From the NCBI GenBank assembly GCA_947500135.1, contig CANMQX010000004.1:411442-475441 (forward strand): a stretch of DNA of 64,000 bases, in the 5' to 3' direction. This DNA is from an uncultured Rhodobacteraceae bacterium (GTDB lineage: Bacteria > Pseudomonadota > Alphaproteobacteria > Rhodobacterales > Rhodobacteraceae). Shown here one piece after another: positions 1 to 64,000 of the stretch. Position numbers and translations under genes: made by a program. Within the stretch, counting starts at the first letter, position 1. Each line of letters opens with the position of its first letter. The notes beneath the pieces were generated by a model. It had not been told where the DNA came from and searched no databases. It saw nothing but the letters and a program-made list of their open reading frames with translations.

Positions 1-2
1 GC

Positions 3-2234
3 GTTGGTGGCGTGCCTGTGACCATGCCCCGCGACTGGTATGACGCCAGGATCAAGGATGCCACGATCACCGATGCCGATCTGCGGGCCGCACTGGGCGG
101 TCGGACAGACATTGATCTGGCCGCGCTAAAGCAAATGGCCGCGACCAGTGTAGAAGCGCCCGCACCGCAGCCGACGGTGGCCGATCTGGCCGCTGACGCC
201 TCTGGCATTGATTGGCCAGGGATCGTCGCCGATCGTTTTGGCAGTTGGGCGGCGGGATATTTTGATCAGGGTCAGGCGCTGTGGGCCGCGCCGCGCAGGC
301 GGGGGGCCTATGACGCATGGCGGCAATATGCGACCCATGATCTGACGCCTGAAATCGCGGGCTTGGGTGGTTTTGCCCAGTTTGTCAGCGAAACGCCTGA
401 TGCGTCAGATGCGGCAACCGCCCGCGCGGCAAAACGGTTGGGCCTGTCAGCAGATGCGTTGCAGACCTATTTCCATCAACTGTTGTTTTCACTGGGGGGT
501 TGGGCGCAGGTGGCCCGTTATCATCTGTGGCAGGCTGAACTGGCCGAGGGCACCGACCAGACGATCACCGATCTGTTGGCCATCAGGCTGTTGTGGGAAG
601 AGGCGTTGCTGATCCAGTATGCGGATCAGATTGGCGCGCAATGGCAGGCGGTGAAGGCTGTCCATGCTGCCCCTGTCACCCCGGATGCCGACATGAAAGC
701 CAATGCGATCCTGCAAGAAGCATGGGAACGCGCCGAGCAGCGCAAACTGGCGCAGAGTCTTGCCGCTGATCCGGCAGAACGGACCACTGAGCGGCCAGCG
801 ATGCAGGCCGCGTTTTGCATTGATGTCCGCTCCGAAGTGTTCCGCCGCGCGCTGGAATCTGTCGATCCCGGCATTCAGACCCTTGGTTTTGCGGGCTTCT
901 TTGGCTTGACTGCATCGCATAAGGGGTTCGCATCGGATGTTGAGGAACTGCGGCTACCGGTGCTTTTGAACCCCGGTGTCAGTTCCACCGCGCAAGGCGA
1001 TGATTTGCATGTGGATCAGAATGCCCGGTTCCGGGCGCGGGCCAGCCGGGCCTGGGGCCGGTTCAAGTTAGCGGCCGTGTCATCATTTGCGTTTGTAGAG
1101 GCGATGGGTCCGGTTTATGTGGGCAAATTGCTGCGCGATGCGCTGAACCTTGCGCCGAATGATGTGCCAAACGGGCCAGCGCCCCGGCTGGATCCGGCGC
1201 TGGATCTGGATGACCAGATCGACGCGGCTGAGACGATCCTGCGCGCCATGTCATTCACCGACAATTTTGCCCGGCTGGTTGTGCTGGCAGGGCATGGGGC
1301 CAATGTGGTCAATAACCCCTTTGCCAGCGGTCTGCATTGCGGGGCCTGTGGTGGTTATTCCGGCGAGGTGAATGCGCGCTTGCTGGCAAGCCTTTTGAAC
1401 GGTGCGGATGTGCGCAGAGGGCTGGCGGATCGGGGGATCGTGGTGCCGGAGGACACACTGTTTGTCGCAGCTCTGCATGACACAACGACCGATGCCATCA
1501 CGCTTTACGAACCTGATGTGCAAACGGCTGCCCATGTTGATGATCTGGCCCGGGCGAAGGGTTGGTTCATCTCTGCTGGGGCCGTGACCCGGGGTGAGCG
1601 TGCCTTGCGTTTGCCGCGTGCTGCCGGTGATGCCGACATCCCGCTGCGTAGTCGCGACTGGGCAGAAACCCGGCCCGAATGGGCGCTGGCGGGCTGCAAG
1701 GCATTCATCGCCGCCCCACGCCACCGCACCGCGGGAAAGAGCATGGAAGGCCGGGCGTTTCTGCATGACTATGACTGGCAGAACGACAAGGAATTCGGTG
1801 TTCTGGAATTGATCATGACCGCCCCGGTGGTCGTGGCCAGCTGGATCAGCCTGCAATATTACGGATCGACCGTGGCCCCGGACACCTTTGGGTCAGGCAA
1901 CAAGCTGCTGCACAACGTCACCGGCGGGATTGGCGTGATCGAAGGCAATGGCGGCACCTTGCGCGCTGGCCTGCCGTGGCAGTCGGTGCATGAGGGCGAG
2001 GGGTATGCCCATGATCCCCTGCGCCTGTCGGTGTGTATCGAAGCACCGCGTAAAGCGATGAGTAATGTTTTGCGCCAGCATGACGCCGTGCGCGCCTTGT
2101 TTGATAACCGGTGGCTGCATCTGTTTGCGCTGGATGAGAATGGCCAGATGGCGTGGCGCTACGAGGGCGATCTGGAATGGTCGGCCGTGGCGGAAATACC
2201 GAAGGCCTATCCTGAGTTGAAGGCGGCGAGCTAG
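3..2234 (+). CDS. dabA: DUF2309/DabA family inorganic carbon transporter subunit (beta-carbonic-anhydrase-like), 5'-truncated by the window edge
   Basis: Zn-ligand motifs [11 protein letters not shown] and CGAC, plus [13 protein letters not shown] and LHDYDW. The frame is open from base 3 ([10 protein letters not shown]), so the true start is upstream. Confidence 0.9.
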
Positions 2235-2256
2235 TCACCCGGATCGTCTGCGATCC

Positions 2257-2382
2257 GGTTCGCGCCCGACCCCGTCCCCCAGGGCGGGCGCGAAAATGCA
2301 ACGGCCCGACATACTGTAACCGTTGTATCTTTTGATTTGGCAGTGCCCCAAAGCACGCCGCCCTCGGGGTCGGGCGCGAACC
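2257..2382. repeat. Inverted REP-like doublet: perfect 18-bp inverted repeats around a 90-bp spacer
   Basis: GGTTCGCGCCCGACCCCG (2257-2274) is the exact reverse complement of 2365-2382. On the minus strand the right copy begins GTAG, the REP-type tetranucleotide. Confidence 0.7.
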
Positions 2383-2498
2383 TACCATCTTGCAGCGGAT
2401 TAAAGTTGCGCATTACGGTTCCGGGTGATCAGGGCCTGCCCCAACCCCGTTCAATTCCGCCGATAATTCCCGGAAGATGACTGTCATAAGAACGTCAC

Positions 2499-2527
2499 TT
2501 GATTTAATTCCATGATGGAATGAAAAT
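2499..2527 (+). promoter_or_regulatory. Putative sigma70-type promoter with a palindromic operator in its spacer
   Basis: TTGATT (2499-2504), 17 bp, then GAAAAT. The spacer holds the perfect inverted repeat ATTCCAT-G-ATGGAAT (2507-2521). Confidence 0.4.
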
Positions 2528-2553
2528 GATGTGGTCATTTGGAGGGACACATC

Positions 2554-3825
2554 ATGAAATCGATTCGTATTGCTTTGGGGGCAATGGTGCTGGGCGCGGG
2601 TATGGCGCAGGCGCAGGATACGACACTGACATTTATGTCGTGGGACCCCGACCAGCTGGAGGTCGAAAAGGAGGCGATTGCCGCTTTTGAGGCCGCCAAT
2701 CCCGGCGTCACCGTTGAGGCAACCGCCATGCCGCCCAAGGACTACTGGCCGCGTCTGTCAGCGCTTGCCGCGTCCGGGGATTTGCCCGATGTCTTTATGA
2801 TGTCGTCGGGTTTCGTCAAGGAATGGGCGGCGGCTGGCAACCTTAAGGACCTGTCTGGCGTTGTTTCGGACGACCAATTGGCAGGCTACTATGAAGGCGC
2901 CGCATCGGTTGGCGTGATCAACGATCAGCGTGTGGCGTTCCCGCAAAACTGGGTCGCACCGGTCCTGTATTACAATATTGATATGTTCGAGGCCGCAGGG
3001 GTCGAGACCCCGCAGCCGGATTGGACATGGGATGATTTCCTGAATGCTGCCAAGGCGCTGACCATTGATGAGGATGGCGACGGCGATGCCGAAACCTATG
3101 GCATGTCGCTTTATGGTCGTTACGCCCATATCGAACCTTGGGTGTTCCGCAATGGTGGCCGTTACCTGAACGCGGATGAAACGGCGCTGGAACTGAACGA
3201 CGAGGCCGTCAACGCGCTGCAATTCCTGACTGATCTGGTGAATGTCCATGGGGTGGCCCCGCAGCCGCAGGAAATGGAAGGCGTCCGCCAGCAGGATATC
3301 ATGCCGCTGGGCATGGCTGCGATGTGGGTCGATGGGTCCTGGAACATCGCCAATACCCGGTCGATTGTCGGCGATGATTTCCGTTGGGGGATTGCGCAGG
3401 TGCCGCTGGGCCCTGATGCGACGCCGGACAATGCTGCCGCCTATGCTTGGGCGGATATGTTGTCTGTCGGTGCGGGCAGCGATAATCCCGATCTGGCCTG
3501 GGCCTTTATCCAGCATATGGTGGGTGAGGGGCGGCAAGCCTCTGATTTCCTTGGTGGCAAGGTGCCTGCCTATATCGATATTGCCACGTCAGAGGCTTGG
3601 CTGGAGGCCGATCAGATGCCCGCCAATAAGGGTCTTCTTCTCGATATCGGGGCGCAGAATGTCTATACCGGGTTTTCCAAAAACTGGAGCGGGTGGCGCG
3701 GATACGATTCGACCGGATCATCAGGCATGAATGGTGAGTTGGATGAGGTGCTGAACGGGCGCAAGTCACTTGATGATGCCATTGAGGCGCTTGTCATCTA
3801 CGGTAACGATATCCTGTCACGCTAA
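2554..3825 (+). CDS. Carbohydrate ABC transporter (CUT1) extracellular solute-binding protein
   Basis: Signal peptide, LSALAASGDLPDVF and WVDGSW motifs, GGAGG RBS at 2541-2545, permeases downstream. Confidence 0.9.
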   Translation: MKSIRIALGAMVLGAGMAQAQDTTLTFMSWDPDQLEVEKEAIAAFEAANPGVTVEATAMPPKDYWPRLSALAASGDLPDVFMMSSGFVKEWAAAGNLKDLSGVVSDDQLAGYYEGAASVGVINDQRVAFPQNWVAPVLYYNIDMFEAAGVETPQPDWTWDDFLNAAKALTIDEDGDGDAETYGMSLYGRYAHIEPWVFRNGGRYLNADETALELNDEAVNALQFLTDLVNVHGVAPQPQEMEGVRQQDIMPLGMAAMWVDGSWNIANTRSIVGDDFRWGIAQVPLGPDATPDNAAAYAWADMLSVGAGSDNPDLAWAFIQHMVGEGRQASDFLGGKVPAYIDIATSEAWLEADQMPANKGLLLDIGAQNVYTGFSKNWSGWRGYDSTGSSGMNGELDEVLNGRKSLDDAIEALVIYGNDILSR

Positions 3826-3900
3826 GCTGTCCCAGAATTGGGCCGGGTGTGCCATGATTTTCCCGGCCCGTCATTTGACCGCCAGTAAGGGCGCCCCACC

Positions 3901-4779
3901 ATGCGCAGCAATCGCAAAATCCGGATCACGGCGCTGTTGTTTCTCGCGCCGACCATCATTGGTCTGCTGGTGTTCCGGCTGATCCCGATCGGCTGGTCCT
4001 TTGCCCTGTCATTTTATGACTGGAAGATTTTTGACACCCCGCAATTCGTGGGTCTGGGCAATTATGCGCATATCTTTACCTCGCCCACGGCGCATAAAGT
4101 GTTCCTGAATTCGGCATATTTTTCGGCGATCTATGTGCCGGGGTCCATCGCATTGGCGCTGGTTCTGGCGGTGTTGCTGAATAACGGGCTGCGCAGTTCG
4201 GCGTTTTTCCGGGGCGCGTTCTTTTTGCCCTATATCACCTCGACCGTGGCAGTCACCCTGGCCTGGCGCTGGATTTTTTCAACCAAGTTCGGGCTGTTGA
4301 ACAATGCGTTGGACTGGGTTGGCGTGGACAATCCGCCCGCCTGGCTGGCGGACCCGATGTGGGCCTTGCCTGCCGTGGCGCTGGTGTCGATCTGGAAGGA
4401 TGTGGGATTTTACATGATCCTGTTGTTGGCCGGATTGCAAACCATTGATCCCACCTTGTACGAGGCCGCACGGGTGGACGGGGCCAAGCCGGTGCAGCGG
4501 TTTTTCAAGATCACCGTGCCGATGCTGTCGCGTAGCCTGTTTTTCGTGCTGATCCTGGCCCTTGTCCGGTCCACCCAGACGTTTGAGATCACCTATGCCC
4601 TGACCAATGGCGGGCCAAATCGGGCATCAACCACATTGGCGTTTTATGTCTATCAAAACGCCTTTGTGGAGTTCGAGATGGGCTATGCCGCAGCCCTGTC
4701 CTACATCATGTGTTTCATTCTTGGCCTGCTGACACTGACGAATTTCTATTTCCGCAAGAGGTGGGTGCATGAAGACTGA
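3901..4779 (+). CDS. Carbohydrate ABC transporter permease
   Basis: Multiple TM segments and the EAA loop LYEAARVDGA. Confidence 0.92.
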   Translation: MRSNRKIRITALLFLAPTIIGLLVFRLIPIGWSFALSFYDWKIFDTPQFVGLGNYAHIFTSPTAHKVFLNSAYFSAIYVPGSIALALVLAVLLNNGLRSSAFFRGAFFLPYITSTVAVTLAWRWIFSTKFGLLNNALDWVGVDNPPAWLADPMWALPAVALVSIWKDVGFYMILLLAGLQTIDPTLYEAARVDGAKPVQRFFKITVPMLSRSLFFVLILALVRSTQTFEITYALTNGGPNRASTTLAFYVYQNAFVEFEMGYAAALSYIMCFILGLLTLTNFYFRKRWVHED

Positions 4780-5632
4780 CATCCATCCAAACAGAGGCAC
4801 CGCCCGGGGCACATTATTCGCCCTTTATGCGGTGCTGATCGCCTATGCGCTGATCACCCTGATGCCGTTCATCTGGATGCTGGTCACCAGCTTTAAAGAG
4901 GCGCGCGATGTGTTCAAACTGCCGCCCAGCTTTGTCCCGACCAAGCTGTTTACCGATGAGCCGTTTGGAAATTACACTGAGATCTGGACCCAGCGGGATT
5001 TTGTGATCTTCTTTCGCAACTCTGCCTTCGTGTCCTTTATGGCCGCCATCGGGCAGGTTTTTGCCACCTCGCTGGCGGGCTATGCCTTTGCCCGGCTCGA
5101 TCTGCCCGGCAAGAACTGGTTGTTTGCGCTCGTGCTGGTCACCGCCTTTGTGCCGGTTGAGGTCACCATCATCCCCGAATTTCTGATCATGCGCGGTCTG
5201 GGCTGGATCGATACCTTCCTGCCACTTATCGTGCCGTCATTCCTGGTTGGGGCCTTTGGTACTTTCATGCTGCGGGAATACTTTGGCAGCCTGCCGAAGG
5301 ATTACGGCGATGCCGCCTATGTGGACGGGGCGACACCATTTCAAATCTTTTGGAAAGTCTATCTGCCGCTGGCGCAGCCTGCGTTGGTGTCGATCTTTGT
5401 CATCGCTTTCATCAATAACTGGGACGAGTTATTGCGCCCCTTGCTGTTCCTGAACTCCGATGAGTTGAAGACCGTGCCATTGGGCCTGATGTCATTTGTC
5501 AGCCAGTATGAGGCGTCGTGGACATTGTTGATGGCAGGTTCTGTCATTTCGACATTGCCATTGATCGTGATTTACATGCTGACGCAACGCTATGTCCTGC
5601 AAGGGTTTGTCGGCGGCGGGGTAAAGGGGTGA
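4769..5632 (+). CDS. Carbohydrate ABC transporter permease
   Basis: TM segments, EAA-like DAAYVDGA, AFINNWDE and W..LMAGSVIS.LP motifs. Confidence 0.92.
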   Translation: MKTDIHPNRGTARGTLFALYAVLIAYALITLMPFIWMLVTSFKEARDVFKLPPSFVPTKLFTDEPFGNYTEIWTQRDFVIFFRNSAFVSFMAAIGQVFATSLAGYAFARLDLPGKNWLFALVLVTAFVPVEVTIIPEFLIMRGLGWIDTFLPLIVPSFLVGAFGTFMLREYFGSLPKDYGDAAYVDGATPFQIFWKVYLPLAQPALVSIFVIAFINNWDELLRPLLFLNSDELKTVPLGLMSFVSQYEASWTLLMAGSVISTLPLIVIYMLTQRYVLQGFVGGGVKG

Positions 5633-6750
5633 TGCTGATGCAAACACCGCCTGCGATGACGGATAACCAGCGCGCTGTTCTGGGCGCGGTTTTGGCCGTG
5701 CCGGATCAGCAACGGCTGGAATTGAGCATCGGATTGGGCCTGTCCGCCCAGACAATCATGCGCGCGGTACTGCCCCTGATCGACAGTGGCGTGTTGTTGG
5801 AACGGACGGAACCTGCAGCAGGGCGGGGTAAACCGGCGCGCAGTTTGCGTTTCTCCCCCGGCACCCTTGCGACATTGGGGATCAGTGTTGCGTCTGACCA
5901 TATCCGGGTCAGCTGCAGCGATCTGGCCGGGGTGAAGCTGTTGACCGCCAAGCGCGCCCGCGCTTACGAGACCGCTGTTGCGCAACTGGTCGATCTGGAT
6001 GAGCTGGTTGCTGCAGTGATGGACGGTTTGCCTGACAGTGCCGTTCTGGTTGGTGCAGGTGTGTCGGTGCAGGGTTATCTGCTGGATGGTGGTAAGCGCA
6101 TTCTGGCGCGTGTCGATCCGGCTGGTTGGGCAGCCATTGATCTGGCCGCCCGGTTGCGGGACCAGTTGGGCCTGCCCGTGCATCTGATGAATGATGGGAA
6201 AACGCTGGCTTCCAGCCTGATCCGCACCGCACCCGAGCCGAATTTTCTATGCGTGCATCTGGGCACTGGGGTTGGCGGTGGTTTGGTCAGCAATGGCATG
6301 CTTGTCGCCGGGGCGAATGGGAACGCGGGCGAGATTGGCCAGTTTTTTCCCCATGGCCCTGACCGGCCGGTTGAACAGACCTTCCAACGCGCGGCTGGTC
6401 TGAAGGACTGGTCCGGCTGGAACGGTATTGCCGCATTGCCTGCCGCAGATCAGGATTGTTTGACTGCAAGGCTGGAAAGTGCCGGTGCGATGATCGGTGA
6501 TGTTCTGGCACAGGCGCTTGCCTTGCTTGATTTCCAGGCCGCTTACATCTGTTCGCGCATGCCTGCTGACCTGTTGCAGGCCCTGGTGGCGCAGATCGAT
6601 GTCATGCCCTTGGGCCAAGACCTTGCCGGTGCCGGGCCTGATCAGACCAACCCGCCCCCCGCGGTGCATGCATGCCACGTCCCCAATCACGCCAACCTTG
6701 CCTGCCGTATGGCAGCCGAGGCGTTTCTGTCGCCGACTGCCCCTTGCTGA
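5632..6750 (+). CDS. ROK family transcriptional regulator
   Basis: N-terminal winged HTH, GRGKP, and the ROK signature LGTGVGGGLV..G..GNAGEIG. Start overlaps the permease stop (TGATG). Confidence 0.85.
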   Translation: MLMQTPPAMTDNQRAVLGAVLAVPDQQRLELSIGLGLSAQTIMRAVLPLIDSGVLLERTEPAAGRGKPARSLRFSPGTLATLGISVASDHIRVSCSDLAGVKLLTAKRARAYETAVAQLVDLDELVAAVMDGLPDSAVLVGAGVSVQGYLLDGGKRILARVDPAGWAAIDLAARLRDQLGLPVHLMNDGKTLASSLIRTAPEPNFLCVHLGTGVGGGLVSNGMLVAGANGNAGEIGQFFPHGPDRPVEQTFQRAAGLKDWSGWNGIAALPAADQDCLTARLESAGAMIGDVLAQALALLDFQAAYICSRMPADLLQALVAQIDVMPLGQDLAGAGPDQTNPPPAVHACHVPNHANLACRMAAEAFLSPTAPC

Positions 6751-6760
6751 AAGACTGCCC

Positions 6761-7861
6761 ATGGCCACTTTGCAACTTGATCAAATCACGAAATCCTTTG
6801 GCCAGACCGAGGTACTGCACGACATTTCCCTGACGGTGGAGGATGGCGAATTTATCGTTTTTGTCGGCCCGTCTGGCTGTGGCAAATCCACGTTGCTGCG
6901 GATCATTGCCGGGCTGGATGACCAGACATCGGGCGCATTGCATATCGGTGGCGAGGAGGTCACAGGCCGTGAACCGATTGAGCGTGGCGTGGCGATGGTG
7001 TTTCAATCCTACGCGCTTTACCCGCATCTGACCGTGTTCGAAAACATCGCCTTCCCCTTGCGTTTGCAAAAGCTGCCAAAGGCTGACGTCAACAGCCGCG
7101 TTGAAGCAGCGGCGCAAACACTGGATCTGATGGACCGGTTGCAGCACAAGCCCAGCCAGCTATCGGGCGGTCAGCGTCAGCGGGTCGCGATTGGCCGTGC
7201 CATTGTGCGTGATCCAAAGCTGTTTTTGTTTGATGAACCCTTGTCCAACCTTGACGCATCCTTGCGCGGTGCGATGCGGGTCGAATTGTCGGAACTACAT
7301 CAGAAACTGCGCACGACCATGGTTTACGTTACTCATGATCAGGTCGAGGCGATGACCATGGCCAACCGTATTGTTGTGCTCAATGGCGGCGTTTTGGAAC
7401 AGTTCGGCACGCCGATGGAACTGTATCACAAGCCGCGCACCCGCTTTGTGGCGGGTTTTATCGGGCAGCCGGGGATGAATTTTTTTAGGGCGACACTGTC
7501 AGAGGTCACCGATACCGGTGTCACGGCCATCGCGTCTGATCAATCCAATCTGACCGCCCATGTTGATGGTGCAGGCCGTAGCGTTGGTGCAGCGGTGGAA
7601 CTGGGCATTCGCCCCGATGACCTGCAACTCAGCACGACTGGCGACGGGCTACAGGTGGCGGTCCGCGTCATCGAACGGTTGGGCGCCAGCACGATCATGT
7701 ATGGCAACCTGCATGATGGCACGGCGATTTGTGCCGCCTTGGACGGGCTTGCCCGCCTATCACCCGGCGATACCGTGCATCTGACCGTTGATCCGGACAC
7801 CGTCCATGTTTTTGACGCCGGCGGTCTGGCCCTGCCACGCCGCACCGCCCCCGATCTGTAG
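6761..7861 (+). CDS. Sugar ABC transporter ATP-binding protein (MalK/UgpC-like)
   Basis: Walker [37 protein letters not shown]. Confidence 0.95.
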   Translation: MATLQLDQITKSFGQTEVLHDISLTVEDGEFIVFVGPSGCGKSTLLRIIAGLDDQTSGALHIGGEEVTGREPIERGVAMVFQSYALYPHLTVFENIAFPLRLQKLPKADVNSRVEAAAQTLDLMDRLQHKPSQLSGGQRQRVAIGRAIVRDPKLFLFDEPLSNLDASLRGAMRVELSELHQKLRTTMVYVTHDQVEAMTMANRIVVLNGGVLEQFGTPMELYHKPRTRFVAGFIGQPGMNFFRATLSEVTDTGVTAIASDQSNLTAHVDGAGRSVGAAVELGIRPDDLQLSTTGDGLQVAVRVIERLGASTIMYGNLHDGTAICAALDGLARLSPGDTVHLTVDPDTVHVFDAGGLALPRRTAPDL

Positions 7862-7870
7862 GAGAGCATC

Positions 7871-9040
7871 ATGCGGATCGTCGTTGCAGGAGTAGGCAAG
7901 CGCAGTATCAAGGTATTGGCGTATCTTCGTGCGGCCATGCCAGAGATGCAGATTGTGGGATATGTCGACCCCAGCCCGCGCCTTGTGCCTGCGTTGGAAG
8001 AGCCGGACCCGATCCCCGCCTATGACAGTGTGGACAAGATGCTGGCAGAGACAAAGGCCGGGCTTTTATTTGTGGGTAGCCCCAATCATTTGCATCTGGG
8101 TCATATCGCGGCTGGTTTGCGGGCGGGTGTTCGCGTGTTTTCAGAGAAACCGATTGTCACAACCCATGATCAAACATGGGCGCTTGCAGATCTTTTGGCT
8201 GAATACGGCACTGACCGGCTGATCATCGGGCTTGTCCTACGCTATGCCCCGCAGATGAAAGACCTGCGTCGCGCGCTGGATGCGGGCCAATTGGGCAAGA
8301 TCGTGTCGCTTGAGGCGAATGAACATATTGAGCCGCAGCATGGCGGTTTTTTCATGCGCGATTGGCGGCGCTACACCGCCTATTCCGGTGGTTTCATGCT
8401 GGAAAAATGCTGTCACGATATTGATCTGTTTCATATGATCACCGGATCGCGCCCACAAAGGGTGGCCAGTTTTGGTGGTAGACGCACCTTTACCCCCGAA
8501 AACGCGCCAACCCGAAATTCGGATATAGCGTTGTTTCACCAGATCCCATCACTATGGGAAACCACCGATGATCCGTTCCGGTCGGATGCCGATATTATTG
8601 ACCACCAGACAGCCATTCTGTCATTTGAAAACGGTGTGACGATGAGCTTTCATACAAATATCAACACCCCCGACCAAAGCCGCCATTTCTGTGTGATCGG
8701 GACGCGGGGCATGGCCGAAGGTGATCTGCATCGGGGCTATCTGCGGGTGACGGCGGCACAGACGGCGGAACGATTATTGGATGTTGATTATACACAGGAC
8801 CCGGATTTGCAGATCGACCATTACGGATCTGACCGGCAGATGACCCGCGAATTGGCCGCTTATCTGCGCGGCGATATCACAGACCTGCCTGTGTCGGTGG
8901 TCGATGGGATCGAGGCTGGATTGTCTGCCATGGCGCTGGATCAGGCGCGCACCACCGGGCAGATCGTCGACCTAACGCAGATATGGGCGCGGCTTGACGC
9001 CTACGGCCTGCGCAACCCGGTCCCCGCCCATGCAGTTTGA
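7871..9040 (+). CDS. Gfo/Idh/MocA family oxidoreductase
   Basis: N-terminal Rossmann fold, SPNHLH, FSEKP and GGFMLEKCCHDID. Confidence 0.9.
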   Translation: MRIVVAGVGKRSIKVLAYLRAAMPEMQIVGYVDPSPRLVPALEEPDPIPAYDSVDKMLAETKAGLLFVGSPNHLHLGHIAAGLRAGVRVFSEKPIVTTHDQTWALADLLAEYGTDRLIIGLVLRYAPQMKDLRRALDAGQLGKIVSLEANEHIEPQHGGFFMRDWRRYTAYSGGFMLEKCCHDIDLFHMITGSRPQRVASFGGRRTFTPENAPTRNSDIALFHQIPSLWETTDDPFRSDADIIDHQTAILSFENGVTMSFHTNINTPDQSRHFCVIGTRGMAEGDLHRGYLRVTAAQTAERLLDVDYTQDPDLQIDHYGSDRQMTRELAAYLRGDITDLPVSVVDGIEAGLSAMALDQARTTGQIVDLTQIWARLDAYGLRNPVPAHAV

Positions 9041-9971
9041 GGCGTTTTCCCATCCCAAGGCGCGCGACTTATCCGTGCCTGCCGATGATGTGTTGTTGCA
9101 TATCCCGGGTCGCGTGACGGCGGTTTTTGACGGGGCGACCGATACACATGGGCGCCGTAAGAATGGCGTGCCGATGGGGCGATTGGCGGCACTGACCGCC
9201 GCGCAGGCCTTGGCCGGATTTCCTGCTGATGCCGCCAACTGGGATGCAAAGGATATCTTGCAACGGTTGACCGCCGCGATATCTGCGGCTGCCCCGCATG
9301 ACGGGGTGGGTCGCCCGGCATCGACCACCGCAATGATCGCGTTTGAGACCCCCGACGCGCTGCGAATGGTCGGGCTTGGCGACACCGGATACCGGGTCAA
9401 TGCAGGCCCCGCCCAGATTACTGAACTGGCCCCTGATGATGTGACAATCCCGGCGCGTGTGGCCCTGTTCAAGATGTTGCTAGCTGCAGGTCTGCCCACC
9501 GATCGGTGCGAAATCCGGGCTGGCAGCGTGGTTGGGGGCGGTTTGGATGCGGCGCTGGCGGCTGGTGACATCAACCCAGGCCAGGCCGACGCAATTCTGG
9601 AGGTGGCCATCGCAGCACGACCTGACGCCGCAAAAGAGGTTGAGGCATTCCTGCGCAGCGGTCTGCAGCATCAGCATCGGTTTGCCAATATGTCCGATCA
9701 TCCGCTTGGCTATGGGGTTCTGGATGGTTCCAGCCCCGATCCGGCGTTCATTGTGGACTCAGAGATCGCTCGCGACGGCTTGACGTCGTTGGAGTTGTTT
9801 TCCGATGGCTACATGGTCTTGCCAGCGGCACCGACTATTGCTGCATGGGAGGCCAGCCATGCACAGACCGAGGTTGCCGACCCCCATAAGATCGGGATCG
9901 CACCTGCGGTCAAAGGATCCACGGAGAGTGCGTTTTTTGATGACCGGACTGTCGTTATCCTGCGGGCTTAG
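9030..9971 (+). CDS. PP2C/PPM-fold metal-dependent phosphatase-like protein, substrate unknown
   Basis: PPM motifs in order: DD, VFDG, STT, GD, LFSDG and DDRT. Start overlaps the end of the oxidoreductase gene. Confidence 0.7.
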   Translation: MQFEAFSHPKARDLSVPADDVLLHIPGRVTAVFDGATDTHGRRKNGVPMGRLAALTAAQALAGFPADAANWDAKDILQRLTAAISAAAPHDGVGRPASTTAMIAFETPDALRMVGLGDTGYRVNAGPAQITELAPDDVTIPARVALFKMLLAAGLPTDRCEIRAGSVVGGGLDAALAAGDINPGQADAILEVAIAARPDAAKEVEAFLRSGLQHQHRFANMSDHPLGYGVLDGSSPDPAFIVDSEIARDGLTSLELFSDGYMVLPAAPTIAAWEASHAQTEVADPHKIGIAPAVKGSTESAFFDDRTVVILRA

Positions 9972-10816
9972 CCTGCCTGACGTTCGCGCCGTTTGGGGTG
10001 CCCGGGGTAAACGCCCATGATATGCAGCATATCGGTGAAATAGCCCAACTCTTCCAAGGCCAGTTGCACATTATGATCGTCGGGGTGCCCTTCGATTTCG
10101 GCATAAAACTGTGTGGCGCTGAATGACCCGCCAATCATGTAGCTTTCCAGCTTGGTCATGTTGACGCCATTGGTCGCAAAACCGCCCATCGCCTTGTAAA
10201 GGGCGGCAGGAATGTTGCGGACCCGAAAGACGAAGCTGGTCATCATCCCATGATCGCCCCGTCTGCGATAGTCAGGTTCAGAGGCCATCACCAAGAACCG
10301 GGTCGTGTTGTTGCTGGCATCTTCGATATTGCGCGCAAGAATATCGAGCCCATAGATTTCGGCGGCCAGTTCTGATGCCAGTGCCCCGACTGTCATATCC
10401 TGTCCTTCGGCCACATCGCGGGCGGCTTTGGCATTGTCGGAACTGACGCGCCCGGTGATGGCGTGTTCGCGCAGGAACCCTGCGCATTGCGGCAGGATCA
10501 CAACATGGCCGAACGCCTGTTTCATATCGGCCAGCTGCGCGCCTTTTTTGGCCAGCAGGTTGATATGGACCCGCACGAAGGCCTCATCAATGATGTGCAG
10601 CCCGCTGTCGGGCAAAAGCGAATGCACGTCGGCCACCCGTCCATAGGTCGAGTTTTCGACGGCGATCATGCCCAGATCGGCGTCGCCCTTGCGCACAGCC
10701 TCAATCGCGGCGGTGAATGTGGGGCAGGGCAGGGGATCATAATCGGGGCGGGTGTCGGCGCATGCCTGGTGACCATAGGCCCCTAATTCCCCCTGAAAGG
10801 CGATTTTTTGCGACAT
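9968..10816 (-). CDS. pheA: Prephenate dehydratase
   Basis: IAFQGELGAY, VENSTYGRV, NTTRF and NMTKLES motifs, C-terminal ACT domain. Confidence 0.95.
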   Translation of the reverse strand: MSQKIAFQGELGAYGHQACADTRPDYDPLPCPTFTAAIEAVRKGDADLGMIAVENSTYGRVADVHSLLPDSGLHIIDEAFVRVHINLLAKKGAQLADMKQAFGHVVILPQCAGFLREHAITGRVSSDNAKAARDVAEGQDMTVGALASELAAEIYGLDILARNIEDASNNTTRFLVMASEPDYRRRGDHGMMTSFVFRVRNIPAALYKAMGGFATNGVNMTKLESYMIGGSFSATQFYAEIEGHPDDHNVQLALEELGYFTDMLHIMGVYPGHPKRRERQAG

Positions 10817-10937
10817 GATCGTGGCCTCCCCACTGCATAAGACAGATTTGCGCGTTTCGTCGCGGCTCTACACCTTGCAACCGGGGGTGGGAAGCGGATA
10901 GATAGCCGCAAAACCGAAGAACTGAATGGAACGCGAC

Positions 10938-11459
10938 ATGTTCGACACAATGACGATGACCAAGGTGCTGGGTGGCCTGTGCGGCACATGGCTTGTTTAC
11001 CTGTTGGGTGGCTGGGCGGCTGAAACCATCTATCATGGCGGCGGTGGCCATGGCGATGATCATGCGCAGGCCTATGTCATCGAGGTTGCGGATGAGGGCG
11101 GTGCGGAAGAAGCCGCTGAGGAAGAAGTCGACTTCGCCGTGGTGATGGCATCCGCCAGCGTCGAGGATGGCGAGGCGCTGTGGCGCAACTGCCGGTCCTG
11201 TCATGCGCTGGAGGCTGGCAATCACGGTACTGGCCCTGCGCTGCATGGCGTTGTGAACCGGCAGGTCGCGTTTTACGATGACTTCAACTATTCCGGTGCA
11301 TTGGCTGCGGTTGCCGAAACATGGACACCTGAAAACCTGAACCTGTTTCTGGAAAACCCCAAGGGTTACGCCCCCGGCACAGCCATGGGATATAACGGAA
11401 TGCGCAAGATCGAAGATCGCGCAAACCTGATCGCGTATCTTGAAAGCGTTGGCGGTTAA
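10938..11459 (+). CDS. cycM: Membrane-anchored cytochrome c (c552/CycM type)
   Basis: N-terminal TM anchor, acidic linker, CRSCH heme motif, distal Met in PGTAMGY. Confidence 0.88.
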   Translation: MFDTMTMTKVLGGLCGTWLVYLLGGWAAETIYHGGGGHGDDHAQAYVIEVADEGGAEEAAEEEVDFAVVMASASVEDGEALWRNCRSCHALEAGNHGTGPALHGVVNRQVAFYDDFNYSGALAAVAETWTPENLNLFLENPKGYAPGTAMGYNGMRKIEDRANLIAYLESVGG

Positions 11460-11485
11460 TCGCAGCTGTTAACGAAACGTAGATG

Positions 11486-11512
11486 GGCCGCCCGGTTTGG
11501 GTGGCCTTTTTT
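11486..11512 (+). terminator. Intrinsic terminator after the cytochrome c gene
   Basis: GGCCGCCC-GGTTT-GGGTGGCC stem followed by T6. Confidence 0.8.
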
Positions 11513-11625
11513 CATGATTGTTACAGTTTCATCACTGGTGGATCACGCATTCTCAACTTGAATGTTTGCCATCGTGTCCCGTAGCCTCAATTATGAGTAA
11601 TATCGTTACGTCCAAACCGGAGAGA

Positions 11626-13542
11626 ATGATGCAAAATCGCCGCCCGTCCAAAGCCGTTAATGTGCAAGACGTTCGTGATCATGGACGGCACAGGATGTGG
11701 ATGGCTGGCGTGGTTCTTGGGTTGGCTGCCATCTGGGCCGCCGATGATGTCGTAGCCGACGGACACGACATCATTAAAAGTCATGGTTTCAACGAATACG
11801 GCGATTTGAAGTATCCTGCCGATTTCCCACATCTGGACTATGTGAACCCGGATGCGCCATTGGGCGGTGAAATTTCGATCTCGGCCAATGGCACGTTTGA
11901 CAGCATGAACCCTTACGCGACTTTGTCGGGTTCGCCCGGTGCGCTGTCATCTTCAATTTGGGAAACCATTTTGACGGCGACATCTGACGAAGTTGGGTCA
12001 GCATATTGTTTGCTTTGCACCTCACTTGAATACCCGCAGGATAAATCCTGGGTTATTTACAATATGCGTGATGATGTTCTGTTTTCCGATGGCACGCCGA
12101 TGACTGTTGAAGATGTTATTTTCACCATCGAATTGTTTATCGATCAGGGCACCCCGTCGCTGGCCGCGTCTCTCAAGGTGTTGATCGAGGATATCGAAAA
12201 GGTTGGCGACAACGCGATGAAGGTGACATTCTCGGACGAATACCCTGTCCGCGGGCGGATTGGACAGATCGGCGGCTTTCCGGTGATGTCGAAGGCATGG
12301 TTTGAAGAAACCGGTGCCCGGCTGGACGAACCAAGCCTGGAGACGTCACCCGGGACTGGCGAATATACGGTTGGAAAAGTCGATGTCGGACGGTCAATCG
12401 TCTATGAACGTAACCCGGACTATTGGGGCAAGGATGTGCCCATCAATATCGGGCGCGGAAATTTTGACAGCCTGCGCATTGAATATTTCGCCGATAGCTC
12501 TGCCGCTTTTGAGGCCTTTAAGGCAGGTGAATTTACCTTCCGCCGCGAAAACAGTTCGATCAATTGGGCGACAGCATATGATTTCCCGGCCCTCGACCGG
12601 GAATGGGTTGTTCAGAGAGAGCTGGATGATGGCACGATGCCTGCCGCATCTGGTTTTACCTTCAATATGAACCGTGAAAAGTTTGCCGACCGCCGGGTGC
12701 GCCGGGCGATTGGCTTGCTCTACAACTTCACGTGGACAAATGAGAACCTGCAATATGGCCTGTTCCAACAACGCGAGAGTTTCTGGCAAAATGATCGGTT
12801 GAAGGCAGTTGGTGTGCCGCAGGGGCGCGAACTGGAAGTTTTGGAAGGTTTGCGCGGTCTGATCGCTGACGAGATATTTACGCAAGAACCCGTTATGCCG
12901 CATGTATCGGGCGCCCGCCCAATTGACCGGGGCAACCTGCGTCAGGCGCTGGCACTGATGGAAGAGGCGGGCTGGACGACCAGTGATGATGGGCTGCTGC
13001 GCAACGTGGATGGTCAGACATTTGATGTGGAGTTTCTTGAAACACGCCAGTCGTTTGATCGTATCATCAACCCCTACATCGAGAACCTCAAGCGGTTGGG
13101 CGTGAACATCACCTATAACCGTGTCGATCCATCGCAGTATCAGGCCCGTCGGCAGGCGAAAAACTACGATATGATCTATGGCAGCTACCGCAACGGATTG
13201 CAGGAAGGCACCGGGTTTTCGCAGCGCTTTGGCTGTGAGGACAAGGAAGATGTCTTTAATCCTGCGGCGTATTGTTCAGAAGCGATCGATAGATTGGGAG
13301 AGCAGATTCCCGACGCTGAGACCTATGATGAAATGGCCGCGATGGTGATGGCCGCTGATCGCATCCTGCGGCACGAATATTTCATGGTTCCTGCATGGTA
13401 TCTGGGCAAGAACTGGGTCGCGTATTTCGATATGTATGAACATCCCGAAAACCTTCCTGAATTCGGTTTGGGCCATCTGGATTATTGGTGGTTCAATCAG
13501 GAGAAATACGACGTTCTGCGGGCCGCTGGCGCGTTTCAGTAG
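11626..13542 (+). CDS. yejA: Peptide/microcin C ABC transporter substrate-binding protein (YejA-like)
   Basis: SHG...GDLKYP.DFPHLDYVNPDAP.GG motif, GGAGA RBS before 11626, first gene of a yejABEF-type operon. Confidence 0.88.
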   Translation: MMQNRRPSKAVNVQDVRDHGRHRMWMAGVVLGLAAIWAADDVVADGHDIIKSHGFNEYGDLKYPADFPHLDYVNPDAPLGGEISISANGTFDSMNPYATLSGSPGALSSSIWETILTATSDEVGSAYCLLCTSLEYPQDKSWVIYNMRDDVLFSDGTPMTVEDVIFTIELFIDQGTPSLAASLKVLIEDIEKVGDNAMKVTFSDEYPVRGRIGQIGGFPVMSKAWFEETGARLDEPSLETSPGTGEYTVGKVDVGRSIVYERNPDYWGKDVPINIGRGNFDSLRIEYFADSSAAFEAFKAGEFTFRRENSSINWATAYDFPALDREWVVQRELDDGTMPAASGFTFNMNREKFADRRVRRAIGLLYNFTWTNENLQYGLFQQRESFWQNDRLKAVGVPQGRELEVLEGLRGLIADEIFTQEPVMPHVSGARPIDRGNLRQALALMEEAGWTTSDDGLLRNVDGQTFDVEFLETRQSFDRIINPYIENLKRLGVNITYNRVDPSQYQARRQAKNYDMIYGSYRNGLQEGTGFSQRFGCEDKEDVFNPAAYCSEAIDRLGEQIPDAETYDEMAAMVMAADRILRHEYFMVPAWYLGKNWVAYFDMYEHPENLPEFGLGHLDYWWFNQEKYDVLRAAGAFQ

Positions 13543-13551
13543 GTCACGTTC

Positions 13552-14631
13552 ATGGGCGCCTATATCCTCCGACGATTGTTGCTGGTCATCCCGACCCTTT
13601 TGGGGATCATGATCATCAACTTCGCGCTGACGCAGTTTGTCCCTGGCGGGCCGATTGAACAGATCCTTGCCCAGTTGGAAGGGCAGGGTGACGTGTTCGA
13701 AGGGATTGCTGGTGGCGGTGGTGACGTCGATATCGGAAGCGAGAGCGATAGTGATTATGTCGGCGGACGTGGTCTGCCGCCGGAATTCATTGCCGAGCTG
13801 GAGCGCGAGTTCGGTTTTGACAAACCCCCATTGGAACGCTTTCTGAATATGATGTGGAACTATATCCGCTTTGATTTCGGTGAAAGCTATTTCCGCTCCA
13901 TCAGCGTCTTTGATCTGGTTGCCGAAAAGATGCCGGTGTCGGTCACGCTAGGCCTTTGGTCCACGTTGATTGCCTATCTGGTGTCCATCCCACTGGGTAT
14001 CCGCAAGGCTGTCAGGGATGGCTCCCCCTTTGATACATGGACATCAGGCGCGATTATCGTGGGCTACGCGATCCCCGGTTTCCTGTTCGCCATTCTGCTG
14101 ATTGTCCTGTTTGCGGGCGGGTCTTATTGGCGCATCTTCCCCCTGCGCGGGCTGACCTCAACCAATTTTGAGGATTTGAGCGTGATCGGCAAGGTGCTGG
14201 ACTATTTCTGGCATATCGCGCTGCCGGTTCTGGCCTCGACCATTTCGGCCTTTGCCACGCTGACCTTGCTGACCAAGAACAGCTTTCTTGATGAGATCAA
14301 AAAGCAATATGTGATCACGGCCAAGGCCAAGGGCCTGTCGGAATCCAAGGTGCTTTATGGCCATGTGTTCCGCAACGCGATGCTGATCGTCATCTCGGGC
14401 TTCCCGGCGCTGTTTATCGGAGTGTTCTTTGGCGGGTCGCTGATCATTGAGACCTTGTTTTCACTGGACGGGCTGGGGCGGCTTGGGTTCGAGGCCGCCG
14501 TCGCCCGCGACTACCCGGTGGTCTTTGGCACGCTATTCGCATTCTCGCTGATCGGGTTGGTTGTCGGGATCCTGACCGACCTGACCTATGTTTTCATCGA
14601 TCCGCGTATCGATTTTGGGGCGCGCGGCTAA
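13552..14631 (+). CDS. yejB: Peptide ABC transporter permease YejB
   Basis: [26 protein letters not shown]. Confidence 0.9.
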
Positions 14632-15800
14632 TGCGTTTATCTCCCCTGAACCAGCGCCGCTGGCGCAATTTCCGCCGCAACAGGCGCGCATGGTGGTCGC
14701 TGATCATCTTTGGTTTGCTGTTCGGCCTGTCGCTTTTTGCGGAGTTCATCGCCAATGACAAACCCATCGCCGTCAGCTACCGCGGTGAAATTCGCATGCC
14801 GATCTTCAGCTTTTATTCAGAGCGGGATTTTGGCGGGGATTTCCCGACAGAGGCCGGATATGGCGAGGTCGAGGTTGATTGCCTGATCATCACCGGTGGG
14901 CTGGAAAGCTGTTTTGACACCCCGGAAGAGTTGATCGCGGCGGCCAAGGCAGGTGAGGTGCTGGACGGGGATTTCCAAAAGGGCTGGATGCTGTGGCCGA
15001 TCATCCCCTATTCCTACAACACCATCGTCGATGTGCGCGGTGTGGCCCCGTCGCCGCCTTCAGCCGATAACTGGTTGGGCACCGATGACACCAAACGCGA
15101 CGTGCTGGCGCGGGTGATCTATGGGTTCCGATTATCGGTCACCTTTGCACTGACGGTCACTGTGGCCGCATCAATCATCGGGATCATGGCGGGCGCTGTG
15201 CAAGGTTATTTCGGCGGTTGGACCGATCTGATCTTTCAGCGGTTTATCGAGATTTGGACCGGCATGCCGTCACTTTACGTGATCATCATTGTCTTTGCGA
15301 TCTTGGGCCGCAGTTACTGGCTGCTTGTCTTCCTGACAGTGCTGTTCGGCTGGCCCGCGCTTGTGGGGGTGGTCAGGGCCGAGTTCCTGCGCGCCCGCAA
15401 CCTCGAGTATGTCCGCGCGGCGAAGGCGCTGGGTGTGCGCGACCGGACCATCATGTTCCGCCATATGCTGCCCAATGCGATGGTCGCAACCCTGACCATG
15501 CTGCCGTTCCTGGTTACAGGGGCGATTGGCGGTTTGGCCTCGCTTGATTTTCTGGGCTTTGGTTTGCCATCCTCCGCCCCATCGCTGGGCGAGATGACAT
15601 TACAGGCCAAGCAGAACCTGCAAGCGCCGTGGCTTGGTTTTACGGCCTTCTTTACCTTTGCGATCATGCTGTCGCTGCTTGTTTTTGTTTTCGAAGGGGT
15701 GCGCGATGCGTTCGATCCGCGCAAGACTTTTGTGGCTGATGGCGACGCAACGGTCGTGGATGCAGATGTGCTGACGAGCCAGAAGGCGGTGACGAAATGA
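14631..15800 (+). CDS. yejE: Peptide ABC transporter permease YejE
   Basis: LSPLNQRRWRNF, LGTDD..RDV, EYVRAAKALG. Confidence 0.9.
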   Translation: MRLSPLNQRRWRNFRRNRRAWWSLIIFGLLFGLSLFAEFIANDKPIAVSYRGEIRMPIFSFYSERDFGGDFPTEAGYGEVEVDCLIITGGLESCFDTPEELIAAAKAGEVLDGDFQKGWMLWPIIPYSYNTIVDVRGVAPSPPSADNWLGTDDTKRDVLARVIYGFRLSVTFALTVTVAASIIGIMAGAVQGYFGGWTDLIFQRFIEIWTGMPSLYVIIIVFAILGRSYWLLVFLTVLFGWPALVGVVRAEFLRARNLEYVRAAKALGVRDRTIMFRHMLPNAMVATLTMLPFLVTGAIGGLASLDFLGFGLPSSAPSLGEMTLQAKQNLQAPWLGFTAFFTFAIMLSLLVFVFEGVRDAFDPRKTFVADGDATVVDADVLTSQKAVTK

Positions 15801-17392
15801 GTGCGCTGTTGCAAGTACGCGATCTGCGCGTCGCCTTTCGGCAGGATGGGGAAACCACCCATGCCGTGCGCGGTGTGTCGTTTGAGGTTGGCAAAGGCGA
15901 AACCGTTGCGCTGGTTGGGGAAAGCGGCTCTGGCAAATCGGTGACGGCTCTGTCGACTGTGCAGCTATTGGGCGATAGTGCTGCGATGTCAGGGTCGATC
16001 CGCTATGATGGTGCTGAAATGGTCGGCGCGGACGAGGCAGAGCTGCGCCGGGTGCGGGGCAATGATATCAGTTTCATCTTTCAGGAGCCGATGACATCGC
16101 TGAACCCGCTGCACACGCTGGAAAAGCAGCTGGCCGAAAGCATTGAATTGCATCAGGGGTTGCGCGGGCCGGACGTCCGTAAGCGGATCATTCAACTGCT
16201 GGATCGGGTGGGGATCAGAAACCCCGAAGGGCGCCTTGGATCTTACCCTCATGAATTGTCAGGTGGACAACGGCAACGTGTTATGATCGCGATGGCGCTG
16301 GCAAACGGGCCTGAACTGTTGATAGCGGATGAGCCGACGACTGCTTTGGACGTCACCATTCAGGCGCAGATACTGGATCTGCTGGCCGATCTGAAACGCG
16401 ATGAGGGCATGTCGATGCTGTTCATCACCCATGACCTGACCATCGTGCGCAAGATTGCCGACCGGGTCTGCGTGATGAAGGATGGGAATATCGTTGAGAC
16501 AGGACCAACGGTGGAGATTTTTGGCAATCCCCAGCACCCTTATACCCAGATGCTGCTGGCCGCTGAATCGACCGGCGTGCCTGCCCCCGTGCCAGACGAG
16601 GCGCCGGTCATTCTGCAAACCGAGAAAGCCCGGATCTGGTTCCCGATCCGCCGCGGCCTGTTGAAACGCACGGTTGGCCATATCAAGGCGGTCAATCAGG
16701 CTACGTTGACGGTGCGTGCGGGGGAAACACTGGGCGTTGTAGGGGAAAGCGGCTCTGGCAAGACCACGCTTGCCCTTGCGGTGATGCGGTTGATCCAGTC
16801 GGAAGGCCGGATCGTTTTTCACGGCAGCGATATCCATAAGCTGAACCAGCGCCAGATGCGCCCCTTGCGCAGTGACATGCAGATCGTGTTTCAGGATCCC
16901 TACGGTTCACTTTCGCCGCGCATGACAGTGGCCGAGATCATTGCCGAAGGTCTGGGCGTGCATGGGGTCGAAAAGGGTCGCAATCGCCGGGACATGGTGA
17001 GCGAGATCATGGGCGAGGTGGGCCTTGAGCCATCGCTGATGGACCGCTACCCGCATGAGTTTTCGGGTGGCCAGCGGCAGCGCATCGCGATTGCACGGGC
17101 GATGATATTGCGCCCGAAACTGCTGATCCTGGATGAGCCGACCTCGGCTTTGGATATGACGGTGCAGGTGCAGATCGTGCAGTTGCTGCGAGAGTTGCAA
17201 CAAAAGCATGGGCTGGCCTATCTGTTCATCAGCCATGACCTGAAAGTGGTACGTGCCTTGTCGCACAAGGTCATGGTGATGAAACAGGGTGACGTGGTCG
17301 AGGCTGCGGATGCGGATACGATTTTCGACGCACCCCAGACCGACTATACCCGAGCACTAATGGCAGCGGCTTTTGAGGGCAAGGTCGCCTGA
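15797..17392 (+). CDS. yejF: Peptide ABC transporter ATP-binding protein YejF (two NBDs)
   Basis: Two Walker A motifs GESGSGK and two SGGQRQR signatures. Confidence 0.92.
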
Positions 17393-17394
17393 GG

Positions 17395-17443
17395 CGCCAG
17401 AAAATTACAAATTTTCTGACCAAATTCCTGTGTCAGGAATTTG
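17395..17443. repeat. AT-rich twin-hairpin element, copy 1
   Basis: CAGAAAATT-ACA-AATTTTCTG, then CAAATTCCTG-TGT-CAGGAATTTG. A related copy lies at 56075-56128. Confidence 0.7.
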
Positions 17444-17473
17444 CATCCGGCAAGGTTTCGCACAACCGACGTA

Positions 17474-17995
17474 TCAGCTTGCGACGTCAACCACGTCGAT
17501 TGCGTTGGTCAACCATACCGCAATTCCATCAACAGATGGCTCCAACCTGATGACGTCAGGACCCACAAAAGCATGAAATGCGTCCAAGTTCAGGGCATTG
17601 ACCCCAACCAGAACTGGAATGTCTTTCGCGATGGCATCGGCGATCACGCTGCGAAAGCCGCGTCCGTCAGCCTCGTGCTTGCCGAACTTGTTCACGATCA
17701 ACAGGTCGGCACCGCGTTCAAGCTGCGCAGAGACCAGACCAACAGCGGTCTCAAGCGCCGATGGATCCAGCCTGCACCCCTTCGACGCACGCCCAAGGCT
17801 TTGCGATATGCGCAAGGCCGGACCATCAGGCAGGATTTGCACATCCATATCACAAGGGCCGTCGGCACAGCCGTCGGTGTTGATCTGAACAGTTCCAGTG
17901 CAGCGGAACCCGGCGGCGGCCATATGGTGTGCAACCTGCTGCAATAGCAGGTCGGTATCACCGCGACCGGGCGCCATCGTATAGGCAATTTTCAT
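17474..17995 (-). CDS. DUF2478 family protein
   Basis: GCRLD and NKFGK.E..GRG motifs. GGAG RBS favours the 17995 start over the longer ORF. Confidence 0.8.
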   Translation of the reverse strand: MKIAYTMAPGRGDTDLLLQQVAHHMAAAGFRCTGTVQINTDGCADGPCDMDVQILPDGPALRISQSLGRASKGCRLDPSALETAVGLVSAQLERGADLLIVNKFGKHEADGRGFRSVIADAIAKDIPVLVGVNALNLDAFHAFVGPDVIRLEPSVDGIAVWLTNAIDVVDVAS

Positions 17996-18014
17996 GTCGG
18001 AGGCTCCTTTCATC

Positions 18015-18815
18015 TTACGAAACCGGACGCAGATCTGCACCGGTGATTTCTGCGTTCGATACCAACCCATCGATAAACCGGCGTGATGCTTTGGCCCAGG
18101 CCGTTTTTTCCATGGCTTCCGCGATTTTTTGGCGGACCGCGTCAAATGGCAGAACCTCACCAGGCGCCAGCGCATCCATGCGGATGATGTGCCAGCCGTG
18201 GCGGGTCAGAACCGGTGCTTGCGTCATCTCACCGGCATTCAATACGCGCAATGCGGCTTCAAATTCCGGCACGGTGTCGCCCGGTCCAACTTGGCCAAGT
18301 GCGCCGCCCGATGATCTGGACCCGCAATCGCTTTCCCTGGCGGCAAGAGTACCAAAGCTTTTCGGATCCTGCGCGACCACGGCAAACAGCGTCACCGCCC
18401 GGTGCTGTGCTTTACGGGTGGCTTCTGCGTCCCTTGGGTCGCAGGCACATAGGATATGGGACACCTCCCACAAAGGGGGCGCGCGGAAACGGCCCGGATC
18501 CCTTTGCCATTCAGCATGAATAGCCGCATCATCTGGTTTATCGGCTGTCACGGCCTGATCCAGAAGCGCCCGGATCAGGGCCTCCTCTTGGGTTTCAAAG
18601 CGCCCCGGCGCGACCTCTTCTGGTTCGGTTGTCAGCGACCGCGCCTGGGCCTCTTGCAATAGCAGGGTGCGAATGGCGACCGCATTGGCCGCCTTGCGCC
18701 ATGCGATACCGGGTTTGCCTGCTGGGGCATCGTGGTTCTGGGTTTCGGCGGCCACGATTTTGTGGGGCACCTGTTCGCCATTCACGACCAGATCGGGGAA
18801 AAGGGCTGCGTTCAT
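18015..18815 (-). CDS. PpiC/parvulin-type peptidyl-prolyl isomerase (NifM-like) of the nar cluster
   Basis: SHIL, F..LA..ESDCGS..SGG.LG, PEFEAAL and TRHGWHII. Confidence 0.85.
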   Translation of the reverse strand: MNAALFPDLVVNGEQVPHKIVAAETQNHDAPAGKPGIAWRKAANAVAIRTLLLQEAQARSLTTEPEEVAPGRFETQEEALIRALLDQAVTADKPDDAAIHAEWQRDPGRFRAPPLWEVSHILCACDPRDAEATRKAQHRAVTLFAVVAQDPKSFGTLAARESDCGSRSSGGALGQVGPGDTVPEFEAALRVLNAGEMTQAPVLTRHGWHIIRMDALAPGEVLPFDAVRQKIAEAMEKTAWAKASRRFIDGLVSNAEITGADLRPVS

Positions 18816-18819
18816 GGGG

Positions 18820-19566
18820 CTACTCCGCCGGTGTGGATTTGGGATCGCGCTTGGGCAATGGGTCTTGCCGGCGCGACCGGACGATCTGGTAACCCGGGCG
18901 CAGCAGATACCGGAACGGTGCTGCAAAACCTGACACCATGTGAACCAGTCTGGTGAACGGGAAGAACGCCGTGATGATCAGCCCAAGAAAGATATGCAGC
19001 TTGTAAAGCCAATGCACGTCAATGACGGTGACCCACGCGTTCAGGTTCCATGTCACGATGCTTTGTGACCAGGTCATGAAACGCACCATCTCGGACCCGT
19101 CCATATGCTGGAGCGTCTGCGTGATTGTCAGCAGCCCAATGGCCAATTGCAGCCAGATCAGCACCATGATGGTGATGTCTGACCAGCTGGAGGTCGCGCG
19201 GATCCGTGGATCGGTCAGGCGTCGATGCAAAAGCAATGTGCCCCCGATCAATGCGGCAATCCCGGCAGGCCCGCCGATGATCACGGCCATCCATTGTTTG
19301 AGCGCATAAGGCACGCCAAGCGCATCCAGCACCCAGACCGGGGTGAAAAGCCCCACCAGATGCCCAAAAAAGATCGTGATGATCCCGACATGGAACAGGA
19401 TCGATCCCAAGATCAGCTGTTTGCGGCGCAACAGCTGGCTGGATGAGCTTTTCCACGTGTATTGGTCCCGGTCATAGCGGGCGATGGAACCGACCACCAG
19501 AATGGTCAGCGCGGCATATGGCATGATGCCGAAGATGATGAAGTTGATATCGAAATTCGCAAACAT
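18820..19566 (-). CDS. narI: Respiratory nitrate reductase gamma subunit (cytochrome b)
   Basis: RYDRDQYTWKSSSSQLL, FHVGI, HIFLG and FPFTRLVH heme-ligand His motifs. Confidence 0.96.
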   Translation of the reverse strand: MFANFDINFIIFGIMPYAALTILVVGSIARYDRDQYTWKSSSSQLLRRKQLILGSILFHVGIITIFFGHLVGLFTPVWVLDALGVPYALKQWMAVIIGGPAGIAALIGGTLLLHRRLTDPRIRATSSWSDITIMVLIWLQLAIGLLTITQTLQHMDGSEMVRFMTWSQSIVTWNLNAWVTVIDVHWLYKLHIFLGLIITAFFPFTRLVHMVSGFAAPFRYLLRPGYQIVRSRRQDPLPKRDPKSTPAE

Positions 19567-19577
19567 TTCCTGTCTCC

Positions 19578-20285
19578 CTATTCGGCCGCGTGGGTTGCGG
19601 GCGCGGGGTTAACGGGGCTGTCCATCCGGGCGAGCATGTCGCGCACCTGTGGGCAGCCTGCATTTGGATCAGGGCCGAACAGAACTTCGCTTTCTTCCCA
19701 GACTTCATCCAATGCCTCCAGATCAGTGGGGTCGTCTTCGGGCTGTTCGAGCATGCTGGCCACCGCTGCTGCATCCACTGTCGCGTTTGACAACTGCAAA
19801 AGAGCGGCGAATACGGCACCATATGCGCTTTCGCGCCGCGCCAGCCTTTCGGCCAACGCTTGAAAGATATGGGCCGCATCCGCCAGTGTATCCTGCGCCA
19901 CCACAGGGGATTGGGTGGACAGGAATTCCAGCAGGACAGGTAGGTGGTCGGGCAGCTCTGACGTGACCGGGTCAAAACCTGCCTCGCGGTAGGTTTCAAC
20001 CAGTGACACCATCGCACCGCCACGGTCACGGCTTTCGCCGTGCACATGTTCAAACAGGTTCAGCGACAATGTGCGCGACCTGTCGAATAGCAGCACATAC
20101 TGCTCTTCGAGGTTATAAATGTCGCGCCTGCTGATCTCTTCGACCAGCGGGCGCAACGCCCGGCGCGCTGTTGCTGTCAATCGCGTGTCCGCGGCGAGGA
20201 CGCCCCCGATCTCGGACATGGCATGCTGCAACCCGCGCGTCGGGTAACTGAGGAGGAGTGAAAATGATTTAAGTGTACGGTCCAT
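19578..20285 (-). CDS. narJ: Nitrate reductase chaperone
   Basis: YVLLFDRSRTLSLNLFEHVHGESRDRG and ELPDHLP. Confidence 0.95.
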   Translation of the reverse strand: MDRTLKSFSLLLSYPTRGLQHAMSEIGGVLAADTRLTATARRALRPLVEEISRRDIYNLEEQYVLLFDRSRTLSLNLFEHVHGESRDRGGAMVSLVETYREAGFDPVTSELPDHLPVLLEFLSTQSPVVAQDTLADAAHIFQALAERLARRESAYGAVFAALLQLSNATVDAAAVASMLEQPEDDPTDLEALDEVWEESEVLFGPDPNAGCPQVRDMLARMDSPVNPAPATHAAE

Positions 20286-20288
20286 GGT

Positions 20289-21809
20289 TCAGACCTCCGT
20301 TGGCATTTTGAGGGGTTTCTTGGAGCCACCGAAAAGCGACCCTTTGGACGATCCGCCACCGCATCCATTGGTGTCGGTAAAGCCGCAGCCGCCCCGCAGG
20401 TCATAGGCATCCTCGACCTGTTCGCGGTGTGTGGTCGGGATGACGAAACGATCCTCGTAGTCAGCCAGCGCCATGATTTTATACATGTCCTCGATCACGC
20501 GGCCTGACAGGCCGACACGGGCGGCAATCCCTTCGTCGATCACACCTTCCACGGTTTTGGACCGCATATAGGATCGCATCGCCAGCATCCGTTCGAGCGC
20601 TGTGACCACCGGTGCCTCGTCCCCGGCTGTCAGCATATTGGCCAGATACCGGACCGGGATGCGCAGGTTTTTGACGTCAGGCATGCCTGCATCGGTGCCG
20701 ATGGCACCTGCCTCTGCCGCGTTCTGGATGGGGGAAAGCGGCGGAATATACCACACCATGGGCAGCGTCCGGTATTCGGGATGCAGCGGGAAGGCGACCT
20801 TCCATTCCATCGCCATTTTCCAGATCGGGCTTTCCTGCGCGGCTTTGATCCAATCCTCTGGAATGCCGTCAGCGCGCGCGGTTTCGATCACAACAGGGTC
20901 ATTGGGATCAAGGAACACACCCAGTTGCGCATCATAAAGGTCCTGTTCATCCTCCATGTTTGCCGCATCTTCGATCTTGTCGGCATCATAAAGCATGACG
21001 CCCAGATACCGGATTCGGCCGACGCAGGTTTCGGAACAAACTGTTGGGTTGCCGGATTCGATCCGGGGATAGCACAGGGTGCATTTCTCGGATTTGCCGC
21101 TTTCCCAGTTGTAGTAGATCTTTTTGTACGGACAGCCCGACACACACATCCGCCAGCCCCGGCATTTTTCCTGGTCGATCAGGACGATCCCGTCTTCCTC
21201 GCGCTTATAGATCGCACCGGATGGGCAGGACGACGCACAAGCCGGGTTCAGGCAGTGTTCGCAAAGCCGGGGCAGATACATCATAAAGGTATTTTCGTAT
21301 TCTCCGTAAATCTCCTTCTGGATGCCCTCGAAATTGTAATCCTCTGACCGTTTGGCGAATTCACCGCCAAGGATTTCGTCCCAGTTCGGGCCTTTCTCGA
21401 TCTTTTCGATCCGTTCGCCGGTGATTTTGGAACGTGGGCGGGCGGTTGGGAACGCCTCCATCTCGGGTGCGGATTTCAGGTGGTCGTAGTCGAAATCGAA
21501 CGGTTCATAGTAATCATCGATTTCAGGCATGGATGGGTTGGCAAAGATATTGGACAGGATGCGCCATTTACTGCCCTGTTTGGGCTGCAGCTTGCCGGAT
21601 TTGGTCCGTTCCCAGCCGCCTTTCCAACGCGCCTGATTTTCCCAGTCGGTTGGATAGCCGGTGCCGGGTTTCGTTTCGACATTGTTGAACCATGCGTATT
21701 CAACGCCATCGCGGCTGGTCCAGACGTTTTTGCAAGTGACAGAACAGGTGTGGCACCCGATGCATTTGTCGAGGTTCAGCACCATGCCGATTTGTGCGCG
21801 GATTCTCAT
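20289..21809 (-). CDS. narH: Respiratory nitrate reductase beta subunit
   Basis: LDKCIGCHTCSVTCKNVW, CEHCLNPAC, CRGWRMC and CTLCYPR Fe-S motifs. Confidence 0.97.
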   Translation of the reverse strand: MRIRAQIGMVLNLDKCIGCHTCSVTCKNVWTSRDGVEYAWFNNVETKPGTGYPTDWENQARWKGGWERTKSGKLQPKQGSKWRILSNIFANPSMPEIDDYYEPFDFDYDHLKSAPEMEAFPTARPRSKITGERIEKIEKGPNWDEILGGEFAKRSEDYNFEGIQKEIYGEYENTFMMYLPRLCEHCLNPACASSCPSGAIYKREEDGIVLIDQEKCRGWRMCVSGCPYKKIYYNWESGKSEKCTLCYPRIESGNPTVCSETCVGRIRYLGVMLYDADKIEDAANMEDEQDLYDAQLGVFLDPNDPVVIETARADGIPEDWIKAAQESPIWKMAMEWKVAFPLHPEYRTLPMVWYIPPLSPIQNAAEAGAIGTDAGMPDVKNLRIPVRYLANMLTAGDEAPVVTALERMLAMRSYMRSKTVEGVIDEGIAARVGLSGRVIEDMYKIMALADYEDRFVIPTTHREQVEDAYDLRGGCGFTDTNGCGGGSSKGSLFGGSKKPLKMPTEV

Positions 21810-21810
21810 G

Positions 21811-24800
21811 TCAAACGGCCTCCTTGTTGGTCGCTTCGTTGTCGAGCCAGTCGACCTTTTTCATTTTTCTGACGACGACAAATTCATCCCGGTTGCAGCC
21901 CACGGTGCCGTAATAGTTGAAGCCGTAGGATTGCTGGGCATAGCCGCCGATCATATGGGTGGGTTTCAGCACTGTGCGGGTGACCGAGTTGTGGATGCCG
22001 CCCCTGTGTCCGGTCTTTTCCGACCCGGGTGTATTCACGATCTTTTCCTGTGCGTGATACATGAAGGTCGTGCCTTCCTTGATCCGCTGCGACACCACCG
22101 CCCGCGCTGTCAGCGCACCGTTGGTGTTGTAAAGCTCCACCCAGTCGTTATCGACGATACCCGCTGATTTGGCGTCGACCTCCGATATCCAGATCACCGG
22201 CCCGCCCCGGTTGAGCGTCAGCATCAACAGGTTATCGGAATAGGTGGAATGAATACCCCATTTCTGGTGGGGCGTGATGAAGTTCAGCACGAGGTTGTCG
22301 CCATCATCCTGCACGTCCTCCGTGATGGTTTTCAGATCGACAGGTGGGCGGTAGGACATGAAGCCTTCACCAAATGCGCGCATCCACAAATGATCCTGAT
22401 ACAGCTGTTGTCGCCCTGTCAGGGTGCGCCACGGGATCAGTTCATGCACATTGGTGTAGCCCGCGTTATAGCTGACTTTTTCGCTCTCGATCCCCGACCA
22501 TGTGGGGCTTGAGATGATCTTGCGCGGTTGTGCGGCGATATCGTGGAACCGGATTTTCTGGTGATGCTCACCTTCGGCAAGATGGGCATGTTCGCGGCCT
22601 GTGGCCTTGCCCAACGCCTCCCACGCTTTCACCGCAACATTGCCATTGGTTTCCGGGGCCAGCATCAGGATAACCTCGCAAGCGTCAATCGCGCTGTCGA
22701 TTTTGGGCCGTCCTGTTGCGCTGCCGTCAAGCTGCACGCCGTTAAGGTCGGACAAGTTGTTCACCTCTTCCTGCGTGTCCCATGCGATGCCTTTGCCGCC
22801 ATTGCCCAGCTTGTCCATCAGCGGGCCAAGGGCGGTGAACCGATCATAAATCGCGGTATAATCACGTTCGACCGCGACATAGGCGGGCGCCGTTTTGCCG
22901 GGGATCAGATCGCATTCGCCTTTCTTCCAGTCCTTGACCTGATCCTGTGCAATCTCTGCCGGGGTGTCGTGCAGGATGGGCAGGGCGACGATGTCGGTTT
23001 CCTTTTCCAGATAGCCGGGCGTGATCTCCTGAAATTTCTTCGCGATGGATTTGAAGATGTCCCAGTCGGATTTGGATTCGTATGCCGGATCAACTGCCGC
23101 CTGTAGCGGGTGGATGAACGGGTGCATGTCGGACGTGTTCATGTCGTCCTTTTCGTACCAACTGGCGGTTGGCAGAACGATGTCGGAATAGACCGCCGTG
23201 GTGGACATGCGGAAGTCGATGGTCACCAGCAGGTCCAGCTTGCCGCGTGGCGCTTCATCATGCCACTTGGCTTCTTTGGGCAGTTGCGCGCCGTCTTCGC
23301 CCAAGTCCTTGCCCATCACGCCGTGATCGGTGCCCAGCAGGTGCTTGAGGAAGTATTCATGCCCCTTGCCAGATGACCCCAGCAGGTTGGACCGCCAGAC
23401 AAACAGGTTGCGTGGCCAGTTGGCGGGATCGTCGGGATCCTCGCACGCCATTTCCAGATCGCCGGATTTCAGGTTCTCGGCCACGTAAGCCGGGATTTCC
23501 TTTCCCGCCTCTTTCGCAGCCTTCGCGATCTCCAACGGGTTCGTCTTCAACTGCGGTGCCGATGGCAACCAGCCCATACGTTCGGCCCGGATGTTGTAGT
23601 CAATCAGGCTTGCGTCCCAATCGCCTTCGGGTGCTGTTGGTGACAGGATTTCATCCGCCGTCAGGGTTTCATAGCGCCACTGATCCGTGTGGGCATACCA
23701 GGCGGAGGTTGAATTCATGTGCCGTGGCGGACGGTTCCAATCCAGTGCGAATGCCAGCGGTTGCCAGCCGGTCTGCGGGCGCAGCTTTTCCTGACCCACG
23801 TAGTGCGCCCAGCCGCCGCCGGATTGGCCGACGCAGCCGCACATGACCAGCATGTTGATGACGCCGCGATAATTCATATCCATATGGAACCAATGGTTCA
23901 TCGCGGCCCCGATGATGATCATCGACTTGCCGTTTGTCTTTTCAGCATTGTCGGCGAATTCGCGGGCGACATGGGCGATCTTGTCTGCGGGGACGCCGGT
24001 GATCTTTTCCGCCCAGGCAGGGGTACCGGGCATCTCATCGGCGTAGTCAGATGTAACCCAGTCACCGCCCAATCCGCGGTCCAGCCCGTAATTGGCGCAG
24101 AAGAGGTCAAACACCGTCGCGACCGTGATCTCACCTTCGACGGTCTTGATTTTCTTGACCGGGATGTTGCGGGTCAGAACGTCGGGGTGGTCCGCATCTG
24201 TCGTAAACTGGCCATACGCCTCGCCCCCGAAATAGGGGAAATCGACGCCAAGGACATCATCATGATCCTCTTCAAGAACGAATGACATCTTGAGGTTGGT
24301 ATCAGCGGCGTTCGCCTTTTCCTCAAGGTTCCATTCGCCATCTTCGCCCCAGCGATAACCGATGGACCCGTTTGGCGCGACAAGGCCCTTGGACGTGTCA
24401 TCATAGGCGACGGTTTTCCATTCGGGGTTGTTATCCTCACCCAATTTACCGTCCAGATCATCGGCGCGTAGAAAACGACCGGGGATCATTTTGCCGTCTT
24501 TTTCATCTAGTTTCACCAGCATGGGGAAGTCGGAATATTTGCGGGTATATTCCTCGAAATAAGGGGTCTGTCGATCAAGGTGGAATTCGCGCAGAATAAC
24601 GTGACCAAAGGCCATGGCGAGTGCGGCATCAGTCCCCTGCTTGGCGTTCAGCCAGACATCGCCGAATTTGGCGGCTTCGGAATAGTCGGGGCAGATGACA
24701 GCGGATTTGGTGCCTTTGTAGCGCGCTTCGGTATAGAAATGCGCATCCGGCGTCCGCGTTTGCGGCACGTTGGATCCCCAAAGCAGTAAGTAACCCGCAT

Positions 24801-25536
24801 TGTACCAATCAGCACTTTCCGGCACGTCCGTCTGTTCGCCCCATGTCATGGGCGACGCTGGCGGTAAGTCGCAATACCAATCATAGAACGACATGCAGAC
24901 GCCGCCCATCAGCGACAGGTAACGCGAGCCTGCAGCGTAGCTGACCATGGACATCGCCGGGATGGGCGAGAAGCCAAAGACGCGGTCGGGGCCGTAGGTC
25001 TTGGCGGTATAGGCGTTGGCAGCGGCGGTAATCTCGGTCGCTTCATCCCATGTGGCGCGCACGAACCCGCCCTTGCCGCGTGTTTCCACATAAGAGGCGC
25101 GCAGGATTGGATCGGCCTGCAGCTTGGTCCAGGCGTCAATCGGCTCCATCGTCTCGCGCATCTTGCGCCAGACCTTCATCAACTTGCCGCGGACCAGCGG
25201 GTTCTTTACCCGGTTGGCGGAATACAGATACCAGCTATAGCTTGCTCCACGCGCACAGCCGCGCGGTTCGTGGTTGGGCAGGTCAGGTCGGGTGCGGGGG
25301 TAATCGGTCTGCTGGGTTTCCCATGTCACGATCCCGGATTTGACGTAGATCTTCCAGCTGCAAGACCCCGTGCAATTCACCCCATGGGTAGAACGCACAA
25401 CTTTGTCATGCCGCCAGCGATTGCGATAGGTGTCTTCCCAATCGCGGTTTTCACGGGTCACTTGCCCATGGCCGTTTGCGAACTGCTCCAGTTCTTTGGA
25501 CTGCAAGAAGTTCAATCTGTCGAGCAAGTGGCTCAT
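21811..25536 (-). CDS. narG: Respiratory nitrate reductase alpha subunit
   Basis: RSTHGVNCTGSCSWKIY, GCARGASYSWY and SFYDWYCDLP. No Tat leader. GGAG RBS before MSHLLDRL. Confidence 0.97.
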   Translation of the reverse strand: MSHLLDRLNFLQSKELEQFANGHGQVTRENRDWEDTYRNRWRHDKVVRSTHGVNCTGSCSWKIYVKSGIVTWETQQTDYPRTRPDLPNHEPRGCARGASYSWYLYSANRVKNPLVRGKLMKVWRKMRETMEPIDAWTKLQADPILRASYVETRGKGGFVRATWDEATEITAAANAYTAKTYGPDRVFGFSPIPAMSMVSYAAGSRYLSLMGGVCMSFYDWYCDLPPASPMTWGEQTDVPESADWYNAGYLLLWGSNVPQTRTPDAHFYTEARYKGTKSAVICPDYSEAAKFGDVWLNAKQGTDAALAMAFGHVILREFHLDRQTPYFEEYTRKYSDFPMLVKLDEKDGKMIPGRFLRADDLDGKLGEDNNPEWKTVAYDDTSKGLVAPNGSIGYRWGEDGEWNLEEKANAADTNLKMSFVLEEDHDDVLGVDFPYFGGEAYGQFTTDADHPDVLTRNIPVKKIKTVEGEITVATVFDLFCANYGLDRGLGGDWVTSDYADEMPGTPAWAEKITGVPADKIAHVAREFADNAEKTNGKSMIIIGAAMNHWFHMDMNYRGVINMLVMCGCVGQSGGGWAHYVGQEKLRPQTGWQPLAFALDWNRPPRHMNSTSAWYAHTDQWRYETLTADEILSPTAPEGDWDASLIDYNIRAERMGWLPSAPQLKTNPLEIAKAAKEAGKEIPAYVAENLKSGDLEMACEDPDDPANWPRNLFVWRSNLLGSSGKGHEYFLKHLLGTDHGVMGKDLGEDGAQLPKEAKWHDEAPRGKLDLLVTIDFRMSTTAVYSDIVLPTASWYEKDDMNTSDMHPFIHPLQAAVDPAYESKSDWDIFKSIAKKFQEITPGYLEKETDIVALPILHDTPAEIAQDQVKDWKKGECDLIPGKTAPAYVAVERDYTAIYDRFTALGPLMDKLGNGGKGIAWDTQEEVNNLSDLNGVQLDGSATGRPKIDSAIDACEVILMLAPETNGNVAVKAWEALGKATGREHAHLAEGEHHQKIRFHDIAAQPRKIISSPTWSGIESEKVSYNAGYTNVHELIPWRTLTGRQQLYQDHLWMRAFGEGFMSYRPPVDLKTITEDVQDDGDNLVLNFITPHQKWGIHSTYSDNLLMLTLNRGGPVIWISEVDAKSAGIVDNDWVELYNTNGALTARAVVSQRIKEGTTFMYHAQEKIVNTPGSEKTGHRGGIHNSVTRTVLKPTHMIGGYAQQSYGFNYYGTVGCNRDEFVVVRKMKKVDWLDNEATNKEAV

Positions 25537-25598
25537 ATCATTCTCTCCTGTTTGGGTGACCCGCCCCGGCAGGCTGCCGGGACGGACGTGCCTAGGGC

Positions 25599-27215
25599 TT
25601 AGGGATTCTGGACGTAGGCGCCGGGGCGCAGGTAGAACCACCAGTTGATTGCGATGCAGACCGCGTAGAAGACGGCGAAGCCGTAAAGCGCGTATTCGGG
25701 ATGTCCCGCGCCCAGCTGTTCACCGAACACTTTGGGGATGATGAACGCGCCATAGGCGGCGACAGCAGCGGTCCAGCCCAAGGCAGGGCCCGCCTGTTCC
25801 TTGTTGAACACCACGGCGATTGTGCGGAAGGTCGATCCGTTGCCGATACCGGTGGCAGCAAACAGGATCAGGAACAGACCCAGGAAGGGGTAGAAGTACT
25901 GTTCCGGCGTGGCCGAGGCATAAGCCGCCTGAATGAAGTACGCGACACCAAGGGCAGAGGCGACCATCACGATAGAAATCCACTGCGTTACCCGTGCGCC
26001 GCCCAGCTTGTCAGCCATCATGCCGCCAATGGGGCGGATCAAGGCACCGATAAACGGCCCCATCCAAGCAAACATCAGGGCTGATGGGCCGTTGGGGTTG
26101 ACGGTGTCATGGGTCATCACGCCGCCGACATCGATATGGCTAAAGCCGAACACAACCTTGATTGTCAGGGCAAGCGCGGCGGAATAACCGATGAACGACC
26201 CGAAAGTCATCGTGTAGATGATGGTCATCGCCCAAGTGTGTTTGTTGCCAAAGATCTTGTACTGACGGCTCAGGTTCTGGCCTACGGCACCGGGGATCAT
26301 CTTCAACCCCAGCACGGTCAGCGCGATGACGATGGGCAGCACAATCCATTTCGACAGGCCAATACCAGATGTCGGCAACCCAGCCTCTGTCCCCGGCAGC
26401 AGCAACCACAGGCCAAAGGCCGCTGTGGCAAAGCCGATCAGCAACATGCCGGTGATGGTGGCAAATGCGCCAATGGGGTTCGGGATATTGGGCGAGACAT
26501 GTTCGTCACGAATATTGTTCATCCCGAACCAGCCGGTGATCGCCAGCGGGATCAGGAAGACCAGCCAGATCAGGCCGGCGTTCTGGATATAGGTTTCGGT
26601 CCCGGCAGGGATCTTGCCGATCAGCGTGCCGGATGTGTTGACCAGCGTGCGGCTTTCACCGCCGAACAGGCCAAATGTCATGACCAGCGGGATCAGGATT
26701 TGCATGGTGGTCACACCAAAATTGCCCAGACCCGCATTCATCCCCAGTGCATAGCCCTGAATCTTTTTTGGATAAAAGAAGCTGATATTGGACATGGAGG
26801 AGGAGAAGTTCCCGCCGCCGATCCCCGACAGAAACGCCAGTATCTGGAAATACCAAAGCGGCGTGTCAGGGTCCTGCAATGCAAGGCCCGCACCCGCGGC
26901 GGGGATGATCAGCAAGGCGGTTGTAAAGACGATCGTGTTACGCCCACCCGCGATACGGATAAAGAAGGTGGACGGAATGCGTAAGGTCGCACCGGTCAGA
27001 CCGGCAATCGCACCAAGGGTGAAAAGGTCGGATTTCGCAAACTCGAACCCGAGGTTGAGCATCTGCACCGTGATGATGCCCCAGTAAAGCCAGACGGCAA
27101 AACCGCAAAGCAGTGAGGGGATGGATATCCACAGGTTGCGGGTGGCAATCGCCTTGCCCGTGGAGGACCAGTAACTCTCATCCTCAATGTTCCAGTTTCT
27201 AAGATCTTGTCCCAC
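25599..27215 (-). CDS. narK: NarK2-type nitrate/nitrite antiporter
   Basis: W..A.RNLWISIPSL, GGGNFSSSM.NIS.FYPK, GIGNGSTF. GTG start with GGAGA RBS. Confidence 0.9.
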   Translation of the reverse strand: MGQDLRNWNIEDESYWSSTGKAIATRNLWISIPSLLCGFAVWLYWGIITVQMLNLGFEFAKSDLFTLGAIAGLTGATLRIPSTFFIRIAGGRNTIVFTTALLIIPAAGAGLALQDPDTPLWYFQILAFLSGIGGGNFSSSMSNISFFYPKKIQGYALGMNAGLGNFGVTTMQILIPLVMTFGLFGGESRTLVNTSGTLIGKIPAGTETYIQNAGLIWLVFLIPLAITGWFGMNNIRDEHVSPNIPNPIGAFATITGMLLIGFATAAFGLWLLLPGTEAGLPTSGIGLSKWIVLPIVIALTVLGLKMIPGAVGQNLSRQYKIFGNKHTWAMTIIYTMTFGSFIGYSAALALTIKVVFGFSHIDVGGVMTHDTVNPNGPSALMFAWMGPFIGALIRPIGGMMADKLGGARVTQWISIVMVASALGVAYFIQAAYASATPEQYFYPFLGLFLILFAATGIGNGSTFRTIAVVFNKEQAGPALGWTAAVAAYGAFIIPKVFGEQLGAGHPEYALYGFAVFYAVCIAINWWFYLRPGAYVQNP

Positions 27216-27272
27216 TTGTTTTCTCCAAGTTGAGGGGTGGGACGGGCCATGATCTGGCCCGTCGTATGTGGT

Positions 27273-28682
27273 TTATTGCGCGGGCTGTGTGCCGTTCTTC
27301 CGGGCGACGGCCGTTAGGCCTTCTTCCAATGCTGCATTGGCTTTTTCGGCCCGGGCACGCAGCGTATCGATATTGGCGGCGGCAAAATTGGCGCGCTCTT
27401 CATCCTCTTGCCGGGTTGAGAACCGGACAAAGAAAGCCAGGAACGATGCACAGGTGACGACGATGCCAAGGATGAAAAACGCCTCTGACCAGTCGATCAC
27501 GTTCTTGAACAGGAAACCCGCCAGAACCGCACCCGCGTTCCCGCCAGCGCCAACCACACCGGCCACGGCACCCAGCGCCTTCTTGTTGATGAAAGGAACG
27601 ACCGAATAGGTGGCGCCTTCGGCCATTTGGGTGAACAGCGAAAAGACGATCAGCGCGGGCAGGGCCAGAAACAGCACATGCATCTGGCTGAACACCATCA
27701 GCGCGCAACCTTCAAAGAACAGGCAAATGAACAGCCAGAATGCGCGTCCTTTCAGCCCCCAGAGAGATCCGAAATTATCACCAAACAAACCGCCCATAGT
27801 TCGGGCGAACAAGTTCATCAGGCCAAAGCAGGCAGCCACAAGACCGGCAGTGACCAAAGTCAGGTCAAAGTAGTCCATGAAATAAAGCGCGGCGACGTTA
27901 TTGACCGTCAGTTCAATCCCGAAACAGGCCCCGTAGATCACGAAGAGCAGCCAGACACGCGGGTCCTTAAGCGCCTGCACGTAGTTGCCGGTGACGTTCT
28001 TCTTCTCTTCCATCTTGCCCTGCGCGCGCAGGTCATCGAAGTTGCCGTCAGGGGCATCCTGGGTCAGGAAATAATAGGCGATACCGGTCAAGAAGATGAT
28101 GAGACCCACCACGACCATCGACAAGCGCCAGCCCACAGCCTCGGAAAAGCCAAAGCCGATCACCATGACCGAGAAGAGAAGCGGCATGACAAATTGTGTG
28201 ACACCGCCACCAAGGTTACCCCAACCGGCGGATGTGGCGTTCGCCTGACCCACCACGTTGGGCGCGAACATGACGGATGTATGATACTGGGTGATCACAA
28301 AGGCTGCACCAATGCCGCCGATCAGGACGCGGAACAGCAGGAATGTCTCAAAACTTTGCGCAAGGCCGATCCCCATCACGGGCAGCGACCCGATCAGCAA
28401 CAGCCAAGTGTAGGATTTGCGTGGCCCGATACGGTCACACAGCCAGCCGATGAACAGCCGGGCAAAGATTGTCATTGATACAGACCCGATGATCGCCCAG
28501 CCGATCTGATTGGGTGTCAGACCCAATTCGTCACGCACGACGCTCATCAAAGGTGCGATGCCAAACCAAGCAAAGAAACACGAAAAGAATGCGAACCACG
28601 TCATGTGGAACGTCCTGATCTGCACCATCTTTACGTTGAAAAAATTCGACCACAGGGCAGTGGCCTTGTTTTGTAGTTCCAT
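27273..28682 (-). CDS. narK: NarK1/NRT2-type nitrate transporter (MFS)
   Basis: RTFHMTWFAFFSCFFAWF, AGWGNLGGG, AEGATY..VP and GAGGNAG. GAGG RBS before 28682. Confidence 0.88.
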   Translation of the reverse strand: MELQNKATALWSNFFNVKMVQIRTFHMTWFAFFSCFFAWFGIAPLMSVVRDELGLTPNQIGWAIIGSVSMTIFARLFIGWLCDRIGPRKSYTWLLLIGSLPVMGIGLAQSFETFLLFRVLIGGIGAAFVITQYHTSVMFAPNVVGQANATSAGWGNLGGGVTQFVMPLLFSVMVIGFGFSEAVGWRLSMVVVGLIIFLTGIAYYFLTQDAPDGNFDDLRAQGKMEEKKNVTGNYVQALKDPRVWLLFVIYGACFGIELTVNNVAALYFMDYFDLTLVTAGLVAACFGLMNLFARTMGGLFGDNFGSLWGLKGRAFWLFICLFFEGCALMVFSQMHVLFLALPALIVFSLFTQMAEGATYSVVPFINKKALGAVAGVVGAGGNAGAVLAGFLFKNVIDWSEAFFILGIVVTCASFLAFFVRFSTRQEDEERANFAAANIDTLRARAEKANAALEEGLTAVARKNGTQPAQ

Positions 28683-28768
28683 CAGATGTCCCCTCTGGTA
28701 TCTTGCGCGGCCTTTTGGACGGCTTTTGCGCTTTGCGGGTATGATCGTGCCGCTGGCCAAGTCGGGAG

Positions 28769-28782
28769 TTGACGTGGATCAA
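28769..28782. promoter_or_regulatory. FNR-type box upstream of narK1
   Basis: TTGAC-GTGG-ATCAA, 9/10 match to TTGAT-N4-ATCAA. Confidence 0.8.
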
Positions 28783-28883
28783 GAAATGACGATTTATGTA
28801 GCAAAATAAATGGCTTAGATAAATTTGTCATGTGGCGCGATGGGGTCCATCAAGGGGCGCGTGCGCAGGTATCAACCGGACGC

Positions 28884-28897
28884 TTGACATTCATCAA
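28884..28897. promoter_or_regulatory. Second FNR-type box in the narK/narR intergenic region
   Basis: TTGAC-ATTC-ATCAA, 9/10 match. Confidence 0.8.
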
Positions 28898-28933
28898 GCA
28901 AGCCGTTGATTGTTGTTAAAGGAGGACACCCAC

Positions 28934-29644
28934 GTGATCGCAGGCATGCCCGACTCGGACCACCCGGACATTCGGGGTCTGCATCTTTTTGCGCAGATGT
29001 CGGATGAACGGTTTCTTGCCCTGATGCGGGGATCCTACGTTCAGAACTTCCCCCCGCAGGTCGATCTGATCACCGAAGGCGACCCCAGCGATTTTCTGCA
29101 TGTGATCCTCAGCGGGGTGGTTGAACTGACTTCCGCCTGGAATGGGCGGGAGACCACCATGGCCACGGTCAGGCCGGTATCAACCTTTATTCTGGCCGCA
29201 ACGATCAAGGATGCGCCTTATCTGATGTCGGCCAAGACGCTGGAGCGCAGCCGGATCGCCCTGATCCCCAGTCAGGATGTCCGCAATGTGTTTGATACGG
29301 ATTCCGAGTTTGCGCGGGCCATCGTGACGGAACTCGCCCAATGCTATCGGTCCGTGGTGAAGGCGCAGAAGGATCTGAAACTGCGCACCTCGCTGGAACG
29401 GTTGGCGAATTATCTATTGCGCCAACAGATGCTGACCGGCGAGGGCAGCCAATTTGCCCTGCAACTTGAAAAGCGCAAGCTGGCGTCATTTCTGGGCATG
29501 ACACCGGAAAACCTAAGTCGGGCGTTCAAGGGTTTGCAGCCTTATGGCGTTGCCGTCAACGGCAATCAGATCACCGTCACGGATCGCGATGAGCTATTGC
29601 AATTTGCCCGGCCAACACCGCTGATCGACGATTTTTCGATCTGA
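28934..29644 (+). CDS. narR: Crp/Fnr family regulator (NarR-like), divergent from narK
   Basis: cNMP-binding-like N-terminus, C-terminal HTH LASFLGMTPENLSRAF, no N-terminal Fe-S Cys cluster, GGAGG RBS before GTG 28934. Same arrangement as Paracoccus narR/narK. Confidence 0.8.
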   Translation: MIAGMPDSDHPDIRGLHLFAQMSDERFLALMRGSYVQNFPPQVDLITEGDPSDFLHVILSGVVELTSAWNGRETTMATVRPVSTFILAATIKDAPYLMSAKTLERSRIALIPSQDVRNVFDTDSEFARAIVTELAQCYRSVVKAQKDLKLRTSLERLANYLLRQQMLTGEGSQFALQLEKRKLASFLGMTPENLSRAFKGLQPYGVAVNGNQITVTDRDELLQFARPTPLIDDFSI

Positions 29645-29663
29645 CGGGGGTTTGTCTGACGGC

Positions 29664-31157
29664 CTACCCGTCAGACCCGATCATGAAACAGGTGGTGCCG
29701 CGCGCTTGCAACCGGCGGCAGGCCAGATCAGCCCCTTCGCGGGTCAACCCCATGAAGTTGGCATCAAACCCGCCAGAGCGTTGCACGACACGCCGCAATG
29801 ATCCGTCAAGCGTGCTCATCTCGTTCAATGCGACGCGTAACAGCACGCGTTCGGCATCATAGCGTGAATTGTAGCGGCCGACATTAACCCCCCAATGGCG
29901 TCCGCCAGAGGTTGAGATGCGCGTGACGACCTCAGGCGTGGCTTGCGCTGCAGGGGCAGGGGCAGCGGCGGCCATGACGACCTGATCCGATGCCGCAGCA
30001 GGGCGCGGTTGCGGGGTAACGGTTGGTGTGGCAGCGGCGACAGCGACAGGGGCGCGTGGTTCTTCGACAATATCCACCAAGGCTTCCGCCACTGCGGCAT
30101 TCACCGCGTCAGCTACAACCGAATTGATGATATCGGGGTCAACTGCGGCGACCAACGCCTCTGGCGCGGCCGGTGCCGCTTGTGGCAATGGCCGGGCAAT
30201 TGGGCGCAGGCTGGTGGTGACCAACCCGCTGACACGGATCGTTTTACCCGCATTGCCACGCTGGCCGTTTTGTGGATTCTGTGCGGCGCTCAGCATTGCG
30301 GCTGGTGGATTGGGCTGGCGAATGCGGGCGCGCGATGGTGCCCGGTTAAAGCCCATATCCATCAACTCTGTGATCCGCGCATTCCGCGCAGCCGTCGAAG
30401 AACCGCCAAAAACCGTGGCAATCACACGTTCTTGACCGCGCTGGGCGGATGCAACCAGATTGAAACCAGCCGCACGGGTATAACCCGTCTTGATCCCGTC
30501 ACCGCCCCGATAGCTGTTCAACCAACGGCGGTTGGTGTGGCGCACAGTGGCCACGCCCGCATCGGCGCTGCGCCGCGAAAACAGGTTATAGTATTGTGGA
30601 AAGTCGTAAATCACATGACGACCCAGGATCGACATATCGCGGGCAGTCGACAAATGGCCTGATTGCGTCAACCCATGCGCATTGCGGAATGTCGTGTTGC
30701 GCATCCCCATGGCGGTGGCCGTGCGGTTCATGCGTGTGGCAAAAGCCTCTTCCGACCCGGAAATCGCTTCTCCAATGGCGGTGGCGGCGTCATTGGCGGA
30801 TTTCACGGCGGCGGCGCGCAACAGGAAACGCAGCCTGATCTGCTGGCCGCTACGTAGCCCCAGTTTGGATGGCGGCTCACTCGCGGCGTTGCGCGATATG
30901 GTTACCGGCGTGTCGAGCGAGATTTCGCCCCGCTCAATCGCCTGAAACGCGATGTAAAGCGTCATCATCTTGGTCAGGGATGCCGGATGCAACCGTGTGT
31001 CGGCATTGCGCGAATGCAGCACCTCACCCGTGCGGGCATCCATCACCATTGCGGCGTAAGGGGCCGCGTCTCCGCGCTGCGGCGCGAAAATCATTGCGAT
31101 CAAAAAAACGAATAGAAAAAGCCCAGATAGGGCCAATTGTCCCGGACGACTTGCCAC
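29664..31157 (-). CDS. D-alanyl-D-alanine carboxypeptidase (S11) with C-terminal SPOR-like domain
   Basis: SxxK (ASLTK), SAN and KTG motifs, Pro/Ala-rich linker. Confidence 0.9.
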   Translation of the reverse strand: MASRPGQLALSGLFLFVFLIAMIFAPQRGDAAPYAAMVMDARTGEVLHSRNADTRLHPASLTKMMTLYIAFQAIERGEISLDTPVTISRNAASEPPSKLGLRSGQQIRLRFLLRAAAVKSANDAATAIGEAISGSEEAFATRMNRTATAMGMRNTTFRNAHGLTQSGHLSTARDMSILGRHVIYDFPQYYNLFSRRSADAGVATVRHTNRRWLNSYRGGDGIKTGYTRAAGFNLVASAQRGQERVIATVFGGSSTAARNARITELMDMGFNRAPSRARIRQPNPPAAMLSAAQNPQNGQRGNAGKTIRVSGLVTTSLRPIARPLPQAAPAAPEALVAAVDPDIINSVVADAVNAAVAEALVDIVEEPRAPVAVAAATPTVTPQPRPAAASDQVVMAAAAPAPAAQATPEVVTRISTSGGRHWGVNVGRYNSRYDAERVLLRVALNEMSTLDGSLRRVVQRSGGFDANFMGLTREGADLACRRLQARGTTCFMIGSDG

Positions 31158-31421
31158 GTCGCTTGCCTCTTTTTTTCTGCCTCTGACCCCGGATTTTTCC
31201 GGTGATCTTATTGTTATGAGACAACGCTAGCATAGGTTCGATTTTCATAAAATACCCTAAATTCAAAGACTTTTCAGCCGTTGATCATGTCATCTTTGCA
31301 AGATGTAGTGGCTGGTTTTCGGCGTTCCGCTAGATGAACCAAAATCCGGCATCTCAGGCGCGATTCTGCCGCTGCATTCTGGGTCTTTTCACGGCGGACA
31401 TGTGCCTTATATATAACGCCT

Positions 31422-31781
31422 ATGAAATGGGACCGATTGATGCTGGCAAAGCTGACAATGATGGCTGACAAAAAGGACGATGATGACGGTGACGTCGGCG
31501 TCGTGCTTGAAACGAAGCCAAAGACAAAGCGCCCACCACTTTATAAGGTGCTGATTTTGAACGATGATTTTACGCCGATGGAATTTGTCGTTCACGTCTT
31601 GGAACGGTTTTTTGGCCTTTCCCACGCCCAGGCGTTTGAACTGATGTTGACCGTTCACAAGAAAGGCGTTGCCGTGGTCGGGGTCTTCAGCCACGAAATC
31701 GCCGAAACAAAAGTGGCGCAGGTCATGGACTTTGCACAGCGCCATCAGCACCCGCTGCAATGCACGATGGAGAAAGAATAA
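31422..31781 (+). CDS. clpS: ATP-dependent Clp protease adaptor ClpS
   Basis: [20 protein letters not shown] and [10 protein letters not shown]. Confidence 0.96.
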
Positions 31782-31803
31782 CGCGCCGCCGTTATTCCCC
31801 ATC

Positions 31804-32775
31804 ATGTCCACATCCCGATTATCCACGGCCCTTGATGATGGCCTGATCACGTTGCAAGGCGGCAACATCGCCGTCATGCGACCCACGGCCAGTTACGATT
31901 TGTCGCCCTTGCCACGCGAGGCTGTGCATGTCGTGCATGGGTCCTTTCCTGACTACAGCGCATTCGCCCAGGCAGGCTACGCCGTGTCGCAGGATATGCC
32001 CGCCTGCCGCACCGCCATTGTCGTTGTGCCCCGATCAAAAACACTGGCGCGGGAAATGGTTGCGGCGGCCTGTGCGGTGGCCGAGCTTGTGATCGTTGAT
32101 GGGCAAAAGACCGATGGGGTGGATAGCCTTTACAAAGGCTGTCGCAAGGCATTGGGTGATCTGCCATCGCTCACGAAAGGGCATGGGCGCATCTTTTGGT
32201 TTCCGGCTAGTGATGTGTTTGCTGACTGGAAGGCTGTGCAACCGGTGCAGGGCGATCATGGGTTCTATACCCAGGCAGGTGTCTATGCCGACGGCAAGAT
32301 CGACAAAGGCTCTGCGCTTTTGGCCGATGCGTTGCCCACGAAACTACCGGCGCGCATGGCCGATCTGGGTGCGGGCTGGGGTTACCTTTCAGCGGCGGTT
32401 CTGTCGCGGGATGGCGTGACATCGCTTGACCTGATCGAGGCCGAAGCGCTGTCATTGGAGTGCGCCCGGCTGAACGTGACCGACACGCGGGCGCATTTTC
32501 ATTGGGCCGATGCGCTCCAGTTCAAACCAGACACGGGTTATGACGGGATCGTCATGAACCCACCTTTTCACGCCAACCGCGCCGCTGATCCGGGGCTGGG
32601 CCGCAGCTTTATTCAGGCAGCCGCACGCCTGTTGGGCAGCCACGGCAAACTGTGGATGGTCGCCAACCGGCACTTGCCTTATGAAACAACATTGTCCGAG
32701 TGTTTCCGCAATGTGGACATGATTGCCGGTAACGGTGCGTTCAAAGTGATCCACGCCAATCGGCCCAATCGCTAG
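31804..32775 (+). CDS. rsmC: RsmC-like 16S rRNA methyltransferase (MTS family)
   Basis: DLGAGWG SAM motif, MNPPFH, LWMVANRHLPYE. Confidence 0.8.
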   Translation: MSTSRLSTALDDGLITLQGGNIAVMRPTASYDLSPLPREAVHVVHGSFPDYSAFAQAGYAVSQDMPACRTAIVVVPRSKTLAREMVAAACAVAELVIVDGQKTDGVDSLYKGCRKALGDLPSLTKGHGRIFWFPASDVFADWKAVQPVQGDHGFYTQAGVYADGKIDKGSALLADALPTKLPARMADLGAGWGYLSAAVLSRDGVTSLDLIEAEALSLECARLNVTDTRAHFHWADALQFKPDTGYDGIVMNPPFHANRAADPGLGRSFIQAAARLLGSHGKLWMVANRHLPYETTLSECFRNVDMIAGNGAFKVIHANRPNR

Positions 32776-32798
32776 ATACCGGGCCAGGGAGAACGTCG

Positions 32799-33605
32799 AT
32801 GTCATTTTCAATTACAGGCAAAACCACCATCGTGACCGGGGCGGCCAATGGGGTCGGCCTCGCCATTGGGCGGCATTTCGTCAAGATGGGTGCAAATGTG
32901 GTTTTTGCCGATATGGACGAAAAGACGTTGTGCCACGAAATGGGCGATGCGGCGAAGATGGAAGAAAATGTGCGCATTTTCTCGGGCGATCTGCGCAAGA
33001 AACTGACGATTGCCAACCTGCTTTCGACAACTGTGGATGCGTTTGAACGGATCGATATCCTTGTCAACGCAACCCGGCAGGTGATGACAACCGATCCGCT
33101 TGACCCCGATGACAACTCTGTCGAAGAACTGTTGCAGCAAAACACGCTGACCGCCCTGCGGATGAGCCAGGCGGTCGCCCGGCGAATGATCAAGCAAGTT
33201 GATGGCGATGGCGAAAACAGCCCGAATGGATCGATTGTCAATATCAGTTCCATCTCTGCCCGCCGGACCCATCCTGATCTGCTGGGCTATTCGGTCAGCA
33301 ATGCCGCCTTGGATCAGATGACCCGATCACTCGCCGTTGCCTTGGCCCCGAACCGGATCAGGGTCAATGCTGTCGCCTTTGGCAGCGTGATGAGCGCGAG
33401 CCTGAAAGGATCGTTGAAAGAACAGGAAGGCACGCGCGAGACCATCGTCGAAAACACCCCGCTGCAACGGATTGCCAGCCCGGGCGAAGTGTCGGACGCG
33501 GTGCAATATCTGGCCTCGGATGCAGCCGGGTTTGTGACGGGGCAGATCATCACCGTTGACGGTGGCCGGACCTTGATCGATCCGGCGGATGTCTCTGCCC
33601 ACTAG
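32799..33605 (+). CDS. Short-chain dehydrogenase/reductase
   Basis: TGAANGVG, IRVNAVAFG and GQIITVDGG. The catalytic motif reads YSVSN. Confidence 0.88.
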   Translation: MSFSITGKTTIVTGAANGVGLAIGRHFVKMGANVVFADMDEKTLCHEMGDAAKMEENVRIFSGDLRKKLTIANLLSTTVDAFERIDILVNATRQVMTTDPLDPDDNSVEELLQQNTLTALRMSQAVARRMIKQVDGDGENSPNGSIVNISSISARRTHPDLLGYSVSNAALDQMTRSLAVALAPNRIRVNAVAFGSVMSASLKGSLKEQEGTRETIVENTPLQRIASPGEVSDAVQYLASDAAGFVTGQIITVDGGRTLIDPADVSAH

Positions 33606-33611
33606 GCAATG

Positions 33612-33998
33612 CTACTCCGGGTTTGACCGGATGCATTGCAACACCGCCTGATCGGATGCGGCCTTGGCCTGCGCCTGCCGTTCCAGCAGCGATTCCAGCT
33701 TTGCCTGTTCCGCATTCAAATCAATCGCCACCGGACGGGTTGTGGTGAATGTTTCTGTCTCGTCACAGGGAAAACGAAATGTCGATCCGTCCTCGTTCTT
33801 GCCCCGACATGTGCGGCGCAATGTGCGGACTTCCTTGTTTTCCTCAATTGCATAGCCGCGCGACAGATTGCCCTGCGTCTCGGCGATCAGACTGTTCAGG
33901 ATTCGCAGGTCGCGGGTGACGTCACCAATACATTGTTCGCGTGGGGTGGCGCAGGCGGCAAGGGCTGCAAGAGGCAGGATAAAGAGGGCGGGGCGCAT
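33612..33998 (-). CDS. Hypothetical lipoprotein
   Basis: Lipobox LAALAAC after a short signal peptide, Cys-containing C-terminal region. Confidence 0.7.
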   Translation of the reverse strand: MRPALFILPLAALAACATPREQCIGDVTRDLRILNSLIAETQGNLSRGYAIEENKEVRTLRRTCRGKNEDGSTFRFPCDETETFTTTRPVAIDLNAEQAKLESLLERQAQAKAASDQAVLQCIRSNPE

Positions 33999-34029
33999 TG
34001 GTCTCTCCGGATTATGTGATCGCAAGGGA

Positions 34030-34043
34030 TTGATCTGGATCAT
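34030..34043. promoter_or_regulatory. FNR-like box between the lipoprotein gene and hemF
   Basis: TTGAT-CTGG-ATCAT, 9/10 match. Confidence 0.45.
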
Positions 34044-34115
34044 CGTATCATCATTGCTATGCTGCAAAGAAACTAACATAGAATGCTATTCAATATCAGG
34101 GTGTAAGGGGCAGGT

Positions 34116-34994
34116 ATGTCAGACGGGTTTGAGGCTGAAAAGGCCAAGGCATCGGCGTGGTTCCGGACCTTGCGGGATGAGATCGTGGCAGCCTTTGAAG
34201 GGTTGGAAGATAGCGACCAAAACCAAGGCCCCGCTGGCCGGTTTGAGGTAACGGAAACCACACGGAATGCCGATGACGGGTCTGATGCAGGCGGCGGTCT
34301 GATGTCCGTCATGCGCGGTGGCCGGGTGTTTGAAAAGGTTGGGGTGAATGTCTCAACCGTTTACGGCCAGTTGGGCGATGCCGCGCAAAAGGCGATGGCC
34401 GCACGCGGCGTGCCCGGCATGGCCGATGACCCGCGGTTCTGGGCCTCTGGCATTTCGCTGGTCGCGCATATGCAAAACCCGCATGCGCCCGCGGTGCATA
34501 TGAACACCCGCATGTTCTGGACACCGCATGCATGGTGGTTTGGCGGCGGGTCTGACTTGAACCCATGTATCGAATATGATGAGGACACGGCCCATTTTCA
34601 CGCCACCCAAAAGGCGCATCTGGACCCGCACGGAACCGATCACTACCCCAAGCTGAAGGCTTGGGCCGATGAATATTTCTACATCCCGCATCGCAATCGG
34701 GCGCGGGGTGTGGGTGGCATTTTCATGGATGATTATTGCACGGGTGATTGGGCGGCGGATTTTGCCCTGACACAGGATATCGGCCGCGCCTTCCTGCCCG
34801 CCTATGTCCCATTGGTGGAAAAACGCCGCGACACCGAATGGACCGATGCAGACAAGGACACGCAGCTTGTGCATCGCGGGCTTTATGCCGAATACAACCT
34901 TGTCTATGACCGGGGCACAAAATTCGGCCTGACCACGGGGCATGATGCCAACGCGGTGCTGATGAGCCTGCCACCGCTGGCCAAATGGGTTTGA
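34116..34994 (+). CDS. hemF: Oxygen-dependent coproporphyrinogen III oxidase
   Basis: VFEKVGVN, HMNTR, WWFGGGSDL, RGVGGIF, YAEYNLVYDRGTKFGL. Confidence 0.96.
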   Translation: MSDGFEAEKAKASAWFRTLRDEIVAAFEGLEDSDQNQGPAGRFEVTETTRNADDGSDAGGGLMSVMRGGRVFEKVGVNVSTVYGQLGDAAQKAMAARGVPGMADDPRFWASGISLVAHMQNPHAPAVHMNTRMFWTPHAWWFGGGSDLNPCIEYDEDTAHFHATQKAHLDPHGTDHYPKLKAWADEYFYIPHRNRARGVGGIFMDDYCTGDWAADFALTQDIGRAFLPAYVPLVEKRRDTEWTDADKDTQLVHRGLYAEYNLVYDRGTKFGLTTGHDANAVLMSLPPLAKWV

Positions 34995-35134
34995 TGCGAA
35001 CCGACGAAAGGCTTGTCACCGATTGAGAGCTTACCCATCGCACGCTGAGGGCAGACCCTGACCCTGGGTGGGGGCTGCCCGGTCTATCGACCGGGTGGAC
35101 CGTGGCCGTGGTGACTTTGGAATGTTAACAGATA

Positions 35135-35539
35135 TTAGTTATCTGTTCTTAGGAACTTTGCACCACCTACCTGACGTGCGGGTGCTTGATCAGGATTGGG
35201 CGGTGCCACCACAACACGTTCAAACGCTTCTTTGCGCTGTACCGGCCCTGCCGCCAGATCGCGTAGCAGCATCCCTGCCAATTGCGGAGAAATCTCACCG
35301 TTGGAGGCGCGGCTGAGCATCCTTGCAGCACGATCCGGCGCAAAATGCACCAATGCGCGGGCCATGCGCATCTGCGGCAGACCAACAGGCCGTTCCTGCC
35401 CGATACCCGCACCTAGGGCTGCGCGTTCCTGCGGGGTGGCCGGGATAAAGACCAGCCAGGCGATGAGGGCGACCAACAGGCCGGTCATCCCAGCCCGAAA
35501 GCCGTGGTAAGCAATGCGTAGTGTCAGTGGCAAGCGCAT
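35135..35539 (-). CDS. Hypothetical membrane-anchored protein
   Basis: Fills the hemF-hemE gap and has one N-terminal TM segment. Start codon uncertain. Confidence 0.55.
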   Translation of the reverse strand: MRLPLTLRIAYHGFRAGMTGLLVALIAWLVFIPATPQERAALGAGIGQERPVGLPQMRMARALVHFAPDRAARMLSRASNGEISPQLAGMLLRDLAAGPVQRKEAFERVVVAPPNPDQAPARQVGGAKFLRTDN

Positions 35540-35607
35540 GCGTGCGGCTCCGTTCTCATGGCGCAAGCCAACCACGGCAATGTGGAAATCTTATGGCATC
35601 GCCTGCG

Positions 35608-36639
35608 TCAGCTGCGGACGGTATCGATCATCAGTTGCACGTTTTCGGGGTCAGCATCCGGCGTAATCCCATGGCCGAGATTGAAGATATGCGGCCCCTT
35701 GGCGAAACTTTCGCGAATACGCAGGGTTTCATCGACCAAAGCCTGACCGCCCGTGACCATATGCGACGAGGCCAGATTGCCCTGCACGCAGCCATCGACC
35801 TGCACATGTTCGGCGGCCCAAGCCGCATCAACCCCATCATCAAGCGCGACACAGTCAGCGCCGGTCGCCTGATGCACGCCCGCAAATTTGTGATCCGCAC
35901 CACGCGGGAAGACGATAACCGGCGTGCCGGGATGCCTGTCTTTGATCGCCTTGGTGATGCGCTGCATCGGGTGGATCGAAAACTCGGTGAAATCATCGCC
36001 CTCCAACGATCCCGCCCAACTATCAAAGATTTTGACAACCTCGGCCCCGGCCTGAATCTGCATGGACAGGTATTCAATTGTGGCCTCGGTGATGCGGTGA
36101 ATAATCCCTTCAAAAACGGGCCGGTTTTCGGCCTTCAGTAAGTGGGCAGGCCCCTGATCAGCGGTGCCCTGACCAGCGATCATATAGGTCGCCACGGTCC
36201 ATGGCGCGCCAGCAAAGCCGATCAGCGTGGTCTCCTCTGGCAATTCACGCGACAGGATTTGCACCGTTTCATAGATCGGGCGCAAGGTATCGTGGATATC
36301 GTCCACAGGCTTCAGCCTATCAAAATCATCCGCTGTGGTGATGGTGGACAGGCGCGGCCCCTCGCCAGTCACAAACCACAAATCCGCACCAAGCGCTTGT
36401 GGGATCAACAGAATATCGGCGAAAAGGATTGCGGCATCAAAGCCATAACGCCGGATCGGTTGCAGCGTGACCTCAGCCGCCAGATCGGGGTTATAGCAAA
36501 GCGACAGGAAATCCCCGGCTTGCGCCCGCGTGGCCTTATATTCCGGCAGATACCGCCCGGCCTGACGCATCATCCAGATCGGCGGGGTGGGCAATGTCTC
36601 GCCACGAAGGGCGCGAAGGATCGTCTTGTTCTGCGTCAT
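35608..36639 (-). CDS. hemE: Uroporphyrinogen decarboxylase
   Basis: [30 protein letters not shown]. Confidence 0.97.
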
Positions 36640-36720
36640 GGCCTGTCCTTTTTTCCTATCCCTAGGTCCCAATTGCGCTTGGTGTTGTCAAGCTAGGTTG
36701 ACAGGTCTAACACTTGCGTC

Positions 36721-37659
36721 ATGACAATGACCAAACCGACCCCCGCGGCACCTTTCAACATCGGTACACGCGGTTCCCCGCTCGCACTCGCACAAGCGCA
36801 CGAGACACGTGATCGTTTGATGGCGGCCCATGATCTGCCGCAGGATGCGTTCCGCATTTGCGTGATCAAGGTGACGGGTGATCAGATCCTCGACAAGCCC
36901 CTGCGCGAGATTGACGGCAAGGGCTTGTTCACCCGCGAAATCGAAGAGGCGCTGTTGGCCGGGTCGATTGATATTGCCGTGCATTCCACCAAGGATATGC
37001 CGGTTGAACAGCCTGCCGGGCTGATCATGGATACCTATTTGCCGCGCGAGGATGTGCGCGATGCGTTTGTGTCGTTGAACCATAAAAGCTTGGCAGATTT
37101 GCCCGATGGGGCGGTGGTCGGCACGTCATCCACACGGCGGCGGGCGCAGTTAGCTGCGGGTTTTCCCAAGCTGAAAGTGGTTGAATTTCGGGGCAATGTG
37201 CAGACCCGGCTGAAAAAGCTAGGTGACGGTGTGGCGGATGCCACGTTTCTTGCGACCGCCGGGTTGCGGCGTCTGGGGATGGATGATGTGCCTTACCACC
37301 CTATCGACCCTGACGATATGTTACCTGCCATTGCGCAGGGGGCGATTGGCATTGAACGGCGCGAGGATGATAGCCGGGCGGCGGACTTTTTGGCGGCGAT
37401 CCATGATGCTCCGACGGGGCAACGCTTGGCCGCAGAACGGACGCTACTGGCAGGGCTCGATGGATCCTGTGAGACGCCCATTGGCGGGCTGGCAGAGATT
37501 GTGGACGGTGGCTTGCGCCTGCGCGGCGAAATCCTGCGGCAGGATGGCAGTGAGGTTCTGACAGACGATATGCGCGGGCCTATCGCAGATGGGCCTGACA
37601 TGGGGCGGGAAATGGCAGCGCGGCTGCTTGCGCAGGCCGGTGCGGGTTTCTTCGGCTAA
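36721..37659 (+). CDS. hemC: Hydroxymethylbilane synthase (porphobilinogen deaminase)
   Basis: GTRGSPLALAQ, AVHSTKD, RGNVQTRL, LDGSCETP. Confidence 0.97.
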   Translation: MTMTKPTPAAPFNIGTRGSPLALAQAHETRDRLMAAHDLPQDAFRICVIKVTGDQILDKPLREIDGKGLFTREIEEALLAGSIDIAVHSTKDMPVEQPAGLIMDTYLPREDVRDAFVSLNHKSLADLPDGAVVGTSSTRRRAQLAAGFPKLKVVEFRGNVQTRLKKLGDGVADATFLATAGLRRLGMDDVPYHPIDPDDMLPAIAQGAIGIERREDDSRAADFLAAIHDAPTGQRLAAERTLLAGLDGSCETPIGGLAEIVDGGLRLRGEILRQDGSEVLTDDMRGPIADGPDMGREMAARLLAQAGAGFFG

Positions 37660-39068
37660 GGCGCAGGAATCACCTTTCCGGGATTGAGGATTCCCTTGGG
37701 GTCGAGCGCGGCCTTGATCGCCCGCATCGCATCAAGCGCAACAGGATCCTTGCGGCGTCGCATTGTTTCCAACTTGGACACGCCAATCCCGTGTTCGGCG
37801 CTGAACGACCCACCCAATTCCTGCACGACATCTTCGACCGCTTCGACCATGGCGTCCATCACCGCGGGATCGTTCCGGCTGACATAGCTGGTGTGATGGA
37901 TATTCCCGTCACCCAGATGTGCGACGATCACCTCGGTCGCATCGGGGTCAATTGCTTTCAGGCGCGGGGTCAGCATCGTCTCAAAATCCGCAATTCGGTC
38001 CAGCGGCAGGGCGACATCGGTATTCACATAGGTCCCGCCGAAAAACGCGACATGGCCGGCATCCTCGCGGCGCTTCCACATCGCGCTGCGCTGCGCCTCA
38101 TTCTGGGCGATGACGGCATCCAGAAGGCGGCCTTCTTCCAGATATGTGGCCAGTGTCGCCTCCAGATGGTCAACGACCGGGGTTTTGCCACTGTCATCTG
38201 GAACAGCGTCACGGTTCATCACCGCAGCCACTTCGATCAGGATGTTGACGTCGTGGGGTTCCTCAAACGGTGCGCGGGCATCAGGGAAAAGGCGCAGATG
38301 CGTGTCGATATAGCTGCGCGGCATGTATTCAAATGCCTCAACCCCGCCGCCGGTTTCATCCTGCAATCTGTGCAGCAAATCCAGCGCATCACCCAGGCTG
38401 GGCACGGCAACCATGGCCGTGGCATAGGCCTGCGGTTTGGGGCGTAGTTTCAGCACAGCAGCGGTGATGATCCCCAGCGTGCCTTCGGCCCCGATCATCA
38501 GATTGCGCAGATCAAGCCCCGAATTGTCCTTATGCAAGGCCGACATCAGGTTCATGATCCGACCATCGGCCAGCACGATCTCCAATCCCAGACACAGGCC
38601 CCGTGTGCTGCCGTAGCGGACAACGTTGGACCCGCCCGCATTGGTGGATAACAGCCCGCCGATCATCGCTGATCCGCGTGCGCCAAGGGTGAGGGGGAAG
38701 ATCAGATTATGCGCCTCTGCTGCGTCATGAAGGTTGGACAGGATGACACCGGCACCAACGGTGGCGGTGCGGCCTGCGACGTTGATCTCACTGATGGTAT
38801 TGAGGCGATCCACCGACAACATCAAGGCGTCTTCAGCCAACGTGGCCCCGGTCAGGCCGGTTTGCCCGGAGACTGGCACCACAGCTGTGCCGGTTGCATT
38901 GGCAATCTTCAGGATTTCGGCCACCTCTCGCGCCGTTCCGGGGCGCAACACGGCGCGTGGGGTGCAGGAATAGGCCCCGGTCCAATCCGTGCCATAGGGG
39001 TCTGCGGCCGCGCCGGTCAGGACCCGGTCTTGTCCGATAGCAGCTGCGATTTTCTCCAGTTCAGACAT
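37656..39068 (-). CDS. FAD-binding oxidoreductase (D-2-hydroxyacid dehydrogenase/GlcD-like)
   Basis: GGLLSTNAGG, GAEGTLGIIT, HLGDGNIH, SAEHGIG, LNPGK. Confidence 0.88.
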   Translation of the reverse strand: MSELEKIAAAIGQDRVLTGAAADPYGTDWTGAYSCTPRAVLRPGTAREVAEILKIANATGTAVVPVSGQTGLTGATLAEDALMLSVDRLNTISEINVAGRTATVGAGVILSNLHDAAEAHNLIFPLTLGARGSAMIGGLLSTNAGGSNVVRYGSTRGLCLGLEIVLADGRIMNLMSALHKDNSGLDLRNLMIGAEGTLGIITAAVLKLRPKPQAYATAMVAVPSLGDALDLLHRLQDETGGGVEAFEYMPRSYIDTHLRLFPDARAPFEEPHDVNILIEVAAVMNRDAVPDDSGKTPVVDHLEATLATYLEEGRLLDAVIAQNEAQRSAMWKRREDAGHVAFFGGTYVNTDVALPLDRIADFETMLTPRLKAIDPDATEVIVAHLGDGNIHHTSYVSRNDPAVMDAMVEAVEDVVQELGGSFSAEHGIGVSKLETMRRRKDPVALDAMRAIKAALDPKGILNPGKVIPAP

Positions 39069-39155
39069 GACCCCTCCGGTTTTTGCGCGTTGTGGTCAAG
39101 CTAGCAGAATGCGACCTTGGCGAAAGGTTTCTTTCAACGGCTGTCAGGGTGAGAA

Positions 39156-39232
39156 TGGTGGCGCGGGGGAGACTTGAACTCCCGACCTCGCGATTATGAG
39201 TCGCGCGCTCTAACCAGCTGAGCTACCGCGCC
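39156..39232 (-). tRNA. tRNA with CAT anticodon, probably elongator tRNA-Met (Ile2 not excluded)
   Basis: 77-nt cloverleaf GGCGCGG...CCGCGCCACCA, loop CTCATAA, GTTCAAG T-loop, encoded CCA. The G4-C69 pair argues against Ile2. Confidence 0.93.
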
Positions 39233-39245
39233 GCACCACGCACGC

Positions 39246-39274
39246 CGATTACGCAAAGGGGCGAACGCTGTCAA
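39246..39274 (-). promoter_or_regulatory. Sigma70 promoter of the tRNA
   Basis: TTGACA-17 bp-TAATCG on the minus strand just upstream of the tRNA. Confidence 0.7.
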
Positions 39275-39307
39275 ACCGATTCTGCGCTGATCGCGGCGTT
39301 CCAACCA

Positions 39308-39335
39308 CGTAAGATGGGTTTAAACCCATCTTACG
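39308..39335. repeat. Perfect 28-bp palindrome, REP-like, copy 1
   Basis: CGTAAGATGGGTTTAAACCCATCTTACG. A 27-bp identical copy lies at 52748-52774. Confidence 0.85.
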
Positions 39336-39347
39336 GTGCGGCATCTG

Positions 39348-40358
39348 TCAGTCATAACGCAGTTCGGTCGCTTTACCCCGGAAGATCGTGTAGGCGAGCA
39401 CCGTGTAGGCCATGATCGTTGGCAACACGATGCAGGTCCCCATCAGAATGATGAACAGGCTTTCCGGGGCGCTGGCCGCGTCATAGATCGTCAGCTTTTC
39501 AGGCACGACATAGGGATAGAAACTGTAGGCCATCCCGCCAAAGGCCATCACCCAAAGGGCTGTTGCCGCAGCAAAGGGCAGCCATGACCGGCGGTCACCA
39601 TAAAACGGCATTCGCCGCAGCATCCACCAGAGCCAGACAACCAACATACCCGACAGAATGGGCAGCGGCGACAGGTAGAGAAATGATGGCCAGCTGAACC
39701 ATTTATCAAAGATCCGGTCACTGACATACGGTGTCGCTAGCGAAATGGCGGCGATCCCCAGTACCAGCCCCCAGATACCACCCTTGGCCCAGTCGACCGC
39801 CTTGCGCTGCAAGTATTCATCTGTTTTGTGGATCACCCATGTCGCCCCGATGAAGCTGTAACCCACGGTGAGGAACACCGCCGTTAACAGGCCAAATCCG
39901 GCATGTGCCCAGCTCCATTCCAGACCCATGATATACATACCCAGCATGAAACCCTGCGACAGCGATGTCATCAGCGACCCTGCAAAAAACGCAGTGTTCC
40001 ATGCATCCTTATACGGGGCGGGTGCCTTGGCCCGGAATTCGAACGCAACCCCCCGCAGGATCAACCCGATCAGCATGATCGTCACAGGCAGATAAAGCGC
40101 CGTCAGGATTTCGCCATGGGCTGCCGGGAAGGCTACCAGCAGCAGCCCGACCGCCAGGACGAGCCACGTTTCATTGGCATCCCAGAACGGCCCGATAGAG
40201 GCGATCATGCGATCTTTTTCATTATCATCGGCAAAGGGGAACAGAATGCCGACGCCCAAATCGAACCCATCCAGAACCACATAGATCAGGATCGACACAC
40301 CCATAAGCGCGGCAAAGACGAAGGGCAACCAGACGGTTGGATCACCAAATGTGTTCAT
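39348..40358 (-). CDS. cydB: Cytochrome bd-type quinol oxidase subunit II (CioB-like)
   Basis: LDGFDLGVGIL, GPFWDANETWL, LRGVAFEFR. Confidence 0.93.
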   Translation of the reverse strand: MNTFGDPTVWLPFVFAALMGVSILIYVVLDGFDLGVGILFPFADDNEKDRMIASIGPFWDANETWLVLAVGLLLVAFPAAHGEILTALYLPVTIMLIGLILRGVAFEFRAKAPAPYKDAWNTAFFAGSLMTSLSQGFMLGMYIMGLEWSWAHAGFGLLTAVFLTVGYSFIGATWVIHKTDEYLQRKAVDWAKGGIWGLVLGIAAISLATPYVSDRIFDKWFSWPSFLYLSPLPILSGMLVVWLWWMLRRMPFYGDRRSWLPFAAATALWVMAFGGMAYSFYPYVVPEKLTIYDAASAPESLFIILMGTCIVLPTIMAYTVLAYTIFRGKATELRYD

Positions 40359-40363
40359 TTTGC

Positions 40364-41752
40364 CTACTCCGCCGGTACGGCGCGTGCGACCGCCGCTTCG
40401 GATTGTGGGGTTTTGGGATCGATCCGTTCACCCCGTGACATGCGCCGCGCCAGATAGAAGATGACCGAGATATAGGCCACCATCAGCACCGCATAGACAG
40501 CCAGATAAGCAATCAGCGTTGACAGCACCATTGGGGCGGGCACGTCTGCCACGGCTTCCTTGGTGCTCATCACACCTTGGACCAGCCAGGGTTGGCGACC
40601 AATCTCGGTTGTGTACCAACCGGCGAGGGTGGCGACCCAGCCGCTAAAGCTCATGCCCACAAGGACATAAAGCACCGGCTTGGGCAGTCCTTCGACCCCG
40701 CGCGATTTGCGCAGCATCATCGCAGAGGCACCCCAACTGACCAGCAGCATCAGCAGACCCGTACCGACCATCACCCGGAAGGACCAGAAGACAGGATTAA
40801 CCGGCGGGTGCAAAACCTCACCATTCTCGCCGATGAAGTCATTCAAACCTTTCACCTCACCGTTCCAGTCATGGGTCAGGATGAATGATGCCAGTTTTGG
40901 AATCGCGATTTCAAAGCGGTTCTCGCGCGCCTCTTCATCCGGCAGGGCGAATAAAACGAGCGGCACGCCGGTGTCAGTCTCCCAATTACCTTCCATCGCG
41001 GCGACTTTTGCGGGCTGATATTCCTTTGTGTTCAGCCCGTGAAAATCACCCAGCAGAATTTGCAACGGGATCAGCAGCGCGGCCGCGTAAACGGCCGTTT
41101 TCAAGGCCACCCGCACCCCTTCGGTGCGCCCGCCGATCAACCAGCGGAACGCACTGATACCCGCGATCAGGAAGCTGACAGTCAGGAAGCTTGCCAACAC
41201 CATATGGGCAAAGCGGTAAGGCATGGATGGGTTAAAGATAATCGCCCACCAGTCGGTCGCATGGGCCACGCCGTCAATCATCTCAAAGCCTTGAGGAGTG
41301 TGCATCCAGGAATTCAACACGATGATCCAGAAGGCGGACATCATGGTGCCGAATGCCACAAGGAAGGTCGCCGTTGTGTGCAGCCAGTTGGGTACACGCG
41401 AAAAACCGAACAGCATGATGCCCAAGAACACCGCCTCCAGAAAGAAGGCGGTCATGATCTCATAGGCCAACAAAGGCCCTGCGATATTGCCAACTTTTTC
41501 CATGAAACCCGGCCAGTTGGTGCCAAACTGGAAGGACATCGTAATGCCCGATACGACACCAAGTGCAAAGGAAAGGGCAAAGATTTTTACCCAGAACCGA
41601 TAGGCTTCCATCCAGCGTTCCTGCCGGGTCTGGTTATACCGGACCTTGAAAAACAACAGCACCCATCCAAGCGCGATGGTGATCGTTGGAAACAGGATGT
41701 GGAACGAAATATTCGCCGCAAATTGAATGCGTGATAGCAGCAGGGTTTCCAT
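40364..41752 (-). CDS. cydA: Cytochrome bd-type quinol oxidase subunit I (CioA-like, short Q-loop)
   Basis: FHILF, FQFGTNW, FAHM, PAKVAAME, FRVMVG and EIGRQPW. Confidence 0.94.
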   Translation of the reverse strand: METLLLSRIQFAANISFHILFPTITIALGWVLLFFKVRYNQTRQERWMEAYRFWVKIFALSFALGVVSGITMSFQFGTNWPGFMEKVGNIAGPLLAYEIMTAFFLEAVFLGIMLFGFSRVPNWLHTTATFLVAFGTMMSAFWIIVLNSWMHTPQGFEMIDGVAHATDWWAIIFNPSMPYRFAHMVLASFLTVSFLIAGISAFRWLIGGRTEGVRVALKTAVYAAALLIPLQILLGDFHGLNTKEYQPAKVAAMEGNWETDTGVPLVLFALPDEEARENRFEIAIPKLASFILTHDWNGEVKGLNDFIGENGEVLHPPVNPVFWSFRVMVGTGLLMLLVSWGASAMMLRKSRGVEGLPKPVLYVLVGMSFSGWVATLAGWYTTEIGRQPWLVQGVMSTKEAVADVPAPMVLSTLIAYLAVYAVLMVAYISVIFYLARRMSRGERIDPKTPQSEAAVARAVPAE

Positions 41753-41870
41753 AGTGACCTCGACTCCTTCTTGGCCGTATGCGCCGTTGCTTCTCATATA
41801 GCTGTTAACGGGCTGTGATCAGGGGGGTGCGACAGCACAGCGCGGTTCTTTGGAATTATTCTAAAAAGCA

Positions 41871-41920
41871 CGAAACGATTGGAAAGTTGCGTGACATCCC
41901 GCGCAATTTCCGAAACGATT
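41871..41920 (+). promoter_or_regulatory. Pair of 10-bp direct repeats CGAAACGATT (LacI-family-like operator cores) upstream of uraH-rbsD
   Basis: Identical 10-mers at 41871-41880 and 41911-41920, flanking an imperfect inverted repeat. Confidence 0.35.
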
Positions 41921-41941
41921 ATAGCAACGAAGGAGGATGTT

Positions 41942-42286
41942 TTGACAGGATATTTGACAACCCATGTGCTGGACACGGCCAGCGGCTCGCCCGCAGCTGG
42001 CATGACCGTCGATTTGTACCAGTTGAACGGCGACACCCGGACCCATCTGGTCAAGATGATCACCAATGATGACGGGCGCACCGACAGCCCGATCCTGCCG
42101 CAGGCAGAATTTGCCGTGGGGCAATATGAACTGGTGTTTCAGGCCGGGGCCTATTTCGGGCGCGACGATGATCCATCGTTTCTGGATGACATCCCGATCC
42201 GGTTCGGGATCAATGATCCCAAATCGCATTACCATGTGCCGCTGCTTGTCTCGCCCTTCAGCTTTTCGACTTATCGGGGCAGTTGA
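41942..42286 (+). CDS. uraH: 5-hydroxyisourate hydrolase (transthyretin-like)
   Basis: LTTHVLD, TNDDGRTD, HYHVPLL and C-terminal YRGS. TTG start with GGAGG RBS. Confidence 0.95.
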   Translation: MTGYLTTHVLDTASGSPAAGMTVDLYQLNGDTRTHLVKMITNDDGRTDSPILPQAEFAVGQYELVFQAGAYFGRDDDPSFLDDIPIRFGINDPKSHYHVPLLVSPFSFSTYRGS

Positions 42287-42696
42287 TGAAGCGGACGACG
42301 CTTTTGAACCGCGAGGTGAGCGCTCTGGTGGCGTCCCTTGGTCACATGGATGAAATTGTGATTGGGGATGCGGGCCTGCCGGTTCCTGCTGAGGTGCCGG
42401 TGATTGATTTGGCGGTCATGGCCGGGGTCCCCGGCTTCTGGGATGTGTTGACGGCATTGCAATCCGAAGTGGTGATCGAAGGGGCGCATCACGCGGCAGA
42501 GGCATCACCGGAATTGCAAGCGCGGTTCAATACGGTCTGCGACGATTGGGCGGCGGCACAGGGCAAGCCCATCACCATGGATCGGATGTCACATGATGCG
42601 TTCAAGGCGCGCATGGCGCAGGCCCGCGCTGTTATTCGCACCGGGGAATGCACGCCCTATTGTAACCTGATCCTTGTCAGCGGCGTGCCGTTTTAG
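42286..42696 (+). CDS. rbsD: D-ribose pyranase
   Basis: LGHMDEIVIGDAGLPVP, SHDAFK, IRTGECTPYCNLILVSGV.F. Confidence 0.92.
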   Translation: MKRTTLLNREVSALVASLGHMDEIVIGDAGLPVPAEVPVIDLAVMAGVPGFWDVLTALQSEVVIEGAHHAAEASPELQARFNTVCDDWAAAQGKPITMDRMSHDAFKARMAQARAVIRTGECTPYCNLILVSGVPF

Positions 42697-43661
42697 GGTT
42701 TCGTGAAGGTCCATTGGGTGATCTGCTGATAGGTCTCGCCCGCATCCACCATGATTGACGGAAAACGCGGGTTGTTCGGCGCATCCGGCCAACCCTGCGC
42801 CTCAATCGCCAACCCTTCATAAGGGGCACGATCGGGGCGTCGCGCGTCGCGGGCATCATAGATTTGAACGCCGGGTTCGGTTGTTGCCATTTGCATCGTC
42901 AGGCCGTTGCTGCCGCGTAATTCCAACACATCACGCAAAGGCCCACGCGCATCGGAAACGCAGAAATTATTGTCAAATGCGGGCGCGTTTACACTGACGG
43001 CGCCGCGGGTGCGGAAATCCATTTCGGTCCCCGCAACATCGGCAATCTCGCCGGTTGGATAATGATCGTCGGTTCCGGGCAGATAACGATCCGCCGCAAT
43101 CTGCAAATGATGCCCGTCAAAAACCGTGGTGCCGTCAAGGTTCCAGTAACTGTGATTGGCGAAGTTCATCGGCGTCCGGGCATCGGTGGTGCCGGCGATG
43201 GTCAGCGTCATTGTCCCGGGCGCGCGGAGCATATATTTCGCCGTCACCACCCGATTGCCCGGCAAACCGCAACTGCCATCGGGCAATGACAGGCGCAATG
43301 TGGCGCTGTCCGGGGTGGTTTCTAACACATCCCAAACCTGCAAATGGCTGGCTTGCGCGCCGGAATGCAGATGGATGCGCCCGTCCTGATTGCGCTCCAG
43401 TTCATACATCATCCCGTCAATACGGATGCGGGCATTGCTGATCCGATTGACGATGGGGCCAATCAGGCTGCCATGATAGCGCATGGCACCTTCGTAATCT
43501 GACAGATTGTCAGAGCCGAGCGTCAGCGCATGTTCAACCCCGCGCAACCTGACATCCTGCAAAACCGCGCCCCATGTCAGTAGGCTGATGGTCAAATCAC
43601 CTGCGGACAGGGTGATCTTGTGAACCTCCTGCCCCTTGGCGGTGGCGCCAAACGGGGTCAT
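42693..43661 (-). CDS. galM: Aldose 1-epimerase (galactose mutarotase)
   Basis: GPIVNRI, HLHSG, NFANHSYWNL, ATTEPGVQIY, GLAIEAQ. Confidence 0.9.
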   Translation of the reverse strand: MTPFGATAKGQEVHKITLSAGDLTISLLTWGAVLQDVRLRGVEHALTLGSDNLSDYEGAMRYHGSLIGPIVNRISNARIRIDGMMYELERNQDGRIHLHSGAQASHLQVWDVLETTPDSATLRLSLPDGSCGLPGNRVVTAKYMLRAPGTMTLTIAGTTDARTPMNFANHSYWNLDGTTVFDGHHLQIAADRYLPGTDDHYPTGEIADVAGTEMDFRTRGAVSVNAPAFDNNFCVSDARGPLRDVLELRGSNGLTMQMATTEPGVQIYDARDARRPDRAPYEGLAIEAQGWPDAPNNPRFPSIMVDAGETYQQITQWTFTKP

Positions 43662-45559
43662 AGCGGCTCCCAATGCACGCTTGCGGGCGGGATGATGATA
43701 TCGTTCCAGGCCTGCGCCTTGGGGGCATAGTTGAAGACAAAGCGATGCGTGGAAGTGTCGCGAATACGCATCGCTTGGGGCAACGCATAGGTCGTCAGGT
43801 CAAGCGTATCGCATAGCCCGCCAATGATGGCGTCAAACGTCGCATCATCTGGCCAGCCCGCAAGGTAACGCAGGTGATCGCCCCCCATGATCGCCGGTTG
43901 GCCTGCTGCCGTGCTCAGATGCACAGGCGCGTTGCCTTCCAGATGTTCAAACCAATGCCAGAACCGGCCCCCGCCTTGCAGCTTGACCCGGCAATCGGGC
44001 GGCATGCTTTCCGACAGGGCGACGGTGATGTCAGTATCGGGCAGATTGGGGCCAAGCGGGGTTGCGATGCTCAACTCATCGGTTTTTGTATCTGAGCGTG
44101 GGCCGATCAGGGCGATGCCTTTGAACGTGGCCAATGCGGCCCGCAACGGGTCCGAAAGGTGCATGATCCCCGGCGCCAGAACCAGTTTATAATCCGAGAG
44201 ATCGTCAGTATCAGGGGGCAGAATATCAATATTCAACCCCGCCCGGCGCATTGCCCGATAGGCATAGAACGCCAGCCGGAACATTTCGAAATCCGCACCT
44301 TGGGGCTGCGCATCCCAGGCCCACGCGCTTTCATAGTCAAAGATCAGGGCGGCCTGGGCCGGGGCGGTGTCGACGTCGGGCATATCGGCTATTTCATCTG
44401 CTACCTGCCGCGCCTCGGCCAGCGCCGGGGCGGGTGCGCTATCAGGCCGTAGCAGCCCCGCATGCATTTGTTCCTGCGCAAAGGGGGCCTGTCGCCAGCG
44501 AAAATAGCAGACGGTTTCGGCACCATGGGCAAAGGCCTCCCACGCCCAAAGACGGGCCATGCCGGGCAAGGGGGCTGGATTGTAAGGGGCCCAGTTTACG
44601 GGACCGGGCTGTTGTTCCATCACCCAAAGGCGGCCCTTGCCCACGGCCCGGTAAAGGTCGTGATGGAAAGCCTGAAAATCTGGATGGCCCTGCCGCAGGA
44701 ATTTTTTCTTTTCTTTTGAAGAGCCTTCAAGCCGATCCGAAAGGAAGCCAATTGGGTAACTATCCCATGATGCGATATCAAGGTCGGCCCCAACCTTCCA
44801 ATGATCGAATGTCGTGATCCGGCCCATATAGTTATGGATCAGCGGTGCGTCGGTGTGGCGGCGCAGCTCGTCGGCCTGCACCTTGTTGAAGGCCACGACC
44901 TGATCGGAACTATAGCGCCGAAAGGCCAGCTGATGCGGGTGGTTGGGTTCGGTGACGGTCAGGTTGGGCAGATCAATCTGATCAAACGTATCATATTCCA
45001 TCGACCAGAACACATTGCCCCAGGCGCGGTTCAGCGCGTCGGTGGATTGGTATTTCTGCGCTAGCCAATCCTGAAAACCGCGTCGGGCGGCGTCCGAATA
45101 ACTCAACGTTGTGTCGTGGCAATCATATTCATTGTCGATCTGCCAGGCGGCGATATGGGGGTTCTTGCCATAGCGTTCGCCCATCAGGCGCGCGATGCGT
45201 TTGCATTCGTCGCGATAGCCAAGATGACTGAAATCATAGTGGCGGCGTGACCCGAATTTGCGCGGGCGGCCTTCGGCGTCAACCGCCAGCATGTCGGGGT
45301 ATTTGTCGATCATCCATCGGGGCGGGGTGGCAGTGGGCGTCCCAAGAATGATTTTCAACCCGGCATCGCCCAAAACCGCAATCGCCCGGTCCAGCCAATC
45401 CCATGTGAATGTGCCGGGGCTGGGTTCCATCCGGCTCCACCCGAATTCCCCGATACGCACCCATGACAGGCCGGTTGCGACCATGCGGGCCGCGTCTTCG
45501 GCCCATTGATCCTCGGGCCAGTGTTCAGGGTAATAACAGACGCCAAGCGTGCGTTTCAT
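43658..45559 (-). CDS. Beta-galactosidase, GH42
   Basis: YYPEHWP, GEFGWSRMEP, acid/base WQIDNEY, nucleophile VMEQQ, EQMHAG. Confidence 0.93.
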   Translation of the reverse strand: MKRTLGVCYYPEHWPEDQWAEDAARMVATGLSWVRIGEFGWSRMEPSPGTFTWDWLDRAIAVLGDAGLKIILGTPTATPPRWMIDKYPDMLAVDAEGRPRKFGSRRHYDFSHLGYRDECKRIARLMGERYGKNPHIAAWQIDNEYDCHDTTLSYSDAARRGFQDWLAQKYQSTDALNRAWGNVFWSMEYDTFDQIDLPNLTVTEPNHPHQLAFRRYSSDQVVAFNKVQADELRRHTDAPLIHNYMGRITTFDHWKVGADLDIASWDSYPIGFLSDRLEGSSKEKKKFLRQGHPDFQAFHHDLYRAVGKGRLWVMEQQPGPVNWAPYNPAPLPGMARLWAWEAFAHGAETVCYFRWRQAPFAQEQMHAGLLRPDSAPAPALAEARQVADEIADMPDVDTAPAQAALIFDYESAWAWDAQPQGADFEMFRLAFYAYRAMRRAGLNIDILPPDTDDLSDYKLVLAPGIMHLSDPLRAALATFKGIALIGPRSDTKTDELSIATPLGPNLPDTDITVALSESMPPDCRVKLQGGGRFWHWFEHLEGNAPVHLSTAAGQPAIMGGDHLRYLAGWPDDATFDAIIGGLCDTLDLTTYALPQAMRIRDTSTHRFVFNYAPKAQAWNDIIIPPASVHWEPL

Positions 45560-45574
45560 AGTCCGGGACCTTTT

Positions 45575-45595
45575 GAGTATTTTTGGCAAAATGAT
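45575..45595. repeat. 21-bp repeat GAGTATTTTTGGCAAAATGAT, copy 1
   Basis: Exact copy at 59122-59142. Confidence 0.75.
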
Positions 45596-45607
45596 AATGC
45601 GGTCGGT

Positions 45608-46429
45608 TTACACGATCACGCGATTTTCTTTCTGGCCAGTCGTTGTTGTTGGGGTAGAAAACGTTTTGCCGTCATCGTCGCCTGTAAGTCCGACAGCGGC
45701 AGAGGTGCAATAGAGCGTCTGCAAATCCGGCCCGCCAAAGGCCGGGCAGGAGGTTTGCTTGGCCGCGAAAGAATGCGCCGCGATGAATCTGCCGTCGGGC
45801 CGATACCCCGCCACCCGCGACGTGCCCCATTGCGCATTCCACAGGTTGCCTGCCGCGTCCACAACCGCGCCATCGGGGCGGAAATCAGTGCCGGTCAGAT
45901 CGATATGCAGGACCGGATCGCCATCTGGCCAGCCATCGGCATCAAGGGCGACGCGCATGATCTGCTGTGTCGGGGTGTCGGTGAAATAGGCGGCCTTGCC
46001 ATCGGGTGCAAAGCAGATCGCATTGCTGATCGTGACCGCGGCAAAGAGCTGGCGCAGCTCGCCCTTGTAATAGCGATAGATGGCACCTGCACCATCTTCT
46101 GCTGCAATCCCCATCGTGCCAATCCAGAACCCACCTTGTGGATCAGCGCGCCCATCATTGGACCGAGTGACGGGGTTGTCGGCCTCCAGCGGGCAAATCT
46201 CAGTATGAGCGCCAGTGTCGATATCAAACCGGTGCAGCGCCCGGGCAGAGGCAACCAGCAGCGTATCCCGGTCAACCCAGCCCGCCGCGCTGACATAGGT
46301 GTCGAATTGCCAATGCTGGCCCTTGGTATGCAACCTGTGCCCAAGAATATCGAACCAGAATAATTGCTGGCGTTCAGGGTGCCATAGCGGCCCTTCACCC
46401 AACTGGCACTGCGTGTCGTCAAAGATCAT
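45608..46429 (-). CDS. SMP-30/gluconolactonase family lactonase (probable galactonolactonase)
   Basis: [38 protein letters not shown]. Confidence 0.88.
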
Positions 46430-47031
46430 TTCGCGGCCTCATCATAGGCGGCGACCATCTCCCTTGCGCGCGCGGTGACATCGGCGACGGACAGCCCGGG
46501 TTTGTACAAGGCTGACCCGATGCCGAACCCATCCGCACTGGCGGCCATCCATTGGGCGAAATTGTCGGCACCCGCGCCACCAACCGCATAGACTTGCGTG
46601 CCTTCGGGCAGGATCGCCCGGATCGCCTTGATCCCATCAGGGCCCAGCAGACTGGCGGGGAAGATCTTGAGCCCATCAGCGCCTGCTTTCAGGGCTGTGA
46701 AACATTCGGTCGGGGTCATGACCCCCGGCCAGCTTTGCATGCCCGCAGTCTTGGTGGCGACAATCACGCGTTGGTCACAGTTGGGCGACACGATCAGTTT
46801 GCCCCCCGCCTGAGCAACCCGGCCTACATCATCGGTGGACAGAACCGTGCCTGCCCCGATCAGGGCATCGGAGCCGTGGGCATCAACCATCGCCTTGATA
46901 CTGTCAAACGGATCGGGGGAGTTTAGCGGCACCTCGATCCTGGTGATCCCGGTATCAATCAGGGCAGTGCAGATTGGCACGGCCTCGTCAGGGGTGATCC
47001 CGCGCAGAATGGCGATCAGGGGGCGTGACAT
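46426..47031 (-). CDS. dgoA: 2-dehydro-3-deoxy-6-phosphogalactonate aldolase
   Basis: [29 protein letters not shown]. Confidence 0.93.
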
Positions 47032-47034
47032 AGG

Positions 47035-47934
47035 CTATCCTTTCAGGCGGCGATAGGCGGCGGTAAGGCCCGCGATCGTGATGGCATCGCCTTGCACTTG
47101 GGTGGCGGGGGCGTGCTGCGCAGCAAGGGCGTCAACATATAGCTTTGACAACCCACCAGCGCCAATCACTGCAATCTGCTGACCTAGCCAATAAGGCTTG
47201 GCGGCGGCCAGTTCGGCGCCAATCAGCAACCCTGACAAACGTGCGCGGGCGGCGGGACCGGGCAGATCATTCAGCAACCCTTCCGCCCGCAGCGAAAACA
47301 GCCGCGCGGCGAGCCGCTCAGGGCGCGCCATTGCGTCATCCACAGCCGTGGCAAAGGCGGCGTCATCCCACCCCTCGGTCGCCATAGAATGGCGCAGTAC
47401 GGTGTGTTCGCTGAGCGTGGCAAACAGCTCACCCGTCATAAAAGTCTGGAAACTCACGACCTCATCGGCGCTGACATGGACCCATTTTGTATGGGTGCCG
47501 GGCAGGCAGATGACACCGTCCCAATTCGGATTGCGTGCCAGAAATCCAGCGATCTGCGTTTCCTCGCCGCGCATCACATCGGCGGGGGCCATCTGTTTGA
47601 TGCCGGGGATGACATGGACTTGCAGGTCAGGGTTTGTGGCGGTTGCGCGCGCAAAACCGTCAGATAAGGCCGGGCAGGGGACGGCGGTATAAGGCGCCTC
47701 TACCCAGCCTTGGCGGGATCCGACCATGCCGCAGGCAATGATCGTTGTAGGGCCATCGATCCAGTCACCGACGGTGCGCAGCAATTCCGGCTCGAATGCG
47801 TCGCGGGCCAGTTCGCCCATGCCTTTATCGGACCGGGCCTCGGCCAGCACGCTGCCGGAACCTGACATTGCCCAGGCGCGCATATTGGACGTTCCCCAAT
47901 CCACCGCGATCCAGTCTGCCTTCACATCGCTCAT
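47035..47934 (-). CDS. dgoK: 2-dehydro-3-deoxygalactonokinase
   Basis: AVDWGTSN, GMVGSRQGW, DVMRGEETQ, PGTHTKW, FMTGELF. Confidence 0.94.
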   Translation of the reverse strand: MSDVKADWIAVDWGTSNMRAWAMSGSGSVLAEARSDKGMGELARDAFEPELLRTVGDWIDGPTTIIACGMVGSRQGWVEAPYTAVPCPALSDGFARATATNPDLQVHVIPGIKQMAPADVMRGEETQIAGFLARNPNWDGVICLPGTHTKWVHVSADEVVSFQTFMTGELFATLSEHTVLRHSMATEGWDDAAFATAVDDAMARPERLAARLFSLRAEGLLNDLPGPAARARLSGLLIGAELAAAKPYWLGQQIAVIGAGGLSKLYVDALAAQHAPATQVQGDAITIAGLTAAYRRLKG

Positions 47935-48689
47935 CCTGCGTGTACCACCCCTGCGTCAATCACCATGACCTGCCCGGTCATCATGGCCGAAGCGGAAGAC
48001 GCAAGAAAGAGGGTGCCGCCAACCATATCTTGCGGTTGGATAAACGCCTTCAGGCATTGTTTTTCCAAAAAGGCGGCTTTCGCCTCGGGCGTGGCCCACA
48101 TCGTTTCCTGTTTTTCGGTAAAGACCCAGCCAGGGGCAATCGCATTGACCCGAATGCCCTTTGGCCCCCACTCGCGGGCCAGCGCACGGGTCATGCCCGT
48201 AATGCCTGCATTGGCGCTGACATAAGGGACCATGCCAGCCGCCCCCATCAGATAGGTGATGGAGGAGAAATTGATAATGGAGCCTTTGGGCGCCATCAGC
48301 GCCGCAGCCTTCTGACAGGCAAAGAAATAGGCTTTGAAATTCACCGCCTGACTGTCATCCCAGACCTTTGGCGTGATCTCCATCGCGTCATGGCGCATAT
48401 CATTGGCGGCATTGTTGACCAATGCGGTGAAGGCGCCATGGACACCTGCGGCCCGTTCCATCGCGGCCTGCAACGAAGACGTGTCGGTAATGTCGCATTG
48501 GATGAATAGTGGCCGGTTGCCATAGGCCTTGTCCATCGCATCGACAAATGCGCTGGCATCAGAACGTCCGACAAAAGCAACCTTTGCGCCCTGCGCTAAA
48601 AACCCCTCGGTCAATGCAGCCCCGATGCCGTTGCCACCGCCGGTGATAAAGATGGACGCATCTTTCAGATCATGGAAGCTGGCGTTCAT
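47931..48689 (-). CDS. SDR family sugar dehydrogenase (candidate galactose 1-dehydrogenase)
   Basis: TGGGNGIG, NNAAND, IRVNAIAPGW. Lies between the alpha-galactosidase and dgoK. Confidence 0.8.
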   Translation of the reverse strand: MNASFHDLKDASIFITGGGNGIGAALTEGFLAQGAKVAFVGRSDASAFVDAMDKAYGNRPLFIQCDITDTSSLQAAMERAAGVHGAFTALVNNAANDMRHDAMEITPKVWDDSQAVNFKAYFFACQKAAALMAPKGSIINFSSITYLMGAAGMVPYVSANAGITGMTRALAREWGPKGIRVNAIAPGWVFTEKQETMWATPEAKAAFLEKQCLKAFIQPQDMVGGTLFLASSASAMMTGQVMVIDAGVVHAG

Positions 48690-50767
48690 AGGCGCTCTCC
48701 TTCCAACACCCACATGCGTTCGGGAAAGGACCATGGCAATGTCACGCCGTGGCGCATCAGATAGGTGCCGGTCACCTCAATCGCCTGCGATTTCAGGATC
48801 GGATTGCCGCGCGACAGGCGCGGCGCGCTTTCGCGATTGATCAGGCGCACACGATACGTGGCGTCGCGGTCAAGTGCCGTCAGGCGCAGTGGGCGCGGTG
48901 CGATCTGCGCACTGGTCGCGGCCTTACCTGCAAAAACGACAAAGCGGTTCTTATCACGCGCCAGTTGCTGTTCGGCCATCACGGCGGGGTCGGCGCTGTC
49001 CAGCCGCAGGATATCGGCGTGGTGCAACCAGTGGCGGTGATGTTTCCACCAGCTTGTGACCTCTTTCAAAACAGCGGTTTCGCGTGGGTCAAGCTCGCGC
49101 GGATCCATCTCAAATCCCATATGGCGCTGGGCGGCGACCCAGGCACGAAAGCTGATATCAAGCGTGCGGCCAGATGTATGGCAGACACGCGGCCCAACAT
49201 GGGACCCGGTAACGGCCAATGGCAGGAACAAGGCCGCATCATGCTGAATACGCAGCCGTTCCAATGCATCGTTGCTATCAGACAGCCAGACCCGCTGGGT
49301 CCGTTCCAGAATGCCAAAATCGATGCGGCCGCCGCCGGATGCGCAGCTTTCAATTTCCACATGTGGGAAATCGGCGCGCAGCCGGTCAATCAAGGCATAG
49401 GACCCGCGGGTCTGTGCCGCATCCGGCATCGGCAGGACCCGGTTATGATCCCATTTGATATAGTCGATCTTATGATCCCGCAGGATCGCTGACATCCGGT
49501 CATACAGGAAATCACGCACCGCAGGCAGCGCCATGTTCAGGGCCTTTTGCTGACGGCCCAGCGTCTGGTCCTCCGCTCCAAAGACCCAATCAGGATGGGC
49601 GCGGTGGATGTCACTGTCTTCGTTGATCATCTCAGGCTCGAACCAGATGCCAAATGTCATATCAAGCGAATGCACATGGTCGATCAGCGGGTGCAGCCCA
49701 TCGGGATATTTACGGGGATCAACCTCCCAATCCGACAAGGACCGCGTGTCATCGTCGCGATTGCCAAACCAACCATCATCCAGCACAAACCGTTCCGCGC
49801 CCAGTTCCGCCGCGCGGTCGGCGATATCCTGCAAGACGGGCAGTTTGTGATCGAAATAAACCGCCTCCCAGCAATTGTAATGCACTGGGCGGGGGGCGCT
49901 GGGCTTGGGCCAGGTGATGACGCGGTCGCGCAGATGGCGTTGAAACGCGACAGCGCAGCCGTTCAACCCACGGTCCGAATAGGCGATATAAAGGGGGGCG
50001 GTTTTGAACTGCGTCGCCGCTTCGGTTTCCATGCGCGCGGCATGACCCCATTGGATCTGGCGGCGCCCATCCTGCAATTCCTCAGCGATCATTTTGTGAC
50101 CACCGGACCAGCCGTAGTGGAAGGCATAAGCCTCGCCTTCGGTATTGGTGGCACCCCGGCAAGGCACAATCAGGCCGGGGAAATGTTCATGGCCGGTGCG
50201 GCCTGTCCGGTTTTCGCGATAACGCATTCCCGGTGCCCAGGCGGTGCGGGACAGCTGAAATTCGCCACACCAACGGCCTGACACATCGATCATCTCATCC
50301 GATTGTTGCGGGCCGGGCAGGACGGGGGCAGCCAGCCAATGCAGATGCACTGGGCGGGTCGCGTCCAGCGTGGTCTGGCAAGTGATGATCCGGGTTTCGG
50401 TATCGCTGACGAAACTGACCGTCAGGGTCAGGCCATTGGCCTTGTCGGCATAGGTCAGGACCAGCGTGCCGTTCTGTTCGGCGCTTTCAAAACAGAACTT
50501 TGGCAAGAGCGGCGTGCCATCGGTATCGCGCACGATCAGACCGGGCTGACCGGGGAAGCTGCGCGTGGCTTCAGGACAGATCGATAGATCGGGATTTTCG
50601 TCCAGCATACCGCCTGTGACATCAATGACATTGGCGGCATGCAGCGTGTTCAGGTCCTCACCATCCGGCAGGACAGCGCCCCAATAAACCACCTCAGGCA
50701 GGCGGTCGTTTCTGGCCGCCAGAACAAGTGTCTGGCGGCCATCGTCGATACGATACGTGCGATTCAT
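48686..50767 (-). CDS. Alpha-galactosidase, GH36
   Basis: FVLDDGWF, FGIWFEPEM, YIKWDHNR, SCASGGGR, VWLSDSND. Confidence 0.93.
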   Translation of the reverse strand: MNRTYRIDDGRQTLVLAARNDRLPEVVYWGAVLPDGEDLNTLHAANVIDVTGGMLDENPDLSICPEATRSFPGQPGLIVRDTDGTPLLPKFCFESAEQNGTLVLTYADKANGLTLTVSFVSDTETRIITCQTTLDATRPVHLHWLAAPVLPGPQQSDEMIDVSGRWCGEFQLSRTAWAPGMRYRENRTGRTGHEHFPGLIVPCRGATNTEGEAYAFHYGWSGGHKMIAEELQDGRRQIQWGHAARMETEAATQFKTAPLYIAYSDRGLNGCAVAFQRHLRDRVITWPKPSAPRPVHYNCWEAVYFDHKLPVLQDIADRAAELGAERFVLDDGWFGNRDDDTRSLSDWEVDPRKYPDGLHPLIDHVHSLDMTFGIWFEPEMINEDSDIHRAHPDWVFGAEDQTLGRQQKALNMALPAVRDFLYDRMSAILRDHKIDYIKWDHNRVLPMPDAAQTRGSYALIDRLRADFPHVEIESCASGGGRIDFGILERTQRVWLSDSNDALERLRIQHDAALFLPLAVTGSHVGPRVCHTSGRTLDISFRAWVAAQRHMGFEMDPRELDPRETAVLKEVTSWWKHHRHWLHHADILRLDSADPAVMAEQQLARDKNRFVVFAGKAATSAQIAPRPLRLTALDRDATYRVRLINRESAPRLSRGNPILKSQAIEVTGTYLMRHGVTLPWSFPERMWVLEGERL

Positions 50768-50774
50768 GGATATC

Positions 50775-51623
50775 TTACTTTACGGCCCCGAGGGTCAGAC
50801 CCGCGATAAAGTGTTTCTGCATCAGAAAGAACATCGCAACGGGGGGAAGGGCGGCAACAATGGAACCCGCGCTCATCAGGTGATAGGCGGCGCGGAACTG
50901 CGAATTGAACTCTGTAATCCCGGCGGTGACCGGCTGGGCATCGGGGCCTTGGGTCAGGACGACGGCCCAGAAGTAATCATTCCAGATGAAGGTAAAGATC
51001 AGGACAGCCAAGGCGGCCAAGGCAGGCTTCATCAGGGGCAAAACGACATAAAGGAAGATGCGCCATTCCGCGACGCCTTCCACCCGCGCCGCCTCAATCA
51101 GCGGGAAGGGCAGGGCGCGGATAAAGTTGCGCATGAAGAGGGTGCAGAACCCGGTCTGGAACGCCACGTGGAACAGAACCAGCCCCAGTTTAGTGTCATA
51201 CAGGTTCATGCTGACGGTCAGATCGCGGACTGGGACCATCAGGATCTGGAAGGGAACAAAGTTGCCCGCGATAAAGATGAAAAAGATCAACAGGTTGCCA
51301 CGGAACTTGTAAACCCCCAAGGCGAAACCGGCCATGCAAGACAGGGCGACCGCACCAATCACCGTCGGAATGGTGATCAGAAGTGAGTTCAGCAAATAGC
51401 GCGGCATGTTCGATTCAAAGAATACCTTGCCGTAATTGGTGAAGGCCTCAAAACTGCTGGGAACGCCCCAATAGTTCCCATTGGTGAAATCGGCATCCGG
51501 CTTGATCGAGAAGAGGGCGACAGCCAGCAGCGGCAACAACCACAGGATCAAGGCAAAGGGCAGGAACGCCTGATAGGTGATTTGCGCGGAACGCGGGCGT
51601 TTTTCAATCGGTGTTGGGAACAT
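50775..51623 (-). CDS. Carbohydrate ABC transporter permease
   Basis: LIEAARVEG, FIWNDYFW, LMSAGSIVAALP. Confidence 0.92.
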   Translation of the reverse strand: MFPTPIEKRPRSAQITYQAFLPFALILWLLPLLAVALFSIKPDADFTNGNYWGVPSSFEAFTNYGKVFFESNMPRYLLNSLLITIPTVIGAVALSCMAGFALGVYKFRGNLLIFFIFIAGNFVPFQILMVPVRDLTVSMNLYDTKLGLVLFHVAFQTGFCTLFMRNFIRALPFPLIEAARVEGVAEWRIFLYVVLPLMKPALAALAVLIFTFIWNDYFWAVVLTQGPDAQPVTAGITEFNSQFRAAYHLMSAGSIVAALPPVAMFFLMQKHFIAGLTLGAVK

Positions 51624-51635
51624 CTCAGACCTCCG

Positions 51636-51704
51636 CCGTCCCGGACTTGACCCGGGATATCAAGTTGGCATTGACGTGGAGGTCCCGGGTCAAGCCCGGG
51701 ACGG
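51636..51704. repeat. Inverted doublet of the CGTCCCGGRCTTGAYCCGGGA repeat
   Basis: 22-bp inverted repeat with 1 mismatch (51636-51657 and 51683-51704). Same unit at 57390-57450. Confidence 0.8.
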
Positions 51705-51719
51705 GTGCGATATTTGCCA

Positions 51720-52649
51720 TCAGCGCGCTCCCTTTTCATCTTGGTACATGGACCATAAGAAGTAGACGATAAAACCCAGCATGATGAAGAACAGGACCAC
51801 GGCAATGGCCGCCCCGTATCCCATGCGGAAGCCGAATTCGGACAGGGACTCTTCAAACATGTAGAATGACAGGACCCTTGTGGACCCAAACGGGCCACCA
51901 TTGGTCATCACGCTGATCAGATCGAATGACCGCAGCGCACCAATGATTGTCACGACAAAGGCGATAAATGTGGCGGGCTTCAGCTGGGGCAGGATCACAT
52001 ACCAAAGCATCTTGCGGCCCTTGGCACCGTCGAGGCGCGCGGCCTCGACCTGTTCTGGGTCCACCGCGTTCAAGCCTGTCAGGTACAGGATCATGCAATA
52101 GGCCGTTTGTGGCCAAAGGCCTGCGGCGATAATGCCGTAGGTGGCTGTGTTCGGGTTGCCCAGAACGCCGCCACTGACATCGATACCGAACCAGCCGGTG
52201 ATCACATCAAACAGCCCGTCATTGGGCAGGTAGAACCATGAAAACACCAGACCAACAACAACCTGTGAAATCACGAAGGGAAAGAAAAACAGCGATTTGT
52301 AAAGGCGAATGCCAAACACCGTCTGGTTCAGGAACAGGGCGATAAACAGGCCCGCCGGGATCGCCAGCAGATAAAGAACCAGCCAACGCAAGTTGTTCCA
52401 GAACGACACCTCGAACTTGCGGTCAACATTCTGATCACCGATGCCAAGCAGGCGTTCGTAATTGGCCGTCCCCACCCAGGTCTTGTCGCCCAACCCGTCC
52501 CATTGATGGAACGAAATCCAGAAGGATTGGCCGATCGGGATGATCACATAAACTGCGAAAAACAACATGGCGGGCAGCAGAAAAAGCCATGGCGTAATGG
52601 CAATCTCGTTGCGTTTATACCAGCCGCGATTGGTATCTGCTGAGGACAT
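51720..52649 (-). CDS. Carbohydrate ABC transporter permease
   Basis: QVEAARLDGA, GGPFGSTRVL, MGYGAAIAVVLF. Confidence 0.92.
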   Translation of the reverse strand: MSSADTNRGWYKRNEIAITPWLFLLPAMLFFAVYVIIPIGQSFWISFHQWDGLGDKTWVGTANYERLLGIGDQNVDRKFEVSFWNNLRWLVLYLLAIPAGLFIALFLNQTVFGIRLYKSLFFFPFVISQVVVGLVFSWFYLPNDGLFDVITGWFGIDVSGGVLGNPNTATYGIIAAGLWPQTAYCMILYLTGLNAVDPEQVEAARLDGAKGRKMLWYVILPQLKPATFIAFVVTIIGALRSFDLISVMTNGGPFGSTRVLSFYMFEESLSEFGFRMGYGAAIAVVLFFIMLGFIVYFLWSMYQDEKGAR

Positions 52650-52713
52650 GTCTTTGGTTCCCTTCGGATCAACACATGCGAAAAGCCATTAGGCCTTGCG
52701 GATGGGTTGGTAA

Positions 52714-52774
52714 TTGCATCCGTCTTTTGGCAAGACGGATGCAACGGCGTAAGATGGGTTTAAACCCATCTTAC
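52714..52774. repeat. 13-bp-stem hairpin followed by copy 2 of the GTAAGATGGGTTTAAACCCATCTTAC palindrome
   Basis: TTGCATCCGTCTT-N5-AAGACGGATGCAA (52714-52744) and the palindrome at 52749-52774, between the binding-protein gene and the permease. Confidence 0.8.
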
Positions 52775-52778
52775 CTGT

Positions 52779-54041
52779 TTACTGATAGATGCGCTGACGT
52801 GTCTCTTCCAGACGCGCCAGGATGTCTTCCAGATTGTCCGGGAACACCATGAACTCTTGCAGGCCTTCCATACCAACCGATGCCATCTCAGCCGAGAAGT
52901 CACGGTCAAAGAACTGCATGATGCCGCCATTTGCATTGCTCGACAGCATCTCAAAGCCCTGCTCCAGGAACTTGTCGTTGTCGATGGATGCATTGGCATT
53001 CACAGGCAGCTGACCCAGCGCTTCACCGCCGTTGATCTCGGTCTGAACCTCAGCCGATGTCACAAAACGCAGGAATTCCTTCGCGGCGTCCATGTTCTGC
53101 GCACCCGATGCGATATGGAACGTATCGGTGGGCGCGTCTTCTGCATAATCAACATCAGCATTGATGACGGGGAATTGGTAGAAGTCCAACTGATCGTCAG
53201 TCAAGCCACCATCACGCATCGCGGCAACCGCAAAGTTACCCATCAGGTAAGATGCCGCTTCGCCATTCAGCATGAAGGGCAAGGCTTCCTGCCAGCTGAA
53301 GTTCTGGTGATCATCGATAAAGGCACCCATATCGATCAGCTGGCGCCAGTTGGCGAATGTCTGACGGACGCGATCATCTGTCCACTCAACCTCGCCACGG
53401 GCCAGCGCGATGTGGAAATCATAGCCGTTGGTGCGCGAGTTGATGTAGTCGAACCAGCCGCCGGCGGTCCACAGGAACTTTGTGCCGATGGTGTAGCACT
53501 TCACGCCATTGTCCAGCAGTGTCTGGCAATTGGCGATTTCTTCTTCCCAGTTGGAAGGCTCTGACAGACCATATTGGTCAAAGATGTCTTTGCGGTAGTA
53601 AACGCCCCACTGGTAGTAGGTATAAGGCACGCCCCACTGTTTGTCGTCCAGGGTCATCGCACCTTTTGTCGATGCAAGCGCTTCAAACTCAGGCTCTGCC
53701 CAAAGGTCAGAGATATCGGCAAACAGGCCAGCATCCACATAAGGACGCATCCGGTTCGCAGCATACCAGTTCACCACGTCGGGTGGGTTTGCGCCCAGCG
53801 CGTTACGGATCTGGGTTTTCCAGGCCTCGCGGTCAACGATTGTCAGGTCGATCTCCAGCTCGGGGTGCAACGCACCGAAATCTTCGACCAGACCTTCCAT
53901 CACAGCACGGGGCGCCGGGTTTGACATGTCCGAGATGATCTTGAGTTCGCCAGAGAGCGCGTGCCCGTCAGCGAAAGCGGATGATGCTGTCACGCCAGCA
54001 GCAACCAACGTCGCAAGCGACGTCTTGAGAATGGAATGCAT
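52779..54041 (-). CDS. Carbohydrate ABC transporter solute-binding protein (galactoside uptake)
   Basis: Signal peptide, DREAWKTQIRN, GVPYTYYQWG, QFFDRD. GGGAGG RBS before 54041. Confidence 0.9.
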   Translation of the reverse strand: MHSILKTSLATLVAAGVTASSAFADGHALSGELKIISDMSNPAPRAVMEGLVEDFGALHPELEIDLTIVDREAWKTQIRNALGANPPDVVNWYAANRMRPYVDAGLFADISDLWAEPEFEALASTKGAMTLDDKQWGVPYTYYQWGVYYRKDIFDQYGLSEPSNWEEEIANCQTLLDNGVKCYTIGTKFLWTAGGWFDYINSRTNGYDFHIALARGEVEWTDDRVRQTFANWRQLIDMGAFIDDHQNFSWQEALPFMLNGEAASYLMGNFAVAAMRDGGLTDDQLDFYQFPVINADVDYAEDAPTDTFHIASGAQNMDAAKEFLRFVTSAEVQTEINGGEALGQLPVNANASIDNDKFLEQGFEMLSSNANGGIMQFFDRDFSAEMASVGMEGLQEFMVFPDNLEDILARLEETRQRIYQ

Positions 54042-54084
54042 GGTGTCCTCCCAGTATGCTTCCTTCATGAAAACCTTGTTCCAT

Positions 54085-54107
54085 TATTTGAAACTTGGTT
54101 TTGGATA
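54085..54107. promoter_or_regulatory. Possible IclR/KdgR-like operator
   Basis: TATTTGAAAC-TTG-GTTTTGGATA, a partial palindrome resembling GAAAC-N3-GTTTC, in the divergent promoter region. Confidence 0.3.
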
Positions 54108-54204
54108 TTGATACTAAACCGCGACTCGGCTAGCCTTGTCAACAGTCCAAGGCTGCACCGATGAGGAGATTGGTGTCAAAACCCGCGATGGACAGGGAGG
54201 AAAC

Positions 54205-55008
54205 ATGGGACATGTGACCGGTGACGGCACAGTCGGTAAAGCACTCGCCGTGCTGGATCAGGTGGCCGCATTCGGACGCCCGGTGCGGTTCAGCGAATTG
54301 CTTGCCCAGTCGGATTTCCCCAAACCCACGCTTTACCGTTTTGTGCAGACACTGACCAATCAGCAGATGCTGGCCTATGACCCTGACAGGCAAACCTATG
54401 CGCCCGGCGTCAGGCTGGTGCGGCTGGCCCATGCGGCCTGGGAACAATCGACCCTGGCCCCGGTGGCGCGGCCACATGTGGATGCGCTTAGCAAGGCCGT
54501 TGGCGAAACGGTGCATCTGGCGCAGCTTGATAATGCGCAGGTGCTTTACATTGATAAACGCAACGCGGCCAATCCTGTGCAAATGTACAGTCAGGCGGGC
54601 AAGGTCGGCCCGGCCTATTGCACCGGCGTGGGCAAGGTCATGCTGGCCTTTCTGGATGATGCAGCGACCGAAAAAGTGATTGCCCAGCAGTCCTTTCACG
54701 TCTTTACCGAATACACGCTGGCAGACGCAGATGCGCTGCGCCATGAACTCGAAGAAATCCGCGCCCATGGCTACGGGTTCGACCGGGAAGAACATGAACC
54801 GGGGATCATCTGTATCGCCATGCCGATCCTGTCCGAAGGCGGGCGGGTCCTGGGGGCGCTTTCGGTGACCAGCACGACAAATCGCACCAACCTTGCAGGG
54901 CTGGAGGCGTATGAGCCTGTCCTGCGTGAAACGGCTGCAAAAATCGCAAGGGATGCCCAGAATTGGAGCTTCCCGGATTACGAAACAAAAGAAGCAACGG
55001 GGATATAA
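54205..55008 (+). CDS. IclR family transcriptional regulator
   Basis: N-terminal HTH (PKPTLYRFVQTL), ETVHLA, YCTGVGK, FDREEHEPGIICIA. Confidence 0.92.
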   Translation: MGHVTGDGTVGKALAVLDQVAAFGRPVRFSELLAQSDFPKPTLYRFVQTLTNQQMLAYDPDRQTYAPGVRLVRLAHAAWEQSTLAPVARPHVDALSKAVGETVHLAQLDNAQVLYIDKRNAANPVQMYSQAGKVGPAYCTGVGKVMLAFLDDAATEKVIAQQSFHVFTEYTLADADALRHELEEIRAHGYGFDREEHEPGIICIAMPILSEGGRVLGALSVTSTTNRTNLAGLEAYEPVLRETAAKIARDAQNWSFPDYETKEATGI

Positions 55009-55011
55009 GCC

Positions 55012-56073
55012 ATGTCAGGTGTTACGCTGAACAAAGTGATCAAGCGCTACGGCGATGTGCAGGTCATCCACGGGATTGATCTGGAAATCAACGATGGCGA
55101 GTTCTGCGTCTTCGTGGGGCCGTCAGGTTGCGGCAAATCTACGCTGCTGCGGATGGTCGCAGGGCTTGAGGAGACCACTGACGGTCAGGTCAATATCGGC
55201 ACCCGTGATGTGACCCGCATGGACCCGTCCGAACGGGGTGTGGCCATGGTGTTCCAGACCTACGCGCTTTATCCGCATATGACGGTGAAGGATAATATGG
55301 GGTTTGGCCTGAAAATGAACGGGCACCCCAAGGCAGAGATTGAAAAGAAAGTCGCCGAAGCGACCCGGATCCTGAAACTGGAAGACTATCTGGATCGCAA
55401 ACCCTCTGCCCTGTCAGGCGGGCAGCGGCAGCGGGTCTCTATCGGGCGGGCCATTGTCCGCGGCCCCGAGGTATTTTTGTTTGACGAACCACTGTCGAAC
55501 CTCGACGCGGAATTGCGGGTCGAGATGCGCGTCGAAATTGCGCGCCTGCACAAAGAAATCGGCGCAACGATGATCTATGTGACCCATGATCAGGTCGAAG
55601 CGATGACGCTGGCTGACAAGATCGTCGTGCTGCGTCTGGGCAATATCGAACAGGTTGGCGCGCCGATGGACCTTTATCGTGATCCCGACAACAAATTCGT
55701 GGCGGGCTTCATCGGATCGCCCGCGATGAACTTTGTGGATGGGGTCGCCAATGGCGGCAATATCAGCGCGCCGGGGCTGGGTGCCAGTTTCGACGGGCTG
55801 ATCAGCACAGCCTATAACGGTAAGGCGGTCAGCGTGGGCGCACGCCCTGAACACATCACCATTGATCCCAATGGCGATACGCATGTTGTCGAAATGACCG
55901 AAAGCCTAGGCGGGGTGTCCTTTGCCTATCTGGCTAGCGATACCGGCGAACGCGTCATCGTGGAAGAACGGGGCGATGAAAGGTCTGCCGAAGGGGCGAA
56001 AGTGGGTATTCACATCGACGCCTCGCGCATCTATCTCTTCGACGCAGAAACAGAAGCGCGCATTCGCAGCTAG
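55012..56073 (+). CDS. Sugar ABC transporter ATP-binding protein (probable ATPase of the galactoside transporter)
   Basis: [27 protein letters not shown]. Confidence 0.94.
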   Translation: MSGVTLNKVIKRYGDVQVIHGIDLEINDGEFCVFVGPSGCGKSTLLRMVAGLEETTDGQVNIGTRDVTRMDPSERGVAMVFQTYALYPHMTVKDNMGFGLKMNGHPKAEIEKKVAEATRILKLEDYLDRKPSALSGGQRQRVSIGRAIVRGPEVFLFDEPLSNLDAELRVEMRVEIARLHKEIGATMIYVTHDQVEAMTLADKIVVLRLGNIEQVGAPMDLYRDPDNKFVAGFIGSPAMNFVDGVANGGNISAPGLGASFDGLISTAYNGKAVSVGARPEHITIDPNGDTHVVEMTESLGGVSFAYLASDTGERVIVEERGDERSAEGAKVGIHIDASRIYLFDAETEARIRS

Positions 56074-56074
56074 A

Positions 56075-56128
56075 GCGCCAGAATTTTTTAAAAATTCTGA
56101 GTAAAATTCTTTGAAAGAATTTTGGCGC
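56075..56128. repeat. AT-rich twin-hairpin element, copy 2
   Basis: CAGAATTTTT-T-AAAAATTCTG, then AAAATTCTTT-G-AAAGAATTTT, bounded by GCGCCA...TGGCGC. Confidence 0.7.
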
Positions 56129-56156
56129 AGGCCGCACCGGCGCATCATAAAAGGAA

Positions 56157-57374
56157 GTGCCGGTGACATTGCAAGCTGATGATATTCACGCCGCCTATGC
56201 GGCGATCAGATCGGCCACGATCCGCACGCCGACTGTGCCTGCCACCCGCTTGTCGCATCATCTTGGGATCGACCTTTACCTCAAGCTGGAAAACCTCCAG
56301 CACACCAATGCCTTCAAGGCGCGGGGCGCGCTGGCCAAGTTGTTGACGCTGTCGGATGAGGCCCGTGATCATGGTGTCATCGCCTGTAGTGCGGGCAATC
56401 ATGCACAAGGTGTCGCCTTTCACGCAACACGTCTGGGCATCCCATCCACCATCATCATGCCCGAGGGCACACCGTTCAACAAAATCCAGCGCACCAGCGA
56501 TCTGGGCGCCGAAGTTGTCATTCACGGGCAAGGCTTTGACGACAGTGTGCAATTCACCCTTGATCTGGCGGCAGAGCGGGGGATGACCTTTATCCACCCG
56601 TTTGATGACCCTCTGGTGGCTGCCGGGCAAGGCACTGTCGCGCTGGAGATGCTGGAACAGCAACCTGATCTTGATTGCATCGTGATCCCCGTCGGCGGTG
56701 GCGGGCTGATCGCGGGCATGGCGGTTGCGGCCAAATCCGTGAAACCGGGGATCGAGCTTATCGGCGCACAGGCCCATATCTTTGACGCGGCCAAGGCGCA
56801 TTTTGACGACGCTGCCCCCAATTTTGCCGGGGCAACACTGGCCGAGGGGATTGCCGTCCGCAAACCTGCGCCCGCCAATCTGGATATCATCAGAAAGCTG
56901 GTGGACCGCCTAGATAGTGCGACCGAAGCCGAAATTGAGCAGGCGGTTTTTGATCTGCTATCCTACGAGAAACTTGTCGCCGAGGGGGCGGCAGGTGCGG
57001 GGCTGGCGATCATCAAGAAACATCTTGACCAGTTTAAGGGCAAAAAGATCGGGCTGGTGATCTGCGGCGGCAATATCGACTCGCGCCTGCTATCAACGCT
57101 GATTGTACGCGGTTTGATGCGGGACGGGCGGATCACCCGGCTTGTGTTCGAGATTGACGATACACCCGGTCAGCTATCCACGATCTCGGGCATCATTGGC
57201 GATGCCGGGGCCAATGTCATCGAAGTGATCCACCAGCGGATGATGCAAAGCGTGTCGCTGAAACAGGCCGAGTTGGAAATCGTGATCGAGGCGCGTGATC
57301 AGGCCCATGTGGATAGCATTCTGGCCGTGCTGCGTGACGCTGGGCTGAAAGTCAGGGTGCCGCAGGATCTGTAA
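56157..57374 (+). CDS. Threonine ammonia-lyase (PLP) with C-terminal ACT domain. Start may be GTG 56163.
   Basis: KLENLQ.T.AFKARGA, SAGNHAQG, HPFDD, VPVGGGGLI, CGGNID. Confidence 0.9.
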   Translation: MPVTLQADDIHAAYAAIRSATIRTPTVPATRLSHHLGIDLYLKLENLQHTNAFKARGALAKLLTLSDEARDHGVIACSAGNHAQGVAFHATRLGIPSTIIMPEGTPFNKIQRTSDLGAEVVIHGQGFDDSVQFTLDLAAERGMTFIHPFDDPLVAAGQGTVALEMLEQQPDLDCIVIPVGGGGLIAGMAVAAKSVKPGIELIGAQAHIFDAAKAHFDDAAPNFAGATLAEGIAVRKPAPANLDIIRKLVDRLDSATEAEIEQAVFDLLSYEKLVAEGAAGAGLAIIKKHLDQFKGKKIGLVICGGNIDSRLLSTLIVRGLMRDGRITRLVFEIDDTPGQLSTISGIIGDAGANVIEVIHQRMMQSVSLKQAELEIVIEARDQAHVDSILAVLRDAGLKVRVPQDL

Positions 57375-57389
57375 ACGACAGGGAGGGAC

Positions 57390-57450
57390 CCCGGGTCAGG
57401 CCCGGGGCGTGTGTTTCACTGCTGCACGTCCCGGACTTGATCCGGGACCT
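57390..57450. repeat. Second doublet of the CCCGGRCTTGAYCCGGG repeat, outward orientation, between convergent genes
   Basis: CCCGGGTCAGGCCCGGGGCG and CGTCCCGGACTTGATCCGGGACCT. Confidence 0.75.
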
Positions 57451-58322
57451 CAGCGTTTCCCGTAATAAAGCCCGACAACGTGTTCGGCCTGTGCAAAGAA
57501 CAGCCAGCGCAGGGCCAGCACGCCCGCGATATGGCTGATCACGGCAAGCGCTGCGATCAGATGGTTCGACGCTAAAAGTAGCAGCACAACCGGCAGCACA
57601 AAGGCCAGCCCAATCGTGATGATCCGCAATTGGTCAGCATGTTTGCGGCCGACCACATGGATGAATTCGCGCATCAGGTAATTTGTGCCTGTATGCGGCG
57701 GCTCAAACGCGCGGACCTTGCCGATATGACCCAGCCCCGTTGCGCTTTCCATATCAGTGCCAGCTTCCACAAAACGCCGGTCGCCGGTGCCCCATGCAAA
57801 TATCTGCAGAACGCCGCCAACGATCAGCAGAACCGCTGCAATCTTGATTTGACCTGCCAGCAATGCGCCACCGCTAAGCGACAAGATCAGATACATCGCC
57901 GGGGTCGTCCAATGCCGCCAGCGTGGCACGGTTTTCATCTGGGCATAGATCATCGATGTGGTGAACACGACACCAAGTGATGCCAATCCGCCAACCACTC
58001 CAAACACACCCAGCCGGGTCCCGGCAAAAACCAACCCGGCCCCATAGATTGCCATGGTGATCAGAGCGAATACTGCGCAAATCCCTTCACGGCTGAGCCA
58101 GCTTGTCTTCCACTGGCTGAACGCCTTGATTGCACGTTCCGGATGGCCAAGGTGAAAGGTCGAGGCGATCAGCCCGCCAACGGCAAAAAGATAGGCGATG
58201 ACAAACCAGATGAACGCGGCCCAACCTGTGGGCACAAGGACACCCATGCCAAGCCAGAACAAAAGACCAAAGCCAAGGCCCGAAAACGTATTGAAAATGA
58301 TAACACTCGGTGCGGGATGCAT
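57450..58322 (-). CDS. soeC: Sulfite dehydrogenase membrane anchor (DmsC/NrfD-like)
   Basis: MHPAPS.IIF, HLGHPERA.KAFSQWKTSWLSREG, RWLFFAQAEHVV.LYYG. TAATG overlap with soeB. Confidence 0.85.
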   Translation of the reverse strand: MHPAPSVIIFNTFSGLGFGLLFWLGMGVLVPTGWAAFIWFVIAYLFAVGGLIASTFHLGHPERAIKAFSQWKTSWLSREGICAVFALITMAIYGAGLVFAGTRLGVFGVVGGLASLGVVFTTSMIYAQMKTVPRWRHWTTPAMYLILSLSGGALLAGQIKIAAVLLIVGGVLQIFAWGTGDRRFVEAGTDMESATGLGHIGKVRAFEPPHTGTNYLMREFIHVVGRKHADQLRIITIGLAFVLPVVLLLLASNHLIAALAVISHIAGVLALRWLFFAQAEHVVGLYYGKR

Positions 58323-59083
58323 TATTTTGGTCCTCCGGGCAGGGCCGACAGTGCTTTGTCCAGCCAATGGGCAAAACCGGTCCCGTCTTGCGCGACGGGT
58401 TCCAGATAAGGGGCCAGAATGTCAAACTCCGGTTCCACATCCTTGGGGCGCGGCGGAAGGTATTTGTTCACGGGCTTGGTGCCTTGCTCGGGCATCAGAT
58501 CAAAACCGCCGCGTTCTGCCACTAGTTTGGATACATCGCTGGTCGCATCGCCCAGATCGCCGAAATGCCGGGCCCCGGCGGGGCAGGTGCGCACGCAGGC
58601 GGGTTGGCGGTCTTCTTCGGGCAGGTTTTCATTGTAGATTCGATCCACGCAAAGGGTGCATTTTTTCATCACCCCTTCATTGGCGTCCAGTTCACGCGCA
58701 CCGTAAGGGCAGGCCCATGCGCAGAGCCCGCAACCAATACAGTCACTTTCATTGACCAGCACGATGCCATCCTCGGCCCGTTTGTAGCTGGCACCCGTCG
58801 GGCAGACGGTCACGCAAGGGGCGTCTTCGCAATGCAGACAGGATTTTGGGAAATGGATCAGCTGGGCGGCACCTTGATCGGGCTGCACCTCGTAGGAATG
58901 CACCCGATTGAGGAACGTGCCAGAGGCAGCACCCGAATAGGCGTTCTGGTCGGATAGCGGAGCGCCGTAGTTTTCGGTGTTCCAGCCTTTGCAGGCCACC
59001 ACGCAGGCATGGCAGCCCACGCAGGTATCCAGGTCAATGACCAGCCCCAGTTTCTTGGCCGACGGCGGTGGCAATTGGGTCAT
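58322..59083 (-). CDS. soeB: Sulfite dehydrogenase Fe-S subunit
   Basis: DLDTCVGCHAC, CLHCEDAPCV, CIGCGLC, KKCTLC, PACVRTCP. Confidence 0.88.
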   Translation of the reverse strand: MTQLPPPSAKKLGLVIDLDTCVGCHACVVACKGWNTENYGAPLSDQNAYSGAASGTFLNRVHSYEVQPDQGAAQLIHFPKSCLHCEDAPCVTVCPTGASYKRAEDGIVLVNESDCIGCGLCAWACPYGARELDANEGVMKKCTLCVDRIYNENLPEEDRQPACVRTCPAGARHFGDLGDATSDVSKLVAERGGFDLMPEQGTKPVNKYLPPRPKDVEPEFDILAPYLEPVAQDGTGFAHWLDKALSALPGGPK

Positions 59084-59259
59084 AGGGTGGCCCTTTCTTG
59101 AAACGCCGGAGCCTCCGGCGGGAGTATTTTTGGCAAAATGATGGATGCAGGTTGGGCTGATGCCGCGCGCTTGTCCCATGTGGCGACATACCAGACAAAG
59201 CTGCCAATTGTCAGGACAAGGAAACCGGCAATCAGCAGAAGAACCTGGCCGTTACTCAT
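59080..59259 (-). CDS. Small single-TM protein (59 aa), absent from the ORF track, between soeA and soeB
   Basis: MSNGQVLLLIAGFLVLTIGSFVWYVATWDKR...; ATGA overlap with the soeA stop and ATGA overlap with the soeB start. Confidence 0.7.
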   Translation of the reverse strand: MSNGQVLLLIAGFLVLTIGSFVWYVATWDKRAASAQPASIILPKILPPEAPAFQERATL

Positions 59260-62081
59260 GATCCCACCTTCCAGTCCAGATCACGCGGCCCCTTGCCAAC
59301 AGGTGACTTGATCGCAGGCATCGCCGGTTGTGCCTCATTCGGCACGGCGGATTTCTCGATTTTCACGCGCAGATCAAACCACGCAGCCTGTCCGGTGATC
59401 GGATCGGAATTGGCCCAACGCAGTCCGTCGCCTTTGGGCGGCAGTAATTCGTGGATCAAATGGTTCAGCAAGAAGCCCTTGGTCGCCTCGCTCGCGTCAT
59501 CATCCAGCGCCCAGGCCCCTTTGCGCTTGCCAATCGCGTTCCATGTCCAGATCGTGTTTTCGTTCAGGCTGGCCTGATGGGCGACGGGCACCACGATGGA
59601 CCCATGCGCCGATGTGACCTTGGCCCAATCACCTTCGGCAAATCCGTTCGCCTCCCAGATCTTGGTCGGGACATAAAGCGGGTTATGTCCGTGGATCTGG
59701 CGCAGCCAGGCATTCTGCGTGCCCCATGAATGATACATCGCCATCGGGCGTTGGGTCAGGGCGTGAACCGGATATTCATCGGTATCAACATGGCTGTTTT
59801 CAAACGGGGCATACCAGATCGGCAGCGGATCCATGGTGCGTTTGATCTGGTCGCGCAGATGGTCGGGGGGTTGGCGGGTGCCGATCCCTTCGGCGGCGGC
59901 CTGAAACTTGCGCAGCGGTTCGACATACAGTTGGAAAATATAGGGCTGTTCTACGTCATAGAACCCCATCTTGACCGCCCAATCCTGATACTCTTGGCTG
60001 AACGGTTTATAGAAAGCCGCGTTTTCCGGGACATGTTCCAACCAGAAACCGCCATTGTCGATATAGTTCTGCAACTGGTCAGGGTTCACATCACCACGGC
60101 CTTTGCCATCACCATCCGCGCCCCGGAAACCGGCCAGCGGACCAACACCGGGGCGGCGAATGTGGTTGGTGATATAGTCAGCGTAATCGGCGTATTTCTG
60201 GGTGCCATCGTCGTTCACAAACCCCGGCAGCTTCAGCATCGCGCCCAATTCACACAGGACAGACTGGAAACCGCGCACATCGCGGTCCGGCTCCACCACC
60301 GGCCAGCGGATTGCGTCGGCAACGCCATCCGCTTCGCAAATCGGACGGTCGAGCAGGCTAATGCAGTCATGCCGCTCCAGATAGGTCGTGTCCGGCAGGA
60401 TCAGGTCGGCATATGCGACCATTTCAGATGAATAAGCATCGGAATAGATGATATGCGGGATCACGTAGTCGCCGTTTTCATCCTTATCCGTCAACATTTT
60501 ATGGACGCCGCCCACATTCATCGACGAATTCCACGACATGTTCGCCATATACATGAACAGCGTGTCGATCTTATAGGGTACCCCCGCATGGGCATTGGAA
60601 ATCACCATATGCATCAGCCCGTGGGCGGACATTGGATTTTCCCAGCTATAGGCCTTGTCGATGCGGGTGGGGTTGCCGTCATCATCGATCAGCAGGTCCT
60701 CTGGACCATGGGTATAGCCCAGATGCGGACCATCCAATGCGGCTCCCGGTGTGACCTTGCCATGCGGTTTGGGATGGGCGGTGGCAGGCTTGGGGTAGGG
60801 TGGTTTGAAACGCATGCCGCCGGGCACCTCAACCGACCCAAGGATGATCTGTAACACATGCAAGGCGCGGCAGGTCTGAAACCCATTGGAATGCGCCGAA
60901 ATCCCGCGCATCGAATGAAAGGACACAGGACGCCCCACCATCTTGGCATGCTTCTTGCCCCGAAAATCGGTCCAAGGGCGGTCCAGCTCAATCGCCTCGT
61001 CAAAGGCGACGCGGGCCAGATCAGCCGCAATCGCGCGGATGCGTGTCGCCGGGATACCGCAGCTTTCGGCAACGGTTTCTGGTGCGTATTCATCCAACAG
61101 ATAGCGATCGGCCATCAGGTGAAATACGGGACGATGGGTCACACCAGCATCGCGGTAGGTCGCGGACAGGTCAGGTTCGACGCCTTTGCCATTCCACGGG
61201 GCCAACTGCCCGGTATTGCGGTCGATGACCTGCGGTTGGCCATCTGCATCGCGTAGGAACAACCCATATTGATCCGAATTCGGGTCTTCGTTCACCAGGA
61301 CCGAGGCATTGGTAAACCGCCTCAGATAGTCCAGATCGACCTTACCCGCCTTCATCAGGCAATGGACCATCGCCAGAATAAACTGGCCATCCGTGCCAGG
61401 GGTAATCCCCACCCAATCATCGGCGACGGCATTGTAACCGGTGCGGATCGGGTTCACCCCGATCATCCGCGCGCCACGTTTCTTTAGCTTGCCGATGCCG
61501 ATCTTGATCGGGTTACTGTCATGATCCTCGGCGACGCCAAACAGCATGAACAGCTTTGTGCGGTCCCAATCGGGCTGGCCAAACTCCCAGAACGCACCGC
61601 CCATCGTATAGATGCCTGCTGCGGCCATATTGACCGAACAGAACCCGCCATGGGCAGCATAGTTCGGGGTGCCAAACCCCTGCGCCCAGAAACTGGTAAA
61701 GGATTGCGACTGATCGCGCCCGGTAAAGAATGCAAGCTTCTCCGGATGCTTCTCGCGCACCGGTTTCAGCCACTCCACCGCCTGTTTCAGCGCAGCTTCC
61801 CACGAAACCTCGACAAACTCGCCAGACCCACGCTCGCCCACGCGCATCAATGGGGCGCGCAGGCGCGATGGCGCGTTATGCTGCATGATACCAGCCGAAC
61901 CCTTGGCGCAAAGCACACCCTGATTGACCGGATGATCCTTGTTGCCCTCGATATAGGCGACCTTGCCACCCTTCATATGTACATTGATGCCGCAGCGGCA
62001 GGCGCACATGTAACAGGTCGTCTTGCGGACCTCGTCGGACACCTTTGGCGATGTATCAAGCTTTGGCTGATCAAGGGACAT
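59256..62081 (-). CDS. soeA: Cytoplasmic sulfite:quinone dehydrogenase molybdopterin subunit
   Basis: KTTCYMCACRCG, HGGFCSVN, MRGISAHSNGFQT, no Tat leader, DSNPITGQ-like ANSDPITGQAAWFD C-terminus, sulfonate-cluster context. Confidence 0.85.
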   Translation of the reverse strand: MSLDQPKLDTSPKVSDEVRKTTCYMCACRCGINVHMKGGKVAYIEGNKDHPVNQGVLCAKGSAGIMQHNAPSRLRAPLMRVGERGSGEFVEVSWEAALKQAVEWLKPVREKHPEKLAFFTGRDQSQSFTSFWAQGFGTPNYAAHGGFCSVNMAAAGIYTMGGAFWEFGQPDWDRTKLFMLFGVAEDHDSNPIKIGIGKLKKRGARMIGVNPIRTGYNAVADDWVGITPGTDGQFILAMVHCLMKAGKVDLDYLRRFTNASVLVNEDPNSDQYGLFLRDADGQPQVIDRNTGQLAPWNGKGVEPDLSATYRDAGVTHRPVFHLMADRYLLDEYAPETVAESCGIPATRIRAIAADLARVAFDEAIELDRPWTDFRGKKHAKMVGRPVSFHSMRGISAHSNGFQTCRALHVLQIILGSVEVPGGMRFKPPYPKPATAHPKPHGKVTPGAALDGPHLGYTHGPEDLLIDDDGNPTRIDKAYSWENPMSAHGLMHMVISNAHAGVPYKIDTLFMYMANMSWNSSMNVGGVHKMLTDKDENGDYVIPHIIYSDAYSSEMVAYADLILPDTTYLERHDCISLLDRPICEADGVADAIRWPVVEPDRDVRGFQSVLCELGAMLKLPGFVNDDGTQKYADYADYITNHIRRPGVGPLAGFRGADGDGKGRGDVNPDQLQNYIDNGGFWLEHVPENAAFYKPFSQEYQDWAVKMGFYDVEQPYIFQLYVEPLRKFQAAAEGIGTRQPPDHLRDQIKRTMDPLPIWYAPFENSHVDTDEYPVHALTQRPMAMYHSWGTQNAWLRQIHGHNPLYVPTKIWEANGFAEGDWAKVTSAHGSIVVPVAHQASLNENTIWTWNAIGKRKGAWALDDDASEATKGFLLNHLIHELLPPKGDGLRWANSDPITGQAAWFDLRVKIEKSAVPNEAQPAMPAIKSPVGKGPRDLDWKVGS

Positions 62082-62104
62082 TTGGCTTACCTTTCAGGCG
62101 GCTA

Positions 62105-63121
62105 TCAGATGAGGAAGTAGACCCCGGATAGGATGACAGTTGCAATAAAAATGGTTTGCGCCACGATCAGGGCGATGGCAGCGCCCCCCACGGCAAGGAC
62201 TTTCTTGAGGTTTGTTTTCATGCCAACGGCGGCGATGGCCGTCAAAAGCAGCCAGCGGGATGCCTCGGACAGGAAATCAGCTATGGCGGATGGGATCAGC
62301 CCAAGCGAATTCAGGGTGGCCAGCACCAGAAAACCCACAACAAAGGCGGGGATGATCGGGGGGCGTTCGCCGCCATCATCCGGCGTGGCAAACCGGCGGA
62401 TCACCAGCGACGCGATGATCACCACCGGGGCCAGCAAGGACACCCGGATCAGTTTGACCAATGTGGCCGTGTCGCCAACGCTTTCGGACACTGAAAAACC
62501 GGCACCGACCACCTGCGCCACATCATGGATTGTGCCGCCCAGGAAAACACCGGCGGCAAGGTCGGGTAGGTCCAGCAGATTAACGATCACCGGATAGGCG
62601 ATCATCGCGATTGTGGACAGTACGGTCACACCCATAACGGTGAATAGCAGACGCTGTTCTGACCGTTCATCCTTGGGCAGAATCGCCGCAATCGCCATGG
62701 CCGCTGATGCGCCGCAAATCGCCACTGATCCGGCCGTCAACAAGGAAAACCGCCATTTTGCGCCAAAGAAACGGCCGACCAGCAAGCCAAAACCGATGGT
62801 CAGCCCGACCGCACCAACGATCAGCATCACAAGCGGCAGACCCAGTTGCGCAGTCAGCTCCAGACTGATCCGCACGCCCAGTAGGGCGATACCGATCCGC
62901 AACAGGGTGCGCGCGGAAAAGCCGATACCTTCCACGGTTTTGCCTTCCTCGCCCAGAAAGGCCAGCGCGATGCCCAGCAACAGCGCCAACAGCATCGCGG
63001 GGGTCGCATAATGTTCGGCCAGCCATTGCGCGGTGATCGCTGTCATCGCGGCAACAACCACGCCCGGGAACAAGGTCTTGGCGCGGGCCGAGATTGCTTG
63101 AGGTTGCAATAATGCGATCAT
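62105..63121 (-). CDS. YeiH/TauZ family putative sulfate/sulfonate exporter
   Basis: LLRIGIALLG, AICGASAA, HDVAQVV, VKLIRV. About 10 TM segments. Confidence 0.85.
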   Translation of the reverse strand: MIALLQPQAISARAKTLFPGVVVAAMTAITAQWLAEHYATPAMLLALLLGIALAFLGEEGKTVEGIGFSARTLLRIGIALLGVRISLELTAQLGLPLVMLIVGAVGLTIGFGLLVGRFFGAKWRFSLLTAGSVAICGASAAMAIAAILPKDERSEQRLLFTVMGVTVLSTIAMIAYPVIVNLLDLPDLAAGVFLGGTIHDVAQVVGAGFSVSESVGDTATLVKLIRVSLLAPVVIIASLVIRRFATPDDGGERPPIIPAFVVGFLVLATLNSLGLIPSAIADFLSEASRWLLLTAIAAVGMKTNLKKVLAVGGAAIALIVAQTIFIATVILSGVYFLI

Positions 63122-63882
63122 GCAACCTGTGTCCGGATGATGCTTGCCATGGCCAACGCGCATAGCAGTGACAGACAAAGCGGCCGATAATATGTGGCGA
63201 AACGGGGCGTGAACAGCCATTGGCCAACAAACACACCCAGTGCGGTCGGCACGGCCAGCGCGATACCACGTGCAGCACCGGTCTGATCCATGACGCCAAA
63301 CCAAAGGAAGGTGATCATGGATGTCAGTGCGCCAAGAAACAGGAATAGGACAAGGGCGGCACGCATCTTGGCCGCGGGCGCGTCCTGCGACAGGACGTAT
63401 AGGGCGATGACCATACCGCCCACATGGGCCAACCCGGTGACGATGCCTGCGGCAAAGCCTGACCCGTAAAGCCCCGGTTTTGTGGCCAGAAATGGTAGCC
63501 TGATCTTGGCGAGTTGGGTGACGGCCAGCAGGATGATGATGGTCAGCACCACCATCTTGCTGACCTCAACAGGCAGCGATGTGGTCAACCACAGCCCGAA
63601 TGGCACACCAATTGTTGAGCCGATAACAAGCCCCAGAACAACGCCACGATCCGCCTCGCGCCAGCCGCCCCGTGCCATCATCAGTGACGCCATCATTTCC
63701 AGCCACCAGCAGATCGGGATCAGTTGTACGGGTGGCAGGATCAGCACAGCACTGGCCATCACCACGGCTGATAGGGCAAAGCCCGAAAAACCGCGCACGA
63801 TACCTGCAACCACCACGATCACCGTCAGGATCGCAAATTCCTGTCCGGTCAAGTCGGTGAGGGTCAGCAGGTCGCCAAACAT
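63118..63882 (-). CDS. TauE/SafE family sulfite exporter
   Basis: AGIVRGFSGFA motif and 7-8 TM segments. ATGA overlap with the YeiH gene. Confidence 0.85.
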   Translation of the reverse strand: MFGDLLTLTDLTGQEFAILTVIVVVAGIVRGFSGFALSAVVMASAVLILPPVQLIPICWWLEMMASLMMARGGWREADRGVVLGLVIGSTIGVPFGLWLTTSLPVEVSKMVVLTIIILLAVTQLAKIRLPFLATKPGLYGSGFAAGIVTGLAHVGGMVIALYVLSQDAPAAKMRAALVLFLFLGALTSMITFLWFGVMDQTGAARGIALAVPTALGVFVGQWLFTPRFATYYRPLCLSLLCALAMASIIRTQVA

Positions 63883-63883
63883 C

Positions 63884-64000
63884 TCAGCGCCCCTCTGCCA
63901 TCAAGGCCAGCGCATCGCGGGCGATCTGTTTTTCTTCATCGGCCACGATCACATGCACCGGCAGATCGCCAAAACAAGCCAGCAGTTCCATGATCCGGTC
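63884..64000 (-). CDS. ackA: C-terminal 38 aa of a probable acetate kinase, truncated by the window edge
   Basis: VHVIVADEEKQIARDAL resembles the AckA C-terminal VIPT.EE..IAR motif. Only a fragment is visible. Confidence 0.6.
   Translation of the reverse strand, partial: DRIMELLACFGDLPVHVIVADEEKQIARDALALMAEGR

What the first reader, a model, noticed from the sequence alone, without database searches (positions are those of the whole stretch)
2554..9971. Accessory sugar-uptake operon ending in a PP2C-fold phosphatase: possible undescribed sugar-phosphate catabolic system
Seen: a tightly linked run of binding protein, two permeases, ROK regulator, ATPase, Gfo/Idh/MocA oxidoreductase and a 313-aa protein with PPM motifs (VFDG, STT, GD, SDG, DDRT). 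The operon has no glycoside hydrolase, sugar kinase or Ser/Thr kinase. Established: PPM/PP2C enzymes are usually protein phosphatases paired with kinases or anti-sigma systems. Inference: here it may act on a small molecule, either dephosphorylating an imported sugar-phosphate before NAD-dependent oxidation or acting on the oxidised product. A role in regulating transport by dephosphorylation is an alternative.
Basis: partly seen in the sequence, partly recalled or inferred. Interest (0 to 1): 0.6.

Follow-up and report, generated by a model that had tools for sequence, protein, structure and literature searches.

The report
PP2C-fold enzyme ending sugar-import operon
The last gene of this sugar-uptake operon encodes a protein with the fold and metal site of a PP2C protein phosphatase, from an uncharacterised family that in other bacteria nearly always sits behind an importer of phosphorylated sugars, so it probably dephosphorylates an imported sugar rather than a protein.

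Summary
A tight + strand operon at 2554-9971 encodes a binding protein, two permeases, a ROK regulator, a MalK/UgpC-type ATPase, a Gfo/Idh/MocA enzyme and a 313-aa protein ("PP2CL").

PP2CL falls below Pfam's threshold (PP2C_2, E 0.0026). Its model (pLDDT 95.8) nevertheless matches bacterial PP2Cs (tPphA Z 20.7), and all metal-binding Asp motifs are conserved. A helical insert of roughly 85-100 residues replaces the flap.

Gene neighbourhoods give the main result:
- Of 61 homologue loci with enough flank, 48 show binding protein, ATPase, fused permease, then PP2CL.
- That binding protein is AfuA-like. AfuA binds sugar phosphates, and the phosphate-site residues are kept here.
- 37 loci have a ROK gene nearby.
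- About 17 of 80 loci carry amino-sugar catabolic genes (AgaS, NagK-like, NagA, NagB, KbaZ), some in one operon with PP2CL.
- The Gfo link is rare (4 of 80) but arose at least twice.
- Eight of ten other PP2CL genomes have no Hanks kinase.

Best reading, at about 0.5: a small-molecule phosphatase acting on a sugar or amino-sugar phosphate. The substrate is unknown and nothing has been assayed. The Gfo enzyme is closest to GH188 NAD-dependent glycosidases but lacks their sulfonate site.

The parts
2506..2522 (.). Candidate operator: palindrome AATTCCA-TGA-TGGAAT about 30 nt upstream of the binding-protein start codon
   Evidence: TTCCANNNTGGAA occurs once in the 64-kb window, against 0.10 expected. 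The orthologous operon in L061 has ATTTCA-TCG-TGAAAT at the same position, L061:4544-4558. Only two instances exist, and binding by the ROK protein is inferred.
2554..3825 (+). Periplasmic solute-binding protein of a CUT1-type carbohydrate ABC importer
   Evidence: Pfam SBP_bac_1 E 5e-34. Best PDB relatives are oligosaccharide binders such as Lmo0181 and AraN; UgpB matches only weakly. Start and signal-like N-terminus are seen.
3901..4779 (+). ABC permease 1 (UgpA/MalF-like)
   Evidence: BPD_transp_1. Best NCBIfam hit is UgpA, far below its cut-off.
4769..5632 (+). ABC permease 2 (UgpE/MalG-like)
   Evidence: BPD_transp_1. Best NCBIfam hit is UgpE, far below its cut-off.
5632..6750 (+). ROK-family transcriptional regulator (wHTH plus ROK domain), inside the operon
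   Evidence: Pfam ROK E 7.5e-17, with NagC/Mlc among the NCBIfam hits. The start at ATG 5632 overlaps the permease stop. No CxCGxxGC zinc motif and a degenerate DxGxT stretch (read by eye).
6761..7861 (+). ABC ATPase with C-terminal TOBE/OB regulatory domain (MalK/UgpC type)
   Evidence: ABC_tran, TOBE_2 and OB_MalK. UgpC subfamily model 461 bits against a cut-off of 432. Start codon seen.
7871..9040 (+). Gfo/Idh/MocA NAD-dependent enzyme, GH188-like
   Evidence: Three Gfo/Idh/MocA Pfam domains. Best PDB sequence hits are GH188 SqgA: 8qc2 E 5e-18, 8qc3 E 3e-16. The model (pLDDT 87.4) is closest to six GH188 entries, Z 35.4-36.6 at 22-23% identity, ahead of levoglucosan dehydrogenase at Z 33.5. 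It keeps EKP, E-K-C-C-H and HYG but lacks SqgA Arg166, Lys172 and Tyr136.
9030..9971 (+). PP2CL: 313-aa cytoplasmic PP2C-fold protein with a helical insert of about 85-100 residues; predicted metal-dependent phosphohydrolase
   Evidence: AF2 pLDDT 95.8, pTM 0.92. Foldseek finds Stp1, PstP and tPphA at probability 1.0, E 2e-9. VIA gives Z 20.7, rmsd 2.5 A, 185 residues aligned to tPphA. Conserved motifs appear. Family size is given.

Best explanation
The operon is a ROK-controlled ABC import system for a carbohydrate derivative. Its last gene, PP2CL, is a cytoplasmic PP2C-fold enzyme dependent on Mn2+ or Mg2+. It most likely hydrolyses a phosphate monoester on the imported small molecule or its first breakdown product, a phosphorylated sugar and probably an amino-sugar derivative. 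It probably does not act on a phosphoprotein.

Proposed course (each step is inferred from family assignments; none was assayed):
1. The ROK repressor is released by the sugar.
2. The binding protein, two permeases and the MalK/UgpC-type ATPase import the substrate.
3. The GH188-like Gfo enzyme either cleaves a glycosidic bond through transient NAD-dependent oxidation or oxidises the sugar.
4. PP2CL removes a phosphate using a two- or three-metal centre built from D19/D20, D34-G35, D118, D259 and D304/D305.
5. A helical cap of about 85-100 residues stands where protein-directed PP2Cs have their flap. Family-specific invariant residues (D38, R143, E274, D284, R306, near-invariant K10, Q215, N220, K295) would form a closed pocket for a small substrate.

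In most other bacteria the same enzyme follows an AfuABC-type sugar-phosphate importer. In Rhizobiales it heads an operon that continues with a HexNAc kinase, deacetylase and deaminases. That order suggests a phosphate at a position other than C6 is removed before the sugar is rephosphorylated at C6.
For: Fold and active site:
- Confident model with strong matches to PP2C structures.
- All five PPM acidic motifs align to canonical PP2Cs and are invariant or nearly so.

Importer linkage:
- Of 61 homologue loci with at least 6 kb upstream, 48 have SBP, ATPase, fused permease, then PP2CL on one strand. 54 have these importer genes within 9 kb, and 37 have a ROK gene within 8 kb.
- This holds across Alpha-, Beta- and Gammaproteobacteria and 'delta' MAGs.

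Phosphorylated substrate:
- The linked binding protein is closest to AfuA, which binds G6P, F6P and S7P (E 2e-48), and to the PLP binder P5PA.
- It keeps their phosphate-site residues: S89, S190-G191-S192, S226/S227. The ring-binding His205 is replaced by an invariant Glu (PMC4546632, PMC8427247).

The importer type was swapped while PP2CL was kept:
- The window clade uses CUT1 plus Gfo.
- L014 (Gfo-perm-perm-SBP-ATPase-NagB-PP2CL) is nested inside an Afu-linked clade.
- A 28%-identical paralogue follows a CehA/McbA metallohydrolase and a MalK-type ATPase, beside CUT1 genes 62-77% identical to the window's.

Amino-sugar link:
- SIS/AgaS, NagK-like kinase, NagA, NagB and KbaZ lie within 10 kb in about 17 of 80 loci.
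- In L049 they form one tight operon with PP2CL.

No kinase partner:
- No kinase is conserved nearby.
- Eight of ten other PP2CL genomes have no PF00069 hit.
- In the window's own genome the three canonical PP2C genes each lie within about 0.4-2.5 kb of a Ser/Thr kinase gene, and PP2CL does not.

Small-molecule enzyme partner: a distant relative is fused to a NUDIX domain, and NUDIX genes lie in four Rhizobiales clusters.
Against: - No enzymatic or genetic data exist for any member, and no paper linking PP2C to such operons was found.
- All characterised PPM enzymes known to me act on phosphoproteins (my own knowledge).
- The usual phosphate-binding Arg, four residues before the ED motif, is absent. 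Only a near-invariant Lys (K10) lies upstream.
- The window's own binding protein resembles oligosaccharide binders, with no demonstrated phosphate site.
- An imported sugar 6-phosphate would need no phosphatase.
- I could not inspect the model's coordinates, so the claim that the insert caps the active site rests on topology alone.
- The own genome has four Hanks kinases.
- The 80 loci come from a scan seeded on one motif, and many are related, so the counts are not independent.
Confidence: 0.5

Rival explanations
1. PP2CL is a regulatory protein phosphatase. It would dephosphorylate a component of the uptake system: the TOBE domain of the ATPase, the ROK regulator, or an HPr/NPr-type carrier phosphorylated on serine. 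Transport or induction would be tuned in this way.
For: The fold and catalytic motifs are those of protein phosphatases. Its constant partners are ABC importers with MalK/PotA-type ATPases that carry regulatory TOBE domains, together with a ROK regulator. The own genome has Hanks kinases. From my own knowledge, a PP2C (PrpC) dephosphorylates HPr(Ser-P) in Mycoplasma.
Against: No kinase gene is conserved near any locus. Eight of ten PP2CL genomes lack PF00069 altogether. The genome's canonical PP2Cs are kinase-linked and PP2CL is not. ROK is missing near 24 of 61 loci while the importer stays. The flap is replaced by a large, family-specific insert with invariant polar residues. In Rhizobiales the gene sits inside a run of catabolic enzymes.
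Confidence: 0.2
2. PP2CL is a small-molecule hydrolase with other chemistry or another purpose. One option is a diesterase, pyrophosphatase or sulfatase acting on a sugar phosphodiester, nucleotide sugar or sugar sulfate. Another is a safety valve that destroys the inducer or a toxic intermediate, HexNAc-6-P or HexN-6-P, rather than performing a committed catabolic step.
For: Links to NUDIX: a fusion in P0138 and a neighbouring gene in four loci. A paralogue lies next to a CehA/McbA (PHP-type) metallohydrolase. NagC/Mlc-like regulators respond to amino-sugar phosphates (my own knowledge). The canonical phosphate-binding Arg is missing, and an invariant R306 sits next to the metal ligands. The AfuA-type anion pocket could in principle take other anions.
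Against: The metal-ligand set is that of PPM monoesterases. The partner binding protein keeps the residues that hold a phosphate monoester in AfuA and P5PA. I know of no precedent for sulfatase or diesterase chemistry in this fold (my own knowledge).
Confidence: 0.2
3. PP2CL is a catalytically inert PP2C-like ligand sensor or adaptor, as TAB1 is.
For: Pseudophosphatases occur in this fold; TAB1 is among the structural matches.
Against: Every metal-binding Asp is invariant across a family of more than 1,000 representatives. That is not expected of an inactive protein.
Confidence: 0.03

Closest known systems
Bacterial PPM/PP2C Ser/Thr phosphatases (tPphA, PstP, Stp1, MspP)
   Same: Same beta-sandwich core: Z 19.4-20.7, rmsd 2.5-4.4 A, 185-203 residues aligned. 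Same acidic motifs: ED/DD, DG, GD[ST], DG, DD-T.
   Different: Only 12-18% identity, and below Pfam's threshold. An insert of about 85-100 residues in six helices stands in place of the flap. No Arg at the usual phosphate-binding position. Further invariant residues: D38, R143, E274, D284, R306. Not paired with a kinase; it lies in import and catabolic operons instead.
AfuABC sugar-phosphate importer and P5PAB PLP importer of Actinobacillus (PMC4546632, PMC8427247)
   Same: The importer that precedes PP2CL in 48 of 61 loci has the same three-part layout: SBP, TOBE-type ATPase and fused double permease. Its SBP matches AfuA at E 2e-48 and keeps the Ser/Gly/Ser(Thr) phosphate site, Asp206 and mostly Glu229.
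   Different: His205, which is essential for G6P binding, is an invariant Glu here. The published afu and p5p operons, as described, carry no phosphatase ('phosphatase' does not occur in either paper), and neither passage read mentions a ROK regulator. The window itself has no such importer; it uses a CUT1 system.
GH188 NAD+-dependent sulfoquinovosidases (SqgA; PMC10755693, PMC12780224)
   Same: The window's Gfo enzyme is closest to them by sequence and by fold (Z 35.4-36.6, 22-23% identity). It keeps Lys107 (EKP), Glu189 and His193 (EKCCH), and probably His321 (HYG).
   Different: The sulfonate-binding Arg166 and Lys172, and Tyr136, are not kept. Identity is far below the 54% cut-off used for SqgA (PMC12780224). 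No sulfoquinovose catabolic genes lie nearby. It could equally be a plain dehydrogenase.
Amino-sugar catabolism (NagK/NagA/NagB and AgaS/KbaZ) under NagC/Mlc-type ROK control
   Same: About 17 of 80 PP2CL loci carry these genes. The linked regulators score best against Mlc and NagC.
   Different: As I know the described nag and aga systems, they use PTS or permeases and contain no PP2C-fold gene (my own knowledge). The window's operon has no nag or aga gene; the genome's AgaS- and NagA-like genes lie about 390 kb away.

Membership tests
PPM / PP2C phosphatase superfamily | PP2C fold: central beta-sandwich flanked by helices | tested here: met
   AF2 model pLDDT 95.8. Foldseek probability 1.0, E 2e-9 to Stp1, PstP and tPphA. 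VIA Z 20.7, rmsd 2.5 A over 185 residues of tPphA.
PPM / PP2C phosphatase superfamily | Conserved acidic metal ligands in motifs I (ED), II (DG), GDS, VIII (DG) and XI (DN/DD) | tested here: met
   D20 is nearly invariant. D34, G35, D118, D259, G260, D304 and D305 are invariant in 38 sequences. They align with NED, DGMGG, GDSR, TDG and DDRT of PstP and of the genome's own PP2Cs. The single hhalign runs have low probability, but the motifs coincide.
PPM / PP2C phosphatase superfamily | Phosphate-binding Arg a few residues before motif I (Arg33 of human PP2C-alpha, per PMC1821046) | tested here: inconclusive
   No Arg lies 3-5 residues before D19/D20. A near-invariant Lys (K10) lies 9-10 residues before them. 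Whether it is structurally equivalent could not be checked without coordinates.
PPM / PP2C phosphatase superfamily | Passes a curated sequence model (Pfam PP2C, PP2C_2 or SpoIIE) | tested here: not met
   PP2C_2 17.8 bits against a cut-off of 24, and no other family. No NCBIfam model matches. A few relatives do pass in the precomputed data.
PPM / PP2C phosphatase superfamily | Metal-dependent phosphoprotein phosphatase activity | not testable with these tools
   Needs an enzyme assay.
Kinase-paired bacterial Ser/Thr phosphatase (Stp/PstP type) | A cognate Hanks kinase in the genome, usually adjacent | tested here: not met
   No kinase cluster among conserved neighbours. Eight of ten PP2CL genomes have no PF00069 match. 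In the own genome the canonical PP2Cs are kinase-adjacent and PP2CL is not.
GH188 NAD-dependent sulfoquinovosidase (for the Gfo gene) | Sulfonate-binding Arg166 and Lys172, and Tyr136 (ArSqgA numbering) | tested here: not met
   In the phmmer alignment to 8qc3 they are replaced by Ile, Phe and Leu.
GH188 NAD-dependent sulfoquinovosidase (for the Gfo gene) | Catalytic Lys107, Glu189, His193 and His321 | tested here: inconclusive
   EKP and EKCCH align and are invariant in 34 homologues. An invariant HYG at residues 317-319 is at the right distance for His321 but was not aligned by phmmer.
CUT1 carbohydrate ABC importer (window transporter) | SBP_bac_1 binding protein, two MalF/MalG-type permeases and a MalK/UgpC ATPase with a TOBE domain | tested here: met
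ROK transcriptional regulator | N-terminal wHTH plus ROK domain; ROK zinc motif CxCGxxGC | tested here: inconclusive
   The ROK domain matches at E 7.5e-17. The wHTH-like N-terminus was read by eye. No Cys motif occurs in the expected region, so this is a divergent member.

The most novel reading that the evidence does not exclude
PP2CL would be the first branch of the PP2C/PPM fold devoted to a small-molecule substrate. It would be a phosphatase for a sugar or amino-sugar phosphate that completes an 'import the phosphoester, strip it, rephosphorylate at C6' route fed by AfuABC-type or CUT1 importers. In the window it would be paired with a GH188-like NAD-dependent glycosidase specific for a sugar other than sulfoquinovose.
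Probability: 0.35. Interest if true: 0.75.

Novelty: new variant of a known kind. Interest (0 to 1): 0.62.

Why it matters
PPM/PP2C enzymes are treated as protein phosphatases, and genome annotation names them so by default. This family has more than 1,000 representatives at 50% identity. If it acts on sugar phosphates, several things follow:
- It would widen the known chemistry of the fold.
- It would correct the annotation of these genes.
- It would point to the unknown ligand of a widespread AfuA-like importer in soil and marine Proteobacteria.
- It would add a step to amino-sugar and organophosphate turnover.

The hypothesis is cheap to test, because the proteins are small and soluble-looking and have culturable hosts such as Oceanicola granulosus, Agrobacterium and Neorhizobium.

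Tried and rejected
- Sequence-only assignment: Pfam and NCBIfam give nothing above threshold for PP2CL, and phmmer finds nothing in the PDB.
The contexts of the metagenomic members of the window clade, of the shorter (about 270 aa) relatives and of the fused forms could therefore not be examined.
- The search for longer, fused forms found none (weak evidence). The fusions cited come from the representative search.
- Literature searches linking PP2C to ROK/ABC operons, aga genes or non-protein substrates found nothing relevant.
- Earlier notes of this scan hold nothing on this protein. The ESM Atlas returned only unnamed PP2C_2-tagged clusters.
- Sulfoquinovosidase reading of the Gfo gene: rejected, because the sulfonate-site residues are absent.
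- 6-phosphogluconolactonase reading of the Glucosamine_iso neighbours: rejected. The nagB model scores 229-263 bits and the pgl model 60-78 bits.
- The idea that L061 carries a displaced paralogue: dropped. It is a long branch within the window clade.
- Promoter and terminator scans inside the operon gave no more than chance.
- The N-terminal extension of P0167 and P0190 looks like an HD domain by eye, but Pfam finds nothing. I make no claim about it.

Full report
**Observation**

The region 2554-9971 holds seven + strand genes with gaps of 76 nt or less, or with overlaps.

| Coordinates | Gene | Evidence |
|---|---|---|
| 2554-3825 | SBP_bac_1 binding protein | ATG behind GGAGG, signal-like N-terminus |
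| 3901-4779, 4769-5632 | two BPD_transp_1 permeases | |
| 5632-6750 | ROK protein | its ATG overlaps the permease stop |
| 6761-7861 | MalK/UgpC-type ATPase with TOBE domain | |
| 7871-9040 | Gfo/Idh/MocA protein | |
| 9030-9971 | 313-aa ORF ("PP2CL") | ends against convergent pheA |

dabA lies upstream, after a 305-nt gap. Most are invariant in homologues.

**The last gene has a PP2C fold**

Sequence models barely see it. PP2C_2 scores E 0.0026, below the gathering score. A profile of 38 homologues reaches PstP only at E 0.002.

The AlphaFold model built on that alignment is very confident: pLDDT 95.8, pTM 0.92. It matches bacterial PP2Cs at Foldseek probability 1.0. VIA gives Z 20.7 and rmsd 2.5 A over 185 of tPphA's 240 residues.

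The acidic motifs that bind the metals in PPM enzymes are conserved and align with canonical PP2Cs:
- DD/ED at residues 19-20
- FDGATD at 33-38
- GD[ST]G at 117-120
- SDGY at 258-261
- DDRT at 304-307

About 110-125 residues do not align with the PP2C core. Six predicted helices, roughly residues 136-218, lie just after the GD strand, where bacterial PP2Cs carry the flap. That topology comes from my own knowledge. Shorter relatives of about 270 aa lack part of this insert.

The usual Arg before motif I is missing. A near-invariant Lys lies further upstream.

The family is sizeable and unnamed:
- 1,867 representatives at E 1e-3 or better, 192 at 1e-30 or better.
- No NCBIfam model.
- Source names are 'hypothetical' or 'PP2C domain-containing'.

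**Neighbourhoods**

A motif-seeded scan of one genome per species found 239 relatives, and 80 loci were fetched. I called ORFs, clustered them and used tblastn.

Of the 61 loci with at least 6 kb upstream:
- 48 have binding protein, ATPase, fused double permease (about 555 aa), then PP2CL on one strand.
- 54 have these importer genes within 9 kb.
- 37 have a ROK gene within 8 kb, usually divergent.
- No kinase cluster appears.

Only 4 of the 80 loci have a Gfo homologue. The arrangement occurs in Rhodobacterales, Rhizobiales, Rhodospirillales-like lineages, Comamonadaceae, Vibrio, Photobacterium and 'delta' MAGs. Five loci have other contexts.

These counts have limits. The scan used a single motif, many loci are related, and ORF calling in high-GC DNA is noisy.

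**The usual importer is AfuABC-like**

Its binding protein scores below cut-off on the PhnS2 model. It is closest in the PDB to 8x1a (deposited as an iron(III)-compound binding protein; E 1e-48), to AfuA (4r72-75, E 2e-48) and to P5PA (E 4e-41). AfuA binds G6P, F6P and S7P, and P5PA binds PLP. In both, the phosphate is held by Ser/Thr37, Ser-Gly-Thr148-150 and Ser183/184 (PMC4546632, PMC8427247).

In the PP2CL-linked proteins the aligned residues are S89, S190-G191-S192 and S226/S227, all invariant or nearly so. Asp206 is kept. The ring-binding His205 is an invariant Glu.

The partner importer is therefore best read as an organophosphate importer with a different ring specificity. An acidic residue at that site would suit an amino group, but that is speculation.

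**Amino-sugar link**

In about 17 of 80 loci, amino-sugar genes lie within 10 kb.
- NCBIfam places the Glucosamine_iso neighbours with NagB. L010 scores 263 bits against a cut-off of 237, while the pgl model gives only 60-78 bits.
- GatZ/KbaZ scores above its cut-off.
- The SIS, kinase and deacetylase genes score near or below the AgaS, NagK and NagA cut-offs.

L049 shows the fullest case. On the + strand, with overlapping junctions, it runs: SBP, ATPase, permease, PP2CL, AgaS-like, NagK-like kinase, NagA-like, NagB-like, NUDIX, KbaZ. A divergent ROK regulator sits upstream. The importer is the only transporter in that operon, and a HexNAc kinase follows the phosphatase-like gene.

This fits import of a HexNAc phosphate esterified somewhere other than O6, dephosphorylation, and then rephosphorylation at O6. 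The pathway order is inferred.

**The window's variant**

The window clade (WIN, L001, L061 and metagenomic proteins) pairs PP2CL with a CUT1 importer, ROK and Gfo.

Two further cases show PP2CL kept while the front end changed:
- L014 has Gfo-perm-perm-SBP-ATPase-NagB-PP2CL. Its PP2CL is nested inside an Afu-linked Rhodobacterales clade, with 69% identity to L026.
- In the same genome, a 28%-identical paralogue (hhalign probability 99.7%) follows a CehA/McbA PHP-type metallohydrolase and a MalK-type ATPase. It is divergent from CUT1 genes 62-77% identical to the window's.

In L010 an Afu-PP2CL operon faces a NagB-ATPase-perm-perm-Gfo operon. The transporter class is thus interchangeable and PP2CL is the constant. 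This argues for a role tied to what is imported.

The own genome has no Afu-like importer. Its AgaS- and NagA-like genes lie about 390 kb away on the same contig.

**Kinase test**

The own genome has four PF00069 hits and three canonical PP2C_2 genes. Each canonical PP2C lies within about 0.4-2.5 kb of a kinase, and PP2CL does not. Eight of ten other PP2CL-bearing genomes have no PF00069 match at all. The completeness of those genomes was not reported.

**The Gfo enzyme**

Its best PDB sequence hits are GH188 NAD-dependent sulfoquinovosidases (8qc2, E 5e-18), then inositol dehydrogenases.

Its model (pLDDT 87.4) is closest to six GH188 entries, at Z 35.4-36.6 and 22-23% identity. Levoglucosan dehydrogenase follows at Z 33.5, then RgNanOx and YjhC.

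It keeps EKP, the EKCCH motif (Glu189, His193) and an invariant HYG that may correspond to His321. It lacks Arg166, Lys172 and Tyr136. It is therefore not a sulfoquinovosidase. It may be an NAD-dependent glycosidase for another sugar, or an ordinary dehydrogenase.

Its family is far larger than PP2CL's, with at least 2,486 hits at E 1e-30 or better.

**Distribution**

In a sample of one genome for each of 200 other genera of the same family, six carry PP2CL.

**Verdict**

The small-molecule, sugar-phosphate reading is the best supported at about 0.5 and is now more specific. PP2CL is the conserved terminal gene of organophosphate-type import operons under ROK control and is often joined to amino-sugar catabolism.

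A regulatory protein-phosphatase role (0.2) and other hydrolytic chemistry or a safety-valve role (0.2) remain open. The substrate is unknown and nothing has been assayed.

No paper describing this family or arrangement was found in the library searched.

Noticed in passing
window:2506-2522 and L061:4544-4558: A palindrome, AATTCCA-TGA-TGGAAT, lies just upstream of the binding-protein gene. The orthologous Aliiroseovarius operon has ATTTCA-TCG-TGAAAT at the same place. It is a candidate operator for the in-operon ROK regulator.
   Followed up: partly
window:5632-6750: The ROK protein has no CxCGxxGC zinc motif. The region reads GNAGEIGQFFPHG without cysteines, and the DxGxT ATP motif is degenerate. 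It is a divergent ROK regulator encoded in the middle of the operon rather than divergently, as in most related loci.
   Followed up: no
L103:7210-10423 (second locus in the genome of L014): A distant PP2CL paralogue (28% identity, DDM instead of DDR) follows a CehA/McbA PHP-type metallohydrolase and a MalK-type ATPase. It lies next to CUT1 genes 62-77% identical to the window's.
   Followed up: partly
P0138, P0167, P0190 (representative library): These are fused forms of distant relatives. P0138 joins PP2CL to a C-terminal NUDIX domain (611 aa). P0167 and P0190 carry an N-terminal extension of about 240 aa with no Pfam match and an HD-like motif seen only by eye.
   Followed up: partly
L005:2433-9358 and L015: In 'delta' MAGs some PP2CL genes follow Opp-type ATPases, a class-V aminotransferase, a DHDPS/NanA-family protein, a Sulfotransfer_5 protein and an SRAP protein instead of the Afu-like importer.
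   Followed up: no
window:9968-9971: The stop codons of PP2CL (+ strand) and pheA (- strand) overlap, so the two convergent genes share 4 nt and have no intergenic terminator.
   Followed up: no
window:12-2234: A DabA-type inorganic-carbon transporter subunit (Pfam E 1e-246) lies directly upstream. A GC-rich hairpin at 2259-2294 lies between it and the operon.
   Followed up: no
G000:C2:25530-27079, C3:13336-16955, C7:217120-218817: The genome has three pairs of a canonical PP2C_2 gene and a Hanks-type kinase gene, plus a fourth kinase at C7:82820 with no PP2C found beside it.
   Followed up: no

Follow-up and report, generated by a model that had tools for sequence, protein, structure and literature searches.

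The spacer between soeA and soeB in the 64-kb window (the whole stretch of DNA analysed here) holds a 59-codon open reading frame that, on comparative sequence evidence, is a genuine, selected, protein-coding gene. Its product would be a lineage-specific micro-protein, translationally coupled to its neighbours through ATGA overlaps and functional in its N-terminal ~38 residues. With middling confidence, the likeliest role of this product is to serve the Soe complex as a small accessory partner in the membrane. By analogy with other enzymes, either a Soe subunit or an assembly factor is plausible.

The soe operon and the open reading frame within it

Many sulfur oxidisers use SoeABC as their main cytoplasmic enzyme for oxidising sulfite, and roseobacters also dispose through it of the sulfite that taurine and other organosulfonates yield. 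The following features surround the soeA-soeB junction of the window.

57450..58322, minus strand: soeC, NrfD/DmsC-type membrane anchor of 290 aa with a DmsC domain; its start and the soeB stop share 1 nt
58322..59083, minus strand: soeB, four-cluster Fe-S subunit of 253 aa with Fer4_11; its start is the ATG at 59083
59080..59259, minus strand: small ORF, 59 aa plus stop; product predicted to be a single-pass membrane micro-protein; its Rhodobacterales family is unnamed (from sequence, family, dN/dS and AF2 helix)
59173..59259, minus strand: conserved core of the small ORF, residues 1-29, with the start overlapping the soeA stop, the hydrophobic helix and a contiguous GSFVWYVATWD
59148..59172, minus strand: variable linker (KRAASAQP...); most family members have an acidic A-x-x-E-x-P-[IV] at the same place
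59104..59147, minus strand: E1 repeat copy, element CATCCATCATTTTGCCAAAAATACTCCCGCCGGAGGCTCCGGCG, translated as (A)SIILPKILPPEAPA, with the palindrome CGCCGGAGGCTCCGGCG at 59104-59120
59080..59103, minus strand: last codons (FQERATL) and stop of the small ORF, with a Shine-Dalgarno-like GAAAGGG at 59091-59097 for soeB and the ATGA stop/start overlap
59256..62081, minus strand: soeA, Mo-bisPGD/molybdopterin catalytic subunit of 941 aa with an N-terminal 4Fe-4S motif and no Tat signal
63118..63882, minus strand: tauE-type sulfite exporter gene, upstream of soeA

The three large soe genes fit SoeABC, and sulfite:quinone oxidoreductase activity is predicted for their products. The soeA product has the Pfam domains Molybdop_Fe4S4, Molybdopterin and Molydop_binding; its N-terminus (MSLDQPKLDTSPK...) has neither an RR motif nor a twin-arginine signal, so SoeA would face the cytoplasm. 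Proteins 80-83% identical to the window Fe-S subunit carry the JGI name 'sulfite dehydrogenase (quinone) subunit SoeB'. Relatives share the gene order pta-ackA-tauE-soeA-small gene-soeB-soeC, which the window matches from tauE to soeC. The setting resembles the taurine locus of Ruegeria pomeroyi: the window soe genes lie beside tauE, and those of relatives lie beside pta-ackA or xsc. The window also has the same three-subunit architecture as the SoeABC described from R. pomeroyi, Allochromatium vinosum and Aquifex aeolicus (PMC6335251, PMC8076601, PMC4334477). As described, the enzyme is a heterotrimer that has neither an extra subunit nor a fourth gene, and its SoeC is an inverted 8-TMH NrfD-like protein (PMC6335251, PMC8076601), whereas a fourth conserved cistron stands between soeA and soeB in the window and in about half of the related species sampled. 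No solved SoeABC structure was found.

The spacer proper spans 59084-59255 (172 nt) and is filled by the small ORF, whose translation (59080..59259, minus strand) is MSNGQVLLLIAGFLVLTIGSFVWYVATWDKRAASAQPASIILPKILPPEAPAFQERATL* (59 codons). Its ATG (59259-59257) overlaps the soeA TGA (59258-59256) and its TGA (59082-59080) overlaps the soeB ATG (59083-59081), each junction reading ATGA. A sequence-only reading of this DNA had claimed that a minus-strand ORF exactly fills the 172-bp gap with ATGA at both ends, and the sequence confirms it. An open frame of this length in a GC-rich spacer is not significant alone, an alternative sense frame being open in 12/26 comparable spacers. What raises the ORF above chance is comparative evidence (family, selection, synteny and coupling), not its openness.

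A conserved gene for a predicted membrane micro-protein

The small protein has 20 close homologues. Its family, searched for in 1.84 billion representatives, forms 81 clusters at 50% identity, all of 41-109 aa, and 322 clusters at 90% identity. Members are typically 45-65 aa long, and all named ones are Rhodobacterales "hypothetical protein" entries. Sequence searches of Pfam, NCBIfam and the PDB give no significant match to a known family; weak matches of a few members (E around 0.002) are taken as matches of transmembrane composition. An Rfam search of the spacer gives no match, and no near-identical RNA runs were found for the window or for Yoonia vestfoldensis.

The family consensus is M-T-x-x-R-T-L-L-L-I-x-A-F-x-A-L-x-x-GSFIWFVATWD followed by E-x-P, the window copy reading GSFVWYVATWD at the central motif. 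Among 82 representatives, I10 is invariant and G19, F21, W28 and D29 are at least 90% conserved. The TM/ATWD segment picked out by the sequence-only reading is exactly the part that the family conserves. That reading had staked itself in advance on the segment being conserved in other soe operons; it is, and the gene occurs in 35/78 species loci.

Substitution patterns point the same way. Across 38 distinct sequences, codons 1-31 give a pN/pS of 0.39 and a median dN/dS of 0.22, while the other two sense frames over the same codons give dN/dS-type ratios of 1.2-1.6; the dN/dS comparison proposed beforehand thus comes out in favour of a coding frame. Synonymous sites are near saturation across lineages (pS 0.65), and third-position entropy over codons 1-31 is 1.30 against 0.71 and 0.56 at positions 1 and 2, about twice as high. 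The substitution record indicates that codons 1-31 are under protein-level purifying selection. Constraint at the protein level is limited to residues 1 to ~38.

AF2 predicts one helix, over residues 3-34; residues 1-30 reach pLDDT 91-98, and confidence in the tail is low. The protein has no signal-peptidase-like site. Family means of flank charge are +1.0 net at the N flank and -1.5 over the 12-residue C flank, the N flank being more positive than the C flank in 186/201 members, and an N-in/C-out topology is predicted for most of the family from this charge bias. The window copy is atypical in charge (N flank 0, C flank +1), a point counted against an accessory-partner role. Conservation confined to one side of the helix was not found: the helical moment is not significant (p = 0.23) and the G19-D29 block is conserved on all faces.

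Distribution and linkage to soeB

The small gene is present in 35/78 species loci selected by SoeB. Its carriers form a subset of the marine Rhodobacterales, for example Yoonia, Loktanella, Octadecabacter and relatives; Yoonia vestfoldensis, Loktanella salsilacus and Roseobacter sp. CCS2 are culturable carriers. When loci are looked up by the small protein instead, the gene lies directly upstream of soeB with 4-nt overlaps in 8/8 independent cases and never apart from it. In 13 loci another gene, encoding a LysE, DUF6882, Imm10-like or 273-aa membrane protein, stands between soeA and the small gene, yet the small gene still abuts soeB. Because this contact is kept despite the insertions, the small gene is linked to soeB and not to soeA. 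The genes upstream of it vary (tauE, xsc, citrate synthase, LysE, DUF6882), and the only fixed neighbours are soeB and soeC.

The sampled tree implies at least about 8 losses of the gene. In 14 loci from many genera, including Ruegeria, soeA and soeB overlap directly and the small gene is absent. The soe genes of R. pomeroyi have contiguous locus tags (SPO3557-3559), with no small gene annotated (PMC4334477). Repeated loss, direct soeA/soeB overlaps and the contiguous tags of R. pomeroyi indicate that Soe works without the small protein. The soeABC locus tags of A. vinosum are presumably contiguous too. The small gene, repeatedly lost and not annotated in R. pomeroyi, is best described as a lineage-specific accessory and not as a universal fourth subunit. 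Of the fourth Soe component proposed from the sequence, the conserved cistron strictly linked to soeB stands; its generality does not, given its presence in 35/78 loci and its repeated loss.

A tail made of a dispersed repeat

The C-terminal "SIILPKILPPEAP", judged by its recurrence at the DNA level, comes from translating E1, a repeat dispersed through intergenic regions of Rhodobacterales. E1 is found at unrelated intergenic sites on plasmids of Parasedimentitalea and Dinoroseobacter; three plasmids carry the palindromic repeat, at sites downstream of gcvT, next to an FAD-binding gene and in the gap separating rfbA from an epimerase gene. A sister element, E2, likewise occurs at unrelated intergenic sites in Rhodobacterales replicons. 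Each element contains a GC-rich hairpin, and each is conserved as DNA whatever the frame in which it is read. E1 and E2 resemble REP-like repeats in being palindromic and recurrent at unrelated intergenic sites, but E1 in the window lies inside a translated ORF. The 64-kb window has a single E1 copy; copies at other places are almost absent from the fetched loci, which total about 650 kb and include no whole genome.

The E1 codons CTC CCG CCG GAG show zero synonymous variation, and the sister repeat is read in all three frames in family tails. 'ILPPEAP' was rejected as a protein motif on these two grounds and because the same DNA lies on unrelated plasmids. The 7-bp hairpin of E1 is the only structured feature that stands out in the spacer RNA; the whole spacer folds no better than shuffled sequences (z = 0.67), and the E1 region scores as a terminator on the antisense strand.

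After the core, family tails run from about 8 to >40 residues and are variable, repeat-derived and read in different frames. A ...GAAAGGGCCAC..ATGA string recurs across loci of both tail types, and the last codons of the small ORF likely hold the soeB ribosome-binding site. The 59-aa protein first proposed is borne out over residues 1 to ~38, which are constrained; its second half is dispersed repeat and soeB ribosome-binding region.

Translational coupling and alternative explanations

ATGA is conserved at the small-gene start in 39/39 loci and at its end, on the soeB start, in 35/39, in keeping with the coupling to both soeA and soeB that had been proposed. Spacers that lack the TM peptide share much of this architecture. 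A complete ORF running from an ATG on the soeA stop to a TGA on the soeB ATG is present in 17/26 of them, and spacer length is 1 mod 3 in 18/26 (binomial p = 2e-4; 16/22 distinct lengths). The bridge-ORF peptides there are unrelated and repeat-derived. The length bias lends indirect support to the idea that soeB translation would depend on translation of the relay. Ribosome relay into soeB appears, from these spacers, to be selected as well, and the spacer is 'filled exactly' partly because of selection for relay and not for the small peptide. Since unrelated bridge ORFs keep the coupling architecture, the architecture alone is no argument for a subunit. The small ORF is like these ATGA-coupled bridging ORFs in its overlaps on both sides, in the frame relation it shares with unrelated peptides and in the 1 mod 3 bias, but it carries a peptide under purifying selection and is more than a spacer-reading frame.

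The bridge ORFs invite the reading that only relay is selected: translation of the spacer would deliver ribosomes to soeB, and the peptide would be a by-product conserved only for harmlessness, such as clean insertion and degradation. The free variation of TM-family tails, with one repeat read in all three frames, agrees with this. Relay alone, however, would not preserve a motif of 11 residues, nor an invariant Ile, across lineages with a pS of 0.65 and a dN/dS of 0.22. Nor does it explain why the peptide stays beside soeB even where an inserted upstream gene could do the relaying; LysE and hydrolase genes themselves serve as the relay into soeB in L039 and L083. Two further loci, L023 and L024, keep the peptide with its stop 96-98 nt before soeB, where coupling is lost. 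These observations leave an explanation by relay alone rather unlikely.

A conserved membrane peptide might also act outside the Soe complex, in sulfite/sulfate export or in envelope stress, and sit on the soe transcript for co-regulation. Exporters are indeed nearby: tauE in the window and in relatives, and LysE just upstream of the small gene in several lineages. The gene is dispensable in many genera, and no co-variation with SoeA, SoeB or SoeC is seen; a crude screen for columns of the SoeA C-terminus, SoeB and SoeC that are conserved in carriers and differ in four or more of eight independent lineages lacking the gene yields one weak column each, no signal. The variable upstream genes, with soeB/soeC as the sole fixed neighbour, and the 8/8 look-ups in which the gene is never found elsewhere nevertheless argue against such a role, which we consider improbable.

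The position of the small gene immediately before soeB and soeC, its ATGA ribosome hand-over and its long hydrophobic N-terminal helix without a signal-peptidase-like site would also suit a co-translational membrane tether. The nascent helix would recruit the signal recognition particle and bring the soeB-soeC mRNA to the membrane, SoeB would be made near SoeC, and the released peptide would be idle. That the gene keeps to the soeB side of inserted genes agrees with this scheme. Hydrophobicity suffices for targeting, however, and the conservation of GSFIWFVATWD and E-x-P exceeds that need; SoeC, encoded right after soeB, would target the message itself. A tether is decidedly unlikely on these grounds.

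Arrest peptides of the SecM, MifM and VemP type have a conserved C-terminal arrest motif. A regulatory peptide of this kind, sensing membrane insertion and gating soeB translation, would fit a small ORF that begins with a TM segment and lies directly upstream of a candidate regulated gene, but the expected C-terminal stalling motif is absent and the C-terminal part is the least conserved, which makes this explanation very hard to credit. A chance open frame, or part of a longer SoeB (285 aa, ATG at 59179), is suggested by an ORF listing that overlaps the small ORF with that frame and by the commonness of open frames in such spacers, but is already refuted by the comparisons, since the coding signature is specific to the small-ORF frame, the MT(Q/T)LP N-terminus of SoeB is fixed in all loci, including spacerless ones where soeB directly overlaps the soeA stop, and the 32-aa extension is not conserved.

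A candidate accessory partner of the Soe complex

For the preferred reading, an accessory membrane partner of Soe, the following sequence of events is proposed. Ribosomes ending soeA, or another upstream gene, would restart at the small-gene ATGA, and those ending the small gene would restart at the soeB ATGA, so that the micro-protein is made together with SoeB and SoeC. The N-terminal ~38 residues would be the functional part and form one transmembrane helix, with the short basic N-terminus toward the cytoplasm in most of the family and GSFIWFVATWD and the acidic E-x-P segment at the periplasmic end. In the membrane the micro-protein may dock on the 8-helix anchor SoeC and support its stability, its assembly or the handling of quinone, much as peptides of the CydX, CcoQ or NapE type support other respiratory enzymes. 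The C-terminal tail would have no protein-level function and would matter only by keeping the frame open to the soeB start. The peptide does not replace a lost SoeC helix, SoeC being 289-295 aa both with and without the small gene. The unchanged SoeC length, the screen of Soe columns and the spread of conservation over all helix faces weigh against an accessory partner, as do the repeated losses. Fusion of the peptide with SoeB was likewise rejected: the one long SoeB homologue (P0085, 312 aa) owes its length to reading through at the C-terminus into soeC.

Other respiratory enzymes have small single-helix accessory subunits: CydX in cytochrome bd, CcoQ in cbb3 oxidase and NapE in the periplasmic nitrate reductase. 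Like them, the small protein is under 100 aa, has one predicted TM helix, belongs to the operon of an oxidoreductase that is membrane-bound and quinone-linked, tends to escape annotation and is lineage-restricted; binding to the integral membrane subunit would be expected by analogy. The small protein nonetheless lacks a sequence relationship to them (no Pfam, NCBIfam or PDB match), so the three are analogues only, and its gene is also a link in an ATGA-coupled cistron chain. Soe differs too, in its cytoplasm-facing catalytic subunits and inverted NrfD-type anchor (PMC8076601).

A bolder version joins relay and subunit, and is put forward tentatively, with more doubt than belief. The soeA-soeB junction would be an obligate relay site, at which inserts must keep the ATGA-to-ATGA frame, and the TM micro-protein, with no homologue elsewhere and confined to this site, would have arisen de novo from the relay frame and been recruited as a lineage-specific fourth membrane subunit, 'SoeD', docked on the inverted NrfD-type anchor SoeC.

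Implications

The soeA-soeB junction is a clean case in which selection for translational coupling can be seen by comparison: repeats and whole cargo genes can insert there, yet the frame usually stays open and keeps its overlaps. Close genera that differ in having the small gene provide a natural experiment. Yoonia, Loktanella, Octadecabacter and relatives are a large and ecologically important group, and a conserved fourth cistron, if true, would change which subunits should be expressed and purified from them. It would also add one more overlooked single-helix partner of respiratory enzymes.

The small gene and its operon

The small ORF (window 59080-59259, minus strand; 59 codons; product MSNGQVLLLIAGFLVLTIGSFVWYVATWDKRAASAQPASIILPKILPPEAPAFQERATL) lies in the 172-nt soeA-soeB spacer. 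Its ATG has three bases in common with the TGA of the upstream 941-aa gene and its TGA overlaps the ATG of the downstream 253-aa gene, each junction reading ATGA. The window sequence bears out what the sequence-only reading had described, an ORF filling the gap with ATGA at both ends; that reading had proposed a fourth Soe subunit or assembly factor. Judged by their sequence features, the flanking genes have SoeABC architecture, and for proteins sharing 80-83% identity with the Fe-S subunit one source gives the name "sulfite dehydrogenase (quinone) subunit SoeB".

Genes of the soe neighbourhood in the window
soeA: 941 aa, Mo-bisPGD subunit, N-terminal Fe-S motif, no twin-arginine signal
soeB: 253 aa, four-cluster ferredoxin-type subunit
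soeC: DmsC/NrfD-type anchor
56157-57374, plus strand: PLP-dependent enzyme with ACT domain, downstream of soeC, opposite strand
55012-56073, plus strand: MalK-type ABC ATPase, downstream of soeC, opposite strand
54136-55008, plus strand: IclR regulator, downstream of soeC, opposite strand
52779-54068, minus strand: solute-binding protein, downstream of soeC

A TauE-type sulfite exporter gene lies upstream of soeA in the window, and relatives show the order pta-ackA-tauE-soeA-small-soeB-soeC. The R. pomeroyi soe locus resembles this order, with pta (SPO3560) adjoining soeABC (SPO3557-3559) (PMC4334477). The genomes nearest to the window are uncultured Rhodobacteraceae, Cognatiyoonia, Yoonia and Loktanella. 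The ABC/IclR/solute-binding protein block beside soeC is also kept in relatives (whole neighbourhood, window 52779-57374). An in-frame ATG (59177-59179, minus strand) stands 96 nt 5' of the real soeB start, and a predicted 285-aa SoeB overlaps the small ORF; this longer SoeB is rejected, as the extension is unconserved and the SoeB N-terminus is MT(Q/T)LP in all loci.

Evidence for a protein-coding gene

An open frame over a GC-rich 172-nt spacer is unremarkable alone (among 26 comparable spacers, 12 show an open alternative sense frame), and the comparative evidence decides. Homologues of 50-67 aa numbered 20 in a word-indexed search; profile searching turned up 81 clusters (41-109 aa in every case) among 1.84 billion cluster representatives and, in a second run, 322 clusters at 90% identity. 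Family members with a named source are all Rhodobacterales "hypothetical protein" entries, with Yoonia, Loktanella, Octadecabacter, Flavimaricola, Roseibaca, Roseovarius, Roseobacter sp. CCS2 and HLUCCA08 as named carriers; the family is already in databases under that label in several genomes. Searches of Pfam, NCBIfam, PDB and Rfam gave no match, tests for membership placed the protein in no named family, the family-search matches included no fusion proteins, the family has no family model, and a literature search found no paper mentioning it.

Selection was assessed over codons 1-31 in 38 distinct genomic copies. Entropy at third codon positions is 1.30 bits vs 0.71 at first and 0.56 at second positions, and mean pN/pS is 0.39, while ratios in the two remaining sense frames are 1.2-1.6. 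The peptide is kept while synonymous change is close to saturation (pS 0.65). The dN/dS ratio, proposed earlier as a check on the ORF, has a median of 0.22 over these codons, indicating purifying selection. Taken together, the family comparison and the codon statistics mark the small ORF as a real protein-coding gene under purifying selection.

A conserved membrane helix

A conservation profile of 82 representatives (<50% identity to each other) gives the core consensus M-T-x-x-R-T-L-L-L-I-x-A-F-x-A-L-x-x-G-S-F-I-W-F-V-A-T-W-D, followed by a weaker E-x-P-[IV]. I10 is invariant, L7, G19, F21, W28 and D29 are each at least 90% conserved, and G19 to D29 form a contiguous conserved block. The TM/ATWD segment, on whose conservation the earlier proposal had been staked, is therefore the conserved core of these representatives. 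AlphaFold2, run on the family alignment, predicts one helix (residues 3-34) with pLDDT 91-98 for the first 30 residues and a low-confidence tail. Mean net charge across the family is +1.0 in the N-terminal flank and -1.5 in the 12 residues past the helix, and 186 of 201 members have the more positive flank at the N-terminal end; the window copy is atypical (N flank 0, C flank +1). By the positive-inside rule, this family bias predicts an N-in/C-out topology. Conservation along the helix revealed no one-sided face.

A tail encoded by a dispersed repeat

Past residue ~38 the family has no conservation at the protein level (lengths 41-109 aa). The window's tail motif is missing from 137 of 201 members, and the commonest lengths are 49-50 aa. 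In the nearest relatives (97% SoeB identity) the tail has diverged to LSPKAIPTSERAT, the core differing at 1-3 residues. In loci L023 3291-3407 and L024 3292-3405 (Yoonia vestfoldensis DSM 16212) a TAA closes the ORF at 37-38 residues, leaving 96-98 nt to soeB, so only the core is encoded and the ORF no longer overlaps the soeB start. As read from these sequences, this natural truncation is evidence for a dispensable tail.

The window tail "SIILPKILPPEAP" is encoded by CATCCATCATTTTGCCAAAAATACTCCCGCCGGAGGCTCCGGCG (59147-59104, minus strand), which contains the palindrome CGCCGGAGGCTCCGGCG, and 14 loci share CTCCCGCCGGAGGC without a single difference. The tail codons CTC CCG CCG GAG have third-position entropies of 0, 0, 0.37 and 0.37, essentially no synonymous variation, against a mean of 1.10 for TM codons in the same genomes. 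This repeat, E1, also occurs at unrelated intergenic sites of Rhodobacterales plasmids, including downstream of gcvT (Parasedimentitalea) and between rfbA and an epimerase gene (Dinoroseobacter). A second repeat, E2 (AAAATATCCCGGGGTCTGGGGCAGAGCCCCAG), fills the soeA-soeB spacer of Sulfitobacter, Ruegeria, Leisingera and Ascidiaceihabitans, is likewise found on unrelated plasmids, and is read by family tails in all three frames (PGVWGSAP, 3 members; PGSGA, 5; RGLGQ, 3). Tail conservation therefore reflects nucleotide-level identity of a dispersed repeat, and the tail is rejected as a protein motif.

Copies of the repeats
Window 59104-59147, minus strand
Fetched locus L085, about 1490-1540
Fetched locus L087, about 1495-1530
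Fetched locus L086, about 1500-1540

E1 (...CCAAAAATACTCCCGCCGGAGGCTCC) is related to E2, and each contains a GC-rich hairpin. The antisense of E1 scores as an intrinsic terminator (59104-59120, plus strand, then GGAGTATTTT). The last codons of the ORF (…ERAT-) recur with both tail types and coincide with GAAAGGG, the probable ribosome-binding site of soeB, 9-15 nt ahead of its ATG.

Placement beside soeB

Eight look-ups begun from family members, which took in the most divergent members that could be looked up, all place the small gene directly 5' of soeB with 4-nt overlaps. A one-genome-per-species scan with SoeB yielded 80 Rhodobacterales loci; both soeA and soeB were located in 78, and 35 of these have the small gene. 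The coupling noted in the window is kept across relatives: an ATGA start overlaps the upstream stop in 39/39 carrier loci, and an ATGA end falls on the soeB start in 35/39. The small gene is separated from soeA by a further complete gene in 11 scanned loci and two look-ups; the inserted gene encodes a LysE-type translocator, one of two forms of DUF6882, an Imm10-like protein or a 273-aa membrane protein. The small gene still abuts soeB in every one of these, so the part of the operon to which it is tied is soeB-soeC and not soeA.

Insertions recur at the soeA-soeB junction, a hot spot whose cargo differs by lineage and also includes an alpha/beta hydrolase. Most insertions begin on an ATG overlapping the soeA stop, with chains of up to five overlap-coupled cistrons.

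Inserted genes at the junction in fetched soe loci
About 2500-3500 in each: L007, L008, L009, L010, L015, L025, L029, L037, L039, L041, L059, L062, L083
L088, 3878-4504
L091, 3989-4504

On one metagenomic contig (L089 1617-4440), which carries family member P0309 (NCBI name from Roseibaca calidilacus), soeA is split into four called ORFs, reflecting either a pseudogene or assembly frameshifts. The 45-aa small ORF and soeB are intact there, and soeC is called as two ORFs (234 and 70 aa).

Probable coupling into soeB

Spacers shorter than 300 nt that lack the TM gene (26 loci, L031-L084; spacers ending at ~3501) keep an ATG on the soeA stop in 23 cases. Their length is 1 mod 3 in 18/26 (binomial p = 2e-4; 16/22 distinct lengths), and 17/26 hold a complete ORF from this ATG to a TGA on the soeB ATG, encoding unrelated, largely repeat-derived peptides. 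The 5' ATG is probably a relic of the ancestral soeB start, and the 3' ATGA is a consequence of Thr as the second SoeB codon; ancestry does not account for the length bias. The pattern suggests selection for termination-reinitiation coupling into soeB, which would explain why the window spacer is filled exactly. In such a relay, ribosomes ending soeA would restart at the small ORF, and those ending the small ORF would restart at soeB. The relay would be one of two layers in the ORF, the other being its peptide. Relay selection by itself is no argument for a functional peptide. A relay alone, as the peptides of TM-less spacers would allow, is nonetheless an improbable account of the small gene, whose first ~38 residues make up a membrane helix bearing a specific motif under strong conservation.

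Distribution and loss

In a crude, midpoint-rooted neighbour-joining tree (SoeA C-terminus, SoeB and SoeC concatenated), carriers are spread over the deepest branches: HLUCCA08, Octadecabacter, Yoonia/Loktanella, Thalassobium, Planktotalea and Roseovarius MAGs. Fitch parsimony on this tree needs 8 changes, with the small gene already present at the midpoint root, which implies repeated loss. In L034 and L042 the helix is gone and the repeat part kept; in 14 loci, including Ruegeria, Roseobacter, Planktotalea and Marivivens, soeA and soeB overlap directly (ATGA, gap -4). Published accounts describe SoeABC as a heterotrimer and give it no further subunit (PMC6335251; PMC8076601, Table 1), and the R. 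pomeroyi soe genes have contiguous locus tags (PMC4334477). Given this patchy distribution and literature, the small gene is not a general requirement of Soe but a lineage-specific accessory, retained by selection where present.

Possible role

The most economical role for the peptide would be that of an accessory membrane partner of the Soe complex, because it is predicted to be made in step with SoeB and SoeC, and its gene was found nowhere else and stays on the soeB side of insertions. This role, most plausibly through binding the 8-helix anchor SoeC, has about an even chance of being correct. SoeC is believed to be an inverted anchor whose quinone site faces the cytoplasm (PMC8076601). If the N-in/C-out topology holds, the conserved GSFIWFVATWD/E-x-P end would sit on the periplasmic side, remote from SoeB and from the quinone site, which would favour a structural or stabilising role over electron transfer. 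A screen for SoeA, SoeB or SoeC positions tracking small-gene presence found none, and SoeC length is equal with and without the gene.

A membrane peptide working outside the complex, for example with neighbouring exporters such as the TauE-type protein encoded upstream of soeA, is as improbable as a relay alone, the gene's fixed neighbour being soeB. A co-translational membrane tether, which a lone helix encoded just before soeB might provide, is less probable again. An arrest peptide would suit the same position and is very unlikely, being contradicted by the variable C-terminus. Least credible is a chance frame or a longer SoeB, for all the open frames of GC-rich spacers and the upstream in-frame ATG, since frame-specific selection and the fixed SoeB N-terminus contradict it.

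CydX, CcoQ and NapE are tiny single-helix proteins whose genes lie within operons for respiratory enzymes. The small protein, as a putative accessory partner of Soe, is alike in kind, but by sequence it belongs to none of these families. The relay and insertion-hotspot behaviour of the soeA-soeB junction is a further point of interest. The small gene is a real extra member of the soe operon in a bacterial group that matters ecologically; it is lineage-restricted, dispensable elsewhere and putative in function.
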